Shown here one piece after another: positions 1 to 64,000 of a DNA stretch of 64,000 nt. The notes below the pieces were generated by a model. It ran no database searches. It was not told the origin of the DNA and saw only the letters and a program-made list of their open reading frames with translations. The first letter of the stretch is position 1. The number at the start of each line of letters is the position of its first letter. The stretch is from Eledone cirrhosa (lineage: Eukaryota): contig OZ024743.1 in the NCBI GenBank assembly GCA_964016885.1, positions 84,196,001-84,260,000 of the forward strand, in the 5' to 3' direction. The position numbers were made by a program, and so were the translations under genes.

Positions 1-167
1 GTGGTCATTGCGAAAGAGGTCTACCCCCTGTGATTTTGTGATTTGCGGTGGAGAGGCTTGTGTGGTGTGGGTGTAGGGGGAGTGAATGAGAGAACATAAA
101 TCAAAAAATGATTAGCTACATTATGTACCTCAGCTACTCATTAACCTTAAATGGACAATACAGAAAT

Positions 168-168
168 C

Positions 169-238
<70 letters not shown>

Positions 239-257
239 CATATATATATACATATAC

Positions 258-291
<34 letters not shown>

Positions 292-394
292 GTATATATA
301 TAATACATATACATATATATATACATATGTATATATATAATACATATACATATATATACATATGTATATATATAATACATATACATATATATAC

Positions 395-449
<55 letters not shown>

Positions 450-590
450 TATGTATATATATATATTGACATATATATATATATATATATAATATATATA
501 CATATATGTACATATATATATATATGTACATATATTGACATATATATATATATAATATATATATATGTACATATGTATATATATATATTG

Positions 591-640
<50 letters not shown>
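168..640. repeat. (TA)n-based microsatellite, representative of dozens of (TA)n/(CA)n/(TACA)n tracts in the window
   Basis: Direct inspection. Confidence 0.97.
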
Positions 641-643
<3 letters not shown>

Positions 644-1034
644 TACGTCAGGGAAAAAAAAAAAGAGCAAGGAAAAGTTAATCCAAATAGGTAACTGATA
701 AGATTAATTGTACAATATAGTCACTCTTATAATATATATATATATATACATACATGTATATATATACCACACACAGACAAATGTATTAAGTATTGGAGCC
801 ACAATGAAATGCACCCAGTACACTTTCTTAAGTGGTTGGTGTTAGGAAGGCCAACCACCAGCAGTAGAACACATGATAAATGAAAGGTAGGACATAAGAA
901 CAAGATGTGGCCTTCCAATTCACCTAAGAAAGCTGTAATGCCCAGAAAGAACTGACTCAGGCTGTAGTAACTGGACCAATCCATGTCAACACTGAAAGCA
1001 GACGTAAGATAATTCTAAAATATATATATATATC

Positions 1035-1372
1035 ATCAGCATCATTTCATTTTACGTCTGCTTTTTTCCTGCTTGCAAGAGTGGGATGGGAACTGATTCT
1101 GGCTTGATTTCTACAGCTGGATGCCCTTCCTAACACCAACCTCATTTACAGTGAGTGGTGGGTGCTTTTTTGCCGTGGCACCTCCACGACCACTTTGCAG
1201 TGGAATGATATGGACCCCAGTCCCTATCATCTCATTTCTACAGCTGAGTAAACTGGAGCAATGTGAAATAAAGTGTCTTGCTCAAGGAAACAACACATCA
1301 CCCAGTCTGAGAATTGAACTTACAACCTTTCGATTGCAAGGCCAATGCTCTAACCACTAAGCCATGTGCCTC
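1035..1372 (-). mobile_element. tRNA-derived SINE with CORE-like domain and RTE-type tail
   Basis: A/B box head tggcttagtggttagagc...gttcaattc; ccttgagcaagacacttt CORE-like block; tail gttaggaagggcatccagctgtagaaa...gacgtaaaatg. Confidence 0.8.
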
Positions 1373-1391
1373 CATACATACATACATACAT

Positions 1392-1470
<79 letters not shown>

Positions 1471-1486
1471 TACATACATACATACA

Positions 1487-1550
<64 letters not shown>

Positions 1551-1784
1551 AAAGTTTTATTTAAGATTGTTGGGTTACAACGAGTAAATATTTTATAACT
1601 GATATAAAAGCACTCGACAGTTTCTGGAGTAGGTTTACAATATTAAACAAATGGAAACTATATTTATAAAACCATATTTATTTCGTTATATATATTTCTG
1701 GGATATTTTTAATATGATATCCCAGAAATATATATAACGAAATAAATATGGTTTTATAAATACAGTTTCCATTTGTTTAATATC

Positions 1785-1835
<51 letters not shown>

Positions 1836-1848
1836 CATACATATATAC

Positions 1849-1903
<55 letters not shown>

Positions 1904-1932
1904 CATATATATATACATACATACAAATATAC

Positions 1933-1980
<48 letters not shown>

Positions 1981-2055
1981 ATATATATATATATATATAC
2001 ATATATTTACATATATATATATACCCCATGCTAGCATGGAAGATAGACGTTAAAC

Positions 2056-2091
<36 letters not shown>

Positions 2092-2124
2092 AATGATATA
2101 CATATATATACATATATATATATA

Positions 2125-2330
2125 TATTAAGAATATTTTCGAAACAGCGAGTGGGTATGAAATTATTAGAAATGTAAGCTATCGCCGTATTTTGACCAAA
2201 GAAATTAAAGAAATTATTAACCCCACTATCAGGCTAAATAATTTCTTTAATTTCTTTGGTCAAAATACGGCGATAGCTTACATTTCTAATAATTTCATAC
2301 CCACTCGCTGTTTCGAAAATATTCTTAATA
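2125..2330. repeat. Perfect inverted repeat, 94-bp arms, 18-nt spacer
   Basis: 2125-2218 is the exact reverse complement of 2237-2330. Confidence 0.95.
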
Positions 2331-2359
2331 TATATATGTATATATATGTATGTATATGA

Positions 2360-2990
2360 TCATCATCATCATCATCATCATCGTTTAACGTCCATCTTCC
2401 ACGCTAGCATGGGTTTAGACGGGAATTGTCCCACTTGAGGCAAGATTGGTTGTCTTGTTCGTGTAGCAGATTTTCTACGGCTGGATGCCCTTCCTAACAC
2501 CAACCACATTTACAGTGTGGACTGGGAGGTTTTTACCGTGTTACCTACACGGCCACATTACAGCGTGGACTGTGTGTTTTATTGTCGTGACACCTACACG
2601 AACTCATTTATTTTGGACTGGATGTTGTGGTACTAACATAACTTTACAGAGAAAGGGGTGGTGCTGATGGGGGTGGGGGTAGGGGTAGTGGGATGGGGGC
2701 CTACTGACTGTAGGTTTTACTTTGTACATAGCCAAGGTGGGTCTTCTGTATTACTGCGTAACGCCAAAGATCTTGGTCCAGTGACATTGTCTTGGAGAGG
2801 TGTAAGTGTGTAAGGTCGGAATTTATCAAATCGTCCAAGGTTTTTCTGGGTCTGCCTACTCCGTAGCTTCCATCAATTTTGATCGCCCTGCACTTTTTTA
2901 TAATATATATGTAAAGAGGTTGGATGGTGACTGTCCTTCACACATACCCCTATCCCCGTACAAAGTCCCCATCACACACTGTAAACTGGT
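2360..2990 (-). mobile_element. 3' end and UTR of the same RTE family
   Basis: Aligns by eye to 14580-15170 (ccatcaattttgatcgccctgc, ggtccagtgacat, ctggatgcccttcctaacaccaaccac). Confidence 0.8.
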
Positions 2991-3530
2991 CGTGATGTAA
3001 AGTAGTCATATAGGTGACACAACAAAAAGCACCCAGTACACACTGTAAAGTGGTCATGTAGGTGACACGACAAAAAGCACCCAGTACACACTATAAAGTG
3101 GTCATATAGTTGACACAACAAAAAGCAGCCAGTACACACTGTAAAGTGGTCATATAGTTGACACAACAAAAAGCAGCCAGTACACACTGTAAAGTGGTCA
3201 TATAGTTGACACAACAAAAAGCAGCCAGTACACACTGTAAAGTGGTCATATAGTTGACACAACAAAAAGCAGCCAGTACACACTGTAAAGTGGTCATATA
3301 GTTGACACAACAAAAAGCAGCCAGTACACACTGTAAAGTGGTCATATAGTTGACACAACAAAAAGCAGCCAGTACACACTGTAAAGTGGTCATATAGTTG
3401 ACACAACAAAAAGCAGCCAGTACACACTGTAAAGTGGTCATATAGTTGACACAACAAAAAGCAGCCAGTACACACTGTAAAGTGGTCATATAGTTGACAC
3501 AACAAAAAGCACCCAGTACACACTGTAAAT
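2990..3530 (+). repeat. 48-bp tandem repeat, ~11 copies (aaagtggtcatatagttgacacaacaaaaagcagccagtacacactgt)
   Basis: Direct inspection; inner copies identical; continues into a SINE tail at 3530-3690. Confidence 0.95.
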
Positions 3531-4033
3531 GTGATTGGCTTCAAGAAGGACATCCAGCTGTAGAAACCAAGTCAAAATCAGTTCTGTATGAGCAATACCT
3601 GGTCATCTGACCTGGTCTATCTCACAACGGGACAACTTGTCTAACCCATACTAGCATGGAAAAATGGACGTTAAACGATGATGATAAATATATATATTCA
3701 TAATTATCATCATCATTATTTTATGTCCAGCACTTTTCCATGCTCACATGGATTAGGTGAGATTTTCCAATTCCCCCATCTGTTGCATTCTTTCATTATC
3801 TCTTCAATGAGGTTCAGTGATTTCAGATCAGCTCTGATTACCTCCACCTACATCTTCATTGGTCTTCCTCTACAGCAGCTTCCTTCCACTGAGATTTTAT
3901 GCTACTTCTTCCCCCATAACCATCTCATGTCTATACCTGTGCAGTCTTCTCTCTTTTCTCTGATTTCTCTTATACCTAGTTTTTCTTTTAGTTCATCCAT
4001 GCTCCATTGTTCATGCACTTTCACAAATATAAA

Positions 4034-4113
<80 letters not shown>

Positions 4114-4350
4114 TGAGGGTCTGGGTAACTATTTCAATCATATCTTATTTTGTTTGACCTGTTTAGCTTGTTCGCTTTTTTGGCTAAGGTGGTTAATGGC
4201 TTCTTAACCATCGTCTCAGTTTGTATAACCATTTTAACTTATGCTTATAGCTCTGGTATCTTCATATCCATGGAGCGCTTGTCTGCACAATACAGAAGTT
4301 GCGTTTCGCCAATTTCTACTTGCCGAAATGCTATTCTCGCTAAATCTATA

Positions 4351-4935
4351 TAATAATAATAATGAAATTATTGTGTAAAGTGCTCAGGTGCACCACAACT
4401 CATCAATATAGTACATAGAATAATACACAAATGTCAGGGAAGTACATGTGTGTATGTGTTAGCTGTAGTGTTGGCGGATCTTGGGAAGCATGGAGGCCTT
4501 AAAGGATGCAGTGTCTCGACAGCTAACAACTGATGCAGGTAGTTTGTTCCATGCTTCAGCAACTCTGAGCGTGAAAAAATGTTTCCGAAAGTCATGGGAA
4601 CTGTGCTGTTTTCTTACTTTGTGGGCATGTCCACGTGTGTTAGACACATGGAAATCAAAAAGGTACTCAGGGTTGTTGTTGGCAACATGATTAACAATTT
4701 TGTGGGTGTTTACCAAGTCAATTGCCAGGCGTCGGAGCTTCAATGAATCCATGCCCAGGGAAGCAAGGTGTTCAGAGTATGGTAGATGCCTGATGGAGGG
4801 TATTCGCTTGGTTGCACGTCTCTGAACAGTTTCCAGGCGGTCAATGTCCTGAGCAAGATAGGGGTTCCAGACTGGTGATGCAAATTCTAAGTGTGGTCGC
4901 ACCATAGCTGTATACAGCCTTAAATAGATATCTAT
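4351..4935 (-). mobile_element. CR1/L2-type LINE 3' fragment with (ATT)n tail
   Basis: LYTAMVRPHLEFASPVWNPY..DIDRLETVQRRATKRIP, NTRGH..K, RKHFFTLRV..AWNKLP; 3' end also seen at 59790-59850 (+). Confidence 0.9.
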
Positions 4936-4940
4936 ATACA

Positions 4941-5213
4941 ACGGGTGATGTGTTGTTTCCTTGAGCAAGACACTTTATTTCACATTGCTCCAGTTTACTC
5001 AGCTGTAGAAATGAGATAATAGGGACTGGGGTCCCTATCATTCCACTGCAAAATGGACGTGGAGGTGCCACGGCAAAAAAGCACCCAGCACTCACTGTAA
5101 ATGAGGTTGGTGTTAGGAAGGGCATCCAGCTGTAGAAATCAAGCCAGAATCAGTTCCCGTCCCACCCTTGCAAGCAGGGAAAAGCGGACGTAAAAATGAT
5201 GATGATGATGATG
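4941..5213 (+). mobile_element. 5'-truncated copy of the SINE at 1035-1372
   Basis: Near-identical reverse complement of 1050-1303; ends (GAT)n. Confidence 0.8.
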
Positions 5214-5235
5214 ATTGTATATGTATATATATATG

Positions 5236-5298
<63 letters not shown>

Positions 5299-5299
5299 A

Positions 5300-5752
5300 T
5301 ATCTATCTAAGGCGGGTAAAATTCCCGAGATCCATGGACGAGTTCTCTCCAGCGGTCTCTGTCCCTCATTATCGCTGCCATGTCCTGCATCTCCAACAGA
5401 CCAGTGTCTGTCCTTAGGGCTTCAGCATACGTTAACCTTGGTCTTCCTCTTTTAGTGTGTCCATGTAGGGGCTCCCAAAGGAGTACTGAGTGCAATGAAA
5501 ATCCGCCTCTTCATTGCTGTAGTGGAGTCTGTGCTGCTGTATGGGTCTGAGACTTGGACACTGACCAAGAAACTCACTCAGATGGTGGATGGGTGCTACA
5601 CGAGAATGCTGAGGATGGCTCTGAACATTAATCAGTATACACTGAGGATGAAAAACTCAGTGCTGTATGGGAGCATCCCAAAAGTCAGCTCAAAAGTGAC
5701 ACAGAGGAGACTGAGGTTAGCTGGACATGCTCACCGACATCCAGATTTGACA
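5300..5752. mobile_element. RTE-like LINE 3' fragment with internal inversion
   Basis: 5495-5752 (+) encodes VESVLLYGSETWTL...RRLRLAGH.HRHPDLT; 5495-5307 (-) encodes the continuation LHSVLLWEP..G..KRGRPRLTY...DRDRWRELV. Confidence 0.88.
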
Positions 5753-5773
5753 TATATATATATATATATATAT

Positions 5774-5962
5774 AATTGTTTCTACTTTAGGCACAAGGCC
5801 AGCAATTACCCAGTGCATTACTGGTACTTTATTTTATCGACCCCGTAAGGATGAAAGGCAAAGTCAACCTCAGCGGGATTTGAACTCAGATCGTAAAGGG
5901 ACGTAACTATGCTGGAAAGCATGGCGTCCGACCCTCTACCGATACTGCCAATCCACCGCCCT
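5774..5962 (-). mobile_element. tRNA-derived SINE family A, full length
   Basis: gggcggtggattggcagtatcggtagag...gagttcaaatccc head; conserved gcctttcatccttacggggtcgataaaataaagtaccag core; ends gtagaaacaattat. Confidence 0.85.
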
Positions 5963-6009
5963 TATATATATATATGTATAATGATAATGAAGATGAACAA
6001 AATCATTAT

Positions 6010-6194
6010 ATTGGCAATATCGGTAGAGGGTCTGATGCCATGCGTTTGACGCATAGAGTTACGGCCCTTGCTATTCTGAGTTCAGATCCCCCCGAGGTTA
6101 ACTTTGCCTTTCATCGTTAAGGGGGTCGATAAAATAAAGTACCAGTAATGCACTGGGTAATTGCTGGCCTTGTGCCAAAAGTGGAAACAATTAT
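6010..6194 (+). mobile_element. SINE family A
   Basis: Same consensus, opposite orientation to 5774-5962. Confidence 0.85.
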
Positions 6195-6259
6195 ATATAT
6201 ATAGAGAGAGAGAAAGAGAGAGATTTATGAATATATATAAATATATATACATATTTATG

Positions 6260-6312
<53 letters not shown>

Positions 6313-6357
6313 CGAAGGAGTTGTGGTAAGGAACCAGATGGACCATAACGCACCAGA

Positions 6358-6410
<53 letters not shown>

Positions 6411-6742
6411 AAACATTGTTGTCTCCTGTCTAGATGAAGCGAGATTGTATTTAAATACATATAAAATGAGAAAACTCATCGCTAGAACAGCCAGATGCTG
6501 TCAAAGACAGTGGTCAACAGTTTCACCTGCCTATCACCCACCTCATGGATTGTCTCTCTGTCAACCACAGGCCGCTGGTCTCCGTCCTCTGAAGCATTTT
6601 TGCGCATCACTGTCTTTGACAGCATTTGTCTGTTTTAACAGCTGTTCTAGCAATGAGTTTTCTTATTTTTATATGTATTTATATATATATATGTGTGTGG
6701 GCGTGTGTGTGTGTTTGTATTATTATTATTATTATTATTTAA

Positions 6743-6968
6743 ATTGGCAGTATCGGTAGAGTGTCAGACACCATGCTATGTGGCATAGAGTTATGGCCCT
6801 TTACGTTCTGAGTTCAAATCCCGCCAAGATTAGTTTTGCCTTTCATCCTTACGGGGTCGATAAATAAAGCACCAGTAATGCACTGGTGTCAATTTAATCG
6901 ACTTTCCCCTCCCCTTCAAATTGCTGGCCTTGTGCCAAAAGTTGAAACAATTATTATTATTATTATTA
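6743..6968 (+). mobile_element. SINE family A (longer variant) with (ATT)n tail
   Basis: Same head and core. Confidence 0.8.
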
Positions 6969-7232
6969 CCATCATAACTGCATGCCATACCAGTAACTCA
7001 AGGCCCTTGAGTTACTGGCATAGCTTCACAGCTATGATAAAATATACATCACTTTATCCATGTATTGAATATTGTTTCTTCCGTTTGCACAGCCAGATCT
7101 ACAAATCATCATCATTTTAAAGTTCATCTTTCTATTTTATATAAGTTGGTTGAGTCTTCTATAACAGAGCTTTCCTCCACCTGTCTCTTTCCTTTGTCAT
7201 TATATATTTATATTTACACATATATATACATG

Positions 7233-7338
<106 letters not shown>

Positions 7339-7368
7339 ATATATATACATGTATATATGTATGTGTGC

Positions 7369-7425
<57 letters not shown>

Positions 7426-7889
7426 TGTATATATTATGTGTGTATAAAGCAACAGCATAAGAAAGACATACACACACTGAATTACAGGTACATATACAAA
7501 GATGGGCCTACACACACACACACACATTTACACATACATATGCACATTACAGGTATGCACATATAAGCACATATATACACATATGCACACACACACACAC
7601 ATAAATACAGACACATACCTAATCATACACAGATATACTCACACAAATACACACATATAATCACACACAGATATACTCACACAGATATACGCACTTATAA
7701 ATACTCATAGGTACACACACATAATCACACAGATATACGCACTTATAAATACTCATAGATACACACACATAATCACACACATATATACACACACAGATAC
7801 ACACACACATAATCACACATGTCTGAACAGGTATTTTCATGTAACATCACTTCCGATATCTCCACCATTGTGTTTCTGCAACCAACGTA

Positions 7890-9245
7890 CACACCAACAA
7901 CAACACCAACAACACCACCATTGCTACCTGCCACTACCACCATCACCACCATCACCACTAACACCACCACCACCACCATCACTACTAACACCACCACCAT
8001 CGCTACCAACAACAACACCACCACCACCACCACCATCACCACTAACACCACCACCATCACCACTAACACCACCACCATTGCTACCAACAACAACAACACC
8101 ACCACCACCATCACCACTACTACCTGCCACTACCATCACCACCACCACCATCACCACTAACACCACCACCATTGCTACCAACAACAACAACACCACCACC
8201 ACCACCATCACCACTAACACCACCACCACCACCATCACCACTAACACCACCACCATCGCTACCAACAACAACAACACCACCACCACCACCATCACCACTA
8301 ACACCACCACCATTGCTACCAACAACAACACCACCACCACCGCCATCACCACTAACACCACCACCATCGCTTCCAACAACAACAACAACACCACCACCAC
8401 CATCACCACTAACACCACCACCATCGCTACCAACAACAACAACACCACCACCACCACCATCACCACTAATACCACCACCATTGCTACCAACAACAACACC
8501 ACCACCACCATCACCACTAACACCACCACCATCGCTACCAACAACAACAACACCACCACCACCATCACCACTAACACCACCACCATCGCTACCAACAACA
8601 ACAACACCACCACCACCATCACCACTACTACCTGCCACTACCACCACCACCACCACCATCACCACTAACACCACCACCATTGCTACCAACAACAACACCA
8701 CCACCACCACCATCACCACTAACACCACCACCACCACCATCACCACTAACACCACCACCATCGCTACCAACAACAACAACACCACCACCACCACCATCAC
8801 CACTAATACCACCACCATTGCTACCAACAACAACACCACCACCACCACCATCACCACTAACACCACCACCATCGCTTCCAACAACAACAACAACACCACC
8901 ACCACCATCACCACTAACACCACCACCATTGCTACCAACAACAACAACACCACCACCACCACCACCATCACCACTAACACCACCACCATCGCTACCAACA
9001 ACAACACCACCACCACCACCACTACTACCTGCCACTACCACCACCATCACCACTACAACCACCAACACCACCAGTGTCACTGTCATAACCATTACCACAA
9101 CCATCATCACCACCATCTCCAACACTACCACCAACAATACCACCACCACAACCACCAGCACCACAACTATCATCTAACAATCAAAACCTCCCCATTCCAA
9201 CATCCAAACCACCAACAACATCAACACCATCACTACCAAGACCAT
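7890..9245 (+). repeat. (ACC/AAC)n trinucleotide-derived compound repeat with higher-order units
   Basis: Units caccaccatcaccactaa / catcgctaccaacaacaacaa; marker tacctgccactacc recurs at ~7925, 8121, 8628, 9026. Confidence 0.95.
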
Positions 9246-9297
9246 CAACTGGGTTTAAGGGGAATCCGAGGTGGTGTGCAGGAAAGATAACTTGCAC

Positions 9298-9845
9298 ATG
9301 GATGATGATCAATGGGTGAAGAAGTGCCAGGAAATACCAGTAGAAGAAAGCTGCAGTAGAGGTAGACCAAGAAAGACGTGGCCAGAGGTGGTGAGAGATG
9401 ACCTCAAATCACAGACTCACAGAGATGACAAAGGGTCACAGCAAGATGGTGATCGATGGGTGAAGAAGTGCCAGGAAATACCAGTAGAAGAAAGCTGCAG
9501 TAGAGGTAGACCAAGAAAGACGTGGCCAGAGGTGGTGAGAGATGACCTCAAATCACAGACTCACAGAGATGACAAAGGGTCACAGCAAGATGGTGATCGA
9601 TGGGTGAAGAAGTGCCAGGAAATACCAGTAGAAGAAAGCTGCAGTAGAGGTAGACCAAGAAAGACGTGGGCAGAGGTGGTGAGAGATGACCTCAAATCAC
9701 AGACTCACAGAGATGACAAAGGGTCACAGCAAGATGGTGATCGATGGGTGAAGAAGTGCCAGGAAATACCAGTAGAAGAAAGCTGCAGTAGAGGTAGACC
9801 AAGAAAGACGTGGGTAGAGGTGGTGAGAGCTGACCTCAAATCGCT
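9298..9845 (+). repeat. 144-bp tandem repeat (~3.8 copies) of an RTE ORF 3' end
   Basis: Units start ~9301, 9445, 9589, 9733; each encodes WVKKCQEIPVEESCSRGRPRKTW.EVVRDDLK. Confidence 0.95.
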
Positions 9846-9967
9846 AAGACTCACAGAGGAGATAACGAAACAACACAGTGAGTGAAGAAATACCATGCTG
9901 AGGACTCATCCAACCCATGCAAGCATGTAAAAACGATGACAATGATGATGATGATGATGATGATGAT

Positions 9968-11176
9968 TTAATTGTTTCTACATTGTGCACAAGGCCAACA
10001 ATTTTGGGAGAGGGGAAAGTCGATTATATCGACTCCAGTACATTACTGGTACTTTATTTTATCGACCCCCATAAGGATGAAAGGTAAGGCTAACCTTAGT
10101 GGGATTTGATTATTTAATTAATTGTTTCTACTTTAGGCACAAGGCCAGCAATTACCCAGTGCATTACTGGTACTTTATTTTATCGACCCCGTAAGGATGA
10201 AAGGCAAAGTCAACCTCAGTGGGATTTGAACTCAGATCGTAAAGGGACGTAACTATTATTTAATTAATGTTTAATAAACATTAACCTATTTGATACTAAA
10301 CCACCTAAACCTCCCCAGGTTCTCTGATAAAGAGTTTATATCTAAATTTAAACCTCCCATTATAATCTATGTTTAACAACCTTTTGTTAAGTTATGTCCC
10401 AAACATCAACTTAATAATGGTTTCTAATTTAGGCACAAGGCCAGCAATTTGTGAGGAGGAGAAGTTGATTATATCTACTCTAGTACTTTACTGGTAATTT
10501 ATTTTATCAACCCTGGAAGGATGAAAGGCAAAGTTGACCTCTGCGAGATTTGAAACCAGAATCTGGAGGGCCAAAAGAAATGCTACAAAGGAATTTTGTC
10601 CAATGCTCTACCAATTCTGTCAAGGCACCACCAAATACCAACTTAATGATGAGAAAGTTAGTTATTTTACTAAATCCTTTCAAATCCTTGATTATTTTCA
10701 GAATTATTTAAGCAGTTTATTTCATTAGTAGTGAAGAGTGAGTCTGATCTTTAACAATATAGTGATGACCCCAGACATGTTTCAATCTTATTTGAACTTA
10801 TCAGAGAAAAATGGTTTGACTGTCACACAAAAAACCTGTAAAGTAGTTGGTAATCAGAAGGGCATCTAACTATAGAAAACCAAGCCCAAGATGGAATGTA
10901 TGAGCATGACAGGGTCACCAGGGCTGTTTAGCCTCATAACACATGCAGGTATAGAACACAGATGTTAAACAGTGATAATAATAAGAGTGTTTTTACTTTT
11001 GGCACAAGGCCAGCAATTATACCAGTACATTACTGGTGCTTTATTTTATCAACCCCGTAAGGTTGAAAGGCAAAGTTAACCTCGGCGGGATTTGAACTCA
11101 GAATGTAAAGGGCCACAACTTTATGCTGCAAAGCATGGTGTCTGACGCTCTACCGATACTGCCAATCCACCGCCCT
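9968..11176 (-). mobile_element. Cluster of four SINE family A copies (~9970, ~10120, ~10418, ~10987)
   Basis: Repeated ggcacaaggccagcaatt...ctggtactttattttatcgacccc..aaggatgaaaggcaaag. Confidence 0.8.
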
Positions 11177-11242
11177 TTAAACAGTGATAATAGTAATGAT
11201 GTTTCAACAGATGACTAGATGACTAGCAAACTGGGTACTTAC

Positions 11243-11368
11243 CAAGGCTCTGTTCTAAGAATGTTATTGTTTAAAAATGGAGTCTTCTCATCCAGATGAA
11301 AAGTTTGCTGTTCCTGAATGCAGGAGCATGTTGCTGACTTGGTTCTCATGGTTGACAGCAACAAACCA
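11243..11368 (-). CDS. Candidate internal exon of the same minus-strand transcript (GLLLSTMRTKSATCSCIQEQQTFHLDEKTPFLNNNILRTEP..)
   Basis: Strong acceptor gtgtttttccag| and donor TTG|gtaagt; 126 nt; only the phase 2-2 frame is open. Confidence 0.5.
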
Positions 11369-12299
11369 CTGGAAAAACACATGATAGATTCTCATTATTA
11401 CAAAAAGCTCCACTACACCCCTTGGGATTCTTCATTATAATATTGTCTCCTCACTCTACCTGTATTACTACTACTACAATAGTCTTTGCTCCTCTTAACT
11501 AGTTTATTACAATAGCTATTCCACCCTCACCCACTCAATACATGTCTCCATCTCTTAGTTCACACACTGTGTCTCACTCACTCCCTACCTTACTCTATTT
11601 AATCCTTCTCCTTCAATAATTCACGGTAAACATGGTTGGTGTTAGGAAGAGCATCCAGCTGTAAAAAAACCCAGTCAAAAAACAGTTCCACTTGAGCAAG
11701 GTACAGTGCAGCCAACTGGCTAGACATGTCTCATAATGTGGACAACCTGTCTAACCCATGCATGTGTGAAAAAAATAAATGTTAAACAGTAATGATGATG
11801 ATGGTGACACCTGCCCTCCTTTCAGATGGGACAATCTATTAAATCCCCTACACCTGTCCTCCCTCCAGAAGGGGCAGTTTATTAATGCCCCCCACACCCT
11901 CGATGTGCCGTCTACACACACACACTGCGTCAGTATTCCTTTTTGACAAATGTTCTAACAATATTGCTTTTCACTAATCTCAGATAGAAGAATTCTTTAC
12001 AGTATTCATTCCAGCTCTCTGAAAGTTAGATTCAAATCCTAACTTTGGAGAGCAGCTCTGCCTTTCACCCTTTTGAGGTCGATAATACAAGTATCAGTCT
12101 AGTCAAATACTAGAGCCAATTCTTCCTCTATGTTACTTTTTCACTTTCTCTCTATCACTCTCTCTCTCCTTCTCTGTAAGAACTTGGCTGTGCTCAGAGC
12201 TGGAGAGGTATGGGCTCCACTGGGTTTAAAGTATCACAGTGCCACCCCTATGACTGAGCCAGGAATTACAGCTACACATACATAAATACATGATGGCTG

Positions 12300-12665
12300 C
12301 AAACTCTGTCAAGAGTATTGCAATCACTTGTCAGATTAAGATGTGTGATGCTCGGATATTGCTTTTCAAGCCTGCTAGAGGCTTGCACTCCTTCACACAC
12401 TGACAACAACTATGGATCTCCCTGGCTTGAGGTCTTGCATCAGGTTGCCCGTGAACCCTGACAACACCATGGAAATCATTGTTCACTGGTTCTCTCTTAA
12501 CATGGCTGTGACTGTGGCTTCTGAGACCAGATTTGCTCAAGCAAATTTTTCCACACTCAGGACACTTCAATTCAATGGAGACACCGATCGTTTCGAGAGA
12601 TACACCAGGGCATTGCTTACGCACATCCCGTTTGATCTTCTCGTGCTCTATGCGTCTGTCCTCAA
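12300..12665 (-). mobile_element. Non-LTR (RTE-like) ORF C-terminal fragment with two C2H2-like fingers
   Basis: CPECGKICLSKSGLRSH..H and C.QC.KECKPLAGLKSN...H after a basic stretch, matching the C..C.+.C.S..GL.SH pattern of RTE C-termini; no splice context. Confidence 0.6.
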
Positions 12666-13189
12666 CTCACATACATACATGCATACATACATACACGTTA
12701 ATAAAAAAATAATTGTTTCTACATTTGGCACAAGGCCAGCAATTTGAAAAGAAAGGGAAAATAGATTAAATCAACCCCGGCATATTACTGGTACTTTATT
12801 TTATTGACCTCATAAGGTTGAAAAGCAAAACCAATTTTGGCGAGATTTGAACTCAGAACTTAAAGGGCTGTAACTATATACCAGAAATTATGATAGTTTC
12901 CATAGACAGGAGACCACAAGGGAAAAATATAGATGATTACTCTTGGGTCCCAAACAATAGGGAGGTTGGAATACCCATGAGTATTCATTTCTCGGAGAAA
13001 TGAAATAGAAAGTTGGTATTAAAGGGACTAGCCACCAGGCTACCAATTCTGTTATCTACCACCACATAATAATAATTATTTCTAATTTAGACACAAGGAC
13101 AGAAATTTGGGGCAAGGGAAAAGTAAGTTATATCAACCCCTAGTACTTGATTGGTAACTTTAGTTTATCAACCCTGGAAGGATGGAATA

Positions 13190-13405
13190 TGGTGATGATG
13201 ATGGTGATAAGAGTTTTTATGATGATGACAATGACAATCATGATGATGATGATGGTGGTGGTGGTGGTGGTGGTGGTGGTGGTGGTGGTGGTGGTGGTGG
13301 TGGTGGTGGTGGTGGTGGTGGTGGTGGTGGTGGTGGTAGTGGTGGTGGTGATGTTGATGGTGATAAGAGTTTCTATGATGATGACAATGACAATGATGAT
13401 GATGG

Positions 13406-13439
<34 letters not shown>

Positions 13440-14116
13440 GTTGGTGGTGGTGGTGGTAGTGGTGGTGGTGTTGTTGGTGGTGGTGGTGGTGGTGGTGGTG
13501 GTGGTGGTGGTGGTGGTGGTGGTGGTGGTGGTGGTGGTGGTGGTGGTGGTGGTGGTAGTGGTGGTGGTGTTGGTGGTGGTGGTGGTGGTGGTGGTGGTGG
13601 TGGTGGTGGTGGTGGTGGTGGTGGTGGTGGTGGTGGTGGTAGTGGTGGTGGTGTTGGTGGTGGTGGTGGTGTTGGTGGTGGTGGTGGTGGTGGTGGTAGT
13701 GGTGGTGGTGTTGGTGGTGGTGGTGGTGTTGGTGGTGGTGGTGGTGGTGTTGTTGGTGGTGGTGGTGTTGGTGGTGGTGGTGTTGGTGTTGGTGGTGGTG
13801 GTGGTGGTGGTGGTAGTGGTGGTGGTGGTGGTGGTGGTGGTGGTGTTGGTGGTGGTGGTGGTGGTGTTGGTGGTGGTGGTGGTGTTGGTGGTGGTGGTGG
13901 TGGTGTTGTTGGTGGTGGTGGTGTTGGTGGTGGTGGTGTTGGTGTTGGTGGTGGTGGTGGTGGTGGTGGTAGTGGTGGTGGTGTTGGTGGTGGTGGTGGT
14001 GTTGGTGGTGGTGGTGGTGGTGTTGGTGGTGGTGGTGGTGGTGGTGGTGGTAGTGGTGGTGGTGATGTTGATGGTGATAAGAGTTTCTATGATGATGACA
14101 ATGATGATGATGGTGA

Positions 14117-14150
<34 letters not shown>

Positions 14151-14200
14151 GTTGTTGGTGGTGGTGGTGGTGGTGGTGGTGGTGGTAGTGGTGGTGGTGG

Positions 14201-14232
<32 letters not shown>

Positions 14233-14430
14233 ATGATGATCGTGGTGGTGGTGATGTTGGTAATTGTGATGGTGATGTTGATGATGATGATGATGGTGGT
14301 GATGATGGCGATGTTGATGATGATGGTGATGATGATGATGGTGGTGGTGGTGATTATGATGATGATGATGATGAGGATGATGATGATGATGAGGAGGAGG
14401 AGGAGGAGGAGGAGGGGGAGGAGGGTGATT
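13190..14430 (+). repeat. (GGT)n/(GAT)n compound trinucleotide repeat
   Basis: Direct inspection; internal marker gataagagttt.tatgatgatgacaatg occurs three times. Confidence 0.95.
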
Positions 14431-14559
14431 AAAATGCTTCAAAACCCAGCTTCATCCTCATCCTCATCATCATCAGCAGCAGCAACATCGTTGTCATTCT
14501 CATCGTCATCATCATTGTCGTCATCATTATCATTGTCATCATTGTCATCATCAACATCA

Positions 14560-15980
14560 TCGTTACCAACATCATCATCATCATCAACGTTTAACGTCCA
14601 TCTTCCACGCGAGCATGAGTTAGACGGGACTAGTCCCACTTGAGGCAAGAATGGTCGGGTGACCGTGTCTCGCTCGTATAGGACTGTCTGGCAGGTTTTC
14701 TATGGCTGGATGCCCTTCCTAACACCAACCACATTTACAGTGTGGACTGGGAGGTTTTTACTGCATCTCCTACACAACCACTTTACAGTGTGGACTGTGT
14801 GTTTTTTTGTTGTGACCCCTACACGATCTCTTTAGTTTGGACTGGATGTTGTGGTACCAACATAACTTTACAGAGAAAGGGTGGTGTTGGTGGGAGTGGA
14901 AGGATGGAGTAATGGGTTGGGGTGCATATTTGGTTTGGAGGAGTCTACTGACTGTAGGTTAATTTTGCACGTAGGGAAGGCGGGTCTTCTGAATTTCTGC
15001 GTGGCACCAAAGTTCTCGGTCCAGTGACATGGTCTTAGAGAGGTGTATGTGTGCAGGGTCGGATTTTATCACATCGTCTCAGGTTTTTCTGGGTCTACCT
15101 ACTCCGTAACTACCATCAATTTTGATCGCCCTGCTCTTTTTTATACAGCTGTCGTCTTTCATGTGCATCACGTGACCATACCAATGTAATCTTCTCTCAA
15201 GTAAACAGCATCTGATCCCTCTTATTCCTAATTTCTCACTTAGTTCATTTATGCTTTGCCGTTCGCGTATATTACTATTACACATCCAACGGAGCATGCA
15301 TGCTTCGTTCCTTTCCAATCTGCGCAGGTCCTCTGCACACAATACCCATGTCTCACTGCCATGTAACATTGCTGTTCGAATACAAACATCATACAATCTG
15401 CTTTTCACTTTTAGAGAGAAATCTTTTGTGGCCAACAGCAGTATTAGCTCTGTGAACTTTTTCCATCCTGTTTTAACTCTGGCTACTGTACTTTCAGAGC
15501 ACCCTCCACCACTGCTGATTTTGTCACCCAGGTAATGGAAAGTGTCCACTATTTCTATAGAACCATCTAGACAGTAGAAGGAGCTAGTATCCGGTGGGCA
15601 CTTGCTACTTATTGCACCTGAGCATTGGCCACATATAAAATCTACATTCTTAGATAGCTTACCTGTGATGCCACTACATCTTTTATGTACCCATAGTTTG
15701 CATTTGGGGCATAGAATGGAATTTCTACCTACTCCTTTCCTACACACTGAGCATGGCCATTTCCCTGAGGGCACCTGTGCCCTATTTTCCTTTCTACATA
15801 CTAGAACTTTAGTCTTAGACAAGTTAACTTTAAGGCCTTTTGATTCTAGGCCATGCTTCCATGTTTGGAATTTCTTCTCTAGTTTAGCCATAGATTCAGC
15901 TATGAGAGTTAGAACATCTGCATATAGAAGTTCCCATGGGAAGCCGGTCTAAAACTCCTCTGTTATAGCCTGAAGAGCTA
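14560..15980 (-). mobile_element. RTE-clade non-LTR retrotransposon, 5'-truncated (RT C-terminus, PHD-like Cys cluster, 3' UTR, (GAT)n tail)
   Basis: [22 protein letters not shown]....C..C..WVHKRC, FHYLGD, MLHGSETW, RLHWYGHV, GRPRKT; UTR ends gacgttaaacg(atg)n. Confidence 0.9.
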
Positions 15981-16041
15981 AGGACGGAGCCTTGATGAAC
16001 ACCTACTTTTACGCTAAACTCTTCATTATATACATTGTTAA

Positions 16042-16175
<134 letters not shown>

Positions 16176-16330
16176 AAGCAAAGAAAATTTCAATAATACA
16201 AAAAAGATTTCCTGGTGGAAGTTCAGGTGTACTGTGGGTTGGTATCCAGTTTCGGAGTGAAAATCCAATTAAAACATCCAACGAATTCTGAGAGGTCCAC
16301 GTAAGTGTTGATATATATATATATATATAT

Positions 16331-16777
16331 ATGTAAAAGGTAAACAGAAATAACAACATAACAACACAATCGGTACAGTTTATGGAAGGGATATATTAGG
16401 TTAACATTTGATATAGCAGGAAGATGGTCTTAACGTTTCGGACGCTAGTCCTTCATCAGAAGAAAGAATGAGAAATAAGCTAGATTGAGGGGACAGGTGG
16501 GTTGGAATTGGAAAAAATGTCTTTAGATAAAAATAACAGGTCCATTCATGTTGACATCTCTTGAACATGAATGGATCTGTTATTTTTATCTAAAGACGTT
16601 TTTTCCAATTCCAACCCGCCCGTCCCCTCAATCTATCTTATTTCTCATTCTTTCTTCTGATGAAGGACTAGCGTCCAACACATTAAGACCCTTTTCCTAC
16701 TATATCAAGCGTTAACCTAATATATCCCTTCCATATACTGTACCCATTGTGTTGTTATTTCTGTTTACCTTTTACAT
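16331..16777. repeat. Long imperfect inverted repeat (~215-bp arms), Penelope-like pLTR remnant
   Basis: Arms meet at ~16553-16563; each carries a ctgatgaaggactagcgtcc motif. Confidence 0.85.
16428..16463 (-). ncRNA. Minimal type I hammerhead-ribozyme-like motif
   Basis: Minus strand UCUU-CUGAUGA-A-GGAC-UAGC-GUCC-GAAA-CGUU-AAGA: conserved core boxes, 4-bp helix II, palindromic AACGUU in place of helix III, UCUU/AAGA helix I. Confidence 0.55.
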
Positions 16778-17169
16778 ATATATATATCATCATCATCGTC
16801 ATCATGGACGTTAAACGATGATGATGATGATATACATATATATATATAGTTGAACAAATAAAACAAAATAAACAAAGAGATGCAAAAATACAAAGTCTTA
16901 TTAGGATCGTGCTTAGGAGGAAGTGGAGGAGGGTTTGGTGCTTCAGACAGAAGTCCTTCATCAGGAAATGGAGAGTTTAGATAGGGAAAGAACAGATAGG
17001 TACATGAAAGTTTGGAAAGAATTGATAAGAAGATTAGGGGTGATAGGCGAGTGGTCTGGCATTCAAGAGTGGAGGCCATAGAGGAGGGTCCAGGTGTTTC
17101 ATGGGTATCGTTGTATGTGTGCTGATAGGGGCTTATATATATATATATATACATGTGTATATATATCTA

Positions 17170-17690
17170 TATATCTATACATATATATAAAACTGAAGTT
17201 ATCTGTGTGTGTGTGTCCTAATTTTGGCAAAGTCTATACAAATCCACATTTCTACTCCGATTGACTTCAAACTTGCATTTATATATTCCTTGCGGTCTAA
17301 AGATATTAACTGCAGCTTTGATTTTTCAACTTTCTGTTGTTAAAGGTGTTTTTTTCACTAAAACTTTAAGCCCTTTTTGTCAGTTTGTTCAGCAATTTTG
17401 TCTACAATGTTCAAGAGAGACAACTCTTTAGTATTTTGAAAGAGTTACCTCTTTTATAGACTATATTATCCCTACTTAAATATACATCCTTTAAAATTGT
17501 TGATGGTTACCCCAATAGTAACTCCGAAGCGTTCAGCATCCGATATAACAGTTCAGTCTATATCAGATTGGGTAGATATTTTTTATGATGATGTTTGATT
17601 ACAACTTCAAAAACTATTTACAGTGACAATTAAATTTGCTCCTTCATTGTACGGTGTATTACACAATTTTCTCATACATAGCAGGGTATG
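17170..17690 (+). mobile_element. Possible non-autonomous Helitron-like element
   Basis: Begins TCTATAC..ATATAAAACTG followed by a (GT)n microsatellite, a layout typical of invertebrate Helitrons; no clear 3' CTAG seen. Confidence 0.3.
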
Positions 17691-18286
17691 TATATATTGT
17701 TTTGTCGTGTCTCTTACTCCACAGACAGTCATAACATCAGTCATAACAACAATCATAACAACGATCATAACAACAGTCATAACAACAAGCATAACCAGAC
17801 ATAACATCAGTCATAACAACAGTCATAACATCAGACATCACAACAGTCTTAACAGTCATAACAACAGATATCATCATCACCGTTTTACGTCCGTTCTTCC
17901 ACGTTAGCATGGGTTATATAACAACAGTTATAACAATAGTCATAACAACAGTCATAACAACAGTCATAACAATAGTCATAACAACAGTTATAACAACAGA
18001 CAACAACAGTCATAATAACAATTATAACAACAGACAACAACAGTCGAAACAACAGTCATAACAACAGACAACAACAGTCCTTATAGCAGTAGTCATCATA
18101 AGTCTTAATAACTGTTTCTCCTTCAGGCACGAGGCCATCAATTCAAAGGCAAGGGAAAAGGCGATTAAATCAACCCCAGTGCATTACTGGTATTTTATTT
18201 TATCGACCAGCCCCCAACAAGGATGAAAGGCAAAGCTAACCACAGAGATCACAACAATAACCACAGTCTTCTTAGCAACAGTCAGT

Positions 18287-18472
18287 GTGGATTGGCAGTA
18301 TCGGTAGAGGGTCGGACGCCATGCTTAGCAGCAAAGAGTTACGGCACTTTATGGTTTGAGTTCAAATCCTACCAAGGTTAACTTTGCCTTTCATCCTTAC
18401 GGGGTCAATAAAATAAAGTACCAGTAATGCACTTGGATAATTGCTGGCCTTGTGCCAAAAGTAGAAACAATT
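18287..18472 (+). mobile_element. SINE family A heading the large minisatellite (an inverted partial copy lies at ~18110-18240)
   Basis: Consensus match; its 3' end runs directly into satellite units. Confidence 0.85.
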
Positions 18473-20091
18473 ATAATAACAGGGATAGCAACAGTCATTA
18501 CAATAACAGAGATAGCAACAGTCATTACAATAACAGAGATAGCAAGAGTCAGTACAATAACCGAGATAGCAACAGTCATTAGAATAACAGGGATAGCAAG
18601 AGTCAGTATAATAACCGAGATAGCAACAGTTATTATAATAACAAGGATAGCAACAGTCATTATAATAACAGGGATAGCAACAGTCATTACAATAACAGAG
18701 ATAGCAAGAGTCAGTACAATAACCGAGATAGCAACAGTTATTATAATAACAAGGATAGCAACAGTCATTATAATAACAGGGATAGCAACAATTATAATAA
18801 CAGGGATAGCAACAGTCATTATAATAACAGAGATAGCAACAGTCATTATAATAACAGGGATAGCAACAGTTATTAGAATAACAAGGATAGCAACAGGCAT
18901 TACAATAACAGAGATAGCAACAGTCATTATAATAACAGGGATAGCAACAGTCATTATAATAACAGAGATAGCAACAGTTATAATAACAGGGATAGCAACA
19001 GTTATGGTAACAGGGATAGTAACAGTCATTATAATAATAGAGATAGCAACAGTCATTATAATAACAGAGATAGCAACAGTTATTATAATAGCAGTGATAG
19101 CAACAGTTACTATACTAACAGGGATAGCAACAGTTATTATAATAACAGAGATAGCAACAGTCATTATAATAACAGGGATAGCAACAGTCATTATAATAAC
19201 AGAGTGCAACAGTTATAGTAACAGGGATAACAACAGTTATAATAACAGGGATAGCAACAGTTATAATAACAGAGATAGCAAGAGTCATTATAATAACAGA
19301 GATAGCAACAGTCATTATAATAACAGGGGTAGCAACAGTTACTATAAAAACAAGGATAGCAACAGTCATTATAATAACAGAGATAGCAACAGTTATTATA
19401 ATAACAGGGATAGAAACAGTCATTATAATAACAGAGATAGCAACAGTTATAATAACAGAGATAGCTACAGTCATTATAATAACAGATAGCAACAGTTATA
19501 ATAACAGAGATAGCAACAGTTATAATAACAGGGATAGCAACAGTCATTATTATAAAAGAGATAGCAAGAATCATTAGAATAACAGGGATAGCAACAGTCA
19601 TTATAATAACAGGGATAGCAACAGTTACTATAATAACAGGGATAGCAACAGTCAATATAATAACAGAGATAGCAACAGTTATAATAACAGGGATAGCAAC
19701 AGTCATTACTATAAAAGAGATAGCAACAATCATTAGAATAACAGGGATAGCAACAGTCATTATAATAACAGGGATAGCAACAGTTACTATAATAACAGGG
19801 ATAGCAACAGTCAATATAATAACAGAGATAGCAACAGTCATTATAATAACAGAGATAGCAACAGTTATAATAACAGAGATAGCAACAGTCATTATAATAA
19901 CAGAGATAGCAACAGTTGTAATAACAGAGATAGCAACAGTTACTATACTAACAGGGATAGCAACAGTTATTATAATAACAAGGATAGCAACAGTCAATAT
20001 AATAACAGGGATAGCAACAGTTACTATAATAACAGGGATAGCAACAGTCATTATAATAACAGAGATATCAACATTATTATAATAACATAAT

Positions 20092-20282
20092 TAGGGGGGT
20101 GAATTGGCAGTATCGGTAGAGGGTCGGACGCCATGCATTCCAGCATAGTTACGTCCCTTTACGGTGTGAGTTCAAATCCCGTCGAGGTTAACTTTGCCTT
20201 TCATCATTACGAGGTCGATAAAATAAAGTACCTCTAATGTACTGGGTATTTGCTGGCCTTGTGCCAAAAAGTAGAAACAATT
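20092..20282 (+). mobile_element. SINE family A inside minisatellite
   Basis: Consensus match. Confidence 0.85.
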
Positions 20283-21721
20283 ATAATAACAGGGATAGCA
20301 ACAGTCATTACAATAACAGAGATAGCAAAAGTCATTATAATAACAGGGATAGCAACAGTCAATATAATAACAGGGATAGCAACAGTCATTATAATAAGAG
20401 AGAGCAACAGTTATAATAACAGGGATAGCAACAGTTATAATAACAGGGATAGCAACAGTCATTATAATAACAGAGAGCAACAGTTATAATAACAGGGATA
20501 GCAACAGTTATAATAACAGGGATAGCAACAGTCATTATAATAACAGAGAGCAACAGTTATAATAACAGGGATAGCAACAGTTATAATAACAGGGATAGCA
20601 ACAGTCATTATAATAATAGAGATAGCAACAGTCATTATAATAACAGAGATAGCAACAGTCATTATAATAACAGAGTGCAACAGTTATAGTAACAGGGATA
20701 GCAACAGTTATTATAATAATAGAGAGAGCAACAGTCGTTATAATAACAGAGATAGCAACAGTTATAATAACAGAGATAGCAACAGTCGTTATAATAACAG
20801 AGATAGAAACAGTCATTATAATAACAGGGGTAGCAACAGTTATTATAATAACAGGGATAGCAACAGTCATTATAATAACAGAGATAGCAACAGTTATTAT
20901 CATAACAGGGATAGCAACAGTCATTACAATAACAGGGATAGAAACAGTCATTATAATAACAGAGATAGCAACAGTTATTATAATAACAGGGATAGCAACA
21001 GGCATTACAATACAGGGATAGAAACAGTCATTATAATAACAGAGATAGCAACAGTTATAATAACAGAGGTAGCAACAGTCATTATAATAACAGATAGCAA
21101 CAGTTATAATAACAGAGATAGCAACAGTTATAATAACAGGGATAGCAACAGTTATTATAATAACAAGGATAGCAACAGTCATTATAATAACAGGGATAGC
21201 AACAGTTATTATAATAACATGGATAGCAACAGTTATAATAACAGAGATAGCAACAGTCATTATAGTAACAGATAGCAACAGTTATAATAACAGAGATAGC
21301 AACAGTTATAATAACAGGGAGAGCAACAGTTATTATAATAACAAGGATAGCAACAGTCATTATAATAACAGGGATAACAACAGTCATTATAATAACAGAG
21401 ATAGCAACAGTTATAATAACAGAGATAGCAACAGTTATTAGAATAATAAGGATAGCAACAGTCATTACAATAACAGAGATAGCAACAGTCATTTTAATAA
21501 CAGGGATAGCAACAGTCATTATAATAACAGAGATAGCAACAGTCATTACAATAAAATAGATAGCAACAATCATTAGAATATCAGGGATAGCAACAGTCAT
21601 TATAATAACAGAGATAGCAACAGTTACTATATAACAGGGATAGCAACAGTTATTATAATAATGAGGGATAGTAACAGTCATTATAATAACAGAGATAGCA
21701 AGATTATTATAATAACATAAT

Positions 21722-21912
21722 TAGGGCGGTGAATTGGCAGTATCGGTAGAGGCTCGGACGCCATGCATTCCAGCATAGTTATGTCCCTTTATAGTGTGAA
21801 TTCAAAACCCGTGGAGGTTAACTTTGCCTTTCATCATTACGGGGTCGATAAAATAAAGTACCAGTAATGTACTGGGCATTTGCTGGCCTTGTGCCAAAAA
21901 GTAGAAACAATT
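21722..21912 (+). mobile_element. SINE family A inside minisatellite
   Basis: Consensus match; shares private variants with the 24921 copy. Confidence 0.85.
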
Positions 21913-24900
21913 ATTATAATAACAGGGATAGCAACAGTCATTATAATAACAGGGATAGCAACAGTCATTATAATAACAGAGATAGCAACAGTTATAATAA
22001 CAGGGATAGCAACAGTCATTAGAATAACAGAGATAGCAACAGTCATTATAATAACAGAGATAGCAACAGTCATTAGAATAACAGAGATAGCAACAGTTAT
22101 AATAACAGGGATATCAACAGTCATTAGAATAACAGGGATAGCAACAGTCATTATAATAACAGGGATAGCAACAGTCATTATAATAACAGAGATAGCAACA
22201 GTTATAATAACAGGGATAGCAACAGTCATTAGAATAACAGAGATAGCAACAGTCATTATAATAACAGGGATAACAACAGTCATTATAATAAAAGAGATAG
22301 CAACAGTTATCATAATAACAGCGATAGCAACAGTTATTATAATAACAGAGGTAGCAACAGTTATTATAATAACAGCGATAGCAACAGTTATTATAATAAC
22401 AGGGATAGCAACAGTCATTATAATAACAGGGATAGCAACAGTCGTTACAATAACAGGGATAGCAACAGTCATTAGAATAACAGAGATAGCAACAATCATT
22501 AGAATAACAGAGATAGCAACAGTCATTGTAAAAACAGGGATAGCAACAGTCATAATAACAGAGATAGCAACAGTCATTATAATAACAGAGATAGCAACAG
22601 TCATTATAATAACAGAGATAGCAACAGTTATTATAATAACAGCGATAGCAACAGTTATTATAACAGGGATAGCAACAGTCATTGTAAAAACAGGGATAGC
22701 AACAGTCATAATAACAGAGATAGCAACAGTTATTATAATAACAGAGTAGCAACAGTCATTATAATAACAGAGATAGCAACAGTTATTATAATAACAGCGA
22801 TAGCAACAGTTATTATAATAACAGAGGTAGCAACAGTTATTATAATAACAGCGATAGCAACAGTTATTATAATAACAGGGATAGCAACAGTCATTATAAT
22901 AACAGGGATAGCAACAGTCATTACAATAAAAGAGATAGCAACAATCATTAGAATAACAGGGATAGCCACAGTCATTATAATAACAGGGATAGCAACAGTC
23001 ATAATAACAGAGATAGCAACAGTTACTATAATAACAGGGATAGCAACAGTCAATATAATAACAGAGATAGCAATAGTCATTATAATAACAGAGATAGCAA
23101 CAGTTATAATAACAGAGATAGCAACAGTTACTATACTAACAGGGATAGCAACAGTTATTATAATAACAGGGATAGCAACAGTCATTATAATAACAGAGAT
23201 AGCAACAGTCATTGTAAAAACAGGGATAGCAACAGTCATAATAACAGAGATAGCAACAGTCATTATAATAAGAGAGATAGCAACAGTCATTATAATAACA
23301 GAGATAGCAACAGCCATTATAATAACAGAGATAGCAACAGTTATAATAACAGAGATAGCAACAGTCATTACAATAACAGAGAGCAACAGTTATAATAACA
23401 GGGATAGCAACAGTTATAATAACAGGGATAGCAACAGTCATTATAATAATAGAGATAGCAAGAGTCATTATAATAACAGAGATAGCTACAGTTATAATAA
23501 CAGAGATAGCAAGAGTCATTATAATAGCAGTGATAGCAACAGTTACTATACTAACAGGGATAGCAACAGTCAATATAATAACAGAGATAGCAACAGTCAT
23601 TATAATAACAGGGATAGCAACAGTCATTATAATAACAGGGATAGCAACAGTCATTATAATCACAGAGATAGCTACAGTCATTATAATAACAGGGATAACA
23701 ACAGTTACTATAATAACATGGATAGCAACAGTTATAATAACAGATATAGCAACAGTCATTATAGTAACAGATAGCAACAGTTATAATAACAGAGATAGCA
23801 ACAGTTATAATAACAGGGAGAGCAACAGTTATTATAATAACAAGGATAGCAACAGTCATTATAATAACAGGGATAACAACAGTCATTATAATAACAGGGA
23901 TAGCAACAGTCATTATAATAACAGAGATAGCAACAGTCATTATAATAACAGAGTGCAACAGTTATAGTAACAGGGATAGCAACAGTTATTATAATAATAG
24001 AGAGAGCAACAGTCGTTATAATAACAGAGATAGCAACAGTTATAATAACAGAGATAGCAACAGTCGTTATAATAACAGAGATAGAAACAGTCATTATAAT
24101 AACAGGGGTAGCAACAGTTACTATAAAAACAAGGATAGCAACAGTCATTATAATAACAGAGATAGCAACAGTTATTATAATAACAGGGATAGCAACAGTC
24201 ATTACAATAACAGGGATAGAAACAGTCATTATAATAACAGAGATAGCAACAGTTATAATAACAGAGGTAGCAACAGTCATTATAATAACAGATAGCAACA
24301 GTTATAATAACAGAGATAGCAACAGTTATAATAACAGGGATAGCAACAGTTATTATAATAACAAGGATAGCAACAGTCATTATAATAACAGGGATAGCAA
24401 CAGTTACTATAATAACATGGATAGCAACAGTTATAATAACAGAGATAGCAACAGTCATTATAGTAACAGATAGCAACAGTTATAATAACAGAGATAGCAA
24501 CAGTTATAATAACAGGGAGAGCAACAGTTATTATAATAACAAGGATAGCAACAGTCATTATAATAACAGGGATAACAACAGTCATTATAATAACAGAGAT
24601 AGCAACAGTTATAATAACAGAGATAGCAACAGTTATTAGAATAATAAGGATAGCAACAGTCATTACAATAACAGAGATAGCAACAGTCATTTTAATAACA
24701 GGGATAGCAACAGTCATTATAATAACAGAGATAGCAACAGTCATTACAATAAAATAGATAGCAACAATCATTAGAATATCAGGGATAGCAACAGTCATTA
24801 TAATAACAGAGATAGCAACAGTTACTATAATAACAGGGATAGCAACAGTTATTATAATAATGAGGGATAGTAACAGTCATTATAATAACAGAGATAGCAA

Positions 24901-24920
24901 CATTATTATAATAACATAAT

Positions 24921-25110
24921 TAGGGCGGTGAATTCGCAGTATCGGTAGAGGCTCGGACGCCATGCATTCCAGCATAGTTATGTCCCTTTATAGTGTGAAT
25001 TCAAAACCCGTGGAGGTTAACTTTGCCTTTCATCATTACGGGGTCGATAAAATAAAGTACCAGTAATGTACTGGACATTTGCTGGCCTTGTGCCAAAAAG
25101 TAGAAACAAT
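24921..25110 (+). mobile_element. SINE family A inside minisatellite
   Basis: Near-identical to the 21722 copy. Confidence 0.85.
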
Positions 25111-28100
25111 TATTATAATAACAGGGATAGCAACAGTCATTATAATAACAGGGATAGCAACAGTCATTATAATAACAGGGATAGCAACAGTCATTATAAT
25201 AACAGAGATAGCAACAGTTATAATAACAGGGATAGCAACAGTCATTAGAATAACAGAGATAGCAACAGTCATTATAATAACAGGGATAACAACAGTCATT
25301 ATAATAACAGAGATAGCAACAGTTATCATAATAACAGCGATAGCAACAGTTATTATAATAACAGAGGTAGCAAGAGTTATTATAATAACAGCGATAGCAA
25401 CAGTTATTATAATAACAGGGATAGCAACAGTCATTATAATAACAGGGATAGCAACAGTCATTACAACAGGGATAGCAACAGTCATTATAATAACAGAGAT
25501 AGCAACAGTCATTATAATAACAGAGATAGCAACAGTTATTATAATAACAGCGATAGCAACAGTTATTATAATAACAGAGGTAGCAACAGTTATTATAATA
25601 ACAGCGATAGCAACAGTTATTATAATAACAGGGATAGCAACAGTCATTATAATAACAGGGATAGCAACAGTCATTACAATAACAGAGATAGCAACAATCA
25701 TTAGAATAACAGAGATAGCAACAGTCATTGTAAAAACAGGGATAGCAACAGTCATAATAACAGAGATAGTAACAGTCATTATAATAACAGAGATAGCAAC
25801 AGTCATTATAATAACAGAGATAGCAACAGTTATTATAATAACAGCGACAGCAACAGTTATTATAATAACAGGGATAGCAACAGTCATTGTAAAAACAGGG
25901 ATAGCAACAGTCATAATAACAGAGATAGCAACAGTCATTATAATAACAGAGATAGCAACAGTCATTATAATAACAGAGATAGCAACAGTTATTATAATAA
26001 CAGCGATAGCAACAGTTATTATAATAACAGAGGTAGCAACAGTTATTATAATAACAGCGATAGCAACAGTTATTATAATAACAGGGATAGCAACAGTCAT
26101 TATAATAACAGGGATAGCAACAGTCATTACAATAAAAGAGATAGCAACAATCATTAGAATAACAGGGATAGCCACAGTCATTATAATAACAGGGATAGCA
26201 ACAGTCATAATAACAGAGATAGCAACAGTTACTATAATAACAGGGATAGCAACAGTCAATATAATAACAGAGATAGCAACAGTCATTATAATAACAGAGA
26301 TAGCAACAGTTATAATAACAGAGATAGCAACAGTCATTATAATAACAGGGATAGCAACAGTTATAATAACAGAGATAGCAACAGTTACTATACTAACAGG
26401 GATAGCAACAGTTATTATAATAACAAGGATAGCAACAGTCATTATAATAACAGGGATAGCAACAGTCATTACAATAACAGGGATAGCAACAGTCATTAGA
26501 ATAACAGAGATAGCAACAATCATTAGAATAACAGAGATAGCAACAGTCATTGTAAAAACAGGGATAGCAACAGTCATAATAACAGAGATAGCAACAGTCA
26601 TTATAATAAGAGAGATAGCAACAGTCATTATAATAACAGAGATAGCAACAGTCATTATAATAACAGAGATAGCAACAGTTATAATAACAGAGATAGCAAC
26701 AGTCATTATAATAACAGAGATAGCAACAGTCATTATAATAACAGAGATAGCAACAGTTATTATAATAACAGCGATAGCAACAGTTATTATAATAACAGAG
26801 GTAGCAACAGTTATTATAATAACAGCGATAGCAACAGTTATTATAATAACAGGGATAGCAAGTCATTATAATAACAGGGATAGCAACAGTCATTACAATA
26901 AAAGAGATAGCAACAATCATTAGAATAACAGAGATAGCAACAGTCATTGTAAAAACAGGGATAGCAACAGTCATAATAACAGAGATAGCAACAGTCATTA
27001 TAATAAGAGAGATAGCAACAGTCATTATAATAACAGAGATAGCAACAGTCATTATAATAACAGAGATAGCAACAGTTATAATAACAGAGATAGCAACAGT
27101 CATTATAATAACAGGGATAGCAACAGTTATAATAACAGAGATAGCAACAGTTACTATACTAACAGGGATAGCAACAGTTATTATAATAACAGGGATAGCA
27201 ACAATCATTATAATAACAGGGATAGCAACAGTCATTACAATAACAGGGATAGCAACAGTCATTAGAATAACAGAGATAGCAACAATCATTAGAATAACAG
27301 AGATAGCAACAGTCATTGTAAAAACAGGGATAGCAAAAGTCATAATAACAGAGATAGCAACAGTCATTATAATAACAGAGAAAGCAACAGTCATTATAAT
27401 AACAGAGATAGTAACAGTTATTATAATAACAGCGATAGCAACAGTTATTATAATAATAGGGATAGCAACAGTCATTGTAAAAACAGGGATAGCAACAGTC
27501 ATAATAACAGAGATAGCAACAGTCATTATAATAACAGAGATAGCAACAGTCATTATAATAACAGAGATAGCAACAGTTATTATAATAACAGCGATAGCAA
27601 CAGTTATTATAATAACAGAGGTAGCAACAGTTATTATAATAACAGCGATAGCAACAGTTATTATAATAACAGGGAAAGCAACAGTCATTATAATAACAGA
27701 GATAGCAACAGTCATTATAATAACAGGGATAGCAACAGTCATTACAATAAAAGAGATAGCAACAATCATTAGAATAACAGGGATAGCCACAGTCATTATA
27801 ATAACAGGGATAGCAACAGTTACTATAATAACAGGGATAGCAACAGTCAATATAATAACAGAGATAGCAACAGTCATTATAATAACAGAGATAGCAACAG
27901 TTATAATAACAGAGATAGCAACAGTCATTATAATAACAGGGATAGCAACAGTTACTATAATAACAGGGATAGCAACAGTTATTATAATAACAAGGATAGC
28001 AACAGTCATTATAATAACAGAGATAGCAACAGTCATTATAATAACAGAGATAGCAATAGTCATTACAATAACAGAGATAGCAACAGTCATTACAGTAACA

Positions 28101-28869
28101 AGGATAGCAACAGTCATTACAATAACAGGGATTGCAACAGTCATTATAATAACAGGGATAGTAACAGTCATTACAATAATAGAGATAGCACGTCATTACA
28201 ATAACAGAGATAGCAACAGTCATTACAATAACAGAGATAGCAACAGTCATTACAGTAACAGAGATAGCAACAGCCATTAAAATAACAGGGATAGCAACAG
28301 TCATTGTAACCCTTACAGTGATGTAGGTTAAAAAAATACATTATTAAAGTCTAAAATTATAAATATATATCATGGTCTTCCGTGTTTAGTACATATGGAC
28401 GTATATATATATATATGTGTTTTTCCACATGTGCGTCTTATTTTCATAATCACGCATATTAAACTAGCCTGCTTTTAAATTCCCTTTTTGGCATATTAAT
28501 CAGTGAGATTTTGGTTATCATGTTGGGCTCTGCCGAGGATCGAATTCCAACTGTAACCATCCCCACTGAAAGTTTTCGTGAAATAGTCTTTTTAAGACTA
28601 TACAGAGCATTTGTAGTTGTTCCAAATTGAGGGATGAGTATTTTAGACTTTATTTTACCATGAGTTAAGGCTCTATTGATTTTTCCATGGATTTCACTAA
28701 ATTCTGTTGGATAAATCAATATCCTGATTCTTTTTGAATTGAGTTTGAATTATTTTCCCCACATCTTACGTTAACTATTTTCCCATTTTGACGCTATAGT
28801 CACTTATATATATTATATATTATGGAATACTGTTGGCTTCTTGCTACAATAATTTCTATACTTTTCATT

Positions 28870-28978
<109 letters not shown>

Positions 28979-29016
28979 ATGATGATGATGATATATATAT
29001 ATATATATACACACAT

Positions 29017-29081
<65 letters not shown>

Positions 29082-29208
29082 GAAAGTGAACAACACAATA
29101 TTAATTAGGTAATTAAATAGCTCTGCATTTTACATAGAGCACTCTTTTTTCCTTTGCCTTTTCTTTGGAAATACTTAACACACACACACACATATATATG
29201 TGTGTGTG

Positions 29209-29334
<126 letters not shown>

Positions 29335-29510
29335 GTTATTCCGGGTTGAATCGGAGGTAACCACAGTAAGTAAGGTACTCAATACATAGCAGAGTATAAC
29401 AGTTTTAATATAGATGAGATTCTACAGGACTAGAACTGTTTCATTCATTAGAAATCATCAGGACTGCTGATTTCTAATGAATGAAACAGTTCTAGTCCTG
29501 TAGAATCTCA

Positions 29511-29600
<90 letters not shown>

Positions 29601-29786
29601 GATACATATATATAGACAAATACATACATACATACTGTAGTACAAATTTGGTATAAATATCCTAGGGTAAGAGCACTCAGACCATAGGACGAGTTAAGTA
29701 TAATTAGTTACAACAGTGACATATGACAGGTTGAATAACCCAACGAAACTTAAGTACATGTACATGTCACCGTTGTAACTAATAAC

Positions 29787-29843
<57 letters not shown>

Positions 29844-29862
29844 CACAGACAGACACACGCAC

Positions 29863-29965
<103 letters not shown>

Positions 29966-30029
29966 CATATACATACACACAAACCATAAACAAGTAGAGA
30001 CAGATAAACAGACAGCTATGTCGACTCAC

Positions 30030-30181
30030 CGTTGATTAAAGTCATTATGTCTCCATGTTGGATCAGACGAGAAGCTAAAACTGTTATTGATATTATGGAC
30101 TTTCGTTAAACTACTCGTAAAACCCAGCCAACTCTTCTGTCGTTCGAACCCGACTTCTTCTAGACGATGGTGAGGCAACAT
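30030..30181 (-). CDS. Candidate first coding exon of an unidentified minus-strand gene (MLPHHRLEEVGFERQKSWLGF...DFNQR)
   Basis: Unique-sequence island between microsatellites; ATG preceded by in-frame TAA; donor CG|gtgagt, phase 2, compatible with exon 11243-11368. No recognisable domain; could be non-coding. Confidence 0.4.
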
Positions 30182-30861
30182 TCCTGGTTACCAGGGGCTG
30201 TGAGCTGTTGCTGTTGCTACAGCTTTCACGCACCCCAGATGGACATTAAAAGCTGACCGGACATTCGCCTGTACAGTATAGGGCTTTTTTTTTCTAACCT
30301 GTCTTGCTATAAATCTCTGTGACAGTCGTTATAGTTGTTGATGATGGTGATGGTGGAGGTGGTGATTTTATGATGGTGGTGGTACTGGATATATGTCTCT
30401 CTCTCTCTTTCTCTGTGTGTGTATATATATATATGAAAGAGAGAAGTATGACTTCACTGGTAGTTGGTATGCTTTAATAATCCAGTGTGTGTGTGTATGT
30501 CTGTATATATATATAAATATAAATATATATATATATATTATATATATATATATATATATCCGTGGTTGACGGCTGAGAGAAAAGAGTACTCAATACCGAA
30601 GTAGAGTTTTAATATTCATTTTATTAAGGCTGAATAATAGTGGGTCTTGTTACTCTGGTGTTTCACCTGTTTATGACAGGGTCGTGTCTGATGACCCTGT
30701 GATAGACAGGCAAAACTCCAGAGTAACAAGGCTCCTTAATAATATATATATATATATATATATCTTGCTCATAATAATTTCTATACTTTTCATTTATATA
30801 TATATATATATTGCCTGCTGGATAAGTGGAGTGTTATACACCCCTGATCCTTTCCCTAGTA

Positions 30862-30942
<81 letters not shown>

Positions 30943-31127
30943 GAGAGAGAGAGGGGATGAGAGAGACCTGTATACAGCATTTATTAGACTGCTGTTGAAG
31001 TGTGTATACATTTTAGGGGGACACTGTATAATATATACACAAGCACACACATTACTGGCATGTCAACTGTGTGCACCGTGGATACCCTTACAATAACAGC
31101 ACCACCACCACCATCATCACTACTACA

Positions 31128-31180
<53 letters not shown>

Positions 31181-31257
31181 GACAACCATCACACGACCAC
31201 CACCACTACAACTATTGTTAGAGATGACAAACTGTTAAAACAATAGAAAAAACTCAC

Positions 31258-31351
31258 ATTTAATGGTGTTGATGTTGTTGTCAGTTTTGATTAAAAGTGT
31301 TCCAACCTTGACGATTCCACCTTTCTCTATATCTAGGGCTAAATGGGCCAT
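31258..31351 (-). other. Candidate upstream/alternative exon end (short ORF MAHLALDIEKGGIVKVGTLLIKTDNNINTIK), possibly 5' UTR
   Basis: Donor AAAT|gtgagttttttc; phase 1, not frame-compatible with exon 11243-11368. Confidence 0.25.
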
Positions 31352-32629
31352 GAGACGTTCTTTTCTTCATGGTGGCATGGTGTAATTTGAGAGTGATTTA
31401 ACTGTTAGTGGTCGCGGTGGTGATTTTGATGATATTGTTGATATTGTTTATGATGATGGTGATAATGGCTTTAAGTTACCAAGACGTGATATTGGCAGTT
31501 CTCATTATATCACTCTTGGTAATGATGATGTCAATGATGATAATGGCGGTGGCGGTTGCGGTAGTGGTGAGTGTGGTGATGATGATGACGGTGTTGGTGA
31601 TGATGAATATGATCATAATAATGATAATGATGATAATGATAATGTGGCAAGATCCTATAATCTTTTTTTCCCAATCATGGACATACAGCATCATATAGGT
31701 ACATTGATGCAATTGTCCATGGTCCCCGACCTCGCGAGCTGGAATGGCTCTTCCAGCGCGTCTCCCTCACCATCCTCCGGCAAAACGCCTTCTCTATTCT
31801 GTCTGCCGGCGCCACGAGGCGACCAGTGCGTAGCCCCCCCCCCCCCCCCATTTGCTCATAATAGTTGTTTCTACTTTTGGCACAAGGCCAGCAAATACTC
31901 AGTGTATTACTGGTACTTTATTTTATCGACCCCGTAAGGATGAAAGGCAAAGTTAACCTCGGCGGGATAGTGAGAGATGGAGAGAGCGGGAGAGACGAAG
32001 TAAGTGACAGTGGGAGTTTGGTTCCTGGTGTATATATATGTTTCATACACTCACACTCACACTACGATCATCTTACATTAGAATGGGAAGAAACTAGACA
32101 CGAAAGAGTATATTAACAAAAAATCCATATAAATATCAAAGATTTTACTACTTTTTATTAACTTGGTTAAACATATAGAAAAAGAAAGCAGTACTGAAAA
32201 TGCCATAATCAGATCGAAAGCAACCCATCTGAGGAAGGAGTCCTGCGAGGTGGGGTAGCTGTTGCTAACGGGTGTTGCTGGTCTTTGCCCTTTTGTCGGT
32301 CGAAACATCGCTTTGACTTAGATATAGAGTTTATCACCCTCTCTTCTTCTCCCTTTCGTTCTTCCTTTGTCTAGTTGTCCTTGCTCTTCCCCTCTTTTTC
32401 CTCTCAATTAGAGCATTTATAGTCCTTTCCAATACTGGTCTCTTTTTCCTATATGTTTAACCAATTTTGAAGTTAATTAGTAGTAAAATATCAAATATTG
32501 AGTTTCAATAGAGCCTTCGCGTCAACTTGCTTTTGATTCTTCTATAGCACTGGTTCTCAATCACATCTAATGCCTATAATTAAACTTTAGCTACGTTCAT
32601 GATTTTTATCCATGATTGATAATGTTATC

Positions 32630-33075
32630 CATAGTTCATCATTTTACCCACCCCCTTAATTACGGTTCATCATTTTACCCATCGTTCATAATTTCATCCA
32701 ACATTTATCCCCAGTTCATCATTTTATCCACCATTCTACCCGCCATTTACCCTCAGTTCATCATTAGCCACCATTTACTCACGGTTCATCATTATCCACC
32801 ATTTTACCCACGGTTCATCATTATCCACCATTTAACCCACTGTTCGTAATTTTATCCACCATTTACTCACAGTTCAACATTTTATCCTCTATTTACCTAC
32901 GGATCAATTTTATCCACCATTTACCCACGGTTCATAATTATTCCCTCCATTTTACCCACAGTTCATAACTTAACCCGTGGTTCATAATTTGACCCACCAT
33001 TTTACTCACAGTTAATCATTTTACCCATTATTTTAACCACTGTTTATCATTTTACCCTCTATTTACCCACGGCTC
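32630..33075 (+). repeat. Degenerate ~31-bp tandem repeat (ccaccatttacccacggttcatcattttat)
   Basis: About 14 diverged copies by eye. Confidence 0.8.
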
Positions 33076-33184
33076 CCTTACTTTCGTTATTTAATTTTTT
33101 TAAATTTCTTTGCTGTTGTTTTTTTATTGCAAACATTGTATAATCTCTTTAAAATTTATTGAATAAATATCGTTCCGTTTCGTT

Positions 33185-33630
33185 CGGGAGTGTATTCACG
33201 AGTGATGGAAGGCAGGTGGCTGAATTAAATGCAAGAATTACAAGAGCTGGTGCAGTAACGCGCCAGCTTCAGCATTCGGTAATCTGAAGGGAGGTTGGTG
33301 TGAAAGTCAAACTCGCTATCTCCAATTCGGTATTCGTACCAACCCTTACCTATGGTCATGAATCTTGGGTAATGACCGAAAGAATACGATCGTGAATGCA
33401 AGCAGCCAAAATGGGGGTTCCTGCGAAGGGTCTTTTGAGTAACGTTACTCGATAGAGTGCGTAGCTCGTAGATCAGAGAATCACTCCAGGTAGAGAGTCA
33501 CTCGTAGGTTGAGAGATCACAGCTCCTATACTATGGGCATGTAGTTAGAATGTTTTAGGACCCGATGGAAGGAGTGTTTGATGACTGTCCACATGGCCCT
33601 CTCAGGAATAAGCGGGAGAAGAAGAAGAAG
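33185..33630 (+). mobile_element. Degenerate RTE-clade LINE fragment (second family)
   Basis: VFTSDGRQ.AELNARI, PTLTYGHESWVMTERI, (GAA)n tail; homologous to 41255-41850. Confidence 0.85.
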
Positions 33631-35982
33631 ATAACAGCTTTGTGTGATCGATACACATTAGTGTTGAATTAATATTTTCTTTCGTTTTGATTTTATATTT
33701 CTTCAACGTAAACATCCATCACAATCTTTCTTTTTATAGAGTTTAAGTATTTCTACGTCGTATTTAAACACAATTTATATATTTAACCCCCCCACCCCAC
33801 ACACACACACAAAAAAATAGAGAAAAAATCTACTGAATATAACTCTAAATGTTTTTTTTCTGACAATGTGTAATATATTCATTACACATCTATTGTCTCT
33901 ATATACAATATTTTGTTTGGGGAATAAGGAGGTGACGTATTGAAGGTTGGAATATCATCGGTCAAATGACTTTGTATTGGACCGCCGTCGGTTTTCACGA
34001 CGAGTGTTCCAGTTGATGTGATCAATGGAACAGCTTGCTCGTAAAAGTGACTGAACATTCCATATTCTTTCCTGAGACATTCTAACCACATGCCCATAGT
34101 ATCGGAGCTGTGATCTACCTAGAGCGACTCTCCTATCTCCGTGCTATGTACTCTATTGAGTAACGTTACTCCAAAGACCCTTTGGGGGAAAACCCCATTT
34201 TTGTCTTTTATTCCGCGATATTTAACCACAATAGTTCTGTAATGTACCTCGGTTAGTATTTATAAAGTCTAACAACTAAATGTGTTCACTTTCTTACTAA
34301 TCATGTTTATGAAAGTAAATCTAATCCACATGCCACCACAATAAATGAAACTTAAGGGTCAGTCCGTCTCGTGGTCCAGGCCGACAGGATAGAGAAGACA
34401 TTGCCCTGCAAGAGAGACTCCGTCACGTGGGACTCGCACATGCGGGCAACCAACTCTTCTCCGATAGCAGGGTGTAGGGATATAGCCGTAGGCCAAGAAC
34501 ACCGGAAATCTCCATTGCCACAAACTTATCAGAAAACAGTCGTTACTTTGACAATTTGCCTTCTTCGGCCTGGCAGGGAGCGAAGCCTGGGCTGGTAGCC
34601 GAACGCACCAAGTTGTTGCTAGAGAAGATGTCACAACAGATTAAGGGCCTACCCCCGCGGAACGAAAAGATTGTTATGCTGTCTGGCCTTTTGCCATTTC
34701 CTTGGTCCAGCTCCACTGGCTTAAAGCTAGGAAGGGAAGCCTTAGCTAAACGTTCCTAACAGGTTGTGTTAAGCCGGTTATCTCCCTTCCACTTGTTGAC
34801 TAACATTCATTTAAAACAAAGTCAACTAATAAAAGGCGGCAGAGTTGTTAGAACGTCAGATAGAATATTTTGCGGTGTTCATTCCCACACTCTCCGCCCT
34901 GGTGAACTTTGCCTTTCATCTTTTCGAGGTCGATAAAAAATGTACTATTAATGGGGTCGATATTTTTTTCTATATCGCTTTCTCATTGCCTTCTCTGGAA
35001 AAAATCGGTTGTGTTCAAACCTAGAGAAAATGGGTTAAAATGTCCAAGACACACCGTATAACACTACCGCACTCCTACCTCACCAGGAGTTGCTTGTCCA
35101 TACAACTAACTAAGTAACTAATACTAACCATAACTACATATAATACAATGGTTTCTACAGAAACCAGCGTCTGCGTATGTACACGCCCGAGGTTAGCCAG
35201 GCAACATGTGCCCATTTCTCCCAGTTCTGCATCACACTTCTTGCACTGGCCACACTAAGAATATTTGTAAGCCTGCATTTTTTGCTACACACCCACGCCA
35301 ATACATGACGGACCCTAACACAATACGACCCTCTCCGCCGCTTTTATTTATTGATCGCAAGAATTTATTATATATTTTATTTAATTATACAAATCTGTAT
35401 AAAACTATGATTCCTTATGTAACGTGGTAGTGATGATGCCACGATAAAATGCACGCAATATACACTGTAAAATGAATGCTAGTGCTACGATAAAATGTGC
35501 CTAGTACACTCTGTAAAGTAGCCATGATAAAATGTACCTAATACATACTATGAAGTTATAGTGCTGATGTCAGGATTAAAATGCATCAAGTGAGTGCTTT
35601 TGTCACCATAAAATGTACAGTAAACCCTGCGAAGTGGTTGGCATTAGGAGGGGTATCCAGCTGTAGAAACGATGCCAAAATATGGAATGTCTGAGACAAA
35701 TCCTGTATTTTCTCGGACTATGATGGCAAGTCCAAACTATGCCAGCATGGAGAAACTGTGTACTTCTCAATCAATGAACCTACAAAATGACCTCACCACT
35801 TTCAGAGGTCATCTGAAAATACAGACACCTGGAGAAACTTGGCAAAATATGAAAAATACTACTTTACAGAGTGTACTAGGTGTATTTTATCGTGGAAGCA
35901 ATACTAACTACTACTAACGAGGTCATTGTAACCTCGACCGAGTAGAGGGAAGCAGTAACAGAAGGTGGAGTATTTGTCTAAT

Positions 35983-36087
35983 ATACAGGGAATCCCCCAA
36001 AATGTATACATACTTTGATTACCTGTACAGGTAATATTTATAAGAATGCTGTTGAAGTGTATATACATTTTTGGGGGACAACCTGTA
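35983..36087. mobile_element. Tc1/mariner-type MITE (partial second copy at ~30970-31030)
   Basis: Imperfect TIRs TACAGGG..TCCCCCAAAATGTATA / TATACATTTTTGGGGGACAACCTGTA flanked by TA. Confidence 0.7.
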
Positions 36088-37014
36088 TTTATATATACGT
36101 GTGTGTAAGTATATATTTATACACCCACACGCATATATATACATATATCTGAAATATGTACTTTCTCTAATGTATTGAGTACTTAATTTAACTGTGGTTC
36201 TTATCATTATACATATATATATATATTAAAAGAGAGAAAGATATGAATATAGATAAACAAAACCGGTTACATCACCCCTCCGACTCATCCTTTATTTAAA
36301 TAATGCACATTCTTCAAAGAAATTGTGCAGAGATATTTTCGAGTGTATACATTACGATAATATTGATGGAATTCAAAAGAAAAGCTAAAAGAATTTTTTT
36401 TTCCTCACATTTCCGAGTTACTTCAAACAAATAAAAAGTATTAAATAAATGAAAGCATTAACAAATGGAACTTCATCGTAATAGTAATGTACTCGGAAAA
36501 TGAATCTCTGCAAAAGTTCATTTAAAAAAATGCACCATTAATGTATGTATGTGTGTGTAACTGGAGCGCGAATAAAGCGTGGGTAAAATCTTATAAGCCT
36601 TCTATATTAAAGTGAAAGTACAATCTGATGAAAATGATGGTTGCATCCAACGTGATATTGGGCATATTATATTTTTAATCTATTTCTTCCGTAAATGAGT
36701 TTTATATTATCAGTAAACTACATAATTTTCGCTTTTTTTTTTCTTCTTTCATTCACTTTAATTACAATCGTTTGATCAAATCGTCCTGTACTTCGGATCG
36801 GTTGATTTTACTTTCGCTTCAATATAGACAGATTATAGGATTTAGCCCTGAATAAATGTGTATATGTTATGTCCGTCTGGCTGTGAAATTAAGAGCCGTT
36901 GGTTAGACAACACGGCAGCTATTACGGTCTTACGGCTCATCGAGAATAAAGATGTATTTATTTTTTCTTTCGCTTCCTATGAATAATTAATTATTGAAGA
37001 TAAATGTATCCTAA

Positions 37015-37215
37015 TAATTGTTTCTAATTTAAGCATAAGGCCAGTAACTTAGAGGAAAGAGGAAAGTCGATTATATCGACCCTAGTAATTGACCGGTACT
37101 TTATTTTATCGACCTCGAAAAGATAACAGGCAAAGTTGACCTCAGCAGAAATTGAACTCAGAACGTTAAGAGCCCAAACAAACACTGCTGCGCGTTTGAC
37201 CGACGCTCTAACGCC
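37015..37215 (-). mobile_element. Diverged SINE family A copy upstream of the Nup153 promoter
   Basis: ggtactttattttatcgacctcgaaagataacaggcaaagttgacctc...aactcagaac. Confidence 0.75.
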
Positions 37216-37514
37216 TTAATAATAATAAAGCACTCATGTGGCGTTATATATCTATAAAAAAGAAAAAAATGTTCAGAGGCGCTCTAGTCGTTCATTCATT
37301 TAGACATGTGAACATGAAAATTTGAAAAACAATTCTTTGCTGGTAATTTCCATGTATGTACATTTATCCAAAACGTAATAAAAATCATCTTCTAACGGCA
37401 TACGAAATGTTATAGTTTACCAATAAGTAACTTAAATTATAGGATGAATAAACAAGAAAGAAACTCGAGAAGAAACTGTAAGACAAACGAAATAGTTTAA
37501 AATTGCTTTTGTGA

Positions 37515-37600
37515 AAGGGGAGATGACCGCGAGCTGGAATATGTCACATGATCACCAAATTGACCAATAGGAATTTAGTTTGTATTACCGCCATATATAG
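37515..37600 (+). promoter_or_regulatory. Putative Nup153 proximal promoter: E-box GTCACATGA (~37543), CCAAT box GACCAATAGG (~37562), YY1-like CCGCCAT (~37588)
   Basis: Cluster of housekeeping-promoter motifs 110-160 nt upstream of the ATG in a locally CpG-retaining, repeat-free stretch. Confidence 0.6.
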
Positions 37601-37701
37601 TGAGTTGAAAGCGTGCAGTGACACTGTTCCATTTCTGCAAGCTTCTATGTCCTATTCACTTCAGTTTTTCTGATTAGTAATAGTTAATGATTGTTTTTTA
37701 A

Positions 37702-37779
37702 ATGGCCAACAGAGATATTGGAGGCAAAATTCGATCCAAGCGATCCCATAAGTCGTCCAAACCATATGATAGACGAAAG
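37702..37779 (+). CDS. Nup153: Nup153 exon 1 (MANRDIGGKIRSKRSHKSSKPYDRRK)
   Basis: ATG at 37702, donor AAG|gtaagt, phase 0; GGKIR..KPY motif. Confidence 0.9.
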
Positions 37780-40700
37780 GTAAGTCCAATCTTGTCTGCT
37801 GGTCATTTTGTTCTTACCACGCGTTTTGCCCTTACCAACTGTCGTCTTCCTTCTGTCTTTTTTTACATATAAAATAATCTCGATATTAGATTGTGTTTAG
37901 AACGAAACAATATAAACTGCAACGTTGCATGTACTCAAAGTACATGAAAGTAACATGCTGCAGAAGAAAAGAATTAGTATATCTATTACATAATGAAAGC
38001 GTTATGAAATATATATGAAGCGTGTGTGTGTATGTATATATATATAAAATCTAAAGTGTGAGTGTATATATATCATATATGTCGATTATATATTGTGTAT
38101 AGTTTCATTCATCCTTCATTTAGGTGGGTTCTCTTCTAAAAATGTTAGCTTCCGGCGACATTAGTCCCGCCCAGACAACTCGGGTTCGAATTCTTGGTTG
38201 TAGCCATTTCAGATCAGTTCATTTATGTTTCTTAATACTTATTGGGAAAGGCATGAACATCAAACAATTCCCCCTCTCCCGTCTCTCTCTCTCTATATAT
38301 ATATATATAAACACGCACACACGTTACAGTTAGAAATCTTTTTGTTTGAGGTACAAACATATACACACACACACAGTCTTGTACAAAGAACACATTAAAT
38401 CACCTAGATTTTTATTACTTTTATTTCCATATTTCTCAGAGAATTGATGTTTAAACTGAACATGAAAAGTGTTCAGATTTGCCAATAAAGAAATATATCT
38501 ATATAAACTAAAAGCATGTGGTTCTCTCTGGTAGAGGTAAACGACCTATTTGGTCCCATTTTGTATCGCTATAATCCGCGCTTTAGTTTCGATTCTTGAT
38601 CAAAATTTTATTCACTTAAGATCAATCAATGTCATCGATAAAAGGATAACATTGATTGATCGACATGAAATTTGCACACCATCCCTGTATTTCCGAATCT
38701 TCCTGTTTGTCTATGGAAGTGGTTGAATAAAGCGATGTTGCAGGCGGTAAAGTGACAAGATGTTAATATAAGCCTGTATAGTAACCAGTTCACTGCATCG
38801 CTTTTTCATTTATATACTTGTATGTCTATGCATGTATATATATATATGTTTTTGGATATGTGTGTATACATAGATAAAATATATAGATCGCACTTTAATC
38901 ATTGTCGATGAACGAGTTAATTTTTGTTTGTTGTGTAATCCGGTTTTGAATATTATCTAAAATTTATATTTACACCAGTGTAAAGCCATAAACGCCACAA
39001 CATCGTTGAAGCTTCATGCTTGATGTAAATCTCAGTGACCAAATTGAAGTAACTCGATTCCACACCCATAACTTAGTATTTCATCTTGTGTGTGTGTTTT
39101 CAGTTACATCTTATTTACATGAGTTGAGATCCCGCCAGGATTAACTGTCATCTTTTGTTGAGATCGATACAATATGTACCAGTCAAATACTGGGATCGAT
39201 ATAACTAACAAAATGTAGCCTAGAGACAAATATTTAAAAAATTATTATTATTAAAATGAAAATATAATAAAAAGATTGGCAGAATTGTTAGAATTTCAGA
39301 TAAAATGTCTTCCGGTATTAGTTCCTTGTTCAAATCCCACCGAGGTCGTCTTTGCTTTTCATCCTTCTGGGGGTCGATATAATAGACTGTCCATCTTTCC
39401 CCACTATTACCTGGCCTTGTGCAACTCTTATAATAATAATATAGCAACTCTTATAATAATAATAATAATATAGTGTGACATGCCAACCACTTGTTATATA
39501 ATCTACCTCCGTTTATTTAAAAAAAAAACACCTTTGGTATGAGAACCTATCGAATTTTGGAAGGCTTGTGTTCGCACACCTATCCTATATGTCTATGGCA
39601 ATATAAAACTGGTCACAGTTTTTATCTAAAGAATTATAAATCATTTATTTATACTTGAAATTATTAATATTTTCGTAGTTTTCCCGAAAATTCTAGTTTC
39701 AGTGTGTCTTTACGCATGTCTATATACACAATTTCACGTCCGTTTTTCCATATGTATGTTTGCAATGTGTGTGCATGTCTGTGTGTAGTTTAACAGACAG
39801 GCACGTGTTCTGATTTCCGTAGAACTACACATTTCTCTATATCAGAATCACCACAATATTGCCATTAAACCTAGTTTAAGAGAAACACCTACGATTTCTA
39901 AATGAAATACATAGTTGACCTCATTATTGAAGGTATCTTGTTCTAGCCAATATCCGATGTGGACCTTGTTTTAGAGTCATTTAAACATAACTAATTTCTG
40001 GTTAGCAGATGGTTATTTATTTATTTATGTTAGAATCCATTTACTGGTTTCAGCCATTAGACTGCGGTCATGCTGTTGCTCTTCATGGAAAGAATTATTC
40101 ATATCGAACCCCCGCGACCAATATATTTTTTCCAAGCCTTGTATTTATTTTATGGGTTTCGAACCGCTACGTAAACACACACACTATATATATATATATA
40201 CATATGTGTGTTCTAGCTGTCGAAACGGCCGGAGCTCAGCCGTCGGGGTCCTGAATCTCTTCATATTACCCACTCTACTACCCAAGTATCAAGTACTCTG
40301 GAGGGTTATGGTCCACCTGGTTTTTACCACACCCTATCTGATATATATCATCATTTTACGTCCGCTTTTCCCTGCTTGTGCTGGCTTCTACATTTTCTGT
40401 CTACCAAATTCCTTTTACATGACATTGGTCACTGGAACTAAACTCGAAGCCACGTGAATGCGCAGCGAACTCCTTAACTACACAGCCAAGCCTGTGCCTC
40501 TACAGAGAATCTATAATCGATTTCAAATCATGTCACCTACAATGCAGTTGATTCCTCTCAATCGCAGTTTCTTCATATTTCCAGGAAAGGAGCTACGAAA
40601 ATAAAATGTATTCACTCTAAGCTTAACTTGTTAAAAAGTTTAGATGGGAATTAACATATGTCATAATTTTGGCATTAAGATAATTCCCAAAATGTAGTCT

Positions 40701-43700
40701 TCCACATGCAAAGAGTTTTTAAAAAAAAACAACGAATTTTAGTAAAACAAAATGGGAAGAATTTACTGATTTCTTTGTCTCAGATCGAATTGCCATCTTG
40801 TTTGATTTTCTTTTAAATCATTATACCTTTTTTAAAGACTGATTTTTTTTTTCTAGTTGAAATTTTTTTGTAACAGATAGCGATAGGCAATATGAGGGTG
40901 CAAGGCCTAGTGGTTAAGTTATTGGACTCACAATCATAAGAGTGTGTGTTCAATTCTTAGACTGAGTGACGCATTGTGTTCTTGAGTTCATTTCCCATTG
41001 CTTTTCATGATAGAACTTGGTCTCATGTATTTAAAACAGCCGAGGAATCCTCTATGAAATCCAACGTCATAGGAGGCTGCTAAGCCTGCATAGGTGTGAG
41101 CTGTAAATTTTATTTTTCATTTCATTATCCAGCATCTTTTATTTGGGGTCAGTATTAAAAATATATTGTGATTCTCAGTTTTACAGTCTATTTAGCAATA
41201 GGTTTTAGTCACGGAAACTTTTAGTGACTCATCTTCAATTTTGAAGAGAAAGGTGTGTGCCAAGTTCAAGTATCTTGGGGGTTGTGTTCACAAGTGATGG
41301 AAGGCAGGAGGCTGAATTAAGTGCAAGAATTGCAACAGCTGGTTCAGTAATGCGCCAGCTTCAGCATTTGGTAATCAGAAGGGAGATAGGTGTAAAAGCT
41401 AAACTCATTGTCTTCAATTCGTTATTCATGCCAACCCTTACCTATGGCCATGAATCCTGGGTAATGACCGAAAGAATATGATTGTGAATACAAGCGGCCA
41501 AAATGGGTTTTCTCCAAAGAGTCTTTGAAGTAACGTTACTCGATAGAGTGCGTAGCTCAGAGATTAGAGTCGCACCAGGTAGAGCTGCTACTTCTCTGAA
41601 TTGAGAGATCACAGCTGGTTAGAATGTCTCAGGAAAGAATCGCTGGACAGATTTCACGGGCAAAACCAACTGGCAGGAGACCCAGGAGTAGACCCTGAGG
41701 AAGATGGTTGGATAACAACCATGAGCTCGGTTGGTCTCGTTTGGGGATCCAGCTGAATCAGTTGGAAATGGTTACTTCTAACAAGACCTGTTGGAAGGAG
41801 TGTTTGAGGATTCTGCCCCCACAACCCTCTCAGGAATAAGTGGGCGAGGAAGGTGTATGTTGCATGTATAAGTGCCGTGATTTATGAGAGCAAGAAATAC
41901 ACAACGAATGTAAAGCAGCAGAGAAGGATGGAAAGAACAAATGAGAATGGTTTGATGGATGAGTGGAGTGTCAGTGAGAGAGGAGACAATGGATTACAGA
42001 GGATGATGGGAATAGAACCTGTGATTAATGTTGTGAATGAGATGGTTGGGTCATGTGTTGAAGAAGGTTGAAAGTGACTGGATGAGAAGAGTAATAGAAA
42101 TGAATGTGAAAAGAGGTAGGGGAAGTGGAGAACCATGAAAGGCATGGCGACAGATGAAGGAAATGAAAACCTGAGGGTTTGGTGAAGGAAGATGGAGAAG
42201 CTTTTAATGGGAGCTGTTTTCAGCAGGGGAAATGATCCGAAAAAATTGTAATCTGTTTTAACTAGACTTTACAAATCTTGACTATTTTCTGTTGTTCATT
42301 TCAAGAACTTTTTAGATCTATTCATCTTAGTTCTTGTAAATCAAATATTTGGTTTCAAATTTGTTTTGATTTTCTTGCTTTAATTCATCCCTTTAGTTTG
42401 TTTATTTCTGTAACAACAATGTGGTGGTGGTCATGCTAGTGATAGTAATAGTGGTGATCATGATAATGGTAGTGGTTGTTGTGATGATCATATTGGTGGT
42501 GGTGGTGGTGATGATCATTGACAAAGAGACAAACAGGCAGCTCTGGAATACTTTAGAAGGGCATCGGATTGATAGATATTACAGTGAGGGTATTCACCAT
42601 CATTCATTTAAGATTTCAACAGACCAAACCAGAGTGGTTTTTGTTGGGACTGAGGTTGCACAGATCCGATCATCACTTTGAAGTGGATTCTGGAACAATG
42701 GTGGAACTACCAGCAGCAAAATATCACTTGCTTTGTGGTTTTTCTCACAGCCTTTGATCCTGTTGGCCACAGCACAGTTTGGAACATTATGATGGGCTGC
42801 CTGTGAAGCTGCTGGACCGAAAAGGAACATACTACACCTCTACATTAACAAAGGTTCCAGTGAGGTGTCTGACCCCTTCAAAATTCAGTCTGGTGTCTGG
42901 CTGAAAAGTCTGTCTCAAACTGATGCTTATCCTGGTGTTGTGCCATGAAGCGACTGAGAGTATAAGACGCCCCTGGACAAGATGCCAGTCCATCGCAGGG
43001 TTAAACCCCCAGCTATTGCTGGAACTCATTTTCATCTGAGTATATTGGAGCAACATGAAATGAAGTGGTTTGCTCAAGAACATAATCCAGCCCAGGAATC
43101 AAACCCACAACATTGATTGTAAATTCAACACCCTTACCACTAGGCCATGTACTCCACTATTTCCAACACCTTTGTCACCATACCACAAAAACCTGCTTTT
43201 ATTGGGTGCTCAGATGCACCATATATTTCTATATGGTTGCAAGCAATGAATGTTTAAATTTTCCCTTGCTAAATCCTCTGATTTTGTTATACTCCAAAAT
43301 TTACTTTTTGCTGAATAGATTTTTCGTGCACTCCGCTGCCTACTAGGTGTACTCATCCACGATCCAATCATCCCATGATGGTGTTAACAGCGAGATGGAC
43401 AGCTGAAAACATGGATTGGCACAATTAGGTTGGATTTCCTCTCATGTTGTCCACCAATAGAATCGTGACTTACTGATAATATTTGTGTTTGGTGTCTGTG
43501 ATGCTATGGATAAAGATTAAAGACTAAACGGTTTTATATTATAAATTCAGGGAAGTTTCAAGTGATTTGATAACAAAAGGGTTCCTTGGTACTAAAGACG
43601 TTGGAAACCACTAATGTAGTTCTACTTTCCTCTACTAATCTTATGAAGTGCTGCAAACAAAACTGTAAGAATTCATATAATTCCATTTTTGTCTTGTAGT

Positions 43701-46700
43701 CACTCTTGACGAGATTCACTGATACTATAAGAGATATCCTTCTTCCATCTTGGCTGTCCGATTTCGTGAATAACCAGGCAGAGAATTCTCAAAATGCTGT
43801 GATTGAGGAAGAGGATCAAAATGGAAACGAAATTAAAGACAATGAGGATAATTACTCTGTAAGTATACTGGCCAATTCTTGATTCATACTTCTCATTTAC
43901 TCTTTAGTATTACTGCATATACTGGTATATAAGCCAAGAAATATGTGACAAAAAAAAAAAAAAACGATGGTAAAATGTGTAGGGGGTGGGATGGCTTATA
44001 CTCAAGGTTAATATTTTGCTGATTTTTACCGACTTCATAATTCTACATAAATGAGGTGCTAAAATATTTTCACTTTGGAAGTGAACATTACACCAGTTTC
44101 ACTTTGGAGGTGAACATTACACTGATTTCACTTTGGAGCTGAATATTACAATGGTTTCACTTGTGACATGAAATTTGTATTTCCTATTGTTTTTGATATG
44201 TTTTGAATGAATATGGCTTTCAAAACAGTCAGAAATTGGTAAAATACCATTACATAATGGAATTGTGAAACATCACTTAAAACATTTAAAATATCAAAAT
44301 ATTAAAACTTCATAAATATATTCTTCACTCATGAGAATTTCAAAATTGCACCATCTAAACGTAATTTGTTGATTACCTGCCTCAGCTTATAAATGGGGTT
44401 TGGATTTTTGCCTATTTGTCAGGCATAAAACAAGGGATTGGCTTATATTTCAATATATATAGTAATTATAATTTGGTCAGAAAGAACCCCAGAACAAATT
44501 TGATGAGCAAAGCCAACTGGCAGGGGGCTCGAAGGAAGACCACAAACAAGATGGTTAGATAATATCCATAAGTTTGGCTAATTTTGCTTGGGTATCCAGC
44601 CAGATCATTTGGAGATGGTTGCTTCTGATAGAACTCTCGAAGGCATGTCTGAGAACTCAGCCCCTATGACCCTATCAGAAATAAAGTGGGTGAAGAAGAT
44701 TCACAATCTTATGGTCTTCAATTCGATTCTCAGACTGAATGATATGTGTTATTGAGCAAGACACTTCATGTCATTTCAGTCTGCTCACCGTCATCACCAT
44801 TTAATGTCAGTCTTCCCTGTTAAGGGTTGGACAGAGCTGAAAAAAAATTAGTTGTGACATCACTAATGTATCATCTTTTGTCTTTTCTTTGGACAACATT
44901 ATATATTGTTGTGTGGGTGACTGCTGGACTCCCACAGAAACACCTTGTGACATGGAAAGGAATTTTCCTGGTGCAAACCCATGGTTAGTCCTGACTGAAG
45001 GGGGTCTATTTTTTATACTAAATACATTTATATTTTGTTTATAATCAGGAGAACATACTTATTGTGTTATTTGGAAGTTATTCACTTCTAAAAGTTAATG
45101 TGTTGACAAGGCTGGATATGGCCTGTTTGAACAAAAAGTAAGGTACCGATTTTCAGATGTTTGACCTGCAGGATTCCAGTTCATGTAGATCATAAACAAA
45201 TATCACCACCTACCTGCACAGGTGCTATCAAATGTGAAAAAAAGTAGAAACAAATACACACCCACATCTTTATTAGTACCATTTTATGTCCACTTTCATA
45301 CAGCATTAGTCTTATGACAACAAAGGTGATTTTGTATAAAAAGATAAAAAGGGTTAACATATTTTACAATGATGGCTTTTATTGTTTTTATTTTCCAGTC
45401 ATCTCTTGAAGGTTCAGTTATTGGTGACCGACGTCCAGCTCAACCACGGCCATTACACCCTGAATATACAAACTATCATCAACAGGTGAAAGCAGTTTCT
45501 AGAAGGTCAGCGATGGCAGGTTATACAGCTGACCATATGGCAGCTAACCACGAGATGCAGTATCCGCCAGGACCGAGATATTCTGCCTCAAATCATGGTA
45601 AACATGTTTACAATTTCTCTATCTGTATTTGTAGCTCTCTTTCATCTTCCTATCTCTCTCTCTCTCCCTCCCACACTCTAGTCTCTCTTATCTCTCATCT
45701 TTCTATTTTGTTGGCATAATTGTCAAAGATACTTTAGTCTTCTGGCTATTTAAGCTTTTTGATACCAGCCCATCCAAAACCACCTATGTTAAAGGGTTCC
45801 TACTGATATTAAAACCTTTCAACATAATTTTATATAAGAAAATATTACAAATAGCATCTTAATCCTAAAGTTACCAACCTGGCCAAAACCAGCTCTGGTT
45901 CTATGAAATAAAAAAAAAACACCCATTTTTAAAGATTCTAATTTAAATTAAAATCTTCTAACATAATTTTATATAAGAACCTTACATTAAGTTTCTTAGT
46001 AATGCAATAATTAGTAATTTTAGTAAATCTTTTCCAAACTTCTTCATTGGATAATTAAAGTACAAAGTATTTCATTAGTAATGAAGTAATGAAAGGGTTA
46101 ATTTCTGTCAATACCACTATTACTATTTGTTTTACTACTACGTTATACCAAGATTACTAAATAAATGTAACTTTGTTTCAGCTGGTTCATTACCTCATGC
46201 TGGTCAAATGTCAGAGACGAACACTCGAGTGAATGATAAACAGAACTGCCTGACTGGAGCAGATATTGAACACTTGAATAATCGACTACATCCCTCTGCA
46301 GACACTCAACATACTTCTGACATGAATTATCAGTCAACCACAGCATCTGTTGATAATGATGATGATGGTAATGGTAGTGTTAGTGTTGATCCTGAAGATA
46401 GTTGTAAGTAAAACATTGAATCTCTAGCTAAGGGAGGCAGACAGCATTTGGGACAGCTAGCCATAGAAAACTTGCCAAATAAATGGTTGGGAGATCTCTT
46501 GAGCTGTGCCATAGATATAACAACCTTCTAAGTATTAGTGATCTAGATTATAAATGATCACATACTACACACTGCAAAGTGGTTGGTGATAAGAGCATCT
46601 AGCCATACAAAACCCTGCTAAAATTAAAGTTGGGACAGCTTTTCAGCTGTGCCAAAGGCAAGTCAACTTCCTTAGTGCTATGATAAAATGTATTTGGTAG

Positions 46701-49700
46701 AGAGTAAAATTGTGTCAGGCTTCCAGCCTACCTGGGAGTTAAGAAGAGCGCTACTTCAGTACTAACCAGTCTGTGACATATCTAACCCTTCTTAGCAGGG
46801 AAGAGGACATTAAATGATGATGATAATGATAATGGTTTTAACTAAAACACTGAACCTCTGGTTAAGGGGAACAGTTGTCGATTTGTTTTGAGCAAGGTAG
46901 TTCACTTTATGTTGCTCCATTCTACTCTACTGAAAAATAGGAATCTTAGTAGTAGCTGTGGGTTGATCCTGTACATCCTAGTTGTTCAGTACCAATGAAA
47001 CTGGGACAAGCTCCAGATTTTGTCCAAATTGTGCAAGCATAGAAAAACAGGCGAAAGACAATGATTTTCCATGATTTTAAAAGAATCAAATAAGTTTTCC
47101 CTTAGAATGAAATGGAGACTGAAATTTACAGCGCACTCCTATATACAGGTTTAGTTGGCCTCCTATGAGGATGCATCATAGGATGTTTCTCGAATGTTTT
47201 AATGATAGGAACCCTAGTCCTATTACAAAAAGCATCATGAAATGAAGTGTCAAACTCGATTGTACGAGATTGCTGTTTAATTTGATTGTATGATACTGAT
47301 GTGTGACAGCAGTGTGTCATTAACATTTGACACTGGTGTATATCCTACATGTGAGTAGTGTATCACTGATATATGACAGTGTGTTTCCAAGATGTGACAG
47401 CAGTGTGTTGTTGATGAGTGGTGGCGTGTTGCTGGCACGCCACAGTAGTGTGTCACGTCATGTAGTTAATCTGCAGTTGTATACCAGCAACTAACTAGAG
47501 TTATAAATTCTCACCAGTCAAAACTTTTCATGTTATTTTTCTTTATTACAGCAACTTTCATAGCTTGTAATTTAAGATTATCCTAATATAACTTCTCTTT
47601 CTACAGGTGATTATGAAAGTTCTAAAATTTGGAGCAATATATCATATTTGAAAAAAAACGAAAGTGACTCTTTTCGGACGAAGCCTCGATTTGAGCCTTC
47701 TCTGCTTGCTTCTCCGACTATGGTAATTTACTCTAATACTATTATTAGAATAACCTCTTAGGTTGCGTTGTTGTTGATTTTTTTTCAACATCCTTTAATG
47801 ATTTAGCAGAAAATATTTAAAATCACATTTGTTAATAGTATCTTTACTGGTAGACAAATCATTGTGAAAATTTGCAGTAGACTAGACTTTAATTTCTGTG
47901 ATGCAGTTGCAGTACTGTTTTGTACTTTTCAAGAAAGTCTTGTTAATGTAGCTTGTTAATTCAAATGTTTTACTAGTTTACAGATCATTGTAAAAATTTG
48001 CAGTAAACTAAAGACTTTAACTTTTACTGTTATGCAGTCATACTGCCTTTTTTCATATTTTTCGAGAATATCTTGCTTATGTTGTACCTGACATTGCATT
48101 AATATATGTTTATGTTTGTGTTTTCTAGAAAGATTCCTTGCTGTCAGATAGTCGGTCAGAGTCTGTGTTTTATGGTGGTAAAACACAGTATGGTGGAGCT
48201 TCCGCCAGGAAAAGAATGCGTCTGAATGAAAGTAATCCATATTCTGTAAGTTCCTTATTTCATGTTATTAACCCTTTGCTTGATTCTAATGACATACATT
48301 ATCATCATTTAACGTCGGTTTTTTGTTGTGTTTTTTTCATGGAAAAAAAATACTGGATTGAGTTTGACTGTATACACTGTATTTCAGTTAATCCTTTAGA
48401 TGCCAACCCAGGCAAAATTAATTCTGGTTCTATGATTCAAAGCACTCATTTAAACTCTTCTGTGGCTGTATTTCATCATCATTATTGTTTTTATTAGAGT
48501 TACGGCCCTTGCCATTCTGAGTTCAAATCCCGCCGAGGTTAACTTTGCCTTTCATCCTTATGGGGTCGATAAAATAAAGTACCAGTAATGTACTGGATAA
48601 TTGCTGGCCTTGTGCCAAAAGTAGAAACAATTATTGTTTTTATTGGCCGAGGTTAACTTTGCCTTTCATCCTTACGGGGTCGATAAAATAAAGTACCAGT
48701 AATACACTGGGAAATTGCTGGCCTTGTGCCAAAAGTAGAAACAATTATTGTTTTTATTGGCAGTATCGGTAGAGGGTCGGACGCCATGCTTTCCAGCATA
48801 GTTACGTCCCTTTATGATCTGAGTTCAAATCCCGCCAAGGTTGACTTTGCCTTTCATCCTTACGGGGTCGATAAAATAAAGTACCAATAATGCACTGGGT
48901 AATTGCTGGCCTTGTGCCTAAAGTAGAAACAATTATTGTTTTTACATGTTTTTCCACGCTTGCATGGGTTGGAAAGGTCCTTTTCAGCACAGCATCTCTC
49001 TACTCACTGCGTTCCTTCATCATCTCCTCTGTGAGTCTTAGCAGTTTGAGATTAGTTTTCACCATTTCCGCCCATGGCTTCTTTTTGTCTACTTCTACTG
49101 CGACTTCTTTCCAGTGATCGTCGTCCATGCACATCACATATACATACCAATGTAGTCTTCTCTCTTGCACACCACTTCAGATTCCTTTTAAACCCAGTTT
49201 CTCCTTCAGTTCATCCAAGCTCTGCTTTTCACTCCCACTTACTTAGCACATCCAACAAGGCATGGTTACTTCATTTTTCTCCTCAGTCATTGCTCATGTT
49301 TCATTACTATGCAGCATCGCACTTCGTGCACAGGCATCATACAGCAATCCTTTTATACATAGGAAGAAACTTCTTGTTGACGACAGTGGGAGTAGCTCTA
49401 AACTTCTTCCATCCTATCGTTATTCTAGCTATTATGTTCTCTGGGCACCCTCCTCTGTTGCTAATTAGGTCACCTAGATAGCAGAAGCTATCAACCACTT
49501 CTATGGATCCTTCATATGATTGGAAAAGGTTTCTAACACTGATGCTCTTCTTGTCAATTACCTCTGTGTATCTTCTACATACAAAGTCTTCCTTTCCTGT
49601 TAGTCTACCTGATATCCCACGATATCTCTTGTATATCCAAGACTTACATTGTGTACATCGTATGGAGTTTATGCATACTGCTTTTCTACATATTAAGCAG

Positions 49701-52317
49701 GACCACTTCCCTGAAGGAATCAGGGTCCTATCTTTTTTCCTACACCAAAACACTTGCTTCAGGTGGTGTTTCTTCTCTGAAGACCTTCTGCTGTCCAGCT
49801 CCCTTGAGAGTTTCTTACCACTTTAGTCTTGGCTAAGTTTACTCTCAGCCTTTTTGATTTCAAATTCCGTTTCCATAATCAAAACCTACTCTCTAGTTAT
49901 TTTATGGAGTCAGCTATAAAGACCAGTTCATCCACATAAAGAATTTCCCATGGACAATGAAATACTCTCTTTCAATTAATTGGGAATTATGAGGGATTTA
50001 CTGAAATTATTACATTAGGCTATGATAGTAACTTAACATGTGGTTCTTAAGTAAAATTTATATTGAAAGATTTTAATTAAGAAAGGAGCCCTTTTAAAAT
50101 GAGTGGTTTTGTTTCATCAAAAAGATTAATGAATTTTGAGGGGTTTACTAAAATTATTATTTCATTATACCAACATAGTAACATTAATATATGGTTCTTG
50201 GAAAATTTTAATTTAAATAGAAATATTTTATGAGTGGTTTTGTTTCATCAGTTCTGTATGAGCAAGACTTGGTTTTCTGGCTTGTCTCACAATGGGACAA
50301 CTCATTTAACTCATGCTAGTGTGGAATAATGGACGTTAAATGGTGGTGATTATGATGATAACCAGAGCTGGTTTGGGAAAGAATTCAGAGGGATTTACTA
50401 AGATTATTTCATTACTAAAATTGTAACTTAACATATGGTTCTTATATAAAATTATCTTGGAATATTTTAATTTAGATAGGAAGCCTTTAAAATTGGAGGG
50501 GGGGGGGGGGGGGGGTCATAGAACCAGAACCACTTTTGGTTGTGTTGGTATCAAGTTAGAGGTTTGTATTGCTTTTTTTTTTCCTAAGAAATGATGGATA
50601 TTTTATGTTTGTATATTTGCATTTATTTATATATTGCTTTTGATTTCTTTTCTGTGTAGGCTGCCATGCCATATCGGCGTCAGGTCAATGCTAAACCGTT
50701 ACATAGAAACAGTACTGGAGCTGTAACAAGTTCTACAGCTAAAAAGATCTCTGATATTTTAGAGATGATGGCAACTCCAATTTCAGTAAGTTCTGTTCTT
50801 TCACTGATTCAATCTTTATATTTCTACTGTCAACCTCAGTACTTCTTTTCATGCAGCACTGGTTCAATTTTTTAACTTGCATGTTATGTCACATATTCGT
50901 ACCTGTGTAGTTATGTATCATCATCATCATTTAATTCCCTGCTATTAAAGGTTGGCTAGGTCTTCACAGACTAATTCAGTACTGAAGTGGGGCTACTGAT
51001 CTCCAGATAGACCGGGGGGTCTACTTCTCGCTTACATGCAGTTCCACATCCTACCAAGTGCATTTTATTGTGGCACCAGCACTAGAGAGGATGTAAGGAC
51101 TTTGAGGTGACTAAAGGTCCTCCTGATCCATTGCTTGGCAAGCTTTCTACAGCTGGATACCCTTTATATATATATATATATATATATATAAAGGGTATAT
51201 ATATATACACACACACACTTACAGTAAACATGTTGACTAATCAGGGTTGCATATGCAACGCACCAATCAATGAATAATGATGCAAATCGATTTAAGCACT
51301 CAATGTCATGTATTTTCTTCCAAATATTATTTGTCAATCAGTGTCGGAATATATATAGAATAAGGAAAATATGAAGTTTGGTGTAGATGTTAAAATGTCC
51401 TTTATTAACAAAGCTGTGATACATATTTCAATAATGATTATGGCTGTGATTGTTCAATCATATGGCCAGTCACACATCATCAGACAGCATCTTACGTAAT
51501 AAGGTTAAGTTTCCAATCCAATCTAAAGACATGGGGATGGACAGAAATGATGTTTTCAAGGCTGAAGTTCGTTCCCTATATATAGCCATTTTGTATAATA
51601 CTCCACAAATTCTCTTAATCATCTACCTCTAACTGATGGCGGTTGTGACTTTCTTACTTTTTAGGATGCTCGTAAGATTCCAATGAATAACCACAATTTG
51701 GCTGACACAGTTCTTCAATTTACTGTAAGTACCACATTTGTTTGTTGTTATGATAGTAGAAAAATGAACATTAAACAGTGATGATGAATATATATATATA
51801 TCATCATCACCGTTTAACTTCCATTTGAGTTGTCCCATTGTGAGACAAGTCAGATCAAGTGACTGTATTTTACTCGTACATAACTGAATCTGGCTTGGTT
51901 TCTACGCTTGTATGCCCTTCTTAATGCCAGCTACATTTACAGTGTGTACTGGGTGCTTTTTGTCATAAAACCTACATGACCATTTTACATGGTTTTTACA
52001 TTCACCTTTCCTTGAAAATCATAGGCAATATCTTTCATTAGAAATATAGTAACGAAAGAGTTAAACCATTATTATGCGAGTAATTGGTGAAGCTGAGTTA
52101 GAGAAAGAAATGCCAAGTTTAGAATAATAATTATTGAATATATAAAATAATGTGATGCTTTATATTTGGTAGCCATCCAGTTTTAAACGCCGTACAAGAC
52201 CTTCTGCTGCAGTTTCAACATTCAGTTGTGATTCTGAAAGGGTAAGCTAATATCTATAACTTTCTAAGTGCGAAAAAAGAAAAAAAGGAAATGAAATACC
52301 AGTACTTTTTTAAGCAC

Positions 52318-52377
<60 letters not shown>

Positions 52378-55300
52378 CTTGTGGGGTTGTGGGATCACTA
52401 GTGATATATGATGTTTCTTGGGCATTTTAGACTTAGTGGAGCCATCTCCATGTCTAAACACAACAAAATTTTTCCTCAAGAAGAGAGAGTAAAAAGAGAT
52501 GTTGATGGAGAGAGCCCCCCCCCCAGTATTGAACTGGTACTCTTTTTTTCTATAAACTTCAAAAGGATGATAGGTAAAGGTTACCTCAGTGGGATTTAAA
52601 CTGAGAGTGCAGAGAGCTGGAACAGGTACTGTTAAACATTTTATCTGATGTTCTAACAACTGCCAATTCTCCACCTATCAAAAATCTATAAAACAAATTT
52701 GATCAAAATTTCTTCTCCCTCCTCCGCCCACAATATTTTGAAAAATACCAAGATTAACCTGTAATCCCATTCTGGAACACTAAGATAGCACAAATAGCAT
52801 TGGCACTCAGAATTGAGAAATTGTTTTACATCATTAACTCTTGATGCTAAACCACCTGGTTCTATGATACAAGACTTTGTTTTAAAGTGTTTAGAATTAT
52901 CTAAAAACCTTTCATCATAATTTCATGCATAAATTGGGTTCCAAGCTCAAGCTTCTTTATCATCATCATCATTTAACGTGTTTTCCCTGCTAGCAAGGGA
53001 TGGGTGGGTCTTTACTGACCTAGTCAGTACTCAGAGCTACTGACATCTCAGATATGCTAGGGACCTATATCTCACGTAAACTCCTGTGTTCTACTGACTG
53101 CATTTTATTGTGGCATCAGCACTAGAGATGTCATGTCTGACACAGCTGAAGGATCTTTGCAATCCATTTTTTAGCAAGTTTTCTATGGCTTGATGCACTT
53201 GCTATTTGTGCTATTTAGCTACAGCCCTTTATGTTCTGGGTTCAAATCCTACTATGGTCAACTTTACTTTACATCGTCCAGAGTTAATATAATTCACTTT
53301 CTCTCTCCACAAAATGTTGGCTTTGTGCCTAAATCAGAAATCATTATTTTAATGGTATTTTGTTACTGATGCCAGGAAGCACCACAATGGTATTCCATTC
53401 TGTAGAATCTGTTTGTGTTTTCAGCTGCCACCAAGAGGTCCACCAACAGTTATGATGAATTCTCCATCAATAGCTACCATAGCTAAAAACAGACAGTTAA
53501 CATCTAGTGCTTTCAGGAGCTCTCCAACTATACAGAACCACCAGAAGGATGCAGAACCTACAAACAGCAAAGTTAGATTCTTTCTTTCTTCATTCCAATA
53601 TGGGGGGGGGGGGGGGGGGGTCTCCCCCATCTCGGCATCATTTGGAGGAAATTGACTGTTAGGGGATAGGGGACACTGGAAGCATCAGCAGGAACCAACC
53701 TGAAAAGGAAGTGGTCTCAGTCAAGTCCTGGTATTTGGCTATCTGCTGCTCCTCTGCCCAGAGTTGTTTCCGAAGTGACACAGTTGGAGGCAAAGAATGT
53801 GTTACAGTACACAGAATCCCAAATTAGAGATTAATATCCCTTGAATGGGAAGAGGGTTATTCTGTATGGGCGCTTGCCAACACCACAATTGAGGCCAGCA
53901 GGCTTCAGATGTAATGGGAAACCGACCGCATCAAAGCTTCTTCTGATGATGTCATTTAAGGCAGTTGGATAGGGTGTCGGTCTGTGACTACACAGGTTGG
54001 GTACCATGTCTCGTACATTGCATATTTTAGCATGGTTTCTGCAGCTGGTTGCTCTTCCTAATGCCAACCACCCTACAGAGTGTACTACATGCATTTTATC
54101 ATGGCACCAGCACTACCACCTTACAGTGTGTTCTAATGTATTTCTATAGTGTGGTGTGTCATATGAATGGTTTTACGTTTATAATGCAGATAGTATTAGA
54201 GATACTGATGTATTTATATGAACTAGTGTTGTATCCTATCTACAGCTGAATTCTTTACTGTTCATAATACTGATGGTGTCAAATAAGTGTCTATTTAAAA
54301 GTAATGAAATGTGACTGAATCGTATTAAAATACAAATTTTCACTTGTTCATTACTATAAACATTTAAATTAACCCAAACTGTTTATATATATGTATCAAA
54401 ATTAAATTTTGAGTTAAAAACTCAGAATAGTCCCTTATAATCAAATTAGCCCAATGAAAAAAATTTCTGAGCTTTTTATAACAAAGTAAAGAGAAAAGAA
54501 CACACACACACACGCACGCACGCACGTGTGTGTGTGTGTGTGTGTGTGTTAAAACCAGAAGGGATATAAAACTGCCAAGGTGAAGAATATATTAAATATA
54601 GATAATACGGTTTATAGAACTCAATTAAAAGGATAAATTAAGATATAGGAACCGACTGACAACTGTCAACATCCAGACAGCTTTAGGGTAGAACTGTTCC
54701 CCAATTCAATGAGGAGACATTGATTCAAATGCTTAACAATGGATGTTCGACCAATCCTCATACTAAATTTCTTAGGAAACTATAATACACACGTGTTGAA
54801 AGAGGAAAAGCACATGGGTATCACGTGCTGGGTGGTACAAACAACATACAGCTGCTAAAGAAAATAGCAGCCAGAACCGTTTGATATAGTAAAAGCTCAA
54901 CAAAAATATAGGAGCTTAATTTATCAAAATTAAATTTTGATTTGAACACACACACACACATATATATATGTGTGTGTTCTCTCTTTACTTTGTTATATAT
55001 ATATATATGTTTGTATCTATGTACACAGATAAAGTAACTTTACTTTAATTTTTCAGGTAAGCAGTTTTACTGGGAAAGATGCTTCTGAACAACTACCTGT
55101 AGTGGTTGTAACTCCACCAAGCAATATTTCAGTGTAAGTAACTGCTTTATGTGTCTTTTGTGTTTGTAACTGGTCTGTGTGTGTCTTGTGATTGTAACCC
55201 CCAGGTATTCAGTGTAAGTAACTGGTCTGTGTGTGTCTTGTGATTGTAACCCCCAAGTATTCAGTGTAAGTAAGTGGTCTGTGTGTGTCTTGTGATTGTA

Positions 55301-58300
55301 ACCCCCAGGTATTCAGTGTAAGTAACTGGTCTGTGTGTGTCTTGTGATTGTAACCCCCAGGTATTCAGTGTAAGTAACTGGTCTGTGCGTGTCTTGTGAT
55401 TGTAACCCCCAGGTATTCAGTGTAAGTAACTGGTCTGTGTGTGTCTTGTGATTGTAACCGCCAAGTATTCAGTGTAAGTAACTGGTCTGTGTGTCTTGTG
55501 ATTGTAACCCCCAGGTATTCAGTGTAAGTAACTGGTCTGTGTGTCTTGTGATTGTAACCCCCAGGTATTCAGTGTAAGTAACTGGTCTGTGTGTGTCTTG
55601 TGATTGTAACCCCCAAGTATTCAGTGTAAGTAACTGGTCTGTGTGTGTCTTGTGATTGTAACCCCCAGGTATTCAGTGTAAGTAACTGGTCTGTGTGTGT
55701 CTTGTGATTGTAACCGCCAAGTATTCAGTGTAAGTAACTGGTCTGTGTGTCTTGTGATTGTAACCCCCAGGTATTCAGTGTAAGTAACTGGTCTGTGTGT
55801 GTCTTGTGATTGTAACCCCCAGGTATTCAGTGTAAGTAACTGGTCTTTGTGTCTTGTGATTGTAACCCCCAGGTATTCAGTGTAAGTAACTGGTCTGTGT
55901 GTGTCTTGTGATTGTAACCCCCAGGTATTCAGTGTAAGTAACTGGTCTGTGTGTCTTGTGATTGTAACCCCCAAGTTTTCAGTGTAAGTAACTGGTCTGT
56001 GTGTGTCTTGTGATTGTAACCCCCAGGTATTCAGTGTAACTGGTCTGTGTGTCTTGTGATTGTAACCCCCAGGTATTCAGTGTAAGTAACTGGTTTGTAT
56101 GTGTGTGTCTTGTGATTGTAACCCCCAGGTATTCAGTGTAAGTAACTGGTCTGTGTGTCTTGTGATTGTAACCCCCAGGTATTCAGTGTAAGTAACTGGT
56201 CTGTGTGTGTCTTGTGATTGTAACCCCCAGGTATTCAGTGTAAGTAACTGGTCTGTGTGCGTCTTGTGATTGTAACCCCCAGGTATTCAGTGTAAGTAAC
56301 TGGTCTGTGTGTGTCTTGTGATTGTAACCCCCAGGTATTCAGTGTAAGTAACTGGTCTGTGTGTGTCTTGTGATTATAACCCCCAGGTATTCAGTGTAAG
56401 TAACTGGTCTGTGTGTGTCTTGTGATTGTAACCCCCAGGTATTCAGTGTAAGTAACTGGTCTGTGTGTGTCTTGTGATTGTAACCCCCAAGTATTCAGTG
56501 TAAGTAACTGGTCTGTGTGTGTCTTGTGATTGTAACCCCCAGGTATTCAGTGTAAGTAACTGGTCTGTGTGTCTTGTGATTGTAACCCCCAGGTATTCAG
56601 TGTAAGTAACTGGTCTGTGTGTGTCTTGTGATTGTAACCGCCAAGTATTCAGGGTAAGTAACTGGTCTGTGTGTCTTGTGATTGTAACCCCCAGGTATTC
56701 AGTGTAAGTAACTGGTCTGTGTGTCTTGTGATTGTAACCCCCAGGTATTCAGTGTAAGTAACTGGTCTGTGTGTCTTGTGATTGTAACCCCCAGGTATTC
56801 AGTGTAAGTAACTGGTCTGTGTGTCTTGTGATTGTAACCCCCAGGTATTCAGTGTAAGTAACTGGTCTGTGTGTCTTGTGATTGTAACCCCAGGTATTCA
56901 GTGTAAGTAACTGGTCTGTGTGTCTTGTGATTGTAACCCCCAAGTATTCAGTGTAAGTAACTGGTCTGTGTGTGTCTTGTGATTGTAACCCCCAGGTATT
57001 CAGTGTAAGTAACTGGTCTGTGTGTCTTGTGATTGTAACCCCCAAGTATTCAGTGTAAGTAACTGGTCTGTGTGTCTTGTAATTGTAACCCCCAGGTATT
57101 CAGTGTAAGTAACTGGTCTGTGTGTGTCTTGTGATTGTAACCGCCAAGTATTCAGTGTAAGTAACTGGTCTGTGTGTCTTGTGATTGTAACCCCCAGGTA
57201 TTCAGTGTAAGTAACTGGTCTGTGTGTGTCTTGTGATTGTAACCCCCAGGTATTCAGTGTAAGTAACTGGTCTGTGTGTGTCTTGTGATTGTAACCCCCA
57301 GGTATTCAGTGTAAGTAACTGGTCTGTGTGTCTTGTGATTGTAACTCCAGGTATTCAGTGTAACTGACTGGTCTGTGTGTGTCTTGTGATTGTAACCCCC
57401 AGGTATTCAGTGTAAGTAACTGGTCTGTGTGTGTCTTGTGATTGTAACCCCCAAGTATTCAGTGTAAGTAACTGGTCTGTGTGTGTCTTGTGATTGTAAC
57501 CCCCAAGTATTCAGTGTAAGTAACTGGTCTGTGTCTGTCTTGTGATTGTAACCCCCAGGTATTCAGTGTAAGTGACTGGTCTGTGTGTGTCTTGTGATTG
57601 TAACCCCCAGGTATTCAGTGTAAGTAACTGGTCTGTGTCTGTCTTGTGATTGTAACCCCCAAGTATTCAGTGTAAGTAACTGGTCTGTGTGTGTCTTGTG
57701 ATTGTAACCCCCAAGTATTCAGTGTAAGTAACTGGTCTGTGTCTGTCTTGTGATTGTAACCCCCAAGTATTCAGTGTAAGTAACTGGTCTGTGTCTGTCT
57801 TGTGATTGTAACCCCCAGGTATTCAGTGTAAGTAACTGGTCTGTGTGTGTCTTGTGATTGTAACCGCCAGGTATTCAGTGTAAGTAACTGGTCTGTGTCT
57901 GTCTTGTGATTGTAACCCCCAAGTATTCAGTGTAAGTAACTGGTCTGTGTGTGTCTTGTGATTGTAACCCCCAAGTATTCAGTGTAAGTAACTGGTCTGT
58001 GTCTGTCTTGTGATTGTAACCCCCAGGTATTCAGTGTAAGTAACTGGTCTGTGTGTGTCTTGTGATTGTAACCCCCAGGTATTCAGTGTAAGTAACTGGT
58101 CTGTGTCTGTCTTGTGATTGTAACCCCCAAGTATTCAGTGTAAGTAACTGGTTTGTGTGTGTCTTGTGATTGTAACCCCCAGGTATTCAGTGTAAGTAAC
58201 TGGTTTGTGTGTGTCTTGTGATTGTAACCCCCAGGTATTCAGTGTAAGTCACTGGTCTGTGTGTGTCTTGTGATTGTAACCCCCAGGTATTCAGTGTAAG

Positions 58301-61300
58301 TCACTGGTCTATATTTGTCTTAGAGTGGTTGTAACATCTCGAAGTACTTTTTTCAATGTAAGTAACTGGACTATGTGTCGTGTAGTGATTGTAATATCAC
58401 CAAGTATTAATAGGAGCGGGCTTGGAAAATCGTTAATTTTTCTAGGTTGTCTCCCTCTTAATTTTATAACATGTTATTTCTTGTAAAGTGCATTTTTTTG
58501 TCATGTATAATGTTTTTTTTTTATGTTTAAAGAAAACATAGGAATGTCATAGGAATGCTACTACTTAAAATGAAATATCGTTGAAGATAGATGATAAGCA
58601 AAATTTAATAACTGGTGGTGGGGTTTTCTGAAAAATTATTGGGGTGAGGGTGGGGATTATTCGAGATCCTGAGATGAATGAACTGATCTATGTGTGTCTT
58701 ATAGTGGTTGCAACAACACCAAAAGTATTATTTCACTGTGGGTAACTGCTATGTGTGTGTTTATCCTGTAGTGGTTGTAACATTATCATGTTATTAATTC
58801 TCTATGTCCTATTACCTGTAGTAATTGTAACACCTCCAAATATTAACTCAGTGTAAGCAACTGTTATATATATGTCCTATTACGCTTTATGATCATTTGA
58901 TGGTAGGTGGACTACTACTACATAGGTAGTAGTAAAACTTGTAGCACTATACTGTATGCTAGTTCTATGATGGTTATGGTGAGAGTAGTAGTTCGGTGAT
59001 GATGGTGGTTGTAGTAGAGCTACACTTTATTATTTTGAAAATAATCAACAATTTTGAGATATTTAGTAAGGGTGCAGATTGGTAGAATTGTCTGAGCATC
59101 AGAGGAAATGCTTTACAATATTTATTCCAGCTCTTTATATTCTGAGTTCAAATCCTTCTCAGGTCAACTTTGCTTTTCATCAGACAGTTGTATTATTGAA
59201 TCCCTTCAAATTGATTATTTTCAAAATTAGTTGAAAATCATTGGCAGTGTTTTGAAACGAAAGAGTTAAACTCAGCAATTTTTCTTGTAGTCAGAAAACA
59301 AAAGCAGCAACAATAACAGCAGCAACAACGACAACACCACCAGCAGCAGCAACTACATCATCATCAAAAACAAATTATTTTGTTGAAAACCCCCTGCTGA
59401 CTGAATCAAGTGTGGCTGTTCCCGATTCATCACCATCTCTAGATCGTCCCATGTCTAGCGGGAAGATGAAGAGAGAGAAAAGTTATTCAACAAGAGGAAC
59501 TCTTATAAGAGATGAAGATGAAGAAGTTGAGGTAATGAAAGATTCAAATCACACATCTCTTTTGTTTTGCTCTTGGTTCACTGTTTATCATGTGATATTC
59601 TTTGTGTGAGGTCTGTGTCTATCTTTGTCATCATCACTGCATCATTCAAAACCCTCCATGCTTTCCAAAATGTGCCAACACTACACCTGATATTCTCCCT
59701 CCATACATGTGTGTGTGTCTGTGTGTATATCATGACTCATACACGTTTCACTTTCCTGACATTTGTACATTATTCTATGTACTATACATGCACCTTTGAT
59801 GAGTTGTAGTGCACCTGAGCACTGTACCCAATAATTTCCATTATTATTAATTAATGTCTGTTTTTCCATGCTTGAATGGGTTTGTACTGGTTGTCACAGA
59901 TGCCAGCTAAGTGCTTTATCGGTGCTGCTATACTCCTTTCCTACTACCAAACACTTTACAGTGTTTTTTATGGTTTATACAGTGGATGCTCTTCCTAACA
60001 CCAACCACTTTATAGTGTACTGGGTGCATTCTATCTTGTGCCCCAACACTAGGAAGTGATCATGTCCTTGACACAGCTGATAGTTCTCTCACCCCCTTTG
60101 TTTTCTATGGTTTCTATGATAGATGCTCTACCTAACACCACCTACTTTAAAGTGTGTACTGGGTGTTTATTGTGCCACAAGCATTAGAATATTGTGTGTT
60201 AGTTTTTATCTGTAACTTTCTTTTGCTTTATCTGTCTATCTATATATATGTGTGTGTGTGTATATTCATTTGATATGGCTAAGTAGTGAGTCTGGTTTGA
60301 CTTGCACACTAGCAGGATCATCAGAAACTCCAGAGTAAAAAGGTTCATCACTTAGCCATTGTAAATATTTAAACTTTTCTTCGGTATGGAGGACTTTTTC
60401 TCATGTCCATCAATAATACACACACACATATATATATATACACACATATACACACATCTGTCTGTCTACCATATCTAAGTCTCTCTCACTATATCTATAT
60501 ATCCCATAAAACAGCCAGTGCATCTAAAGACTGACTTTGTCTTGCCTGTGAAGGATATGCCGAAGTTCTCTTTTACAACACCCGAAAACACCTTTTCTAA
60601 ACAATCCGAAAAATTGACTTCAACACCTGTTACTACTTCTGTTACCACATTTGGTAGTGGAAGCTCTCAGTCGACTGTAATATCAACAACAGCAAGTTCT
60701 GCTGTCAGTATTACAAACTTTACTACATCAGAATCAGGTTTTAAATTCTCTAGTCCCATACCAACGACACTACCAACTACAAACTTGGTACAGGAAGGGT
60801 CTCCTTCGCTTTCGGTGAGTTAATACTTTCATTCTTTGACTCTTTTTTTTTTCGTTAACATATTTCTAATCAAAGATGCTGTCTATAATTTTCAAATTAA
60901 TTTTTAGATAATCAAGAATTTGGTAGGGTTTAGAAAGTTTTCTGTCTAATTTTCAAATCATTTTGAAAATAATCAAAACTTTAGTGGGACTTAGTGAATT
61001 TTCTCATTAAGCTGGTTTTTGGAACATAACTTAACAAAAGTTCTTATATAAAATTATGATGGATGGTTTTTAGATGAATATAAACATTTCGAAATAAACA
61101 TCTTAATCTTGTAGAACCAGGGGTAGTTTAAAACTATTTTGGAATGAAAAGGGTTAAATAGAAATATTTAATTTACATCAAACCCTTTCACAGTAAAGAT
61201 CCAGTACACTTGGTAAATTGTTAGTGTTGGTACCACAAGAAAATGCACTCAACTCACTCTGTAATGTAGCATTGGTCTTACAATAAAATGCTCCCAGCCC

Positions 61301-62400
61301 ACTGTAAAGTGGTAGTGCTGGCACAATGGTAAAATATATAATGTGGTTGGTGTTAGGAAAGGCATCTAATTGTAGAAACCCTGCTAAAGTGAAATTTGTA
61401 AGCTAGATGTGGTCACTTCACTAGTTAATCCTTAGAATATGACAACACATCTGACCCATACTAACATAGAAAACATGTTAAGCTGCGATGATAGTACTGT
61501 TGTTTTAGTGCTTATTTTTATTAACTTATTGCAGGATTTCGAGTTCAGTTCCCCCGAGAAGGTGGTTGTGGATTCACCGAACAACTTGTTTCAGTTCACT
61601 CCTTCATCAACTCTACCAAAACCCAAATCAACAGCTTCTGTGTTTGCAAAACCAGGTAGGTTGATGTGAATATTTCATCTTCCATTATAGAACTTTGTGT
61701 GTGTAGATGCTTGTACATATGTATGTATAGCTTTGTGTCTATAGTTGTCTGTATAGATATATGTATTGTTTTGTGTATATAGTTGTCTGTGTAGTGTGTG
61801 TATGTGCTTAAAAAAACGTTAAATCCTGTCCCAAGCCATCAGGCTCATTTGTCCAGTGCATATTTCTGATTTCATTTTTCATTGACATTAAGTGACAGTA
61901 CCATTCCTGCCTCTGACCCTGGATTGAGGGTTAGTGTGCATGTGTTGTGTGTAAATATGTGTGATGTGTATATACGTGTCTGAGGATATATCATCATCAC
62001 CGTTTTACGTCCGTTCTTCCACGCTAGCATGGGTTAGACGGGTTGTCCTGTTGTGGGCAGTGTCTGGTCGGCTGACCATGCCTTGCTCATACAGGAACTG
62101 ATCTGGCTTGATTTCTACAGCTGGATGCCCTTCCTAACACCAACCTCATTTACAGTGAGTGCTGGGTGTATATGTACATTTATGTATGTGTATGTATATT
62201 TATGTATGTGTATATATATGTATATTTATTTATTGACCTAGCTTGTACACTGAAGACATCTGGTGGTGTGATGGATATTTTAAGTGGCAGTAAACCTGTC
62301 GATAGTAGCAGCAGCACCGCCACCAACAGTGGAGGAATTCAGGCTGCTTCTACTCTGAAGACTGGCAGTGTGATGGATATACTGGGTGGCCAAAAGAAAG
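37702..62400 (+). CDS. Nup153: Nuclear pore complex protein Nup153, 5' portion (15 exons, 2191 coding nt = 730 codons + 1 nt; gene continues beyond window)
   Basis: Manually spliced GT-AG exons join in phase without stops. Motifs typical of the Nup153 N-terminal region appear in the expected order: GGKIRSKR..KPY, LLTRFTDTIRDILLPSWL, KPRFEPS, VFYGGKTQYGGASA, RRQVNAK..VTSSTAKKISDILEMMATPISDARKIP, SGKMKREK, LPVKDMPKFSF, FKFSSPI, FEFSSP, LKTGSVMDIL. Zinc fingers and FG repeats are not in the window. Confidence 0.93.
41255..41850 (+). mobile_element. Degenerate RTE-clade LINE fragment in Nup153 intron 1
   Basis: KFKYLGVVFTSDGRQEAELSARI..PTLTYGHESWVMTERI..TGRRPRSRP; a further 3' copy lies at ~44485-44700. 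Confidence 0.85.
43700..43858 (+). CDS. Nup153: Nup153 exon 2 (SLLTRFTDTIRDILLPSWLSDFVN...EDNYS)
   Basis: cttgtag|TCA acceptor, TCT|gtaagt donor, 159 nt, phase 0-0; amphipathic-helix-like segment ending PSWL. Confidence 0.9.
43911..44464. mobile_element. Old pogo/Tigger-like MITE
   Basis: Degenerate termini tactgcatatactggtatataagcc / ggcttatatttcaatatatatagta, plus internal ggcttatactcaag. Confidence 0.5.
45399..45597 (+). CDS. Nup153: Nup153 exon 3 (SSLEGSVIGDRR...YSASNH)
   Basis: ttttccag|TCA, G|gtaaac, 199 nt, phase 0-1. Confidence 0.85.
45748..46102. mobile_element. Old TTAA-ended (piggyBac-type) MITE remnant; related pieces at ~10280, ~48388, ~49990-50545, ~52835, ~60900-61157
   Basis: Ends gaaagggTTAA; shared internal ctggttctatga.acaa..c..tttaaa..tctaaattaaa.cttc motif. 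Confidence 0.5.
46182..46403 (+). CDS. Nup153: Nup153 exon 4 (AGSLPHAGQ...VDPEDS)
   Basis: tttcag|CT, T|gtaagt, 222 nt, phase 1-1. Confidence 0.85.
47607..47722 (+). CDS. Nup153: Nup153 exon 5 (CDYESSKIWS...KPRFEPSLLASPTM)
   Basis: ctttctacag|GT, ATG|gtaatt, 116 nt, phase 1-0. Confidence 0.85.
48129..48245 (+). CDS. Nup153: Nup153 exon 6 (KDSLLSDSRSESVFYGGKTQYGGASARKRMRLNESNPYS)
   Basis: ttttctag|AAA, TCT|gtaagt, 117 nt; FYxGKTxYGGA signature. Confidence 0.92.
48497..48938 (+). mobile_element. Three head-to-tail SINE family A copies
   Basis: Core repeated three times, each followed by aattattgttttta. Confidence 0.85.
48945..49960 (-). mobile_element. Degenerate RTE-clade LINE fragment (same family as 14560-15980) in Nup153 intron 6
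   Basis: PSGKWSCLICRK..NSIRCTQCK, SFCYLGDLIS..GGC; stops and frameshifts. Confidence 0.85.
50660..50785 (+). CDS. Nup153: Nup153 exon 7 (AAMPYRRQVNAK...LEMMATPIS)
   Basis: tgtgtag|GCT, TCA|gtaagt, 126 nt; VTSSTA..I...LE.M.TP motif. Confidence 0.92.
51665..51724 (+). CDS. Nup153: Nup153 exon 8 (DARKIPMNNHNLADTVLQFT)
   Basis: ctttttag|GAT, ACT|gtaagt, 60 nt; DA.+IP motif continues exon 7. Confidence 0.9.
52173..52241 (+). CDS. Nup153: Nup153 exon 9 (PSSFKRRTRPSAAVSTFSCDSER)
   Basis: tttggtag|CCA, AGG|gtaagc, 69 nt, phase 0-0. Confidence 0.75.
53425..53571 (+). CDS. Nup153: Nup153 exon 10 (LPPRGPPTVMMNSP...EPTNSK)
   Basis: ttttcag|CTG, AAA|gttaga, 147 nt, phase 0-0. Confidence 0.85.
53650..53980 (-). 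mobile_element. Fragment of a non-LTR element with restriction-like endonuclease (CRE/NeSL-like)
   Basis: ALNDIIRRSF..VGFP..LKPAGL....GKRP..ITLFPF..G and later AEEQQIAKYQDL, resembling the NDII..EP.GL..KRPDG.TL.PW / K..KY..L REL-endonuclease motifs. Confidence 0.6.
55057..55133 (+). CDS. Nup153: Nup153 exon 11 (VSSFTGKDASEQLPVVVVTPPSNIS[V])
   Basis: tttttcag|GTAAGC, GT|gtaagt, 77 nt, phase 0-2; needed to bridge the phase between exons 10 and 12. Confidence 0.8.
55134..58310 (+). repeat. 50/52-bp satellite, ~60 copies (gtaagtaactggtct(gt)n cttgtgattgtaaccccca[g/a]gtattcagt) in Nup153 intron 11
   Basis: Period 52 (55205 to 55257), with 50-bp variants lacking one GT; older diverged copies extend to ~58865. 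Confidence 0.97.
59291..59531 (+). CDS. Nup153: Nup153 exon 12 (QKTKAATIT...SSGKMKREKSYS...DEEVE)
   Basis: ttcttgtag|T, GAG|gtaatg, 241 nt, phase 2-0; GKMKRE motif. Confidence 0.88.
60515..60814 (+). CDS. Nup153: Nup153 exon 13 (PVHLKTDFVLPVKDMPKFSF...FKFSSPI...SPSLS)
   Basis: acag|CCA, TCG|gtgagt, 300 nt, phase 0-0. Confidence 0.88.
61535..61655 (+). CDS. Nup153: Nup153 exon 14 (DFEFSSPEK...VFAKP)
   Basis: ttgcag|GAT, CAG|gtaggt, 121 nt, phase 0-1. Confidence 0.88.
62242..62400 (+). CDS. Nup153: Nup153 exon 15 (ACTLKTSGGVMDILSG...LKTGSVMDILGGQKK)
   Basis: cctag|CT, AAG|gtaatg, 159 nt, phase 1-1; LK.GSV.DIL motif present twice. Confidence 0.9.
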
Positions 62401-62579
62401 GTAATGTTCTATCTTTCTCATACTTTTAGTGTCTTGGTATGTCTAGCTACCTGCAGTCTCCACCAATCTTTATATTCACCTTTATTGGCAGTTTTCTGTT
62501 GGAACTTTTTCACATATTCTCTTTTATCATCATTTACTGTCCATCTTCCCTATTGCTGCTCCTCTTCCTCCTCCTCTCC

Positions 62580-62895
62580 CTAGCTGGTGATTGGGGGAGT
62601 CTGTCCTCTCCACCAATATGCTGCTGGATGATGGACTCCGATGATGATGTTCTTCCACACTTTCCTGACCATGGCGCTGACCTTAGCATGGTCACAGTCA
62701 AAGCACTGCGATTTCAGGTCCTCATTGATTTGTTTCACTCATGTCTTCAGTGCACTGTGCTGGATTCTCCAGTGCATGGGTCACTGTCATGACAAAAGTT
62801 GGTGTGGTAGTTTTCTGGTGCTCATCCTGCAGATGTGGCCAAACTACTGTAGCCAGTTTTGCCAGATTTGGTCTTCAAAGGAACTCCTTGAGCTA
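62580..62895 (-). mobile_element. Degenerate RTE-like LINE 3' fragment
   Basis: Minus frame reads WLQ*FGHICRMSTRKLPHQLL...KT*VKQINEDLK...RKVWKNII. Confidence 0.65.
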
Positions 62896-63164
62896 GCAAG
62901 GGTTAAACTATTTAAACATCTTACACACATACATTGTGCTATACTTATACATATATTACAATGGTTGTATTCTATTCATGTGGTTAAGTCATCGAAAGCG
63001 AAACTCTGAAAAGTAATCAATCTCAGATGTATGAGAAATTTGCCTCTACTAACAGTATTGAGTCCCCTCATCAGTAAATGTTTGTTTTTCATAATTTTAT
63101 GAGTTAACGACCCCAACACTAACATTTATATACACAGCTGTAGAAAATTTACTAAACAAAAGGT

Positions 63165-64000
63165 TTAACCCTTTAGCATTCAAACCGACAAGATTATGTC
63201 CCCTTTCATTTATTCAAACCGACAAAAACCGACATTTAATACCACACGGAGATCTCCTTCTAAAAATAAACATTGACATCATCGAAATTACTGCGAGATA
63301 AAGCCCTTACGCGCGAAAATTAACTCTTAGTATAGTTAAAGAACTTGCGATAACACGTGTTTTTAATGTTGAAAGTGTAACGGCTTCCGAAAGTAGCGAC
63401 AACGAATTTGAAGGTTTTACGTCCGATGACATTCGAGATCAAAAAGAAACAGAAGATAATATCAGTGATTTATCTTCCAACGAATCAGATATATTTATTT
63501 CTGATATATCTGATGATGATGATAGTCACTTTGAAAGTGAAAGAGATTTGACTGACACCATTGAAAAAACACCAACGTGGTTGAAAGAAACAACACCGAT
63601 ACATGTTTCGATTTTACTGAAAATATTGGACCACAAAACACAGTACCACCCGGTGCTAAAGCACTGGATTATTTTTTTTTTATTTTTACCACAAACTTTC
63701 TTCGAAGTTGTGGCAGAAGAGACAAATCGCTATGCACAACAACAGATTTCTAATATCGGAAAACCCGATCTGTTATGGCGTCCGACAGATTCTGCCGAAA
63801 TGAAAGCGTTTTTTACCATAAACATTGTTTGGTATTAAACAATTTCCACGACTGTGGAATTATTGGAGTACTGATATAAGGTTTGGTGACCCTTATATAT
63901 CTAGTATTATGGCAAAAACGAGATTCATCAAATTAAACCAGTATTTCCATCTGGTTGATACTTCAAATGCCCCTGGTAGAAATGAATCAAATTACGACCC
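63165..64000 (+). mobile_element. piggyBac-family DNA transposon, left end and frameshifted transposase (PGBD-like), truncated by window end
   Basis: TTAA|CCCT terminus at 63165; subterminal AAACCGACA repeats; acidic N-terminus SDNEFEGFTSDD; F.LFL......VAEETNRYAQQ, W.PT..AEMKAFF, GIKQFP..WNYWSTD, IMAKTRF..L.QYFHL motifs; at least three frameshifts. Confidence 0.9.

Follow-up and report, generated by a model that had tools for sequence, protein, structure and literature searches.

Exon 11 of an octopod Nup153 gene is followed, within its intron, by about 60 tandem copies of a splice donor, and the question is whether these copies take part in splicing or are passed over in favour of the authentic donor. 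The window is a 64,000 nt stretch of Eledone cirrhosa DNA (contig OZ024743.1), and all positions refer to it. The reading preferred here, held at a probability of about 80%, is that the array is a locus-specific minisatellite copied from the place where exon 11 of Nup153 meets intron 11, with the first donor used and the copies silent or rarely leaking. That the array shapes Nup153 splicing, by ~60-fold amplification of a donor competing with a recursive donor at the exon 10/11 junction, by leakage of three residues (V-Y-S) or as a repeat-number dial, is unlikely.

Host gene and gene model

Comparison with Nup153 of O. bimaculoides, used as the tblastn query, supports the identification of the host gene as octopod Nup153. 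The gene model comprises exons 1–12, is open over 537 codons and has GT-AG ends at every intron (Table 1). The earlier, sequence-only reading of this DNA had the correct arrangement, and its coordinates needed small corrections for exon 11, the start of exon 12 and the last old donor (now 58852/58853). Exon 10 ends in phase 0. The exon 11 segment has the same length in all seven annotated Octopus isoforms (7/7), and the junction carrying the array falls in a fast-evolving, low-complexity region of the protein. Intron 11 is 4157 nt long, or about 1 kb without the array (3142 nt). At least six further intronic minisatellites are present in the Nup153 gene, suggesting that such arrays arise readily there. 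Protein searches (exon 12 peptide; shorter relatives) returned no matches, and P0001, from a protein search, was dropped as an unrelated repeat protein.

Table 1. Positions of the exons, the donor and the repeat copies around intron 11 (slash, splice boundary).
Feature	Position	Strand	Remarks
Nup153 exon 10	53425..53571	+	gene model; tblastn with O. bimaculoides Nup153
Nup153 exon 11	55057..55133	+	77 nt, phase-2 end
Authentic intron 11 donor AGT/GTAAGT	55134..55139	+	score 8.9, matrix from the 24 donors of this gene
Young homogenised minisatellite, 50/52-bp unit	55166..58321	+	TRF; split at donors
Old copy A	58319..58363	+	longer, 62-bp spacing; donor AAT/GTAAGT at 58358
Old copy B	58379..58412	+	~260 bp of unrelated DNA interrupts before donor
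Old copy C	58698..58743	+	decayed donor ACT/GTGGGT at 58738
Old copy D	58765..58815	+	donor deleted; sequence reading
Terminal old copy E	58812..58883	+	donor AGT/GTAAGC at 58853
Nup153 exon 12	59291..59531	+	gene model; tblastn; run X4 contig

Structure of the array

TRF reports a period of 52, 61.4 copies and 95% matches across 55166–58321. Splitting the array at its donors gave 61 young donor positions between 55214 and 58296, spaced mostly by 52 or 50 bp, and the first array unit is truncated, without a donor of its own upstream. GTAAGT is retained in 59 of the 61 units, and the exact 9-mer of the exon 11 donor, AGT/GTAAGT, in 58, which bears out the earlier count of ~60 tandem donors, nearly all intact. 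A 165-bp query had 29 matches in the genome, every one within this single locus (29/29; one candidate scored); the array therefore behaves as a locus-specific minisatellite rather than a dispersed satellite family.

An assembly artefact is an extremely unlikely explanation, given the 24 unit types among the 60 full young units, with regional variants, and the older diverged copies at the array edge. The contig depth of run X1, which may stem from the source sample, was also 223 on the unit against ~8 on unique flank, although depth is not copy number.

Origin of the unit and the older copies

The proposal that the unit stems from the exon 11/intron 11 junction was upheld: its alignment covers the 37 nt that end exon 11 and the first ~22 nt of the intron, with identity at 25–28 of the 37 exonic and 16–19 of the 22 intronic positions in all four donor-bearing copies compared (4/4). 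The unit thus spans the boundary of its host exon, and the authentic donor is reiterated in the adjoining intron.

Beyond the young array lie five older, diverged copies (A–E). The copy from 58812 reads LPVVIVTPPNINSV, in agreement with the earlier description, and old copy E is the closest to exon 11 in its reading. A 10-mer at 58806, found again at 58874, marks an ancestral unit of ~68 bp. Old copy C contains an in-frame 33-nt cassette (58705–58737) with an acceptor scoring only 1.6, while the 31-nt cassette of old copy E (58822–58852) would introduce a stop.

A single tandem duplication of ~68 bp, probably at a 3-bp microhomology (TAC), is likely to have started the array, and unequal exchange would then have expanded it to 61 homogeneous units, in this presumed order. 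Splicing probably takes place at the first, authentic donor, by analogy to human F7, and the array copies would be silent or leak rarely into decay-bound transcripts. If exon 11 ran on as far as the first donor of the array, the next codon would be a stop, and any other read-through from exon 11 into intron 11 likewise meets an in-frame stop.

Variation at donor positions

In the young array, a list of distinct changes among the 60 full units, read by hand, has 3 within the nine positions of the donor and 17 within the 43 that remain (binomial p=1.0), so that donor positions vary equally often. The donor is also absent from three of the six edge or old copies (the first truncated unit, B and D). 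Two comparisons count against neutrality: in a 17-nt donor core, minority letters make up 7/68 against 43/180 elsewhere among four copies (p=0.02), and relative to the exon 7/68 against 59/171 (p=1e-4); that window was picked after inspection of the data, and the three donor-less copies were left out. A pre-set 9-nt donor window gave p=0.38 among the four copies and 0.067 against the exon. The array is likely to be near-neutral.

Potential of the units as microexons

Splice sites were scored with matrices built from the 22 acceptors and 24 donors of this one gene, which are not MaxEntScan scores. CAG stands nine nt 5′ of the donor in 43/61 units, and CAAG, giving a spacing of 8 nt, in the other 18. 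The intact cassette ag/GTATTCAGT/gtaagt is present in 41/61. The sequence-only reading had placed 9-nt cassettes in most units, which stands for these 41 but not for the 18 with CAAG; its spacing of 41–43 nt between cassettes describes 38 of the 42 donor-to-next-acceptor gaps (41 or 43 nt), the full range being 37–47 nt. Its arithmetic was correct in that a cassette after phase-2 exon 11 adds V-Y-S in frame.

The array might on this basis be a bank of 9-nt microexons that would insert V-Y-S at the exon 11/12 junction in certain tissues, such as neurons. The 41 intact cassettes have the size (3–27 nt), the frame and the AG/GT flanks of microexons, their downstream donor equals the real one in strength (8.9), and a small leak per unit would sum over 41 copies. 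The G that produces the 9-nt frame is a derived state and the majority one, but it is also the most frequently substituted base of the unit, with the ancestral A retained in 18/61 units, where the cassette would be 8 nt long and shift the frame. A strong upstream pyrimidine tract and conservation across species are features of microexons, but the tract before the common pseudo-acceptor is not T-rich (a T fraction of 0.40, the mean being 0.63). Its score of 3.1 is lower than that of all 22 real acceptors (3.4–15.5), yet among 560 intronic AGs it still reaches the 87th percentile; four single-unit acceptor variants score 3.5–5.8, inside the real range. No insert occurs at this junction in the seven annotated isoforms (7/7) of three Octopus species, which may themselves be without the array, and the site lies in the fast-evolving, low-complexity part of the protein. 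A bank of alternative microexons, with its common acceptor below the real ones and its defining G derived and polymorphic, is thus quite unlikely.

Possible recursive splicing

Exon 11 itself begins AG/GTAAGC, a donor-like start that the sequence-only reading had missed, making it a candidate recursive-splicing exon (RS-exon) whose competing donor is the very one that was amplified. Joining to the AAA of exon 10 rebuilds AAA/GTAAGC, which scores 8.1 in the gene-specific matrix, within the range of real donors (2.2–12.1) and close to the 8.9 of the authentic exon 11 donor. Among the 22 exon starts listed, only that of exon 11 has GTAAG, and skipping of exon 11 would shift the frame, with a stop after 38 further codons. 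Whether an RS-exon is included depends on how its own donor competes with the rebuilt one (PMC6224609), and amplified downstream donors might tip this competition towards inclusion; the repeat number would then be a heritable dial for the inclusion of exon 11. The annotated, EJC-repressed RS-exons of that report likewise have a partial donor at the exon start and a rebuilt donor-like 9-mer; the likeness concerns the sequence of exon 11 and not the array, and the RS-exon section of the report does not name molluscs. An effect of downstream pseudo-donors on RS-exon inclusion is purely hypothetical. The segment starts with valine in three Octopus species too, hence with GT if the junction is common to them. 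Contigs of the relative X5 did not show the array, though absence from contigs is weak evidence. Control of exon 11 inclusion by the array is accordingly regarded as decidedly improbable.

A second proposal was a recursive ladder, with intron 11 removed stepwise at AG/GT, which is present in 43/61 units. The donor rebuilt at such a step, AGT/GTATTC, matches the consensus at 3/9 positions, and its score of 1.5 is lower than that of every real donor (24/24). A recursive ratchet combines a strong acceptor with a rebuilt donor, and the array units offer scores of 3.1 and 1.5. Steps between neighbours would cover only 37–47 nt, and the intron without the array, at ~1 kb, leaves nothing long to shorten. 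The ladder is very improbable.

Possible U1 binding and other donor arrays

The transcribed array could in principle act as a U1 snRNP decoy, affecting splicing or premature polyadenylation beyond intron 11. It holds 60 GTAAGT in 3.2 kb, against none in 10,440 bp of ordinary Nup153 intron, and its RNA folds no more strongly than shuffled sequences (z=+0.87), with no special structure, so that the sites should be open. The cellular supply of U1 greatly exceeds 60 sites on a single nascent transcript, and donor-bearing arrays are plentiful elsewhere: triple AGGTAAGT matches number 10,110 genome-wide, and C1 alone carries an array of ~119 units. Titration of U1 by 60 further sites on one pre-mRNA can hardly be expected, contrary to the sequence-only reading; local, passive binding of U1 at the array is likely. 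The reversed control gave 1,585 triple-donor matches, but the counts are of units, come mostly from a small number of large arrays (8,259 matches on one strand, 1,851 on the other) and are not taken to show enrichment. Inspection by eye of both ends of the 66-bp donor-bearing array of C1 revealed no exon.

Transcript and contig evidence

Run X4 has a contig of 2914 nt that matches 59291–59531 exactly (0 differences) and continues off the genome sequence at both ends. The kind of this run is unrecorded, and it was treated as RNA because the match ends precisely at the two splice boundaries of exon 12. Reads were queried with 58244–59700 (likeness 80), a stretch with exon 12, the old copies and a single young unit; X4 depth was zero on the young unit and old copy A (58244–58390) and on old copies C–E (58636–58978). 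The exon 12 contig is compatible with a 9-nt insert at the 5′ end of exon 12, as contigs drop rare variants and the cassette is too short for read placement. Upstream of exon 12 it has 1214 letters, compared with 1370 coding bases in exons 1–11, a resolution coarser than 9 nt. Contigs of the relative X5 contain an orthologue of exon 12, differing at 37 letters and with 14 gaps, and have zero depth on the unit, in a kind of data that shows presence only. The RAD-seq run X6 gave no cover of the unit. In a nucleoporin gene, RNA with a 9-nt insert or with an effect of copy number on exon 11 would mean the birth of a microexon from a junction minisatellite, or recursive splicing tuned by the repeat.

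Relationship to known boundary minisatellites

Judged by its sequence, the array is an exon–intron boundary minisatellite: it occupies a single locus, with a homogenised interior and diverged boundary copies. Minisatellites of this kind have been described in human and lancelet genes, where the first donor is dominant; the sequence-only reading did not mention these precedents. Searches of the literature on Nup153 in octopus and on octopus intronic minisatellites found no published account of the locus.

The closest parallel is the 37-bp VNTR of human F7 intron 7, whose first unit likewise lies across the exon/intron boundary, with identical pseudo-donors after the real one. According to the account in PMC1557585, splicing of F7 takes only the most upstream of its 5–9 identical donors, even when stronger sites lie downstream. 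That report describes 5–9 units with four exonic bases, whereas each of the 61 young units of the octopod array has ~30 bases derived from the exon, most of its donors are preceded by an AG at nine nt, and five older, diverged copies accompany it. First-donor use was seen in minigenes for F7 and is proposed by analogy for Nup153.

The same report lists IFI6 (6-16), CBS intron 13, LMNB2 and PDGF as further donor-side junction minisatellites with 10–25 pseudo-donors, fewer than in the octopod array. Two proximal pseudo-donors downstream of the real one are used in IFI6 and CBS, which counts against a strict first-donor reading, but the equivalent use in the octopod gene would give a stop at the next codon. 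The locus is a large, clean mollusc case of boundary copies seemingly ignored by the spliceosome, and a natural test bed for first-donor selection among 60 identical competitors.

The amphioxus 'mirages' (Adh3, TnC, the globins BflGb6 and BflGb9, and PGBD5; PMC3087553, PMC3902484) belong to another phylum, and BflGb6 has 3–6 units compared with 61 here; length polymorphism is among their features in these accounts. Diverged edge copies around a homogeneous interior are the turnover pattern described for mirages (PMC3087553), and in Nup153 the older copies would record the path from a single duplication to a homogenised array.

Host gene and structure of the array

The window, repeat-rich animal DNA on contig C4 of a 3.0-Gb assembly, carries a gene model of 537 codons without a stop, in which 11/11 introns are GT-AG. 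The exon 6 and exon 7 peptides match Pfam Nup153 (E 0.023 and 4e-5, each under the curated cut-off when taken as a single exon), peptides from two exons further downstream match the RanBP zinc finger (4/7 peptides searched gave a match), and tblastn placed the remainder of Nup153 across the 25 kb beyond. Identity to Nup153 is 407/532 in Octopus bimaculoides, 411/535 in O. sinensis and 406/534 in O. vulgaris, and 384/533 to an Argonauta hians protein. Together, these matches identify the host gene, by homology, as octopod Nup153.

Within its intron 11, TRF detects a 52-bp array (61.4 copies, 95% matches). Split at its donor positions, this young array occupies 3142 bp of the 4157-bp intron, and 52 bp separate the donors in 41 of 63 intervals and 50 bp in 15. 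AGT|GTAAGT is present at 58/61 young donors and GTAAGT alone at 59/61, confirming the near-universal intact donor noted in the sequence-only reading. The AG that it placed nine nt before the donor in most units was also found: CAG occurs there in 43/61 units (CAAG in the other 18/61), and 41/61 have the full cassette, ag|GTATTCAGT|gtaagt. A genome search with a 165-bp query (one candidate scored) gave 29 matches, every one within the array locus.

Coordinates of features in the window (unprefixed) and elsewhere in the assembly (L numbers, other stretches with their own coordinates; C1, another contig)
Feature	Location	Details
27-bp minisatellite upstream of Nup153	18470-28309	373 copies, 9.8 kb, strongly A-skewed
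Nup153 gene model	37702-59531	12 exons
Other Nup153 intronic minisatellites	44068-44162; L011 7220-7630, 8858-9495; L012 3874-4177, 5935-7460	units 29, 35, 36, 37, 57 bp
(CA)n...(TG)n palindromes, intron 10	54500-54550, 54945-54978	
Exon 11 start	55050-55064	AG|GTAAGC
Exon 11	55057-55133	77 nt, phase-2 end
52-bp array (TRF)	55166-58321	
Young donors	55214 to 58296	n=61
Old copy A	58358	donor
Old copy B		unrelated DNA interrupts ahead of donor position
Old copy C	58738	donor, decayed
Old copy D		donor deleted
Old copy E	58853	donor; reads LPVVIVTPPNINSV
10-mer flanking old copy E	58806, 58874	
Exon 12	59291-59531	
Fragmented ORFs, intron 15	63300-64000; L011 1302-3096	
Fifth zinc-finger exon	L011 8450-8647	
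51-bp repeat in FG-repeat exon	L012 4629-4969	6.7 copies, 93% match
C1 array	G000:C1:19499839-19507703 (L022-L045)	66-bp unit, about 119 units, minus strand

Origin of the array

The unit aligns across the junction, with 37 bases at the end of exon 11 and 22 at the start of intron 11, bearing out its derivation from the exon end and donor. Five older copies lie 3′ of the young array, and the terminal one (E) has the exon-like sequence reported before. The same 10-mer flanks copy E on both sides, which puts the ancestral unit at about 68 bp. TAC precedes the duplicated stretch of exon 11 and also closes the intron part, suggesting that the first duplication was guided by microhomology; one shortened derivative of the ancestral unit would then have expanded into the young array. 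The 60 full young units comprise 24 types, and some variants are restricted to one array region. Since the old copies are closer to the Eledone exon 11 end than to those of the Octopus orthologues (LPVVVVTPPSNISV versus LARVFATTPQTASV), the duplication is likely younger than the split from Octopus. Contigs of a sequencing run from a relative (X5) include the exon 12 orthologue but none on the array unit, a weak negative.

Splice signals and predicted products

Signals were scored with matrices built from the 22 acceptors and 24 donors of Nup153 itself, a small set and not MaxEntScan. The array donor equals the real exon 11 donor (8.9). The common pseudo-acceptor, the AG opening the cassette in 37 units, scores 3.1, and four single-unit variants 3.5–5.8; real acceptors range from 3.4 to 15.5 (leave-one-out, median 9.2). 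It is weak yet not random, as it stands at the 87th percentile among 560 intronic AGs. A recursive-splicing ladder, also proposed, is made improbable by the donor rebuilt on joining exon 11 to an array AG, which scores 1.5, under 24/24 real donors.

Exon 11 itself has the layout of a candidate recursive-splicing (RS) exon, a feature absent from the sequence-only reading: its junction with exon 10 rebuilds AAA|GTAAGC (8.1 versus 8.9 for its own donor), and GTAAG begins only 1/22 exon starts listed. Inclusion of RS-exons is set by competition with a downstream donor, according to the available part of PMC6224609. Coincidence is the likelier reading, because 3.6% of human exons qualify as putative RS-exons and 93.8% of those are constitutive (same part of PMC6224609).

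Extension of exon 11 to an array donor would bring a stop at the following codon. After phase-2 exon 11, the 9-nt cassette would translate to V-Y-S with the frame kept, as predicted, while the 8-nt cassette of CAAG units would give a frameshift and stop. Old copy C would supply a 33-nt in-frame cassette and old copy E a 31-nt cassette leading to a stop; skipping of exon 11 would result in a frameshift and stop.

Selective conservation of the donor and AG is at most weakly indicated. Change events in the 60 young units, compiled by hand, number 3 in the 9 donor positions versus 17 in the remaining 43 (p=1.0). The G giving the 9-nt frame is the commonest substituted base (18/60), with A as the ancestral state. 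Among four donor-bearing copies, the pre-set −3 to +6 window has 5/36 changes versus 45/212 elsewhere (p=0.38), or 5/36 versus 61/203 against the exon (p=0.067). A 17-nt window picked post hoc is better kept than the rest (p=0.02, and 1e-4 against the exon); this is the main result against neutrality and is read as weak, because the comparison omits three donor-less copies and includes constraint on the real donor.

Transcripts and orthologous proteins

A 2914-nt contig of X4, a sequencing run of unrecorded kind treated as RNA, covers exon 12 with 0 differences (record positions 1215-1455), and its match ends coincide exactly with the exon, so it represents a spliced transcript. In X4, depth was 0 in the bins for the single young unit included, copy A and copies C–E. 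These data fit direct exon 11–12 splicing and speak against exon 11 extended into the array being the predominant form, although contigs drop rare forms and the contig may still hide a 9-nt insert ahead of exon 12. In 7/7 annotated isoforms from three Octopus species and in the Argonauta protein, the exon 11 segment is of equal length and no insert was seen at its end; the array may be absent from all of these species. A squid-like protein (P0007) is too diverged at this segment for the comparison.

Comparison with known arrays

In the F7 intron 7 VNTR, the first unit crosses the exon boundary and the most upstream donor is the only one used; IFI6, CBS, LMNB2 and PDGF are further cases named, of which IFI6 and CBS splice at two proximal pseudo-donors (available part of PMC1557585). 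Amphioxus 'mirages' have homogenised interiors and diverged edges, and splice normally (PMC3087553, PMC3902484, as far as available). The Eledone array shares the structural features of these examples, and is a real, well-formed and large member of an already known kind. First-donor use is likely in Eledone Nup153, though shown only in part. The presence of the array is probably tolerated because the most upstream donor prevails and every leaked product runs into a stop codon. That the repeats tune exon 11 inclusion, or mark the birth of a microexon, is improbable.

Other repeats and the U1 baseline

Three AGGTAAGT spaced 20–70 bp gave 10,110 genome matches versus 1,585 for the control, driven by large arrays such as that on C1; donor-bearing arrays are therefore common in this genome. 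Beside these, and given the abundance of U1, 60 sites on one pre-mRNA would be a poor global sink, which makes the proposed U1 snRNP decoy unlikely. In most C1 units TATAG|GTAAGT forms a perfect acceptor-donor junction; the upstream flank is T-rich and acceptor-like, with no exon identified there.

At least six further minisatellites occupy introns of Nup153, and a 51-bp repeat lies in its coding sequence. The 35- and 36-bp minisatellites start 150–210 bp into their introns, away from the junction. The 51-bp repeat, on C4 about 12.6 kb beyond the window end, represents a recent expansion of FG units within the protein-coding region. The fifth zinc-finger exon matches a 69-residue segment absent from O. 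bimaculoides isoform X3, and may be alternatively spliced here too. The fragmented ORFs of intron 15 resemble a piggyBac-type transposase. Ahead of the exon 11 acceptor, intron 10 contains two short (CA)n...(TG)n palindromes; a (TG)4-5 run also occurs in every array unit.
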